Source: Thermofilum adornatum (GTDB taxonomy: Archaea; Thermoproteota; Thermoprotei; Thermofilales; Thermofilaceae). From it: a stretch of DNA of 32,000 bases. The position numbers and the translations under genes are program-made. The DNA lies in the NCBI RefSeq assembly GCF_000446015.1, contig NC_022093.1:720001-752000 (forward strand), written 5' to 3'. The notes beneath the pieces were generated by a model. That model was given only the letters and a program-made list of their open reading frames with translations, ran no database searches and was not told where the DNA came from. This document shows positions 1 to 32,000 of this stretch, piece by piece. How positions within the stretch are numbered: position 1 is the first letter of the stretch; the number at the start of each line of letters is the position of its first letter.

Positions 1-870
1 GAATACATACTCAAAGGGCACGCTGCCTGTCCAGGCTGTGGAGCCACGTTGCTACTTAGACATGTCTTGAAGGCTCTAGGGCCAAACACTTACCTCGTTA
101 TACCTGCCTGCTGTACGAGCGTGATTGCTGGCCCCCATCCAAGGTCGGCGTTTAAGGTTCCGGTTCTCCACATAGCCTTCGCGGCCAGCGCGGCTGCTGC
201 CTCAGGCATGATTGAGGCACTCGACAAGCTTGGGAAGCCAGCGAACGTCGTGGTTTGGGCGGGAGATGGAGGCACTGTTGATATAGGCATCCAGGCTCTG
301 AGTGGAGCGGCTGAGAGGGGCCACAACATAATATACATATGTTATGATAACGAGGCATACATGAACACGGGTATACAGAAGTCCGGCTCTACGCCGTACA
401 AGGCCTGGACCACTACGACCCCAACGGGTAATGTAAGCTTTAAGAAGGATGTCCCGTCGATAATGGTTTCCCACAGGGTTCCCATTGTAGCGACGATTAA
501 CCCCGCATACCCAAACGATATCTACGAGAAGCTCAGAAAGGCGCAGGGCATAAAGGATGGTCTAAAATATATACATGCCTTCTCGCCATGCCCGCCGGGC
601 TGGAGATACGACTCGAGCCTGACGGTAAAGATCGCACGTCTAGCCGTTGAGACGGGCATATGGGTTCTCTACGAGGTTGACCATGGAAAGTTCAGGCTTA
701 CGGGACCCAGCAAGAACCTATTAGACAAAGACAAGAGGAAACCTGTTAAAGAATATCTAAAGCTTCAGGGAAGGTTTGCACACCTGAGAGAGGAGGACAT
801 AGAGGAGATCCAGAGGCTCGTAGATGCACAGTGGGAGTCTATCGCCAAGCTGTTAAAAGAGCAAGAGTAG
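1..870 (+). CDS. 2-oxoacid (pyruvate-type):ferredoxin oxidoreductase, beta/TPP-binding subunit; 5' end lies outside the window
   Basis: Frame 1 is open from nt 1 (EYILKGHAACPGCGATLLLRHV...), so the listed ATG at 49 is internal. Motifs: GHxACPGCG, the GDGGTVDIG thiamine-PP loop, CYDNEAYMNTG, and FSPCPPGW near the C-terminus. Stop at 868-870. Confidence 0.85.
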   Translation, partial: EYILKGHAACPGCGATLLLRHVLKALGPNTYLVIPACCTSVIAGPHPRSAFKVPVLHIAFAASAAAASGMIEALDKLGKPANVVVWAGDGGTVDIGIQALSGAAERGHNIIYICYDNEAYMNTGIQKSGSTPYKAWTTTTPTGNVSFKKDVPSIMVSHRVPIVATINPAYPNDIYEKLRKAQGIKDGLKYIHAFSPCPPGWRYDSSLTVKIARLAVETGIWVLYEVDHGKFRLTGPSKNLLDKDKRKPVKEYLKLQGRFAHLREEDIEEIQRLVDAQWESIAKLLKEQE

Positions 871-2478
871 AACCGATATAGCTAGGGCCAGGAAGACAAG
901 TAGCAAGCCGTCCCTTGTGTTTTTCCTTGTAGCAACTGATATCTTGTCTAGTTTTTCGCCGTCCATGAACTTGTCCCTTACTGACAGGACAGTGTAGCCG
1001 ACCTCTGCCTCCTGGAGGCTGGCCAACGCGTCCTGGGCGCATTTCACTGCTTTTTCTAGGACTTGCTCTGGGTTAACGGATCCCACGGGGTAATAGTCTC
1101 TGCCCTGGTAGAGCCCAGTATAGATGTGTGTGTCGGTCGTTGTAACTATGACTGTGTCTGCCATGTTGCCCAGCCTCGACACAAGCCTTGCCTTGAAGTC
1201 GGGCTCCATATTGTTACCGTCGAAGGACGCCACTAGGAACCTTTTCCCTCCTATGCTTATTGCGGCGCAAGCTATGCCTGCGGGTCCAATGGTTATATTG
1301 TCTGTATAGTCTATGCTCGAGAAGCCTGCCTGTATCTTTCCCTCAGTTATCTTGTTCTCGGTAGCGGTCCTCACGGCGGCTATTATTTTTGCTATCTCGT
1401 CTTCTTGTTCGTTTTCAATCTTTAGGAAGCCGTCTGCGATCATGTTGTGATTGTCGACTGTGACTGTGCCTAGCTCTTCTAGCGAAAGCTCTGAGACCCT
1501 GTATGGGAGGTCCTCCATTATAACTATGGGGTCTAAAAATGCTAGTCTTGGTATGTCTCCGAATCCTAAGACCGTTATCCTAAGGAGGCTCGTTGTATAT
1601 TCCCCAGCCCACCCGGAGCTAGCACGTGGCTGTACCTGTGCTCCGCATATTGCGCTGGCCACCCGACTTGTAGCTTCAACCGTAGCTAGGTTCTCGGAGT
1701 GCGCAACTGGTGCCTTGAGGAATAATACAGGAACTTTTGAGCACTGTTTTACAAGCTGGGGTAGGGTGCTACTTCCAAGTGTCCTCAATGGTCCAGGATG
1801 CACGTTTGAAACGACGAGTCTGCCAATTTCCTGGCCACGGCTGTGGAAGGAGTAGATGTGTATGGGTAGTGTCCTCTCTGTTGATATTTTTTCGAGGTAC
1901 TTTTCTACGTCTATGTGGTCGCCTGAAAGGATGTATCTGAGAAAGGCTTCGAGGAAGCCGAGGCTACTCACACCAGCGATTCTCCTTATCCTGCTGTCGA
2001 TAATAGTGAAGATTATGAGTGAGAAGACATAGAAAATAAGCGTGGCATAGAGTAGCTTGGTGTCGAAGCCTAAGAAGCATATGAGTACCAAGTTGAGGGC
2101 TGAGTATAGGGCCCCAAGATGGACGCTGTAAACTGCTACCGCTAGTAGTAGCCCTAGGAGAACCTCGAAGACCGCTCCATATACCGGGCTCTTTCCGAGA
2201 AGGATTACTATCGGCAGGAAAACGAGATATATGAGGAACACGCCGAGGCTCCTCCTAAAATTAAAGACCCTCCTGTTCACGAGATAGAGGAACGCTGGAG
2301 GGAACAATGCGTAGACAAGGGATTTTGTAAGCTCGAGCGTGGATATGTGCATGATCCATGATAAAGCGAGGGAAAAAGTCGCCATAATAACTGCAAAGAC
2401 TACTAGGTGGAGTGTTTTTGGAAGCCTGATGAGCCACCTGTAGCTACTCCTGAAGCCCTCATAATTGTCAGTGGACAT
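853..2478 (-). CDS. polytopic membrane protein of unknown function (DUF2070-like architecture)
   Basis: 541 aa with an ATG start at 2478. The N-terminal third is a run of hydrophobic helices (LHLVVFAVIMATFSLALSWIM, VFLIYLVFLPIVILLG, LLGLLLAVAVYSV, LIFYVFSLIIFTII). A large soluble region follows, then a C-terminal anchor (LLLVFLALAISVLLLLF). The family name is from memory of archaeal DUF2070 proteins and is unverified. The 3' end overlaps the convergent oxidoreductase gene by 18 nt. Confidence 0.6.
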   Translation of the reverse strand: MSTDNYEGFRSSYRWLIRLPKTLHLVVFAVIMATFSLALSWIMHISTLELTKSLVYALFPPAFLYLVNRRVFNFRRSLGVFLIYLVFLPIVILLGKSPVYGAVFEVLLGLLLAVAVYSVHLGALYSALNLVLICFLGFDTKLLYATLIFYVFSLIIFTIIDSRIRRIAGVSSLGFLEAFLRYILSGDHIDVEKYLEKISTERTLPIHIYSFHSRGQEIGRLVVSNVHPGPLRTLGSSTLPQLVKQCSKVPVLFLKAPVAHSENLATVEATSRVASAICGAQVQPRASSGWAGEYTTSLLRITVLGFGDIPRLAFLDPIVIMEDLPYRVSELSLEELGTVTVDNHNMIADGFLKIENEQEDEIAKIIAAVRTATENKITEGKIQAGFSSIDYTDNITIGPAGIACAAISIGGKRFLVASFDGNNMEPDFKARLVSRLGNMADTVIVTTTDTHIYTGLYQGRDYYPVGSVNPEQVLEKAVKCAQDALASLQEAEVGYTVLSVRDKFMDGEKLDKISVATRKNTRDGLLLVFLALAISVLLLLF

Positions 2479-2501
2479 AATTCCCGAACAAAGATAGAGG
2501 T

Positions 2502-2513
2502 TAAAATATTTTA
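2502..2513. promoter_or_regulatory. palindromic TATA-like box shared by two divergent genes
   Basis: TAAAATATTTTA is a perfect 12-nt palindrome. Its centre is about 29.5 nt from the ATG at 2478 (minus strand) and about 28.5 nt from the GTG at 2536 (plus strand). This matches the TATA-to-start spacing seen at other genes in the window. Confidence 0.45.
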
Positions 2514-2535
2514 GTCAACGTATCGCTACAGCCAC

Positions 2536-3312
2536 GTGGAAAATGCGAGCAACCAGAAGCGTGTCCCGCCGTGTGAACGGATATCTAGAGAAGTTTCTGT
2601 TGCATTTGTACAGCCTCTCTACGAGCAGAACATCGGCTATATGGCGAGGGCGATGAAGAACTTCTGCCTAGAGAAGCTCTACCTCGTAAGCCCCAGGTGC
2701 ACGCTTGGGCTCGAGAGCAGAAAATACGCTATGCACGCTGCAGACATAGTTGAGAATGCGGTAATAGTTGAAAAATTCGAGGAGCTAGTCGGGAAACACG
2801 ACATAGTGGCTTGCTCGACAGGAGTCAAGGGCGAAGAACCCCTACGCAGACACGTTTCACCGGCAGAGATGGCGGCCATACTAGCAGAGTCAACAGGGTC
2901 GAAGCTTGTAGTTATCGGCAGGGAGGACTGGGGGCTCAGTAGGCAAGAGCTATCACTATGCGACCTGATAGTCCACATAGAGGCGAACCCGGCTTATCCG
3001 TCCCTAAACGCATCGCATGCAGCAATCATTCTGTTCTACGAGATATACAACAAGTACCACTTGTACGAGCCGAGGATAGAGAGGCCCCCGAGAACCGAGG
3101 TGGAAGCCTTCTTCAGGTACCTAGACAGGCTTGCAGAGACCTTGGGGTACCAGGAAACAGAGAGAGAAAGACTCGCCTTAACAATCAAGCGATTAATAAA
3201 CGAGACGAGATTTACAAAAAGGGATCTACGTGCGCTCTTCGGCATAGTCAGGGACAGCCTCAACGCCATCGAAAAAAGTGAGAAACAGGAGAAAAACACG
3301 CCAAGCAAATAA
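2536..3312 (+). CDS. trmJ: SPOUT (SpoU/TrmH-class) tRNA 2'-O-methyltransferase, TrmJ-like
   Basis: 258 aa with a GTG start. The N-terminal motif VAFVQPLYEQNIGYMARAMKNFCLEKLYLVSPR matches the TrmJ/SpoU signature (hhLVep..p.NIG..aRamknfG...L.LV.P). The SPOUT knot region includes VVIGREDWGLS and LIVHIEANPAYPSLNASHAAIILFYE. Confidence 0.7.
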   Translation: MENASNQKRVPPCERISREVSVAFVQPLYEQNIGYMARAMKNFCLEKLYLVSPRCTLGLESRKYAMHAADIVENAVIVEKFEELVGKHDIVACSTGVKGEEPLRRHVSPAEMAAILAESTGSKLVVIGREDWGLSRQELSLCDLIVHIEANPAYPSLNASHAAIILFYEIYNKYHLYEPRIERPPRTEVEAFFRYLDRLAETLGYQETERERLALTIKRLINETRFTKRDLRALFGIVRDSLNAIEKSEKQEKNTPSK

Positions 3313-3347
3313 AACTAGAAAGGGTCCTTGAAAATCAAAGAAAATCC

Positions 3348-3441
3348 TGGTGCCCCGGCCGGGATTTGAACCCGGGATCCTTGGCTCGAAAGGCCAATAT
3401 CCTGTCGGCCGTGCAGGCTGACCGGGCTAGACGACCGGGGC
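3348..3441 (-). tRNA. tRNA-Glu(UUC) with a ~15-16 nt insert in the D-loop; CCA encoded
   Basis: The reverse complement reads GCCCCGG-TC-GTCT-AGCCCGGTCA-[GCCTGCACGGCCGAC(A)]-GGAT-A-TTGGC-CTTTCGA-GCCAA-GGATC-CCGGG-TTCAAAT-CCCGG-CCGGGGC-A-CCA. The anticodon loop CT-TTC-GA gives the anticodon UUC. The gene is 94 nt against about 79 expected, and the excess lies between the D-stem halves. Confidence 0.85.
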
Positions 3442-3518
3442 TTCAAGTAGGAGAGGCAAAAAATAAAATGAACCTAAGATTTAAAAACTTTTCATTTGGC
3501 CTATGACAAGAACTTGTC

Positions 3519-3538
3519 TCTACAGGTCTTCTAGGGGT
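3519..3538 (+). promoter_or_regulatory. ORB-like (origin recognition box) element upstream of orc1/cdc6
   Basis: (C)TCTACAGGTCTTCTAGGGGT. As I remember it, the Aeropyrum ORB is CTCCACAGGAAACGGAGGGGT. Under that alignment the CTCnACAGG half and the AGGGGT G-string coincide at the same spacing (14 of 21 positions). An AT-rich stretch (3455-3500) lies just upstream. Confidence 0.4.
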
Positions 3539-3628
3539 GACGGGAACAACGTATAACTACTGTATTTTAAATGTACAATGAACGTGCCCAAGTTTTTGTG
3601 TAAGTTTTTCTATAATGTATGGTCTGCT

Positions 3629-3648
3629 TCTACTGGATCTATTGGAGT
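3629..3648 (+). promoter_or_regulatory. second, weaker ORB-like box overlapping the orc1/cdc6 promoter and 5' end
   Basis: TCTACTGGATCTATTGGAGT shares 13 of 20 positions with the box at 3519-3538 (pattern TCTACnGG...T.T.GG.GT). It has the same orientation, lies 110 bp downstream, and ends 6 nt before the ATG at 3654. Confidence 0.25.
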
Positions 3649-3653
3649 ATACG

Positions 3654-4847
3654 ATGTCTGTGGAGGAAATATTTGAACAGTACCTGGGGTCAAAGATTTA
3701 TCGGGACCGCGAGAAACTGTTGCCTGACTACGTGCCCGGGGAGCTCCCGCACAGGGACGAACAGATAAGGCAACTAGCAGTTACTCTTGCGCCTGCTCTT
3801 AGCGGTAGCAGGCCTTCTAACGTCTTTATATATGGCTTGACTGGAACCGGCAAAACCGCTGTGACAAAGTACGTCCTCAGGAAGCTGATGGAGAAGGGTA
3901 ACGGCAGGATAGAATATGTATATGTAAACTGCAGGCAAAACAACACCAGTTACCGGGTGCTCGCCGAGCTCGGAAAGTTTCTCGGTATAAAGATTCCCTT
4001 TACTGGTCTGGCTCTGGGAGAAGTAATGAAGAGGATTATTCATGGACTAGAAAGGAAGTCTAGGATACTCATAGTGGTGCTGGACGAGGTAGACAACCTG
4101 GTAAAGAGGAACGGCGACGATGTCCTATACTTCTTGACCCGTATAAATGAGCAGCTCTCAAACGCTAAGGTAAGCGTTATAGGTATAACAAACGACCTCA
4201 AGTTCACCGAGTTCTTGGATGCTAGAGTCAAGAGTAGCCTGGGCGAGGAGGAGCTAGTTTTTCCGCCCTACAACGCGGTACAGCTTGAAGATATCTTGAG
4301 GCAGAGGGCAAAAGAGGCATTTAACGAGGGGGCTATAAGCGACATCGTGATAAAGAAGGTCGCGGCAATAGCTGCACGGCAGAACGGGGACTGCAGGCTC
4401 GCCCTGGACATACTTTTAAAGGCTGCCGACATAGCAGAGAGAGAGCGGGCGAGCCAGGTCACAGAGGCACATGTAGAGAAAGCACGCAACGAAATTGAGA
4501 AAAATCTCACGGTGGACACGATCAAGACTATGCCGTTGCATGTCAAAATGGTCTTGGCGGCTGTGTATCTTCTCTCAAGGGACGGGTCTACAAAAACGAT
4601 AACAACTGGACTTGTCTATGACAAGTACAAGGAGCTAGCCGCAAAGATAGGTATAGAACCTGTCACAAGCAGGAGAATAACAGACATACTGAATGAGCTT
4701 GACATGTCCGGGATAATCAATGCACGTGTAATCAGCCTTGGACGCTACGGGAGGACTAAAGTCATAGAGATAGGTGTACCTCTAAAAAACGTGGAGGAAG
4801 GGCTGTCCTCAGACATACTCCTAAAGGCGGCCATAGAAGAAGCCTAG
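3654..4847 (+). CDS. orc1/cdc6: Orc1/Cdc6 replication initiator (AAA+ plus winged helix)
   Basis: Walker A GLTGTGKTAV and Walker B ILIVVLDEVD. The N-terminus IYRDREKLLPDYVPGELPHRDEQI matches the conserved Orc1 pattern L.PDY.P..LPHRE.QI. A winged-helix region sits at the C-terminus. I moved the start from 3615 to the ATG at 3654 (MSVEEIF...) for two reasons: the ATG at 3615 lies inside the TATA-like TTTTTCTATAATG (3605-3617), and homologues begin about 18 aa before the DRE..L motif. Confidence 0.9.
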   Translation: MSVEEIFEQYLGSKIYRDREKLLPDYVPGELPHRDEQIRQLAVTLAPALSGSRPSNVFIYGLTGTGKTAVTKYVLRKLMEKGNGRIEYVYVNCRQNNTSYRVLAELGKFLGIKIPFTGLALGEVMKRIIHGLERKSRILIVVLDEVDNLVKRNGDDVLYFLTRINEQLSNAKVSVIGITNDLKFTEFLDARVKSSLGEEELVFPPYNAVQLEDILRQRAKEAFNEGAISDIVIKKVAAIAARQNGDCRLALDILLKAADIAERERASQVTEAHVEKARNEIEKNLTVDTIKTMPLHVKMVLAAVYLLSRDGSTKTITTGLVYDKYKELAAKIGIEPVTSRRITDILNELDMSGIINARVISLGRYGRTKVIEIGVPLKNVEEGLSSDILLKAAIEEA

Positions 4848-4930
4848 TCCCTAGAATTAGAGATAAAGAAGAGACATAGCTACTTACAGCTCTCTTGTCT
4901 TTTGATCTCTCTAAGATATTTTATTCTTGG

Positions 4931-5698
4931 TTATGTCAGGTCTCCGCAGGTACAGAATATTTCGTGGATCATGTCGTAGAGTTTTTCGAGGCCCTCCCAT
5001 GTGAGAGAGGAAACAATGGGTATCCTCGTGGCGAACCTGTACTCCTCAAGTATCTGTATCATTTTTTCGGAGATTTCTCCAAGGAGGCCCTCGACCCTCT
5101 TTACTTCGTCTGCGAGCTGCTCGGGACTTGTGAGGAGCTTCTGCATTATCTCTAGTTTTTCCCGGCCGAGATCCCCCTTGTTCACCACGGGTATAGTATC
5201 TATCCCCAGTCGTAGCTGGGCAATAGTGGCCAGTAGCTTTAAGGATAAAATGTCCTGGGGCCTGGAGGCAAGAGTCGGGTCAAATATAACAATACCCATC
5301 ACGTAGTCGTATTTCTTCATCTTCTCGACAAACTCAACTCCAAAGTCCCGAAATAGGAAGAGCTCCATCTGTCCCGGCGTATCGACCAGAATATATGGGT
5401 TCTTGAGAGATGCAATCTTCGCCACAATATCGTCGAGGTTGCCCATGGCTATCTCTATGCTCCTGATTAGTGCGCCATTTGGGCCCAGCCTCTCACGTGT
5501 CATGACCTCCTCAGCCCTGACATAACTCCTAATATCCACGTCTGCAACGTAGGGCGTAAAAACCGCGCCGGGGTCCAGGTTGACATAGCCCGGCTTCATG
5601 AACTGGTTCTTCTCAATCCACTTACCAAGGCTGGCCACAAGCGAAGTCTTCCCGCAACCAGCGGGACCAAGAACCACCACAATGTTCTTTTTTACCAT
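4931..5698 (-). CDS. GPN-loop GTPase (PAB0955/Npa3 family)
   Basis: P-loop GPAGCGKTS, GPN signature RERLGPNGALI, DTPGQMELF, and the NKGD G4 motif. I moved the start to the ATG at 5698 (MVKKNIVVVLGPAG...). The minus-strand TTTTTATT (5721-5728) lies about 27 nt upstream of it and falls inside the longer ORF that runs to 5737. Confidence 0.85.
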   Translation of the reverse strand: MVKKNIVVVLGPAGCGKTSLVASLGKWIEKNQFMKPGYVNLDPGAVFTPYVADVDIRSYVRAEEVMTRERLGPNGALIRSIEIAMGNLDDIVAKIASLKNPYILVDTPGQMELFLFRDFGVEFVEKMKKYDYVMGIVIFDPTLASRPQDILSLKLLATIAQLRLGIDTIPVVNKGDLGREKLEIMQKLLTSPEQLADEVKRVEGLLGEISEKMIQILEEYRFATRIPIVSSLTWEGLEKLYDMIHEIFCTCGDLT

Positions 5699-5747
5699 GA
5701 GATATATAACGAGAACCATGAATAAAAACATGTCCAAAACGCGAAAA

Positions 5748-5756
5748 CTTTTAATT
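5748..5756 (+). promoter_or_regulatory. TATA-like box for tRNA-Ser(GGA)
   Basis: CTTTTAATT is centred about 28 nt upstream of the first tRNA nucleotide (5780). Confidence 0.4.
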
Positions 5757-5779
5757 CAGCCTCTCCTCTTTATTTCTTA

Positions 5780-5883
5780 GCCGGGGTGGCCGAGCGGTCC
5801 AAGGCGGTGGACACCCGAGAGGCCACAATGGAGATCCACTACCCCAAAAGGGTGCCCGGGTTCAAATCCCGGCCCCGGCGCCA
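5780..5883 (+). tRNA. tRNA-Ser (anticodon most likely GGA) with a ~16-nt intron in the anticodon loop at a non-canonical position; CCA encoded
   Basis: GCCGGGG-TG-GCC-GAGCGGTCCAA-GGC-G-GTGGA-C[ACCCGAGAGGCCACAA]TGGAGA-TCCAC-T-ACCC-CAAAA-GGGT-GC-CCGGG-TTCAAAT-CCCGG-CCCCGGC-G-CCA. The long variable arm and G73 indicate Ser. Removing the 16 bracketed nt gives a canonical loop, CT-GGA-GA. Reading a canonical 37/38 intron would give anticodon CCC, which is incompatible with the Ser-type arm. Confidence 0.8.
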
Positions 5884-5995
5884 TTCTACCTCTAGCGCGC
5901 TGGTTTTCGCTCTGTTATCATCCAGATTGCTTTGGTCTATCGTCTTATTTTTTGAGGGCTCGGCATGCTTTTAAATCTCCTGGGAATATATCAAG

Positions 5996-6301
5996 GTGAT
6001 AGGTTTGGAAGAGGCAAAGACAACTTGGAGTGGAGGTAAGTGGTCAAGGATCAGGGTTATGCTAGAGTTTCCCCTAGACTCCGAGGCTTTTCTTAGCCTC
6101 CGTGTAGACGACTTCAAGGGTAAGGGGGTGGAGATAACGTCCAGCCACGTGGACGGCAGGCTTATTTATGTCGTTGAATCTACGCCGGATAAATTTTCCC
6201 TCGCGAGGTCAATATCCAACGAGTTGCTCCGTCTGGCAAAAATGCTTGAAGCCGTCGGGAAACGTCTTAAACAAGCTGATGGCGGGCCCGCCGGGACTTG
6301 A
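5996..6301 (+). CDS. pcc1: KEOPS subunit Pcc1-like small protein
   Basis: The 101-aa ORF has a GTG at 5996 and an alternative TTG at 6005. The TATA-like CTTTTAAATC lies at 5968-5977. IRVMLEFPLDSEAF... and DGRLIYVVESTPDKFSLARSISNELLRLAKMLEAV resemble, from memory, Pyrococcus Pcc1 (...IEMEFPSEDVA... and EGKKIILDIKATDSSALRGTVNSYLRWIKAAIDVIE). The last 22 nt are antisense to tRNA-Arg. Confidence 0.55.
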   Translation: MIGLEEAKTTWSGGKWSRIRVMLEFPLDSEAFLSLRVDDFKGKGVEITSSHVDGRLIYVVESTPDKFSLARSISNELLRLAKMLEAVGKRLKQADGGPAGT

Positions 6302-6356
6302 ACCCGGGACCTACGGCTCCGAAGGCCGCCGCGCTTCCTGACTGCGCTACGGGCCC
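6280..6356 (-). tRNA. tRNA-Arg(UCG), no intron, CCA encoded
   Basis: The reverse complement reads GGGCCCG-TA-GCGC-AGTCAGGAA-GCGC-G-GCGGC-CTTCGGA-GCCGT-AGGTC-CCGGG-TTCAAGT-CCCGG-CGGGCCC-G-CCA. It is 77 nt and the anticodon loop CT-TCG-GA gives UCG. Confidence 0.9.
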
Positions 6357-6402
6357 TCCTAACCAAGTATGCATAAGGGGCTAGGCTCTAAAATATTCTT
6401 TT

Positions 6403-7047
6403 CTAGTACAGGAAACTGGAAATATCTAGGTCGCGTCTTTCCGTATGGCTAGCTCCATGCGAATAGGTTTTACGGGAAGCTCCGCGAAGCTCCTTGATGA
6501 GGCGGGATCCGCTTTCAATAAAAGGGGCGTGTTGATTTTCGGGGCGCCATAGACGGGTAAATTTTCTCAGTCCTATCTTTAACTCCTCGAGGTATAGGAG
6601 CCCATCGTCAACGGGTTTGGCATGCACGTAGCCCTTCATTATTCGGCTTTCCAGGTAGCCAGAAGCCTCGATTGTTCTACGGTACCCAGAGGGGTAGCCG
6701 ACGAGAACAACCAAAAAACCTACTGGAACCTTCCTGTTGAAATATGTTTCCGGAAAAGCATATCCCAACATATGCATGCTCATTTTCATGGGGAATGCTT
6801 CTCGCGCCGCTTGCTCTAAGAACATAAATGGAACTAGGTGTATACTTCTATACTTGTCCCTTGCCCATGCCAGAATCCGGAGGGCTCTAGCTGGAATCTT
6901 GGGGTCATATACATCTGCAAGGGTTGCGGCTTCGCGTAACCCAGCGACGAGAAAGAAAACCTTGTTGCCAAGAGTCAGCCTAAGCACGGGGATAGAAACC
7001 ACCGTAAAAGAGCCTTTGTATTTCTCCTTGGGCATGCCTTTGCTCAT
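6403..7047 (-). CDS. hypothetical protein, 214 aa, no motif recognised
   Basis: It is a long ORF with an ATG start, non-repetitive composition, and no better-supported gene on the opposite strand. I could not recognise any catalytic or nucleotide-binding motif. Confidence 0.55.
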   Translation of the reverse strand: MSKGMPKEKYKGSFTVVSIPVLRLTLGNKVFFLVAGLREAATLADVYDPKIPARALRILAWARDKYRSIHLVPFMFLEQAAREAFPMKMSMHMLGYAFPETYFNRKVPVGFLVVLVGYPSGYRRTIEASGYLESRIMKGYVHAKPVDDGLLYLEELKIGLRKFTRLWRPENQHAPFIESGSRLIKELRGASRKTYSHGASHTERRDLDISSFLY

Positions 7048-7132
7048 TAGAAAAATGCGCTAGAGATTTAACGTGGACAGGAGAAGGATGGGGAATGTTG
7101 TCCCTATACAAAAAATTTATTAGTGATACGAG

Positions 7133-7144
7133 AAATAATAAAAG
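7133..7144 (+). promoter_or_regulatory. TATA-like box for tRNA-Ser(GCU)
   Basis: AAATAATAAAAG is centred about 28 nt upstream of the first tRNA nucleotide (7166). Confidence 0.4.
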
Positions 7145-7165
7145 GACAGCTTGCACCCCCTCGAA

Positions 7166-7270
7166 GCCGGGGTGGCCGAGCGGTCACACCAAAAAGTGCC
7201 ACAAAAGGCGGCGGATTGCTAATCCGCTGGCGATTTCGCCTCCCGGGTTCGAATCCCGGCCCCGGCGCCA
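7166..7270 (+). tRNA. tRNA-Ser(GCU) with a ~17-nt insert in the D-loop; CCA encoded
   Basis: GCCGGGG-TG-GCC-GAGCGGTC[ACACCAAAAAGTGCCAC]AAAA-GGC-G-GCGGA-TTGCTAA-TCCGC-TGGCGATTTCGCCT-CCGGG-TTCGAAT-CCCGG-CCCCGGC-G-CCA. The anticodon loop TT-GCT-AA gives GCU. The gene is 105 nt against about 88 expected. The acceptor stem is identical to that of the Ser gene at 5780. Confidence 0.85.
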
Positions 7271-7322
7271 TTCTGCAATATATGGGAATAGATTGAAATA
7301 TCTACAAGGCTAGATTAACCAT

Positions 7323-7964
7323 GTGAAGCCTAGATCATTCGTGTTTAGTTTCGGTTTTCGTGAAGATCTTGTTCTTAGGCGGCTTGGGAGTCTTGCTATA
7401 CGTGGAAACGAAAAAATAGTGTTGTTTACGGGTAGCCCTATTGCCCAGGAGACAATCATGGCTTATAACCGGCTGAGAGACTACTGTTCAGAGGTGGGTC
7501 TGAAGAGGCCGAGACTTGTAGAGTTGCCGATTCCCGACTCTACAGAAGCTGTAATCAGAGTTAAACATGAAGTGAAGGGTCTAACTGAGCCGATTATTAC
7601 AGACCTGACAGATGGGAAGAAGTCGGTCTCTCTGGCTGTATTCATGGGTCTACTTCTCTCTGGAAAACTCTTCGAGGTCTTTATTTCCTCGGAGGCCCCG
7701 TTGGGGGAAGAGCTGTGGATACCGCCTGGCATAACAAAGGCTATGTTAGCTCTCAGCAAGGAGAAGCGCCAGATACTGGTAGTCATTTCGAGAAACAAGC
7801 ATTGCACCGTCGATTTAATAGCTCAGAAGGTAGGCCGTGCCCCGAAAACCATAAGGAATCATTTAGTAGATCTGAAAAAGATGGGGCTAGTTGTCTCCTT
7901 AGGCAAAGAAGGTGGCCTGAAGCTTACAAGTTGGGGCCGTGTTGTGTTAAGCGCATATAAGTGA
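7323..7964 (+). CDS. csa3: Csa3-family CRISPR-associated regulator (CARF domain plus C-terminal wHTH)
   Basis: 213 aa with a GTG start. The N-terminal half (SFVFSFGFREDLVLRRL..., EKIVLFTGSP, PIITDLTDGKKSVSLAVFMGLLL) follows the Csa3/CARF Rossmann pattern as I remember it from Sulfolobus Csa3. The C-terminal part, KRQILVVISRNKHCTVDLIAQKVGRAPKTIRNHLVDLKKMGLV, is a winged HTH. Confidence 0.7.
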   Translation: MKPRSFVFSFGFREDLVLRRLGSLAIRGNEKIVLFTGSPIAQETIMAYNRLRDYCSEVGLKRPRLVELPIPDSTEAVIRVKHEVKGLTEPIITDLTDGKKSVSLAVFMGLLLSGKLFEVFISSEAPLGEELWIPPGITKAMLALSKEKRQILVVISRNKHCTVDLIAQKVGRAPKTIRNHLVDLKKMGLVVSLGKEGGLKLTSWGRVVLSAYK

Positions 7965-8028
7965 ATTCTTATCATATACTCCATTTCGTTATAAACAAAT
8001 ATATCCTGGTGATACATAGTTAAATACG

Positions 8029-8838
8029 ATGCTTGTTGTATCCGCCTCGATAGAAGTCTACCCCATCCGCGATACAATTCTGCCACCATTTACAAGCAAG
8101 GTGACCCGGACTGCTTTCGCCTCTCTTTGGGGAGAAGAGCCCCTGCTGGGACGTCTGGGCTCTTTTAGCGTGCTTTACAGGGACGGCAAACCCCTCTACA
8201 AGCGACTAGACACAAGTGAGCTTTTAGTTGCAAGGGCTGGGGAAAGGCTAGAGGCAAGAGTATCGTTCCTGACAGGTGAGAGTCCTCCAGTGCCTGAGGA
8301 TTATTCAACCTTCATGTTCAGCGGGACAGAATTCAACACAAGAGTCACAGGGATAGAAGTTACAACACTAGAAAACCTGCGGATTGATTTGCCGAAAAAA
8401 TTCTCGCTAAAGTTCCTCACACCCACGCTTTTACCTGTCCCTGGAAGAGGAGAATTACTAAAAGAAAAAGGGGTAAAGAGGAGATACAAGCTTCTGCCAG
8501 ATCTCCCCTTGGCGCTACGCCTTCTCACTTATGACTTAAAACTGAAAAAAATAGACCTCATAAAGGCAACGCCCTTCCAGATATATAAATGGGCCTACAG
8601 GGCCCTAGCAGAGCTAGACTACCACGTCAAGCCCGAAACAGTTCTGTATACTGTCAGAGACGGAAAACCGTCAACAGAGAGAGGTTTCACGGGCTTTGTG
8701 CTATACGAGTTACTCGACGAAGCATCCCCCCTAAAACAAGAACTAGAAAAACTCCTGGCATTTGCGCTAAGGTTCGGCATAGGGAAATCTAGAAGCATTG
8801 GGTTCGGGCAGATTTCACTTCAGCCCATACGTAAGTAG
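8029..8838 (+). CDS. cas6: Cas6 CRISPR RNA endoribonuclease (RAMP)
   Basis: 269 aa. The C-terminal glycine-rich loop FGIGKSRSIGFGQI is the Cas6 hallmark. The protein has a two-RRM-like length and beta-rich sequence. The TATA-like TTATAAAC lies about 36 nt upstream. Confidence 0.7.
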   Translation: MLVVSASIEVYPIRDTILPPFTSKVTRTAFASLWGEEPLLGRLGSFSVLYRDGKPLYKRLDTSELLVARAGERLEARVSFLTGESPPVPEDYSTFMFSGTEFNTRVTGIEVTTLENLRIDLPKKFSLKFLTPTLLPVPGRGELLKEKGVKRRYKLLPDLPLALRLLTYDLKLKKIDLIKATPFQIYKWAYRALAELDYHVKPETVLYTVRDGKPSTERGFTGFVLYELLDEASPLKQELEKLLAFALRFGIGKSRSIGFGQISLQPIRK

Positions 8839-8923
8839 GGCGTCTACGCGCTTTTCTTGCATGGCAATAAATATATATGGTTGTTTTAATGGTCATGTGC
8901 GGGTCTTTGGAGGGGTGTAGTGT

Positions 8924-9436
8924 ATGCCGCTGAGGCCTGGTAAGTGCTATAGACACTTTGGGACTCCGCCCTATACTAGGCTAGAGTATATCAAGAGTAA
9001 TCCACCAGTGCTAGTTCCAAAGTTTGACCTTGGCAACCCTAAGGGTAACTTTAATACTATTGTAAAGCTTGTGGTATTAAAGCCTGGCCAGATCAGGGCA
9101 AACGCTCTGGAGGCCGCCAGGCAACATGCAAACAAGTACTTGTCTGCGAAAGTTGGCGACTCAAACTTCTTCCTGCGGTTGACAGTGTATCCGCACCATA
9201 TTCTGCGTGAGAACAAGATGATGGCAATGGCTGGCGCAGACAGGCTTCAGGACGGTATGAGGCTTTCCTTTGGCACTCCAGTCGGGAGGGCTGCCAGGGT
9301 GGACAGCATGCAGGTCATCATGTTTGTCAAGGTTGATGCAAAGAACGTTGACAAGGCAAAGGAGGCTTTACGCCGCGCCGCATCCAAGATTCCCCTGCCG
9401 AGCAGGATAATTGTCGAGACTGTAGGCGGTGCCTAG
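8924..9436 (+). CDS. rpl10e: 50S ribosomal protein L10e (uL16)
   Basis: The N-terminus MPLRPGKCYRHFGTPPYTRLEYI is typical of L10e. The protein is 170 aa. GGAGGGGTG lies just upstream. Confidence 0.9.
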   Translation: MPLRPGKCYRHFGTPPYTRLEYIKSNPPVLVPKFDLGNPKGNFNTIVKLVVLKPGQIRANALEAARQHANKYLSAKVGDSNFFLRLTVYPHHILRENKMMAMAGADRLQDGMRLSFGTPVGRAARVDSMQVIMFVKVDAKNVDKAKEALRRAASKIPLPSRIIVETVGGA

Positions 9437-9479
9437 AGATAGATGACTGGTTTTACTTTAACTGTTAATTGTTTCCTGT

Positions 9480-10184
9480 GTGGGGTTGCTGGGGTTGTCA
9501 GAGCTACATAAGAAGCGTATAGAAGTAGCTGTAAATATATGGGGCGAGATACTTAACGGTTCTTTTTCTTCCCGCGAGGAACTTGTCTCATACCTAGAGG
9601 AGGTCTACAGGACAAATAGACTTGAGCCGATAAGGGGCAAGACAAAGATAAATATCTGGGACAAGGAGCTTGCGACCCTGTACGTCGTTGGAAAGTATGG
9701 CTTGGCGCTTGAGGAGGAGCTCTACAGTTTCCAGAACTTATTCGACATAGAGGTTAAAGCTGACAGAACTATCAGTGCCGTGCTTGAGGGCAGGGATCCA
9801 AGGACAACTCTCCGCGAGCATTTTGGCTCCGAAGATGAGGATCATGTCTTCAGGGTTCTACGGCTGGCAATGACCTCCGTAGTTCTGGGCTTTATGGATG
9901 AGGAGTCATTCATCAAGATACTGGCCGAGTTCGAGAAGGCCTTCCCAGAGCTACGTGAAAACTTTGCAAGCTTCAAGAGGTTCTATATTGCATTTAGGAT
10001 GGCTGAAATGATTGCCTCCGGCAAGATCAGGAACAGAATCGAAAAGGAGGCATACAAGCATGCGATGTGCGTAAAGCTGAACGCCGACAAGTCGGCTCCC
10101 CCCGACGACTTTATACGAGACATAGTTGTCTCTACGTTCAGGGTTCCCGAGCACAGGGCAAACGGGGTTCTGCGGATGGCCTAG
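9480..10184 (+). CDS. conserved hypothetical protein (possibly the archaeal DUF2192 family; name from memory, unverified)
   Basis: 234-aa ORF with a GTG start and helical, non-repetitive composition. It is wedged between two r-protein genes on the same strand. No catalytic motif was recognised. Confidence 0.5.
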   Translation: MGLLGLSELHKKRIEVAVNIWGEILNGSFSSREELVSYLEEVYRTNRLEPIRGKTKINIWDKELATLYVVGKYGLALEEELYSFQNLFDIEVKADRTISAVLEGRDPRTTLREHFGSEDEDHVFRVLRLAMTSVVLGFMDEESFIKILAEFEKAFPELRENFASFKRFYIAFRMAEMIASGKIRNRIEKEAYKHAMCVKLNADKSAPPDDFIRDIVVSTFRVPEHRANGVLRMA

Positions 10185-10262
10185 CCTGTGCCAGATACGT
10201 AAGGTTTTTATACGGTAGCTGTTAAAGAGAATTGCTTTAATAAGTGGTGTAGGGGCAAGTTT

Positions 10263-10556
10263 ATGCCGAAGAAACGTAAGAGCCGTGGTCGTCATAAGGG
10301 TGGAAAGGGCAAGGAAGACCTCGTACAGTGCGACGAGTGTGGAGCACTTGTTCCAAGATCTAAGGCAGTAAAGATAACCAAGCCTGTCATGCCTGTAGAC
10401 CCGTCACTTGCGAAAGAGCTGAGAGACAAGGGAGCCATCCTCCCACAATACACGGTGACCAAGTATCTGTGTCTGCGCTGCGCGATTTACCGCGGAATAA
10501 TAAAGATTAGGCCAGAGGAAGAGAGGAAACAGCAGAAGCTTAAGCTACCATTCTAG
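10263..10556 (+). CDS. rps26e: 30S ribosomal protein S26e (eS26)
   Basis: MPKKRKSRGRHKGGKG...VQCDECGALVPRSKAV...CLRCAIY: a basic N-terminus and a Cys4 zinc motif as in eS26. Confidence 0.9.
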   Translation: MPKKRKSRGRHKGGKGKEDLVQCDECGALVPRSKAVKITKPVMPVDPSLAKELRDKGAILPQYTVTKYLCLRCAIYRGIIKIRPEEERKQQKLKLPF

Positions 10557-10562
10557 GCATAG

Positions 10563-11168
10563 ATGTTTCTCGAAAAGTTATCACGAATATTTTCTGTTTT
10601 TTCTTTTAACAGGATATACATAGTCTACTCAAACACTGCTGTCACCGCTCCAGTTTTTACGCCTGAATCCATGGCTACAGCCGGAGGGAGGATGGACGTC
10701 GTAGCCAGGTCCATTCTCTATGCATTATATGACCAAATAGAGCAACGCGGAGACACGCTCTTCATAGGACTTCTAAATGGATCACCGAGGCCTCCAGTAG
10801 CTCTCTATGCGTGGAGATTGTCCTTGCAAAACAGGTCAGAGCTTGAGGTTGGCGAAGCTATACGTAGGGCTCTCTCGGGCGAGAGGCTGGACGGCATAGA
10901 GGTGGAGAACGGCGCCAGAATCACAGATATCCTTGAGACCGTGAGGAAAACACACAGGGTATACCTCCTAGACGAGTCTGGCATGCATTTTTCCCATTTT
11001 ACATTTACAGGGAAGAACGCTTTTATTCTTGGGGATCACATTGGGATTCCTGCTTGGATAATATCCTCTATTGAGAACATGCTGGACGGCGCGGTTAGCC
11101 TAGGAAAGAAGCCTTACCTTACTAGCCACTGTATAGCTTTTCTCAATGAGCTTATGGATCGAGCTTAG
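10563..11168 (+). CDS. trmY: tRNA (pseudouridine54-N1)-methyltransferase TrmY (SPOUT, DUF358)
   Basis: GGRMDVVARSILYAL, NGSPRPPVALY, FILGDHIGIP and SLGKKPYLTSHCIAFLNELMD parallel, from memory, M. jannaschii TrmY (GRLDLLCRCV, GQPNPPVCI, FIIGDHIGI, SLSPLELHANHCITIIHNVLD). Confidence 0.75.
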   Translation: MFLEKLSRIFSVFSFNRIYIVYSNTAVTAPVFTPESMATAGGRMDVVARSILYALYDQIEQRGDTLFIGLLNGSPRPPVALYAWRLSLQNRSELEVGEAIRRALSGERLDGIEVENGARITDILETVRKTHRVYLLDESGMHFSHFTFTGKNAFILGDHIGIPAWIISSIENMLDGAVSLGKKPYLTSHCIAFLNELMDRA

Positions 11169-13066
11169 CTTGAGGTAAATCCAGCCTCGGCGAATATTTC
11201 CTCTATCTTCCTTGGGGAGGGTCTAGAGGCGAGGGCATTTATAGATACTTCATCTAGTGTTTTCTGTGGATCGTAGTAGAGGACTAGTCGTTTCAGCTCT
11301 TCCATATTGTTCGAGTAGCATCGGGGACATTGTGATGTCTTTACTTGGGAGACTTCGCCACAGTTGAGACACATGTAAAGATTTGCCCTGGTCACTGTGA
11401 ATCCTCGCAGACCTACCCTGTATAGTTGCTTTAATGCCAGGGAGAGGTCTGCTGGAGTAATGCTTTTCACGACTATTTCTGGAACGCTGACGAGTCCTCT
11501 GGATGCGTGGAGTTCTCCCTCAAGTCTAAGATTGTTTGCGATGCTTCTTTTTAGATTGTCACTGTAGATAAACGGGGAAAAATTATTCACGTATTCTGGA
11601 TACATTGTTCTCCAGGCCCTGGCTACTATATGTATATTTCTGTTTGGACTGAAGTAGACGTTTAAAGTGTCTTGACTGTATTCCTTGCTCAGCTTTGTCA
11701 CTTCTTCTATGAATCCTCTTGCTGAGACGAGAAGTCTCTCTAAATAGGACGGTGTTCCCCAAGACTCTATGTAGGCTGGCTGGCTCTGGAGAAGGGTTGG
11801 TTCGTACCCGGGGTATGAAAACTGGAAGGCATAGCTTGGAGTATCCTTTAAGACTTCGCCTATTAGCCTTACGACTCCCGCGCCCCGTCTCTGAAGATTC
11901 TCAAACAGCCGAGCAGAGCTCCTATAAACATCGAGCAGGATGTCTAGTGGGTCTATATTGGTGTCCTTAGATCTGTACAATGTAGGTAACAGGATGCTTA
12001 TGCTTCCAGCCAGTGCTAGGGGTCTATCTATGTTTGGGACAAGAAAGAAGTCCCCTGCCAATACTTTGTCTTCAAATGTGAAGACCAAAGGTACGCCAAG
12101 GTTAATAAGTCTGGTAATGTTCTTTAGGTCTTCCTGGCAAACTGAGTCAGGTTTGTTGACATAAACAGACACTAGGAAATTGTTGGGCGGGAGTTGTCCT
12201 AGCCTTAATAGTTCTATTAGGACTCTGCTTGGCTCTCCGCTAAGAGTTATGGACAAGGTCAGCTTAGTGATGCTTGCCAAAACCTCTAGTATCCTAATGG
12301 AGTCACTGTTCACATTGTCGTCAAGCCTGACAATTACGCCTCGAACCTTTTTACTCAACTTTACAAGTTTTCTGAGGGATTCGGTGGATGATATCGGGAG
12401 ATATATGGCCTGTATTCCTGTTACCCAGTTCACATCGAAAAGGGCTATACCGCTTGCTAGGGGTTCTAGGAGCCCGACTTCTGCCAAAAGATTGGTGTCA
12501 ATACTGTTTCCCGGGAAGGATTCCTCGTTCCCGATCGATATGTGGATGTCGATGTTTTCACGTAGACAGTTACTCGTCATACATTTCTCGAGGAGGAAGA
12601 GTTTAACAATGTTCTCGGGTACAAGTGTCGAGCCGAGCTTTTCGTCGACAAGTGAATATGTATCGAGGAGTACTTTTCTCTTTGTGTCGCGCTTTATCCC
12701 AGGTCTGCAAACATTTTCTAGCAGGGTCTCCATATAAGTTTCGAGGGGGATTACTATCCCGTTTTCTAGGAGCACCGACCTGTATTCCGGCTCCTTAGAT
12801 TTGACTAGGAGTTCATCTAGGTTTGCTAGGACTTTTTCCCCGAGATGAGTGAGACAGTAATACTCGTTTGACGAGTGTATGAGGCCAGCTTTCGACAATT
12901 GTTTAAGGTGAAAAGCTAGTTTCTCAGGTGTTATGTCTAGTTTTTCTGCTAGGTCGCTAAAACGCATATGTTTCTGGTCCCGCAGGACAAAAAGTATGCG
13001 TAACCTAACCTCGTTTGAAAGAGCCTTAAGTACCCCGGCAATTGATTCTGCGCCAGACAATGACAC
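11165..13066 (-). CDS. ArsR-type wHTH protein fused to an ATP-cone-like segment, a large NrdD (class III RNR)-like body and a C-terminal zinc ribbon; function unknown
   Basis: 633 aa with a GTG start. A minus-strand TATA-like CCTAAATAACC lies about 27 nt upstream. The wHTH is LSNEVRLRILFVLRDQKHMRFSDLAEKLDITPEKLAFHLKQLSKAGLI. The zinc ribbon is CLNCGEVSQVKTSQCPRC (nt 11318-11371). The NrdD likeness is argued in the findings. Confidence 0.8.
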   Translation of the reverse strand: MSLSGAESIAGVLKALSNEVRLRILFVLRDQKHMRFSDLAEKLDITPEKLAFHLKQLSKAGLIHSSNEYYCLTHLGEKVLANLDELLVKSKEPEYRSVLLENGIVIPLETYMETLLENVCRPGIKRDTKRKVLLDTYSLVDEKLGSTLVPENIVKLFLLEKCMTSNCLRENIDIHISIGNEESFPGNSIDTNLLAEVGLLEPLASGIALFDVNWVTGIQAIYLPISSTESLRKLVKLSKKVRGVIVRLDDNVNSDSIRILEVLASITKLTLSITLSGEPSRVLIELLRLGQLPPNNFLVSVYVNKPDSVCQEDLKNITRLINLGVPLVFTFEDKVLAGDFFLVPNIDRPLALAGSISILLPTLYRSKDTNIDPLDILLDVYRSSARLFENLQRRGAGVVRLIGEVLKDTPSYAFQFSYPGYEPTLLQSQPAYIESWGTPSYLERLLVSARGFIEEVTKLSKEYSQDTLNVYFSPNRNIHIVARAWRTMYPEYVNNFSPFIYSDNLKRSIANNLRLEGELHASRGLVSVPEIVVKSITPADLSLALKQLYRVGLRGFTVTRANLYMCLNCGEVSQVKTSQCPRCYSNNMEELKRLVLYYDPQKTLDEVSINALASRPSPRKIEEIFAEAGFTSS

Positions 13067-13133
13067 AGAGAAGATAATTGCTGAGGGGTTATTTAGGGGT
13101 TGCTTTCTCCCTGTTTTCCCGAGAAGTAATTAG

Positions 13134-15077
13134 TCACATTTTTGATGGTGGCTCTATCCCCAGCATGTTCAAGCCGTTCCTGACCACCGTACGCACCATG
13201 TATACGACTGCCAGCCTTGAGTTTTTCTTCTCGGGCGTAGGGGCTTTAAGCACTGGGTAGTGATCGTAATAGTAGTTGAACTCCGATGCAAGCGTGTTGA
13301 GGTAATTGGTTAATATGTCTGGCCTCAAGTTGTCAGCGGCCTGCTTAACAGCTTCTGGGAACTGTCCAAGGAGAAATATTAAGGCATGCTCCTCCTCACC
13401 CACCTCGGAGACGCTGAGGCTGTCAAGTGATATCCCCTCTTCTCTAGCTTTCTCAAGAATGCTGTTTGCACGGACATAGCTATACTGAACAAAGGGTCCA
13501 CTGTTCTGCTCAAAGTTGAGTATTCTATCCCAGTCAAATGTGAGAACCTTGTTCGGGGAGGTGCTAAGGAAGAAAAACTTCAAAGCGCCAAGCCCAACTT
13601 TCTCGGCGTCTTCTTCTCTGCCTATCCCCCTCTTCTTTATCTCTGCCTTTGCCCTGGAGACAGCCTCTTCAAGCACATCGTCTGCTGCAACATATACGCC
13701 TTTCCTGCTCGTCATTCTTGTACCAGGCAAGTTGACCATCTCATAGGAATAATGTATAAGCCTCTCGCCAATGTCTCTGTAGCCAAGAACATATAGGGCT
13801 AGCCTGAGCTGTGCCTGTGCAAGGGTCTGTTGGACGGCAATCACATTTATGACTCTGTCTGCCTTGGAAAGCTTCCAGATTGAGTAAGCAATGTCACGCG
13901 TAGTATACAGTGTTGTTCCGTCAGACCTTATAAGTGTCATTGGTGTAATGTCAAGGCCTTTAGGTATCCCAGCACGGCTTCTAGCTTCCTCAGACTCTGC
14001 TACCAGGTCAGCCCTAAATACGAGAGCGCCATCTTTTCGCTCGACGTAACCGCTGTCTCTAAGTTTTTCCAAGACGTCCTCCGTAAGACCGCTCCAAACA
14101 GTTATCTCGCTTTCCCAGTCCCAGCTGTCAAAAAATATGCCGAGCCTGTTCAGTGTTTCACGGATACCATCCATACAGTAGCTGATCATTCCGCGTACAA
14201 GTCTTATTGCTTCTCTATCGCCTTTCTCGTACCCCCTGTTCAGCCTCCTTATCTCCTCTTCAGGATCCTCTACATTATTCACCCAGGACGAGAGTTTTTC
14301 GAAGGCATCTGGTAGCCTTTCTGCATATTCCTTCAGCCTCCACATGTAGTCGGAGATTTTCCTGTTTATTTCTGGCGCGGTGTTTTCGTCTGCCTTCTCG
14401 AGCTCTTTCTTGAGTTTCTTTATCTCGATCAAGAGGTTAATCATTGTATAGAGTGAGCCAACATAATGGTCCCTCTTCATTGAAGACTTCGCGGTTTCGG
14501 CGACCCTGTAAGCCATAGCGGCGTAGGCAACCTGTAACCCTACGTCATCAATGTAGAAGTGTGTCTTGACATTGTGCCCCCTACTCTTGAGAAGCCTTGC
14601 AATAGTGTCGCCCAGTACACCGTTTCTCAGATGGCCGATATGCAGTGGGTGGATAGGGTTAGCACTTACATGTTCTACGATAATTTTCCGGGTCTCAGTA
14701 GAAGGTACACTGCCATAGGAGTCTCCAAGCCTAGTAACAGAGTTGAAAACTATCTCCGCGTACCTCTTCTCGTCAATGACAATGTTAAGGAAACCATTAA
14801 CAACACTGCTACTCTTGACAAGCCCCGAAGGCTTATAGCCCGACAAAACAGATACAAGTTCCTCAAACTTCACACCGGAAGTCCTAGCAAGCTTCGAAAC
14901 AGGCACGGCTAAGTCTCCGTACTCTCTTCGTGTCGCTTGTAGCTCTACGGCGTCAGGAGGAATGTTCAGCCCGTTAGTCTTAAAGAAACCTATGAGAGTC
15001 TCCCTGACACTTGTAACAAGCCATTCATAGGGGTTATGTATGATTGCCTCCGGCAAATCTATCTCCCAGCAAAACAT
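13134..15077 (-). CDS. argS: arginyl-tRNA synthetase
   Basis: HIGH-type motif SANPIHPLHIGHLRNGVLGD, the MTSRKG (KMSK-equivalent) loop, and a C-terminal DALR-type anticodon-binding region ending ...GIEPPSKM. I placed the start at the ATG at 15077 (MFCWEI...). The longer ORF that runs to a TTG at 15164 would overlap the HIT gene, but it remains possible. Confidence 0.9.
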   Translation of the reverse strand: MFCWEIDLPEAIIHNPYEWLVTSVRETLIGFFKTNGLNIPPDAVELQATRREYGDLAVPVSKLARTSGVKFEELVSVLSGYKPSGLVKSSSVVNGFLNIVIDEKRYAEIVFNSVTRLGDSYGSVPSTETRKIIVEHVSANPIHPLHIGHLRNGVLGDTIARLLKSRGHNVKTHFYIDDVGLQVAYAAMAYRVAETAKSSMKRDHYVGSLYTMINLLIEIKKLKKELEKADENTAPEINRKISDYMWRLKEYAERLPDAFEKLSSWVNNVEDPEEEIRRLNRGYEKGDREAIRLVRGMISYCMDGIRETLNRLGIFFDSWDWESEITVWSGLTEDVLEKLRDSGYVERKDGALVFRADLVAESEEARSRAGIPKGLDITPMTLIRSDGTTLYTTRDIAYSIWKLSKADRVINVIAVQQTLAQAQLRLALYVLGYRDIGERLIHYSYEMVNLPGTRMTSRKGVYVAADDVLEEAVSRAKAEIKKRGIGREEDAEKVGLGALKFFFLSTSPNKVLTFDWDRILNFEQNSGPFVQYSYVRANSILEKAREEGISLDSLSVSEVGEEEHALIFLLGQFPEAVKQAADNLRPDILTNYLNTLASEFNYYYDHYPVLKAPTPEKKNSRLAVVYMVRTVVRNGLNMLGIEPPSKM

Positions 15078-15147
15078 ACTTGGTACACATAAAAAGATTA
15101 GCTCTATGCGCTTCCGGCTGAAAGTATACACTATTGAGCTTAGAGCT

Positions 15148-15660
15148 TTAATGCATTGTTTCAAATGTTTTGAATATCTCTACGTGTTTTATGAGCTTCC
15201 TATATGTGTCTTTCAGTGCCTCTGGAATGACTTTTGTATCTGCAATTACAGGCATAAAGTTCGTGTCGCCGTTCCAGCGTGGCACGACATGTATGTGTAG
15301 GTGGCTTTCTAGACCGGCGCCAGCTACCCTGCCAAGGTTTACCCCAATGTTGAAACCGTCTGGCGAGAAGGCTCTCTTAATAACCTCGATCGACTGTACT
15401 AGGGCTTTTGAGAGTGCTAGAAGTTCCTCGTCGCTTAGCTGTGCAAAGTCGGCGACGTGTCTGTTTGGGGCTATTAAGAGATGGCCCGTGTTGTAGGGGA
15501 ACTTGTTCATCAGGATGATTACATGTTTGCCTTTATATAGGACGAGGTTTTCCTCGAGGTTATCGGATTTTGTAGCGTTACATATGAAGCATCCTTGTTC
15601 CTTGCCGACTTTCGCGTATTCAATGTACGCCATGCGCCAGGGAGCAAATAGCGTGTCCAT
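15148..15660 (-). CDS. HIT (histidine triad) family nucleotide hydrolase/transferase
   Basis: Histidine triad HLHIHVVPRW, plus KFPYNTGHLLIAPNRHV. I placed the start at the ATG at 15660 (MDTLFAPWRMAYIEY). A minus-strand AAAATTTTTATAG box lies about 30 nt upstream. Confidence 0.85.
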   Translation of the reverse strand: MDTLFAPWRMAYIEYAKVGKEQGCFICNATKSDNLEENLVLYKGKHVIILMNKFPYNTGHLLIAPNRHVADFAQLSDEELLALSKALVQSIEVIKRAFSPDGFNIGVNLGRVAGAGLESHLHIHVVPRWNGDTNFMPVIADTKVIPEALKDTYRKLIKHVEIFKTFETMH

Positions 15661-15693
15661 ACGTATTACTTGGGTAGACAATCTATAAAAATT

Positions 15694-17160
15694 TTAGAGC
15701 ATCTTGTCTACTTCTGTCCCAAAGATGGATGACTGGAGTCTCCTAGCCTCAGCCACTATTTCCTCACTGTTTTTCTCCCCCAGTATGCCGGCCACCTTTT
15801 CTGCAAACAATTTATACTTCTCGGCTAGGCTACGTGGAAGAATTTCATATTCGACAAGCTCTTGGAATTCTTCTTGATCAGTGACTTGTACGCCTTCCAT
15901 AGGCGAATACGTAACGTCCATTGCTAGGTCAACGTATTTCAGGCCTGGGGGCTGGAATGCAAAGAAAACAGGAGTGTTGAGGTTCACATATATTCCCTTT
16001 AGCTCCCCCGTGGGGGAATAATAGAAGTGGATAATAGTGCGAGCAAAGAGCCAGGTATAGGATACTATCTGGTCTCCCTCCTCGCGGCGGATATTCTTGA
16101 ACCCGTCATAAGTCCCCTGGGAAGAGCTCTGGCGTCTCAACTGGACATATCCAGGGCTCCGAATCTCTGCAACCGCGCTCCACACGTGTCCCTGCCCTGT
16201 CAGTTTTTTATGGAAGATGCTTACCCTAGAGCCGTGGAGCTTAGCGAATTCTTCCATAATAGCCTCTAGGACTTTTTCGCGGGAAAAACAGCGGCCGCTC
16301 AGGACATTCTTCTCAGCGAAGTCTATCTTATGGCTCAACTCCTCTATGCCTAGGCTCTTCAACAAGTGGTGGAAAGGAATAGTAGTGAAGTAACGTTCAC
16401 GAATGGTGTCAAACTTTAAAGCGGTGTCTGGAGGTATCTCGACGAGTGCTAGGGATTCTCCAACCATTACAGGTCCGATGCTTTGGGGCTTGAACACGTT
16501 GAGAAATTCTGTGGCCTTTTTCAGGAGTTCTTTGATTTCCCTCCCAACATCCAGTATATTCGCGTTCTTGGCGGCGCTCCTAAAATGTACACCCCAGCCC
16601 TGTGGAACCTCGTTCATGGCTAGGGTCAGTAGCTGTAATCTAAGCTCTGCATCCCTTATGTGCTCGCTTGTGTTGTGTCTCTCAAATTGTATGAGTCTCA
16701 CGTATCGGCCAGTCAACGCCGCGCCCTCCTTGAGTAGAGGTGCTTCCGGCGAAGCCCTGGTCACGTGTGCTAATAGGAGATCCCCCTCAGAGTGGCTGTT
16801 GCGAAGTTTTACTGTACAGAACCTGCCAGGCATGTACTCTGCAAGCCAGATGTCCCCGTCTACCCTCTCAACTAGTCTGACGACATACATGGAGTATGGA
16901 CCCACAGGCACATAGCCAACAATAAGGTCAGGGATTATACTTCTCAACAGGAATACAACCTTCGCCAAAAGCTCCGGGTCGCCCAGGATTATGAGCCCAG
17001 ACCTGTCGTCCTGGTCCTTGATCGTCAATAGTACCTCGCTATGTTTCTTTAGCGCCGGAAACCTCTCCTGTATATCTATACTTACATCTGCAAATCTGTA
17101 GCCAGCCTCGTCGAGCAGACCTGTAACTGCAGTAGCATAAATACCTCTAACTCTTATCAA
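15694..17160 (-). CDS. fau-1: FAU-1 / RNase E/G-like RNA-binding protein (C-terminal DUF402-type domain)
   Basis: The N-terminus MIRVRGIYATAVTGLLDEAGY matches the FAU-1 signature (..RIRGIYATALTKLL). The protein is 488 aa with a TTG start. It ends 4 nt from the upstream Rpp21 gene on the same strand. Confidence 0.75.
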   Translation of the reverse strand: MIRVRGIYATAVTGLLDEAGYRFADVSIDIQERFPALKKHSEVLLTIKDQDDRSGLIILGDPELLAKVVFLLRSIIPDLIVGYVPVGPYSMYVVRLVERVDGDIWLAEYMPGRFCTVKLRNSHSEGDLLLAHVTRASPEAPLLKEGAALTGRYVRLIQFERHNTSEHIRDAELRLQLLTLAMNEVPQGWGVHFRSAAKNANILDVGREIKELLKKATEFLNVFKPQSIGPVMVGESLALVEIPPDTALKFDTIRERYFTTIPFHHLLKSLGIEELSHKIDFAEKNVLSGRCFSREKVLEAIMEEFAKLHGSRVSIFHKKLTGQGHVWSAVAEIRSPGYVQLRRQSSSQGTYDGFKNIRREEGDQIVSYTWLFARTIIHFYYSPTGELKGIYVNLNTPVFFAFQPPGLKYVDLAMDVTYSPMEGVQVTDQEEFQELVEYEILPRSLAEKYKLFAEKVAGILGEKNSEEIVAEARRLQSSIFGTEVDKML

Positions 17161-17163
17161 CTA

Positions 17164-17529
17164 TTAGTCACCTCTGTCACCATAAAAGATGTGCCACGGC
17201 TTGGGAAGCACGTCTTTCCATTTGAGGGGGTATCTCCTCACGTAGCCGCACCTCAGGCATGTAACGGCAATGTATTTCATTTTTCCGCGGTTTTTAACTC
17301 TAACCCGCATTGTTTCTCCGGGGACAAGGAAGCTCCCGCATTTACGGCAAACTTGGGCTTTCAATGTGTCTGGGTATGGTATCTGTGCCTTCTTGCATAT
17401 GGCCATTGCTATTTTTCCATAGCGGTGTGCCAGCTCGGGCTCGGTCGGGTAGACCATTTCTGCAAATCTGAGTAGCCGTTCGATTCTTTGACGTGCCAAA
17501 TCCTTTATTTCGTGCCTCTTTCTATACAT
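17164..17529 (-). CDS. rnp4: RNase P protein component 4 (Rpp21/Rpr2)
   Basis: An N-terminal helical pair (ARQRIERLLRFAEMV...AHRYGKIAMAICKK) is followed by the zinc ribbon CRKCGSFLVPG...VTCLRCGYVRRYPL. Confidence 0.85.
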   Translation of the reverse strand: MYRKRHEIKDLARQRIERLLRFAEMVYPTEPELAHRYGKIAMAICKKAQIPYPDTLKAQVCRKCGSFLVPGETMRVRVKNRGKMKYIAVTCLRCGYVRRYPLKWKDVLPKPWHIFYGDRGD

Positions 17530-17544
17530 TACGGAGTGAGATAT

Positions 17545-18231
17545 ATGGACAGACTGTTATTAATATTAGCCGACGCTGGGCTAGAACTTGTTCCTCCTGA
17601 GATCAGCAGACATCCAGCTGTAGTCAATAATGCGAAGAGGAGGGGTAAGAAGCCAAAGGAAGTACTCCTAGATGTCTCGCTACACTATACAGCGATGAAG
17701 GCGCTCAAGGACAGGTGGAAAAGAGGAAGACCCGACATTGTCCACGTGTCCCTGCTTATAGCACAAGACTCCTTGCTGAATAAGCTCGGCCGGCTGGAAA
17801 CGTATATACATACATATCAGGGAAAAGTCATAGAGATTTCTCCAGAAATGGTTGTGCCGAGAAACTATATAAGGTTCGTGGGGCTAGCCGAACAATTGCT
17901 CCTAGTTGGAAGAGTGCCTCCTGATACTGAAAAGCCTTTAGCTTATATCCATGGGAAAGCTCTGCGCGACCTCATCAAGGAGAAAGGGGTCTCCAAGACC
18001 TTTAGACTTGACGACAAAGCCGTAGCAGTTAAGCCCAGAAGTCTGGCAAAGATGATCGTAGAGGAGAAGTACCCGGCATTAATAATTGGTGCATTCCAGC
18101 ATGGAGACTTTAGCGAAGAGGTGGAAAGCGTCGAAGCTGAGGTATACTCTATTTTTGATGAGCCCCTACCAGCTTGGAGTGTTTTGTCGCATGTCCTAGC
18201 ACTAGTCACAGACGAGCTTGGGGTGCCATAG
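17545..18231 (+). CDS. nep1: rRNA small-subunit pseudouridine methyltransferase Nep1 (Emg1, SPOUT)
   Basis: MDRLLLILADAGLELVPPEI, LLDVSLHYTAMKAL and RGRPDIVHVSLL are Nep1 motifs. I moved the start to the ATG at 17545. The longer ORF from 17488 would overlap the divergent rnp4 gene. Confidence 0.85.
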   Translation: MDRLLLILADAGLELVPPEISRHPAVVNNAKRRGKKPKEVLLDVSLHYTAMKALKDRWKRGRPDIVHVSLLIAQDSLLNKLGRLETYIHTYQGKVIEISPEMVVPRNYIRFVGLAEQLLLVGRVPPDTEKPLAYIHGKALRDLIKEKGVSKTFRLDDKAVAVKPRSLAKMIVEEKYPALIIGAFQHGDFSEEVESVEAEVYSIFDEPLPAWSVLSHVLALVTDELGVP

Positions 18232-19290
18232 TTGAGGGTCTTAAACATAGACGAGGAAAGGGGGGAAATAGAGGTAGTTGTTGAGGTACTAGAGGACCTA
18301 TATTTTCTCCACATGCTCCTCCAGAGGGGAGACACAGTCTATGGCTGGACCACTAGGCAGATGAAGGTCTCGAGGGGTGGAGGCGAAGAGAAGGGCGACA
18401 GGGTTCCAGTGTACATGGGTATAGAGGTCGAGAAAATTTCCTATGCAAAGTTCTCCGAGAAGCTACGTGTAACAGGCAAGGTCGTAGAGGCTCCGGAGGA
18501 TTTTCACGCGAAGGGTAGCTACCACACGATACAGGTAGGAATCGGCGACAAGCTGAGAATAATAAAGAAGAACGGCATAGATAGCTTTACCAGAAACGTG
18601 CTGGAAAGATCCACGTCAAGTATCATGCGGGTATTGCTCGTTGCAGTGGGAGATGAAGAGATAGCAGTAGGTCTTTTGTCTCCAGTGGGAATCGAGATAA
18701 AATCCACTATTCCTTACACGCCCAAGGGAGAGGGGAAAGAATCAAGCATAGAGGCACGCTACAAGGATCCAATTAAACAGATACTTGCCAGAGTAGTTTC
18801 GGTTGCGAAGACGGAAAAAATAGATGAAATAGTTGTAGCGGTTAACGAGAAGCTTTCGGCAGTAACGCAGAAAATACTTGACGAGCTAGGAGTCAAAGCT
18901 AAAATAGTTAAGGTAGCCGAGGGAGGAGAGTCAGGCATACATGAGATCCTCAGGAGAAGCGATCTAAGAGAAATGTTTAGAAGCATACGAGTAACTGCAG
19001 AAATAACAGAGCTTGAAAAGCTACTAGAGGAACTGTTCACGGGAAGCGAGAAAGTCGCCACGGGTTTAGCTCAGGTAGCTAGCGCTGCAGAATGGGGACT
19101 CGTAGAAAAAGTAATTGTAAACGACGAGCTGCTCTTCGGTGAGACACGCGACCAACTAATCGAAATGTTAGACAAGATATTTACCCGCAACGGAAAAGTA
19201 ATAATTATACCAGAAGAAAGCGAAGCCGGTAAAAAACTCAAAAGCCTCGGTGGAATAATTGCAAAACTCTACTATGCTCCAACAACCTAA
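18232..19290 (+). CDS. pelA: Pelota (Dom34 homologue), mRNA surveillance factor
   Basis: MRVLNIDEERGEIEVVVEVLEDLYFLHMLLQRGDTVYGWTTR is a typical Pelota N-terminal domain. The protein is 352 aa. The TTG start directly abuts the nep1 stop codon. Confidence 0.85.
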   Translation: MRVLNIDEERGEIEVVVEVLEDLYFLHMLLQRGDTVYGWTTRQMKVSRGGGEEKGDRVPVYMGIEVEKISYAKFSEKLRVTGKVVEAPEDFHAKGSYHTIQVGIGDKLRIIKKNGIDSFTRNVLERSTSSIMRVLLVAVGDEEIAVGLLSPVGIEIKSTIPYTPKGEGKESSIEARYKDPIKQILARVVSVAKTEKIDEIVVAVNEKLSAVTQKILDELGVKAKIVKVAEGGESGIHEILRRSDLREMFRSIRVTAEITELEKLLEELFTGSEKVATGLAQVASAAEWGLVEKVIVNDELLFGETRDQLIEMLDKIFTRNGKVIIIPEESEAGKKLKSLGGIIAKLYYAPTT

Positions 19291-19325
19291 CACTCATCCA
19301 CAACGTTTGAGACAATTATACCATG

Positions 19326-20324
19326 TTATTTGGGCTGGAGCTTGTAGATGAAGCTTGTGAGACCGCCCTCGTATATCCTCCATGTCCCAGTAGTGTCGAA
19401 GCCCATGTTTCTGCTTATTTCCTCTACAAGCCTCCTATGTGTCGTCAAGACGACAAGTTTCCCATCCTCCTCCAGGTTATGTCTAGCAAGTCGGAACAAT
19501 GCCTCATAGCTCCTCTTTAACCCGCCGACAGCCTTTTCCCTTATACCGAAGGGGGGATTTGTTACTATAGCGTCGACCGTGAAGTTTCTAACAGGTGCAT
19601 GTCCGATGTCACAGGTGAAAAGTAGGAGAGTCTTGTTAATGCTTCTCGAGTTCTCTAAAGCTCCCCGAATAAAATCACTGTTAACGTCGCTACACAGAGC
19701 CTTTAGACCTGGGTCTACTGAGAGGCATTCGAGTGGTATTGTGCCGGAGCCACAGAAGGGGTCCCATAATTTCTCCCTTGGCGAGGCGATCCTACACATT
19801 GCATATGCGAGTACCGGGTTCAGTGCCGAGCGGTGTATATATCTACGGTAGGGCCTGTCTCTCAGGTTACCAGCGTGTGTCAGGTATACGCCGTACCTGT
19901 ACCTGCCGGCCTCGTATTCAACGTAGAGGATTATGTCTGGGAAGTCCAGTGACACCTCTAGCCCTGTTTTTTCCTGTATGATTCTCCCAATCTTGGAGGC
20001 TATCTCTAGCGAAGTTGTTTCAATGTCCTTGGTTATTCTCTCGGCGCGAACTGAGAAGTACCTGTGCCATGCAATGAGCTCTTTGGCGTGCAAGGCCAGT
20101 TCCTCGCCTACCTCCTCGAGTCTATCAGCTTCGCCTAGGAGAAGGTACACGTTCTCTGCAGAGTGTATCCTAGTAATTATCTGTGCCAGGCAGTTCTCGG
20201 GTAGCTCAGCTGTTACTCTGCCCGAAGAGGAGGCTACATATGAATGGGCTTCTGGGCATAGCTCCCCGATTTCCTGTACTGCTATGTTCTCTATGCCTGG
20301 AACTGTTGTTACAAGTATTTTCAA
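19326..20324 (-). CDS. THUMP-domain tRNA guanine-N2 methyltransferase (Trm11/Trm14-like)
   Basis: The N-terminal half is THUMP-like (MKILVTTVPGIENIAVQEI...). SAM-methyltransferase motifs are DPFCGSGTIPLE (motif I) and IVTNPPFG (motif IV). The TTG start overlaps the stop of the upstream ORF (TTGA). Confidence 0.75.
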   Translation of the reverse strand: MKILVTTVPGIENIAVQEIGELCPEAHSYVASSSGRVTAELPENCLAQIITRIHSAENVYLLLGEADRLEEVGEELALHAKELIAWHRYFSVRAERITKDIETTSLEIASKIGRIIQEKTGLEVSLDFPDIILYVEYEAGRYRYGVYLTHAGNLRDRPYRRYIHRSALNPVLAYAMCRIASPREKLWDPFCGSGTIPLECLSVDPGLKALCSDVNSDFIRGALENSRSINKTLLLFTCDIGHAPVRNFTVDAIVTNPPFGIREKAVGGLKRSYEALFRLARHNLEEDGKLVVLTTHRRLVEEISRNMGFDTTGTWRIYEGGLTSFIYKLQPK

Positions 20325-20695
20325 GCCTCTTTCACCGCGTCCACAAAGACCTTGAAGAAGTATCTCCTTGCAAGAAGGAGCGCTCTCTCTCTGTCCAGTT
20401 TATTGAAGGTGTTTAACAAAGCGAGCGCAAAGTAGCCGGCGAGTAAACGGTAGACAATGTTGTCCAGTGTGCCAGGGGCAATAAAGATAGAGTCTGAGAC
20501 AATGTCTACATATATTCCGTCATCGACTCTAAGCTTTTCTCTGGCGAGTTCGTCATTCCCGATCACTACTACGGCGTGTATTCTCGGGGACTCGAGTCCC
20601 TCCCTCAAAGAGATCTGCTCGGCTTGTCTCAGGGCCCTAGAGAGTACCTTTTCTATGTTTGTCATTAGGCCGTGTCTAATAAGAGAAAAATCCAC
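20321..20695 (-). CDS. hypothetical protein, 124 aa
   Basis: The ORF has an ATG start, and its stop overlaps the methyltransferase start (TTGA), suggesting co-translation. No motif was recognised. Confidence 0.5.
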   Translation of the reverse strand: MDFSLIRHGLMTNIEKVLSRALRQAEQISLREGLESPRIHAVVVIGNDELAREKLRVDDGIYVDIVSDSIFIAPGTLDNIVYRLLAGYFALALLNTFNKLDRERALLLARRYFFKVFVDAVKEA

Positions 20696-20716
20696 TATAT
20701 TATAAATTAAGCGTGT

Positions 20717-21073
20717 CTATGTGGCGACAGCCATTTTTTCAAGTATAAGGTTCAAGTCGTCAAGGCTCCTGAGTACGACCTTGTCATAGTTTTTTGCGAG
20801 TACCCAGAGGGGTGTGTCCCTCCTGACGGCGTACTTAACGCCATGCTTTGTCTTCCCGAGAACCTCTAGGTAGCCTTTCTCTCTTAGCTTTTCTAAGACG
20901 TCCTTTACAAGGGTGAGTACAACGGGCTGTGTTTCGATGTTGGCGAGGACGGCTATTTTCTTGGCATTAAATGTCACTAGGCTACCCCGAGACTTTTTGA
21001 TCATGTCTAGTATTGTCTGAACCACTGTAACGCTAAACTCGTTATAGTTTCTATACAAGGGTACACGTATCAC
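20717..21073 (-). CDS. hypothetical small winged-helix-like protein, 118 aa
   Basis: GTG start. The segment KKIAVLANIETQPVVLTLVKDVLEKLREKGYLEVLGKTKHGVKYAV looks like helix-turn-helix plus a beta wing. It lies 21 nt upstream of the 124-aa ORF on the same strand. Confidence 0.45.
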   Translation of the reverse strand: MIRVPLYRNYNEFSVTVVQTILDMIKKSRGSLVTFNAKKIAVLANIETQPVVLTLVKDVLEKLREKGYLEVLGKTKHGVKYAVRRDTPLWVLAKNYDKVVLRSLDDLNLILEKMAVAT

Positions 21074-21214
21074 GAATAATTGTTGCAGGCAAGTATCTAT
21101 ACCACTTCCACTTACAAATGGGGCTTAAGATTAGCGTTAAACAAGCGTACTACGATTGGTTTTTCCTGTGGGGAGGGACACCTATAGGCTTATATTTTTC
21201 TGGGTGTATTATGA

Positions 21215-21469
21215 ATGGTATCTATGTCTAAAAAACCTTACCCTCAAAACGACGACCTAGTAAATGCGATCCTGAAGGTTCTAAGCAAGGCATACACGAT
21301 GACGCCGGACGAGTTTCCAGAGGCAGTAAAAAAGCAACTCGAAGAAGAGGGCTTTTACACGGGCCTGGTAACCACGAAGAGGATCTGGCAACTCTATGAG
21401 AAGCTCGTAAGGAACGGGCAGGCAGTTGATGTATTTGGGGTAGTTCAGGACCTGGGTCAGAGAGAGTAG
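21215..21469 (+). CDS. hypothetical small protein (81-84 aa)
   Basis: The ORF is divergent from the 118-aa gene. TTATATTTTT (21190-21199) is centred about 30 nt upstream of the second in-frame ATG (21224, MSKKPYPQ...), which may be the true start. Confidence 0.4.
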   Translation: MVSMSKKPYPQNDDLVNAILKVLSKAYTMTPDEFPEAVKKQLEEEGFYTGLVTTKRIWQLYEKLVRNGQAVDVFGVVQDLGQRE

Positions 21470-21513
21470 GGAGCCCGAAAACTTAATAATTCTTTATAAA
21501 TGTCTCTGCACTG

Positions 21514-24441
21514 GTGTCAATTATTGCTAGCAAGAGAATGGAGTTTCCAGAGGTAAACAAGGAGAGAAGGGATTTTCTGAAGTCGATAGAGGAGAAATGG
21601 CAGAAATTCTGGGAGCAAAACCGCGTCTTTGAGGCTGACCCAGATCCCTCAAGGCAAAAGTTCTTCGTGACATTCCCATACCCATACATAAACGCTTATC
21701 CCCATCTAGGCACGGGCTACACAGTCCTTAGGGTAGACATACTTGCCAGGTTCAAGAGGTTGCAGGGCTACAACGTGTTGTTCCCTCAGGGCTGGCACGC
21801 GACGGGTGGCCCAATAGTAGCGGCAGCGCTGAGGGTCAGGGAGGGAGACCCAAAACAGATAAACATTTTGAGGTCTCTAGGCATCCCTGAAGAGGAGATA
21901 CCCAAGTTTAGGGATCCAGAGTATTGGGTCTACTTCTTCAAGAAGGAGTTCCGGAGAGACTTCCAGAGACTAGGCCTCAGCATTGACTGGAGACGCGAGT
22001 TCTTCACGACGAGGCTGAACCCGCCCTACAACAAGTTCATACAGTGGCAGTACACAGTTCTCAGGGAGAAGGGGCTCATAGCTAAGGGTAAACATCCCGT
22101 TGTGTGGTGTCCCAAGGAGCAGAAAGTTGTAGGAGACCACGACAGGCCCGATGAGTATGCAGGCATAGGGCCAACGGAAGTCGTGGTGATAAAGTTCAGA
22201 GGGGAAGACGGCTACGTATATCCGTGTCTCACCTACAGGCCTGAAACGGTTTTTGGTGCAGTTAACATCTGGGTTAACCCAGACGCGGAATACCTAATCG
22301 CAGAAGTCGATGGCGAGAAGTGGATTGTGGGCGAATATGGTGCAAGGGAGCTTGCCGACCAAGACCATAAAGTAAATGTTGTCGGAAGGATAAAGGGCGC
22401 CCAGCTCGTAGGTCACTTTGCGGTGAATCCAGTCACGGGGTGGAGGGTTCCAGTTCTCCCCGCGTTCTTTGTTGACGCCGACTTTGGTACTGGCGTCGTA
22501 ATGTCTGTGCCGGCCCACGCGCCCTACGACTATGTCGGGCTGGAAGACCTCAAGGGGGATCCATACCTCCTCGAAAAGTATAACCTCGACCCCTCCATAA
22601 TTGACGCTGTACAGCCAGTGAAGCTGATAGAAGTAGAAGACTATAAGGGTCTGCCGGCACAGGAAGCAGTCCAAGCCTTCAACGCGAAGACCCAGAGAGA
22701 CATAGAGGCATTGGAGAAGGCGACAAAGGACGTTTATAGCAAGGAGTTCTACAAGGGCGTCCTTAAGCCGGAGATTTATGGCGCGAAGTGGGGAGGCAGA
22801 AAAGTCTATGAGGTAAAGGAAGAGATAATAAACTACCTGTCAGAGAAGGGCGTAGCTTTTAGACACTACACCCTGAGTAGTCCTGTCTATTGTAGGTGCG
22901 GGGCCAAGACGCATGTAAAACTTGTGAAGGATCAGTGGTTCCTTCGGTACAGTGACAAAGAGTGGAAGCAGAAGGCCCACGAGTGTATAGATCAGATGCG
23001 TTTTGTCCCCGAGGAGATCAGGCAGGAGTTTCACAGGCTTGTTGACTGGTACGAGGACTGGGCGTGTACACATGAGAGGGAGCTCGGCACGCCGTTGCCC
23101 TGGGATGAGAGGTGGGTTCTCGAGTCCCTTAGCGACTCGACAATATACATGGCCTACTATACAATAGCCAAGTACCTTCAGCACCCTGAAACGTATGGCA
23201 TAGACTGGGATAGGCTCGGTAACAGTTTCTTTGACTACGTTTTTCTTGGCAAAGGTGATCCGGAAAAGGTAAGCGCGGAGACAGGCATCTCTAGGGAGCT
23301 CCTAGAAAAAATCAGGCAGGAGTTCCTCTATTGGTACCCCGTCGACATGAGGGTTTCGGGCAAAGACCTCCTGGGCAACCACCTTGTCTTCTTCATTATG
23401 CATCACGTTGCAGTATTTCCAAGGGACAAGTGGCCGAGAGGCATAGGGATAAACGGCTGGGTTCTCGTAGCGGGCAAAAAGATGTCCAAGTCTCTTGGAA
23501 ACTATATACTCATAAGGGAAGCAATAGACTACTGGGGTGCGGACGCTACAAGGTTCGCTGAAGCATACGCCGGGAACTCCGGTCTTGACGACGCAAATTT
23601 CGAGCCAGAGATGGCGAGCAAGGCTGTGGATCTCCTCTATGAGTGGTACAAATTCGCAACCGAGAACTACGGCAAGGGAGACAATGATTACAGGTTCATA
23701 GACAAGTGGTTTGAAAGTGTCATAAACGAGACAGTCCTCAAGGTTGCAAGGGAATACGAACAAATAAACACAAAAAATGTCCTCGTCGAGGGCTTCTTTA
23801 ACCTCCAAAACAGCTACAAGTGGTACATTAGGCGCAGGGGCGCCCCCAACAGGAGCCTACTCAAGAGATTCATCGAGACCCAGACACTTATCCTAGCTCC
23901 GATAACCCCACACATAGCGGAGGAGATTTGGCAGGCAATAGGCAAACAGACATCCATATCCAAGGCCCAGTGGCCAAAAGTAACAGACCAAGACATAGAC
24001 AAGCATGTTCAGAAAGCAGAGGCAGTAGTAGTAAAGCTCCTGGAAGACCTTGAAGAAGTAATCAGACTTAAAAAGAACAAGCCAAAAAGAGTAACGATAG
24101 TTCTCCCAGCTCCATGGAAATACGAGTTCCTAGATAAAGTGAACCAGGCATACAGGACAACAGGAAAGCTATCAGAAGCCATACAGCAAGCAACAAAAAC
24201 ACTAACCCCTGAACAGAGAACAAAAATAGGAAAAATAATACCAATTATACACAAAAACCCAGAAATCCTCGACCTTGCAACAAACCAGCAACTAGAAGCA
24301 CAAGCACTGACAGACGCACTCCCCCTCATACAACAAACACTTGGTACAGAGATTGTCATAGCTACAGAAGAACAACTACAAAATAATCCCAAGGCAACCA
24401 CATCCCTGCCCGCAAGGCCAGCAATAATACTAGAAGAATGA
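21514..24441 (+). CDS. leuS: leucyl-tRNA synthetase (archaeal type)
   Basis: HIGH region FPYPYINAYPHLGTGYT, KMSKS loop GKKMSKSLGN, a large CP1 editing insertion, and a C-terminus ending PARPAIILEE. The start is either the GTG at 21514 or the ATG at 21538 and is not resolved. Confidence 0.92.
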   Translation: MSIIASKRMEFPEVNKERRDFLKSIEEKWQKFWEQNRVFEADPDPSRQKFFVTFPYPYINAYPHLGTGYTVLRVDILARFKRLQGYNVLFPQGWHATGGPIVAAALRVREGDPKQINILRSLGIPEEEIPKFRDPEYWVYFFKKEFRRDFQRLGLSIDWRREFFTTRLNPPYNKFIQWQYTVLREKGLIAKGKHPVVWCPKEQKVVGDHDRPDEYAGIGPTEVVVIKFRGEDGYVYPCLTYRPETVFGAVNIWVNPDAEYLIAEVDGEKWIVGEYGARELADQDHKVNVVGRIKGAQLVGHFAVNPVTGWRVPVLPAFFVDADFGTGVVMSVPAHAPYDYVGLEDLKGDPYLLEKYNLDPSIIDAVQPVKLIEVEDYKGLPAQEAVQAFNAKTQRDIEALEKATKDVYSKEFYKGVLKPEIYGAKWGGRKVYEVKEEIINYLSEKGVAFRHYTLSSPVYCRCGAKTHVKLVKDQWFLRYSDKEWKQKAHECIDQMRFVPEEIRQEFHRLVDWYEDWACTHERELGTPLPWDERWVLESLSDSTIYMAYYTIAKYLQHPETYGIDWDRLGNSFFDYVFLGKGDPEKVSAETGISRELLEKIRQEFLYWYPVDMRVSGKDLLGNHLVFFIMHHVAVFPRDKWPRGIGINGWVLVAGKKMSKSLGNYILIREAIDYWGADATRFAEAYAGNSGLDDANFEPEMASKAVDLLYEWYKFATENYGKGDNDYRFIDKWFESVINETVLKVAREYEQINTKNVLVEGFFNLQNSYKWYIRRRGAPNRSLLKRFIETQTLILAPITPHIAEEIWQAIGKQTSISKAQWPKVTDQDIDKHVQKAEAVVVKLLEDLEEVIRLKKNKPKRVTIVLPAPWKYEFLDKVNQAYRTTGKLSEAIQQATKTLTPEQRTKIGKIIPIIHKNPEILDLATNQQLEAQALTDALPLIQQTLGTEIVIATEEQLQNNPKATTSLPARPAIILEE

Positions 24442-24654
24442 GTTATAGTCCCACCATATATTAAAAGAGATTTATGAGGTCTCCCGGTCAACAAAATATT
24501 TCGAAAAGTTTAAAGGAGGTTCTTAACAGAGATTTCCTATTAGATATATTTGTTTAAGTTTTTAACTAGTTTGTGCGGTTTTTTATTGGCGGCGGATGAC
24601 GTGAGCGTTGACTGCCGACAAAGTGAAGAAAAGGAGGTGAAGAGACGCCGCCGT

Positions 24655-25797
24655 TTACCTGAATTCCCAGTTCCACATTTCTTGGGCAAGCTTCCCGTCG
24701 TACATGTAGAGGTGTAGTTTTTCCTCTGCTCGCTTTACATTTGCTCTGTGTTGCTCGAGGAACCTGTTTATCCTCTGGACGAGCTCTAGCTTGCACTCGC
24801 CGCACATGAGTTTGCCCGTCTTGCAGGCCCAATATCTTTCCTCGAGCTTCTTGTCGTCCTCTTCAAAAAGTACGCTGTACCAGTGGAAGACTGTGCAGAC
24901 TTCTGGGACTCCTCCTAATTTCCTCTGTTCCTCTATTGTCGCTCTGCCGCCAGTATAGGCATTCATTATCTTCTTCTTGACAACGTCGGGTGGATCATTC
25001 AGCAGTATGGCAGTTTCAGGCTGAGAGGCAGACATCTTCGTCTCTGGACCAGTGAGGCCCCAAACTAGTTTGGACAGTATTTCAGCGGTCTTATACCTTC
25101 CTAGCCTCGGCGCAATATCCCTCTGTAGCCTAAAGTAGGGGTCCTGGTCGATCCCGCACGGTATCAGGGGTCTCTTGTTCTCGAAAAGGGTGGGCACGAT
25201 CTGAAGTGCAGGATAAAATATCAGCCCTATGCTCGTTTCTCCGTCGAAGCCGAAGACAGCCTTAGCCGTTGAAAAATTTATGAGTCTTGCAACCCTTACG
25301 GCGGCCCTGTACATTCGCGAGATGTACTCTGTATCCCTAAAGATGAATGTTCTGTCTGGGTCGAAGCCTAGGGCCGCTATGTTCAATATGTCCTGTCTCA
25401 CGTATGGCTCAACTTCATCTAGGCTTTCGACCTTCTTTGCAAGGAATTTTTCCTCGTCTGGGATCTCTATATAAACATTCACATTGAACTTCTCTTGGAG
25501 CCACCTGGTAGCTACAAATGGTACAATGTGGGCAATATGCATAGGCGAGTTGCTCGGGGCACGTCCCGTATACAGGAAGAATCCCCTTCCAGCTTCATAG
25601 TCGTCCAATACAAGCCCCAGATCCCTATGTGCAAAAAAGAACCCCCTTCGCAGAAGCCAGTGGAGGCCACCAGCAAGCCTACCAATGCGCTCAACGAGCT
25701 CGGGTCCCAGCTTCTCGACTCCAAATTCTTCAATTAATTTGTCGTAGTCTATCTTTCCACGAGCTTCCCAGGGAGTAACACTATATCCACTCTCCAT
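24655..25797 (-). CDS. trpS: tryptophanyl-tRNA synthetase (archaeal/eukaryotic type)
   Basis: VTPWEARGKIDYDKLIEEFG, the HIGH-equivalent PMHIAHIVPF, and the KMSKS-equivalent TKMSASQP. I moved the start to the ATG at 25797 (MESGYSVTPWE) because a TATA-like box lies 32 nt upstream. The 49-aa extension to 25944 is hydrophobic, low-complexity sequence. Confidence 0.9.
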   Translation of the reverse strand: MESGYSVTPWEARGKIDYDKLIEEFGVEKLGPELVERIGRLAGGLHWLLRRGFFFAHRDLGLVLDDYEAGRGFFLYTGRAPSNSPMHIAHIVPFVATRWLQEKFNVNVYIEIPDEEKFLAKKVESLDEVEPYVRQDILNIAALGFDPDRTFIFRDTEYISRMYRAAVRVARLINFSTAKAVFGFDGETSIGLIFYPALQIVPTLFENKRPLIPCGIDQDPYFRLQRDIAPRLGRYKTAEILSKLVWGLTGPETKMSASQPETAILLNDPPDVVKKKIMNAYTGGRATIEEQRKLGGVPEVCTVFHWYSVLFEEDDKKLEERYWACKTGKLMCGECKLELVQRINRFLEQHRANVKRAEEKLHLYMYDGKLAQEMWNWEFR

Positions 25798-25822
25798 GAA
25801 AACCACCACCACAACGAGCAAG

Positions 25823-25835
25823 AAAAATTTAAGAA
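25823..25835 (-). promoter_or_regulatory. TATA-like box for trpS
   Basis: The minus strand reads TTCTTAAATTTTT. Its centre is about 32 nt upstream of the ATG at 25797. Confidence 0.45.
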
Positions 25836-26324
25836 TTACGCGTCCAATCTGGCTCAATACAAGCGCCCTCGCACAAGCCCCTTTCGGGGCACATCCGCTC
25901 ATAGGGCGCAAGCAAAAAGATTCAAAAATGACATAAAAACTCATCGCTACAGCAACCCCAAAGATGAAGAGCTGGTAAAATAGAAAAGAATAGAGCAGAA
26001 AATTCTACATCCTGTAGACAGAATGGAGAGGATTATTTCCCATGTAAATCTCTGTCAAAAATTCTAATGTGAAAAATCAGCATTTACCAGAAGGTTCTGC
26101 GCAAAATTGCTTCTTCTCTTGTTTCTCTTCAAGAATATTTAATCCATCACCAAGAAAATGAGTAATGGTAAAAACATGGTTTTTACTTTTACGAAAGAAA
26201 GCATCAAGGAAAAATCATAGTTCAATAGTTCGGTATAGGTTTCTCTCTAAGTTATTAAAATTAGCCTAGCAAAGAAAAAACATGTCTCAAAGAAAAAGAA
26301 AATAATAACATTTATCTCACAACC

Positions 26325-26333
26325 TTTTTAAAT
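26325..26333 (+). promoter_or_regulatory. TATA-like box for ppsA
   Basis: TTTTTAAAT is centred about 32 nt upstream of the ATG at 26361, which implies a leaderless or near-leaderless mRNA. Confidence 0.45.
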
Positions 26334-26360
26334 CATATCGAAAATACATCCACGAGCAAA

Positions 26361-28841
26361 ATGAGCGACAAATCAACCAAAATAATTTTGTGGTTTGAAG
26401 AGCTTAGAAAAGAAGACGTACCCATCGTTGGAGGCAAAAACGCAAACCTCGGAGAACTGATAAATGCAGGTATACCTGTGCCCCCAGGCTTCGCAGTAAC
26501 AGCCTATGCCTACAAACGCTTTATCGAGGAAACAGGTATAAAAGACAAAGTATACGAGATCCTTAGAGAAAAAGTCCCGGCAGGCTCTGCAAAGCCCGAA
26601 GACTATGTTGAGGCAAGCAACGAAATCAGAAAACTAATCGAAAGCGTAAAGATGCCCAAAGACATTGAGGAGGAAATCAGAAAAGCCTATAGACAGCTAA
26701 GTCAGAGGGTTGGCAAAAAAGAAGAATTCGTAGCAGTCAGAAGCTCTGCTACAGCAGAAGACCTGCCAGACGCAAGCTTCGCTGGGCAACAAGAAACCTA
26801 TCTAAATGTGAAGGGAGAAGACGACGTAATAGACAAGGTTAGGAAATGCTGGTCTTCCCTTTTCACCCCAAGGGCTATTTTCTACAGGGAAAGCAAAGGC
26901 TTCAAACACGAAAAGGTGCTGATCAGTGTCGCGGTTCAGAAAATGGTTAACTCTCGCACGGCAGGCGTAATGTTCACCCTTCACCCAGTCACAGGGGATC
27001 GGAGCAAAATCGTCATTGAGGGACACTGGGGACTAGGAGAAGCCGTAGTCAGTGGAAAAGTAACGCCGGACGAATGGGTAGTAGACAAAAACACTATGAC
27101 CATCGTGGAGCGCAGAATAGTAGAGAAATTTAAGGAGCTAGTCAGAGACCCCCAGACTGGTCGCACAATCGAGAGAGAGATAGAGGAGGCCCGCCGCAAA
27201 GCCCCGTCACTAACAGATGAAGAAGTTCTCAGGCTAGCCGAGCTTGCAGTCAAAATCGAGAAACACTATGGCAGGCCAATGGACATAGAGTGGGCCGTTG
27301 ACAGGGACATGAAGTTCCCAGAAAGCATATTCATAGTCCAAGCAAGACCTGAAACAGTCTGGAGCACCAAGGAGGCAAAGCCGCAAGAAACCGCGGCTAA
27401 AAGCCTCGCAGAAGCCAAGGCAGTCTTAAAAGGACTCCCGGCAAGCCCAGGAGTAGCCTACGGAAAAGCAAAGATCTGCCTGTCCCTCGAGGACGCAAAG
27501 ACAAAGATGCAGCCAGGCGACATCCTAGTTACGACAATGACGGATCCTGACTGGGTCCCATACATGAAGATGGCCTCGGCAATTGTGACAGACGAGGGAG
27601 GAATGACGGCTCACGCCGCCATTGTTGGTAGGGAGCTAGGCATTCCTGTCATTGTTGGTACACGTGAGGCTACCAAGGTTCTCGTCGACGGGAAAGATTA
27701 TACAGTTGATGCTCGTGCTGGTATAGTGTATGAGGGGAGAGTTGAGGAGCTTCTTGGCGGCAAGAAGGAGGAGAAGGCTGCCGTGGCGGCCGCGGCACCC
27801 ATCGAAATTGTGTACAAACCTATCACTGGCACAAAGATCTACATGAATCTAGGTGTCCCCGAGAAAATTAAGGACTATAAGGACCTACCCTTTGACGGCA
27901 TAGGGCTAATGCGTGTAGAATTTATCATGGCCAGCTACGTGGGCGAGCACCCACTCTATCTACTTGAGACTGGCAGGGGAGACGTCTTAGTAAACAAGAT
28001 GGCTGAAGGTATAGCGATGGTTGCTAGGGAGATTTACCCGAGGCCTGTCGTTGTTAGGTTCAGCGACTTTAAGACCAATGAGTACCGGCAGCTGAAGGGC
28101 GGAGAAAAGTATGAACCACAGGAGGACAACCCGATGCTCGGCTGGCGCGGTGTTAGCAGATACATTAGCCCGCAGTATGAGAAGGCCTTCAGGCTGGAGG
28201 TCAGGGCTATAAAGAAGGTTAGGGACGAGATGGGTCTCGGCAATGTGTGGGTAATGGCTCCATTCGTGAGGACCCTATGGGAGGCCGAGAAGTTCATTAA
28301 GCTGTTGGCCGAAGAAGGCCTGGAGAGTAGCCGCGACTTCAAGGTCTGGGCAATGGCAGAGGTGCCTAGCATCGTGTTCCTGGCCGAAGAGTTTTCAAGG
28401 TACTTCGACGGGTTCAGCATTGGATCGAACGACTTGACACAACTGACTCTCGGCACAGACAGGGACAGCGCTATCTTGCCGAAGATTGATCCAAGGTATT
28501 TCGACGAAAGAGACCCAGCCGTGAGGACAGCTATTGCAATGCTGATCGAGAAGGCTCACAAGTCTCCCTATGGCTACAGGACTGTGTCCATTTGTGGACA
28601 AGCGCCCAGCGTGTATCCAGAGTTTACCGAGTTCCTAGTGAGGCAGGGCATTGACAGCATCAGTGTGAACCCAGACGTCGTGGCTAAGACACGCGAGCTT
28701 GTTGCCTCGATCGAGCACAGGGTGTTGCTGGAGAAGAACCTCGGTATAGAGAGGTACGATGAGGACCTTGGCTGGCCAATGAGGAGGACTAGGAAGGGGC
28801 TAAAGAACATCTGGGCTAGAAGGGTAGACGAGGACCTATAA
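26361..28841 (+). CDS. ppsA: phosphoenolpyruvate synthase (pyruvate, water dikinase)
   Basis: N-terminal ATP-grasp motif VGGKNANLGEL, the swivel phospho-His domain TDEGGMTAHAAIVGRELGIPVIVG, and the C-terminal PEP-utilising TIM barrel with FSIGSNDLTQLTLG. 826 aa. Confidence 0.93.
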   Translation: MSDKSTKIILWFEELRKEDVPIVGGKNANLGELINAGIPVPPGFAVTAYAYKRFIEETGIKDKVYEILREKVPAGSAKPEDYVEASNEIRKLIESVKMPKDIEEEIRKAYRQLSQRVGKKEEFVAVRSSATAEDLPDASFAGQQETYLNVKGEDDVIDKVRKCWSSLFTPRAIFYRESKGFKHEKVLISVAVQKMVNSRTAGVMFTLHPVTGDRSKIVIEGHWGLGEAVVSGKVTPDEWVVDKNTMTIVERRIVEKFKELVRDPQTGRTIEREIEEARRKAPSLTDEEVLRLAELAVKIEKHYGRPMDIEWAVDRDMKFPESIFIVQARPETVWSTKEAKPQETAAKSLAEAKAVLKGLPASPGVAYGKAKICLSLEDAKTKMQPGDILVTTMTDPDWVPYMKMASAIVTDEGGMTAHAAIVGRELGIPVIVGTREATKVLVDGKDYTVDARAGIVYEGRVEELLGGKKEEKAAVAAAAPIEIVYKPITGTKIYMNLGVPEKIKDYKDLPFDGIGLMRVEFIMASYVGEHPLYLLETGRGDVLVNKMAEGIAMVAREIYPRPVVVRFSDFKTNEYRQLKGGEKYEPQEDNPMLGWRGVSRYISPQYEKAFRLEVRAIKKVRDEMGLGNVWVMAPFVRTLWEAEKFIKLLAEEGLESSRDFKVWAMAEVPSIVFLAEEFSRYFDGFSIGSNDLTQLTLGTDRDSAILPKIDPRYFDERDPAVRTAIAMLIEKAHKSPYGYRTVSICGQAPSVYPEFTEFLVRQGIDSISVNPDVVAKTRELVASIEHRVLLEKNLGIERYDEDLGWPMRRTRKGLKNIWARRVDEDL

Positions 28842-28860
28842 CAATTTCTATATTCTTGTT

Positions 28861-29382
28861 TTACATTTTTAAAGTTTCCAGTATTTCTTTGAAGTTTGCT
28901 TCTACACAGTTACAGTCGATCTGCAGGTTTGCTGTTTCTGCGACTTTTCCGCATATTTCTTTAATCTTTGAAATTGTTGTAGTTGATGGCGGATGTGCAA
29001 ATTCAAGCGTTTCTGGTACAATTCCTATTAGTATTGCTTTTCCTTTGAATATTCCTGAGGAATAGGCCAGCAGGACAACGTCTGCTGGCGTTGGGTGATG
29101 TGAGGATAGTTCTCGCGAGAATGCTTTTGCCATTTCTTCTGGTGAGAGGCGTGTTGGGTCTAGCTGTAGCTGTATTATCTGTCCTGGCCGTCCATAAACT
29201 GGCTCCAGCGTGTCTATGAAAATGGCGAGATCTACGTTTTCGAGGTAGGTGGCGGCTGTGAACGCATCTAGTTCAAGGCTTATTGCTGGTGCTCCACAGT
29301 TTTTAAGTGCCTGTGCCGTTAGTGGTCCTATGGCGTCGTCTGCGAGCATAGTGTTTCCTATTCCTATTATTATAGTCTTCAT
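28861..29382 (-). CDS. [NiFe]-hydrogenase maturation endopeptidase (HybD/HyaD/HycI family)
   Basis: MKTIIIGIGNTMLADDAIGP is the family's GxGNxxxxDDxxG N-terminus. An internal FIDT...RPGQI and an SSHH histidine region are present. The ATG at 29382 overlaps the upstream ORF's stop as ATGA. The listed GTG at 29391 is an alternative start. Confidence 0.8.
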   Translation of the reverse strand: MKTIIIGIGNTMLADDAIGPLTAQALKNCGAPAISLELDAFTAATYLENVDLAIFIDTLEPVYGRPGQIIQLQLDPTRLSPEEMAKAFSRELSSHHPTPADVVLLAYSSGIFKGKAILIGIVPETLEFAHPPSTTTISKIKEICGKVAETANLQIDCNCVEANFKEILETLKM

Positions 29383-30056
29383 TTTTGGCACTCTTCTTGT
29401 AAGATTCTATTTATGACTTGTATGAGTTGCTCCTTGAGACCCTGCGTGGCGTCTTCCGGGGGCTCGTATTCTATGATTGATATTATTCGTCCGGGTGCTA
29501 GTACACGTAGTGCATCCAGCAAAGCGTCTATGTCTAGCGAGCCCTCCAACGATGCTCGTAGCATTTCGGCTGGGTTTTCCTGTGTCGCTTGAAGTGTGGT
29601 CTGCGCCGTGTAGATTCCGGGTGGGCGCTGGCGCCTCTTGGCCGTTACGATGATTATCTTGTCTGGTTTTTCTCTGGCGATTATGTCATTTACCGTGAGT
29701 GCGTCCGTCGAGAAATCTTCGACTGTGATGTTAGGGCATTCTTGGGCTTTTTGGAATGTGTATCCATATGTGTCGTATATGAGTTCTCCGGGCTCGCTTA
29801 GGTCGTAGAGGAACCCCACTAAGACCTTGGGGGGCCTGCTTAGAATTTTTTCAACTAGGTCTTGGTGACCAGTGTTCTTGAGTTCCTGTATCATGGTGGC
29901 TAGGTCGGGCTCTTTCGGAGGGTTTAAGGTGTATATTTTTTGTTCAAGCGGGTTTGGAGGTTCAGGAAAAAGTGATTCGATGAACTTGTTCCAGGAGGCG
30001 TATGCTCTCGCGGCGAGTTTGATTATGCGCATGTAGGTTTCCTCTCTATTGACCAT
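29379..30056 (-). CDS. hypothetical protein with a degenerate hydrogenase-maturation-protease-like C-terminal half
   Basis: The C-terminal ~150 aa parallels the protease family: KVLVGFLYDLSEPGE, ITVEDFSTDAL, PDKIIIVTAKRRQRPPGIY and PGRIISIIEYEPPED. Two of the three expected metal-ligand positions are substituted (see findings). I chose the ATG at 30056 (MVNREETYMRII...) as the start because a minus-strand ACAATTAAAAC box lies about 29 nt upstream. The ATG at 30032 or the TTG at 30155 remain possible. Confidence 0.55.
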   Translation of the reverse strand: MVNREETYMRIIKLAARAYASWNKFIESLFPEPPNPLEQKIYTLNPPKEPDLATMIQELKNTGHQDLVEKILSRPPKVLVGFLYDLSEPGELIYDTYGYTFQKAQECPNITVEDFSTDALTVNDIIAREKPDKIIIVTAKRRQRPPGIYTAQTTLQATQENPAEMLRASLEGSLDIDALLDALRVLAPGRIISIIEYEPPEDATQGLKEQLIQVINRILQEECQK

Positions 30057-30151
30057 ATTATATTGAGGTTTTTCATCATGTTTTAATTGTTGTTGTTCAG
30101 GAGTGTTTTTAATTAACACATATAGATAAAGATATATACTTCCATGAATTG

Positions 30152-30174
30152 ACAAAGATCATACTTATCTTTGT
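30152..30174. promoter_or_regulatory. perfect 8-bp inverted repeat in the divergent hydrogenase promoter region (candidate operator)
   Basis: ACAAAGAT-catactt-ATCTTTGT. It lies in the extremely AT-rich spacer between the protease-paralogue operon (minus strand) and the hydrogenase structural genes (plus strand). Confidence 0.35.
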
Positions 30175-30284
30175 TTTATAGTTAAAAGTATAATTGTTAT
30201 GAATTAATTATCATATTTTTTTCTTTTTTTAGATTTTTATAAAAATAAATTTTTAATAATAGTTATTACAACTAATTTCTTGTT

Positions 30285-31541
30285 ATGACAAACCTGCCAA
30301 ATATTTCAAGAAGAGACTTTGTAAAGCTAGCAGGGAGTACAGCGTTTCTGGCTTCGCTTAACTGGGACGAGCTTGTTAGGCTCGCTGTAGCCCAGGCCCA
30401 GAGTGGCTCTATCAATATTGTGTGGTTTGAGGCCCAGGACTGCGCAGGCAATACAACTGCACTTATTCAGGCTACCGAGCCAGACCTCATCGATGTTCTT
30501 GGGGGATCTTTCCACTTGGTTGGACCCGGGAATGTGAAGCTTGCTTTCCACGAGACCGTGATGCCTGAGTGGGGCGAGGGTGCCCTAGATATCCTGCGTG
30601 CAGCGGTCACAGGCAAGCTTGACCCATTTGTGCTGGTTTTGGAAGGGAGTTTCCCGCAGGACGAGAAGGCTGGCGGTCCTCCTGGGAGCGATTATTACTG
30701 CTATATCGGGGACGAGAATGGCAAGCCTATTTCCTGTGTTGAGTGGATGAGGCGCTTGTTGCCACGTGCGGTCGCGGTTGTGGCTGTTGGGAACTGTGCC
30801 AGCTATGGTGGACTGGTGGCTAACAAGGTTATTGAGAGGGTGCAGGGTCTGCCACAGTCGAAGTGGTCTGATAGCCCGACTGGCGCCGTTGGTTTCTTTG
30901 ATGATCCTATTAGGGGTATCAAGGGTCTAGTGAGTCAGTTGCCTGAAGCTGAGCCTTTCAGGAAGTTTATTAGTGGGCAGTGTAGCCTGAAGCCAGGAGA
31001 GATTAGGGCTGACTGCAGGCCAGCTGTTGCTGTGCCGGGGTGCCCGGCTAACGGGAACGGCCAATTGAGGACCCTAGCGGCGCTTGTGCTTTGGGCTAAG
31101 GGTCTCCTACCCCTGCCTGAACTGGACGTGTACTGGCGTCCAAAGTTTATATATGGGGCAACTGTCCACGAGCAGTGTCCACGTGCAGGTTCTTATGCGG
31201 CTGGCGACTTCAGGGCTTATCCGGGGGAAAACAGCTACAAGTGTCTATATGCAGTTGGATGCAAAGGGCCGATTTCTAACTGTCCGTGGAACAAGCTTGG
31301 CTGGGTTAACGGCGTAGGTGGACCAACGAGGACTGGTGGTGTGTGTATCGGGTGCACCATGCCAGGGTTTACCGATGCGTATGAGCCGTTCTATAAGCCT
31401 CTGCAGGCGCCAAGGGTTCCAAGCGGTCTAGAGGGTGCTGCGGCTGTTGCGGCTTTGCTAGCTGGTGTTGGGCTGGCTTATTGGACTAGTAAGAATATTG
31501 AGAAGAAAAAGGAAGAAGTTACTAAAGAGGTTAAGGGGTGA
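30285..31541 (+). CDS. [NiFe]-hydrogenase small subunit with a Tat signal and a C-terminal membrane anchor
   Basis: Twin-arginine signal ISRRDFVKLAGS. Fe-S ligand motifs: GNCASYGG, VPGCPANG, HEQCPRAG, CLYAVGCKGPISNCPWN and GVCIGCTMPGF. C-terminal helix AAAVAALLAGVGLAYW. Confidence 0.88.
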   Translation: MTNLPNISRRDFVKLAGSTAFLASLNWDELVRLAVAQAQSGSINIVWFEAQDCAGNTTALIQATEPDLIDVLGGSFHLVGPGNVKLAFHETVMPEWGEGALDILRAAVTGKLDPFVLVLEGSFPQDEKAGGPPGSDYYCYIGDENGKPISCVEWMRRLLPRAVAVVAVGNCASYGGLVANKVIERVQGLPQSKWSDSPTGAVGFFDDPIRGIKGLVSQLPEAEPFRKFISGQCSLKPGEIRADCRPAVAVPGCPANGNGQLRTLAALVLWAKGLLPLPELDVYWRPKFIYGATVHEQCPRAGSYAAGDFRAYPGENSYKCLYAVGCKGPISNCPWNKLGWVNGVGGPTRTGGVCIGCTMPGFTDAYEPFYKPLQAPRVPSGLEGAAAVAALLAGVGLAYWTSKNIEKKKEEVTKEVKG

Positions 31542-31548
31542 GGGGTAA

Positions 31549-32000
31549 ATGAGTCAGAAAGAAATATTTATAGATCCAATTACGAGGATTGAGGGACACC
31601 TTGCTCTCAGGGCTCTAGTGGACACAGCTACCAGGAAGCCTAGCGACGTCTGGGTATTTGCGACGATGTTTAGGGGTTTTGAGGTGTTCTTGAGGGGGAG
31701 GCCTCCAGAGGACGCTATCCATATTACGTCTAGGATTTGTGGTGTGTGTGGAGCAAGCCATACAAACGCGTCTATGCACGCAGTGGACATGGCTTATGGT
31801 GTTGCACCCGAGCCCCTAGGCGTAGTACTGAGAAACATGGCTTTTGCAATGACCGATGCTCTGTATGACCATCCACTTATCTTGAATATGCTTGGCGGCC
31901 CCGACTACAGCGAGCTGATAGTGAAGAAGCTTACCCCCAGCGTGTGGGATGATGCACAGAAGACGGACGCGCCGCATAGGGACATTCACGGCTTCGCCAA
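31549..32000 (+). CDS. [NiFe]-hydrogenase large subunit; 3' end lies outside the window
   Basis: The ATG at 31549 lies 7 nt after the small-subunit stop and is preceded by GAGGGG. The sequence MSQKEIFIDPITRIEGHLALR...TSRICGVCGASHTNAS contains the N-terminal Ni-binding RxCGxC motif. The frame stays open to the window end. Confidence 0.88.
   Translation, partial: MSQKEIFIDPITRIEGHLALRALVDTATRKPSDVWVFATMFRGFEVFLRGRPPEDAIHITSRICGVCGASHTNASMHAVDMAYGVAPEPLGVVLRNMAFAMTDALYDHPLILNMLGGPDYSELIVKKLTPSVWDDAQKTDAPHRDIHGFA

Follow-up and report, generated by a model that had tools for sequence, protein, structure and literature searches.

The 32,000-nt stretch of Thermofilum adornatum DNA analysed here (the window) contains an ORF of 633 aa (nt 11165–13066, minus strand, GTG start) that poses a simple question: what is the greater part of this presumed ArsR-type regulator? 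Typical ArsR/SmtB regulators are small homodimers of about 100–120 aa that sense metals or thiols through sites in the wHTH, while here the winged helix-turn-helix (wHTH) makes up the first 90 or so residues of a far longer protein. The initial annotation described a wHTH, an ATP-cone-like segment, a body resembling class III ribonucleotide reductase (RNR; NrdD) and a CxxC-x10-CxxC zinc ribbon, in that order, and this architecture was upheld. Reading from the N-terminus, an ArsR-type wHTH is followed by a domain with the ATP-cone fold and a barrel of RNR type, then by a zinc ribbon of the NrdD type and a remnant of the glycyl-radical domain, i.e. a wHTH fused to an apparently catalytically dead class III RNR-like protein.

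Distribution and genomic context

The family is rare, with 10 clusters among 1.84 billion representatives, and all named members belong to the Thermofilaceae (T. adornatum, T. pendens (A1RXM8) and Infirmifilum), where they are annotated as "ArsR regulator" and nothing more. Another match from the representative search, P0011, was dropped; it is a low-complexity tandem-repeat protein. A scan of GTDB genomes, with search patterns that were too degenerate, returned a single locus, in Infirmifilum. The orthologues P0001 (97% identity) and P0002 (49%) are colinear with the T. adornatum protein from end to end.

Genomic neighbourhoods were compared between the window and loci L001–L005, L007, L035 and L036. 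The gene occupies a fixed housekeeping locus, flanked upstream by genes that vary and on its other side by a convergent Methyltrn_RNA_2-S26e-DUF2192-L10e block, and synteny is kept down to 24% identity. The family has been under long-term conservation at this chromosomal position. Its constant translation-gene neighbours are convergent, and therefore not co-transcribed with it. Where the contig reached, no RNR gene was found within 6–10 kb of the family gene at any of the compared loci. The 32-kb window has neither a radical-SAM/NrdG gene nor an RNR gene, and NrdG genes are likewise missing from the flanks of 5 orthologous loci, so that the lack of a nearby activase gene, pointed out in the initial annotation, holds for the window and these loci.

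A TATA-like box, CTAAATAA (nt 13089–13096, minus strand), lies 22 nt 5' of the GTG. The identical box and spacing are found at L001, the locus of a 49%-identity orthologue, which suggests a promoter of the gene's own and a leaderless transcript. No upstream autoregulatory palindrome is shared by the five orthologous loci compared. The gene had also been described as more AT-rich than its neighbours. This is true but trivial: its G+C content is 0.453, compared to 0.481 for the window and 0.46–0.515 for neighbouring genes. Horizontal transfer, or an AT-rich island, was ruled out, the gap of 2.8 points being inside the range of the neighbours and the locus syntenic; given the synteny conserved across the family, nothing points to a foreign origin.

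The winged helix and the ATP-cone fold

The wHTH (residues about 12–81; nt 12824–13033, minus strand) is of the ArsR/SmtB type, as first annotated. It matches Pfam HTH_5 (5e-10, 39.5 bits, exceeding the cut-off of 22), DUF7347 (3.9e-9) and the NCBIfam ArsR/SmtB model (2.3e-13, 49.7 bits, under the subfamily cut-off of 55), and a family profile compared with PDB sequences gave ArsR-family matches down to 5e-9. Including its recognition helix, LAxHLKxL, it is the best-conserved part of the protein, and is followed by a long helix (residues 74–90).

The following domain (residues 92–172; nt 12551–12793, minus strand) consists of a beta-hairpin and helices when modelled by itself with AF2 (pLDDT 92.5). 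The top 27 Foldseek matches in the PDB are all ATP-cones, with query-normalised TM scores of 0.45–0.75, the first being NrdR (7p37; TM 0.75, rmsd 2.1 Å); for 9fxk the E value is 2e-3. The proposal of an ATP-cone-like segment thus stands as regards the fold, the isolated model matching only ATP-cones, but not as regards sequence similarity, as hhalign comparisons with ATP-cones were not significant (E 0.1–0.6). No match to the Pfam ATP-cone is listed for the 633-aa protein at E ≤ 10, and this domain is missing among the 25 most frequent Pfam matches of the family. In ATP-cones the basic pair of the motif VxKRDG contacts the nucleotide phosphates. The canonical K-R reads L-E in the T. adornatum protein (VLLENG), and a conserved basic pair is absent across 11 family representatives.

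The predicted RNR-type barrel

The body (residues about 190–560; nt 11387–12499, minus strand) was assigned using AF2 and Foldseek. The full-length model, for which the input MSA held only 11 sequences, has a pLDDT of 86.3 and a pTM of 0.82, with all five models in agreement. The predicted fold is that of RNRs, whose alpha/beta barrel is 10-stranded and surrounds a central finger loop. When the predicted structure was compared with the PDB, the top 12 matches were class III RNRs (E 9e-11 to 2e-6, probability 1.0), and class I/II RNRs came next, which bears out the NrdD-like body of the initial annotation at the level of predicted structure.

Sequence comparisons give a graded picture. By hhalign, the full-length family aligns with a wHTH-NRDD family of Nitrososphaeria (described below) with an E value of 4.8e-10 (probability 96.6, 559 columns). 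For the body including the ribbon, profile-profile E values are 1.7e-5 against the Nitrososphaeria family and 2.1e-7 when the NrdD superfamily was combined into one profile; E values from shuffled controls were 0.13–0.59, and a reversed-sequence control already reached 0.03 because the ribbon reads alike in both directions. Without the ribbon, the barrel gave 0.066 against the sister family and 0.025 against the combined profile, neither significant alone. Against PDB sequences, the full-protein and body profiles found wHTH and zinc-ribbon matches only and no NrdD barrel, the NrdD of P. copri surfacing at the ribbon only (E 0.097), and comparison by hhalign with an NrdD profile of E. coli type yielded an E value of 0.004 at a probability of 9%. 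Scores fall below the thresholds of the NrdD HMMs (TIGR02487, PF13597), with 18.1 bits, over residues 543–604 only, against a cut-off of 326, and Pfam NRDD matches weakly in 2 of 11 members. Since similarity of the barrel by itself is not significant, its assignment depends largely on a single AF2 prediction from 11 sequences. Colinearity of the alignment extends across 465–559 columns, and the polar barrel residues Q415, E422, E516 and S527 are invariant in the family.

Radical residues, zinc ribbon and tail

Secondary structure, the colinear alignment and a column census place a predicted finger-loop hairpin at residues 334–344 (nt 12035–12067, minus strand). Its tip reads A-G-D-F in the T. 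adornatum protein and P-S in most members. None of the 11 members has a Cys at the tip (residues 337–340), where NrdD has its thiyl-radical Cys (E. coli C384), nor is there a conserved Cys anywhere in their barrels. The strand LAGSISILLPTLY (residues 352–364; nt 11975–12013, minus strand) aligns with NLGVISLNLPRIA of NrdD, so that the internal strand of NrdD type was correctly recognised; the NrdD strand has two Asn positions, and each is occupied by Leu in the T. adornatum protein.

The zinc ribbon, C566-x2-C569-x10-C580-x2-C583, lies exactly where it was originally placed (nt 11318–11371, minus strand). Its four cysteines are the only invariant ones in the family alignment (11 representatives), and align with C644, C647, C662 and C665 of E. 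coli NrdD. Weak C-terminal NrdD HMM matches occur in 7 of the 11 members. Beyond the ribbon, the segment L591-K-R593-L-V-L596-Y597-Y598 (nt 11273–11296, minus strand) is a remnant of the glycyl-radical motif, V-T-R-R-V-C-G-Y in NrdD; R593, L596 and Y598 are conserved, the invariant Tyr598 matching the Tyr of 'GY'. It had been claimed that a Leu takes the place of the radical Gly. The loss of Gly is confirmed, but the register was wrong: in the profile alignment E. coli Gly681 is opposite Tyr597, and it is Cys680 that is opposite Leu596. Among the 11 members, position 597 is Y, F, V, A, R, S or L and position 596 is L or P, with Gly at neither position in any of them. With both the radical Gly and the finger-loop Cys missing in 11 of 11 aligned members, catalysis is, to judge from sequence, lost. 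Profile alignments stop short of the C-terminal tail (residues 599–633; nt 11168–11272, minus strand); in a visual comparison its consensus, D-P-x3-E-E-x3-R, is like the NrdD tail N-x-G-K-x-E-E-V-x-x-R.

A sister family in Nitrososphaeria

The architecture of the T. adornatum protein is not unique, as thousands of uncharacterised database proteins share the combination of wHTH, cone and NRDD. The Nitrososphaeria family (e.g. P0013, P0070, P0101) carries a DUF7347 wHTH, an ATP-cone and Pfam NRDD. It is much larger than the Thermofilaceae family and Pfam-recognisable (NRDD 6e-41), and its similarity to NrdD is clear (hhalign 1.4e-19; T. maritima NrdD 5e-13, T4 NrdD 1e-11), yet it likewise lacks the radical Gly and the catalytic Cys. 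Its members are labelled either 'anaerobic ribonucleoside-triphosphate reductase' or 'ArsR family transcriptional regulator' in databases. At 4 of 4 loci the gene is directly upstream of nrdJ, encoding a class II RNR, in the same direction and at a distance of about 160–330 nt, and one of these loci also holds thyA and a thioredoxin gene. The sequence TTGTCAA occurs in the region upstream of nrdJ.

Both families are from Thermoproteota (in the GTDB sense) and share the same kind of wHTH as well as the cone, barrel and ribbon, in colinear arrangement. They differ at the C-terminus, where the Nitrososphaeria proteins stop right after the ribbon and have no glycyl-radical tail, whereas the Thermofilaceae family keeps a remnant of it. 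They also differ in that the former has a Pfam-detectable ATP-cone and the nrdJ locus, while the latter, far more divergent, has a degenerate cone and sits among translation genes. A literature search for the Nitrososphaeria wHTH-ATP-cone-NRDD family or the Thermofilaceae family found none, and a full-text search for wHTH-NrdD fusions or DUF7347 likewise returned nothing.

Comparison with known systems

Class III NrdD enzymes (T4, E. coli, T. maritima, P. copri, S. thermophilus) share with the T. adornatum protein the order of ATP-cone, finger-loop barrel, four-Cys ribbon and C-terminal tail, and the strand GxxSxxLP and post-ribbon R-x-x-x-x-Y can be aligned. In contrast to NrdD, the archaeal protein has an N-terminal wHTH, has neither radical Gly nor thiyl Cys, and has its Asn positions replaced; its barrel is about 100 residues shorter, the protein scores under every NrdD HMM threshold, and no NrdG gene is nearby.

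Regulation of RNRs is well understood in bacteria, via NrdR, and much less so in archaea. Bacterial NrdR (about 150 aa) provides the best structural match to residues 92–172, and the two would have a presumed logic in common, by which a nucleotide-binding module derived from RNR governs a DNA-binding module. NrdR, however, is composed of an N-terminal DNA-binding zinc ribbon and an ATP-cone, with no wHTH and no RNR barrel, whereas the ribbon of the T. adornatum protein is C-terminal and of NrdD type, and the canonical ATP/dATP-binding residues are not conserved. The protein is outside the NrdR family. Archaeal NrdR is reported from some lineages only (PMC9110341). A parallel in construction is found in archaeal wHTH regulators fused to sensor domains derived from enzymes, such as RbkR, a riboflavin-kinase/regulator (PMC5397151); both combine a wHTH with an enzyme or enzyme-derived ligand-binding domain, but the enzyme scaffold is a different one and catalysis has been lost in the present case. 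No description of an RNR scaffold as the sensor of a wHTH regulator was found in the searchable literature.

Predicted function

The reading favoured here, with moderate confidence, is that of a one-component DNA-binding regulator, so far restricted to Thermofilaceae, with a class III RNR, complete yet catalytically inactive, as its sensor/oligomerisation module. By analogy, the most likely role of the T. adornatum protein would be that of an NrdR-like ligand-responsive regulator, and the nucleotide-sensing function originally proposed gains indirect support because the sister family adjoins nrdJ. The RNR-like body may dimerise as RNRs do, and a palindromic operator would then be contacted by the pair of wHTH domains. 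A small ligand, of which a nucleotide or dNTP is the most plausible kind, could bind a surviving allosteric or substrate site of the RNR, or the altered cone, and would then shift the quaternary arrangement, and DNA binding along with it, as ATP/dATP do for bacterial NrdR. Likely targets, by analogy with the nrdJ-linked family, would be genes of deoxynucleotide metabolism. Several observations speak against this reading: the K-R pair is missing from the cone, at the Thermofilaceae loci compared the gene does not adjoin an RNR gene, no conserved palindrome precedes it, and similarity of the barrel alone is not significant.

An appreciable though minority chance is given to the body being a mere dimerisation or structural scaffold that binds no ligand, the protein being a constitutive DNA-binding, chromatin-type factor and no sensor. 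The cone without canonical nucleotide-binding residues, the divergence of the body past HMM recognition and a housekeeping neighbourhood that offers no metabolic link are all compatible with this. A scaffold, however, would seem to need less than about 540 conserved residues that include the ribbon, the tail motif R..L.Y and invariant Q415, E422, E516 and S527, and the sister family retains a Pfam-detectable ATP-cone and its link to nrdJ. It is improbable that the protein works mainly through protein contacts, as a decoy or partner subunit that forms heterodimers with a genuine RNR or titrates an activase, with the wHTH secondary. The wHTH with its recognition helix LAxHLKxL is the best-conserved part, the nrdJ product is a class II enzyme that needs no activase, and neither NrdD nor NrdG genes are in the neighbourhood; these points weigh against the retained RNR fold, zinc ribbon and remnant of the activase-docking glycyl-radical domain, and against the possible co-expression of the sister gene, co-directional and about 160–330 nt before nrdJ.

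That structure prediction from a shallow alignment produced a spurious barrel, leaving just the wHTH and a generic zinc ribbon as real, is very unlikely. The MSA of 11 sequences, the non-significant barrel-only comparisons (E 0.025–0.066) and a reversed-sequence control of 0.03 would allow it, but the five models are concordant (pLDDT 86, pTM 0.82), the top matches all come from a single enzyme family and are followed by other RNR classes, the separately modelled N-terminal domain is the ATP-cone that precedes the barrel in NrdD, the alignment is colinear across 465–559 columns, and the match to NrdD continues past the ribbon in the tail motif. Least credible, to the point of being nearly dismissed, is an unconventional RNR or glycyl-radical enzyme that has acquired a DNA-binding domain. 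Although the overall NrdD domain order is kept and the sister family bears the reductase label, all 11 members lack Gly at the radical position and next to it and have no finger-loop or conserved barrel Cys, the NrdD HMM score is 18 bits against 326, and no activase gene was found nearby.

Returning to a regulator with a dead RNR as its sensor, a broader and more tentative proposal can be made for the Thermoproteota, including the ammonia-oxidising Nitrososphaeria: the dead class III RNR-wHTH may serve as a transcription factor, sensing nucleotide pools and regulating nrdJ and genes of dNTP metabolism, an archaeal counterpart of NrdR built from the enzyme itself. The Thermofilaceae would then be an ancient offshoot that retained the glycyl-radical remnant but not the canonical cone residues, moved away from the RNR locus and now perhaps senses a different ligand. 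The thousands of 'anaerobic ribonucleoside-triphosphate reductase' entries in aerobic Nitrososphaeria are probably misannotated regulators, and in Thermofilaceae the plain label 'ArsR regulator' appears, from the structural model, to hide an unrecognised RNR-derived body of about 540 residues. If true, the proposal would provide a clear example of a radical enzyme converted to a pseudoenzyme sensor, and the wHTH family with its dead-NrdD sensor would be a testable candidate for a regulator of archaeal dNTP supply, including in the globally abundant ammonia oxidisers, where its gene is adjacent to nrdJ.

Gene boundaries and promoter

The target gene is a 633-aa ORF (nt 11165–13066, minus strand) with a GTG start. 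It agrees with the initial annotation in its extent and, to the nucleotide, in the position of its zinc ribbon (nt 11318–11371). A TATA-like sequence, CTAAATAA (nt 13089–13096), lies 22 nt 5' of the GTG, and both box and spacing are identical in the locus (L001) of an orthologue sharing 49% identity. Transcription from a promoter of its own, giving a leaderless mRNA, is therefore probable, a reading that also draws on general knowledge of crenarchaeal promoters. One T. adornatum database entry, N186_04245, is 600 aa long, 33 residues less than the ORF called here, and presumably starts at the internal Met34; this start (affecting nt 12967–13066) would remove the first helices of the winged helix (wHTH). 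Conservation of residues 13–30 across the Thermofilaceae orthologues supports the GTG at nt 13066. The gene is AT-rich, as had been noted (G+C 0.453 vs 0.481 for the window), but trivially so, the neighbouring genes ranging from 0.46 to 0.515.

Upstream, the ArgRS gene ends 67 nt away on the same strand. On the other side lies a convergent Methyltrn_RNA_2 gene (nt 10563–11168), the stop codons overlapping by 4 nt (nt 11165–11168); tail-to-tail overlaps of the same pair occur in L001 (18 nt) and in another family locus, L035 (4 nt). Elsewhere in the window, genes for Csa3 (CARF + wHTH) and Cas6 (nt 7323–8838) are located between a tRNA-Arg gene and a ribosomal protein block, and ARAGORN predicts a 94-nt tRNA-Ala (GGC) at nt 3348–3441, which the Rfam tRNA model does not report at its gathering threshold and which may be an intron-containing archaeal tRNA.

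Domain architecture

By sequence, the N-terminal ArsR-type wHTH is the one domain with a clear score. Residues 12–81 match Pfam HTH_5 (5e-10) and DUF7347 (3.9e-9), the NCBIfam ArsR/SmtB model gives 2.3e-13, and the family profile matches ArsR-family structures (HlyU, CadC, NolR) down to 5e-9, in line with the winged helix first described. The one further signal is weak: residues 543–604 match NrdD models at their C-terminal end (TIGR02487, 8e-4, 18 bits where the cut-off is 326), a match that recurs independently among the 11 family members (TIGR02827 in 7, NF006127 in 6, TIGR02487 in 4).

An AlphaFold2 model built from the 11-sequence alignment (mean pLDDT 86.3, pTM 0.82) shows alternating beta/alpha units, with a beta-hairpin (residues 334–344) between two half-barrels. 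In a Foldseek search of the PDB the top 12 matches were all class III RNRs, including S. thermophilus 9dca (9e-11), T. maritima 4col, 4coj and 4u3e, and P. copri 8p2s, with probability 1.0 and TM scores of 0.37–0.49, normalised to all 633 residues including the wHTH, which has no alignable counterpart. Class I and II RNRs follow at about 1e-4, and neither pyruvate formate-lyase nor any other fold intervenes between the RNR classes in this list. The body is thus predicted to have an RNR-like fold, as the NrdD-like body of the initial annotation implied.

The ATP-cone proposed there stood as a fold, but not as a sequence similarity (hhalign E 0.1–0.6). Modelled in isolation, residues 92–172 reached a pLDDT of 92.5, and the top 27 PDB matches were all ATP-cones: NrdR proteins (E. 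coli 9fxk, 2e-3; S. coelicolor 7p37, TM 0.75, rmsd 2.1 Å), with cones from class I and class III RNRs next. VLLENG stands in place of the 'VxKRDG' hairpin in the target protein, and the basic pair is conserved nowhere in the family. Together these argue that the modelled cone retains the fold but that canonical ATP/dATP binding is doubtful.

Loss of catalytic residues

For reference we used E. coli NrdD (sequence from NC_000913), in which, following the NrdD literature, we take the key residues to be C384 (thiyl), C644/647/662/665 (zinc) and G681 (radical). Profile alignment places its R677-R-V-C680-G681-Y682 opposite R593-L-V-L596-Y597-Y598. A radical glycine is found at the aligned position in none of the 11 members, where residue 597 is variously Y, F, V, A, Y, R, S, L, R, A and L; residue 596 is Leu in all but one (Pro), and Y598 is invariant. 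The glycine is indeed absent, as claimed, although the Leu assigned to its position was out of register by one. No member has Cys at the finger-loop tip (337–340), and Cys is invariant nowhere but at the four ribbon positions. The strand LAGSISILLPTLY lies opposite NLGVISLNLPRIA, and both Asn positions are Leu in the target protein. Beyond the motif, the consensus D-P-x3-E-E-x3-R resembles, by eye, the NrdD tail N-A-G-K-Q-E-E-V-K-R-R. With the aligned R593–Y598 motif and this tail, the family keeps the shell of the glycyl-radical domain. The 32-kb window carries no radical-SAM gene, and hence no NrdG-type activase, as already remarked, and no RNR gene.

The Thermofilaceae family and its sister family

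An exhaustive phmmer search of 1.84 billion cluster representatives with residues 96–633 returned 11 matches, of which 10 are real, each 574–639 aa long and of one common architecture. The other, P0011 (665 aa of ~67-aa tandem repeats), reached 1e-7 through seven short stretches and was rejected as an unrelated low-complexity artefact. Besides T. adornatum, the named members are T. pendens Hrk5 (ABL77958.1, UniProt A1RXM8), Infirmifilum sp., Thermofilum sp. and Thermofilaceae MAGs, labelled 'ArsR family' or 'HxlR family' regulators, or 'hypothetical'. Leaving out one fragmentary 3.7-kb contig (L041), the gene is convergent with Methyltrn_RNA_2-S26e-DUF2192-L10e in all loci examined, down to 24% identity. 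Such constancy marks it as a core gene that Thermofilaceae inherit vertically, not a recent acquisition.

The nearest relatives are uncharacterised Nitrososphaeria proteins. One, P0013, was recovered by profile search and has Pfam matches to a DUF7347/HTH_20 wHTH, ATP-cone (6e-7) and NRDD (6e-41). Its body gave 3489 matches, the best 120 of which are all ~695 aa with this architecture; sources named among these 120 are Nitrososphaerales, Thaumarchaeota, Methylarchaceae and unclassified archaeal MAGs. Their labels include 'ArsR family transcriptional regulator', 'helix-turn-helix domain-containing protein' and, for many, 'anaerobic ribonucleoside-triphosphate reductase (formate)', probably a misannotation. 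A 12-sequence profile of this sister family (A4) matches an E. coli-type NrdD profile at 1.4e-19; against NrdD sequences it reaches 5e-13 (T. maritima) and 1e-11 (T4). Residues other than Cys occupy the positions aligned to E. coli C384 and C175. Unlike the Thermofilaceae family, these proteins lack the glycyl-radical domain, since they end just after the zinc ribbon.

Full profiles of the two families align colinearly over 559 columns (hhalign probability 96.6, E 4.8e-10). Without the wHTH the value is 1.7e-5, or 2.1e-7 against a combined Nitrososphaeria and NrdD profile (465 colinear columns, low mact); controls gave 0.03 (reversed) and 0.13–0.59 (column-shuffled). The barrel minus its ribbon scores 0.066 against the sister family and 0.025 against the combined profile, and a body-only profile matched ribbons and nothing further among PDB sequences, so that assignment of the barrel leans on the structure prediction, on a domain order exactly that of NrdD, and on the cone and C-terminal motifs to either side.

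In all four loci examined the sister gene (L037, nt 8001–10049; L038, 8001–10100; L039, 5001–7088; L040, 5001–7079) immediately precedes the class II RNR gene nrdJ on the same strand. L038 has thyA and a thioredoxin gene just upstream as well. The nrdJ of L037 (nt 10208–15721, 1837 aa) has intein and LAGLIDADG domains, and is thus an intein-containing class II RNR. The heptamer TTGTCAA (extended, TTTTGTCAAT) occurs in L037 (nt 10137), L039 (7190), L040 (7187) and L038 (10280), preceding the nrdJ start by 71–77 nt in three of them and by 153 nt in the fourth, with only 1–4 copies per 12–18 kb locus. Upstream of the regulator gene, AAATACTTTTGAC is common to L037 and L039, and L039 has an inverted repeat, GTGTCAA-N14-TTGACAC. 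These elements represent a candidate operator.

Functional interpretation

Because of the nrdJ linkage, regulation of RNR is the natural reading for the sister family; in the Thermofilaceae branch, gene context points to neither target nor ligand. The RNR-like body would dimerise as RNR alpha2 does, so that a dyad operator would face a pair of wHTH domains, and a ligand bound either to the altered cone or to an RNR site that has survived would shift this arrangement and so change DNA binding. We hold the architecture with high confidence, and the full NrdR-like functional model with roughly balanced expectation.

Unlikely, but to be kept in mind, is that the body with its altered cone is a scaffold without sensing; a protein–protein decoy is distinctly less probable. 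That the barrel is an artefact of prediction, a concern given its ribbon-less scores, is very improbable beside the uniform class III matches. A still-active enzyme is hardly credible: the Gly and Cys are missing and the HMM score is far below threshold, and the protein does not belong to NrdD. Nor is it a member of NrdR, because its architecture differs, the likeness being at most one of mode of working; and it is not a typical small sensor of the ArsR/SmtB group.

Neither family is described in the full texts searched, most subscription journals lying outside them. One-component regulators that pair a wHTH with an enzyme-derived sensor are a known design, and to our knowledge an RNR scaffold has not been described in that role to date. 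Here a DNA-binding wHTH shares one polypeptide with a complete, radical-dead NrdD-like module, an arrangement conserved across a whole archaeal family.
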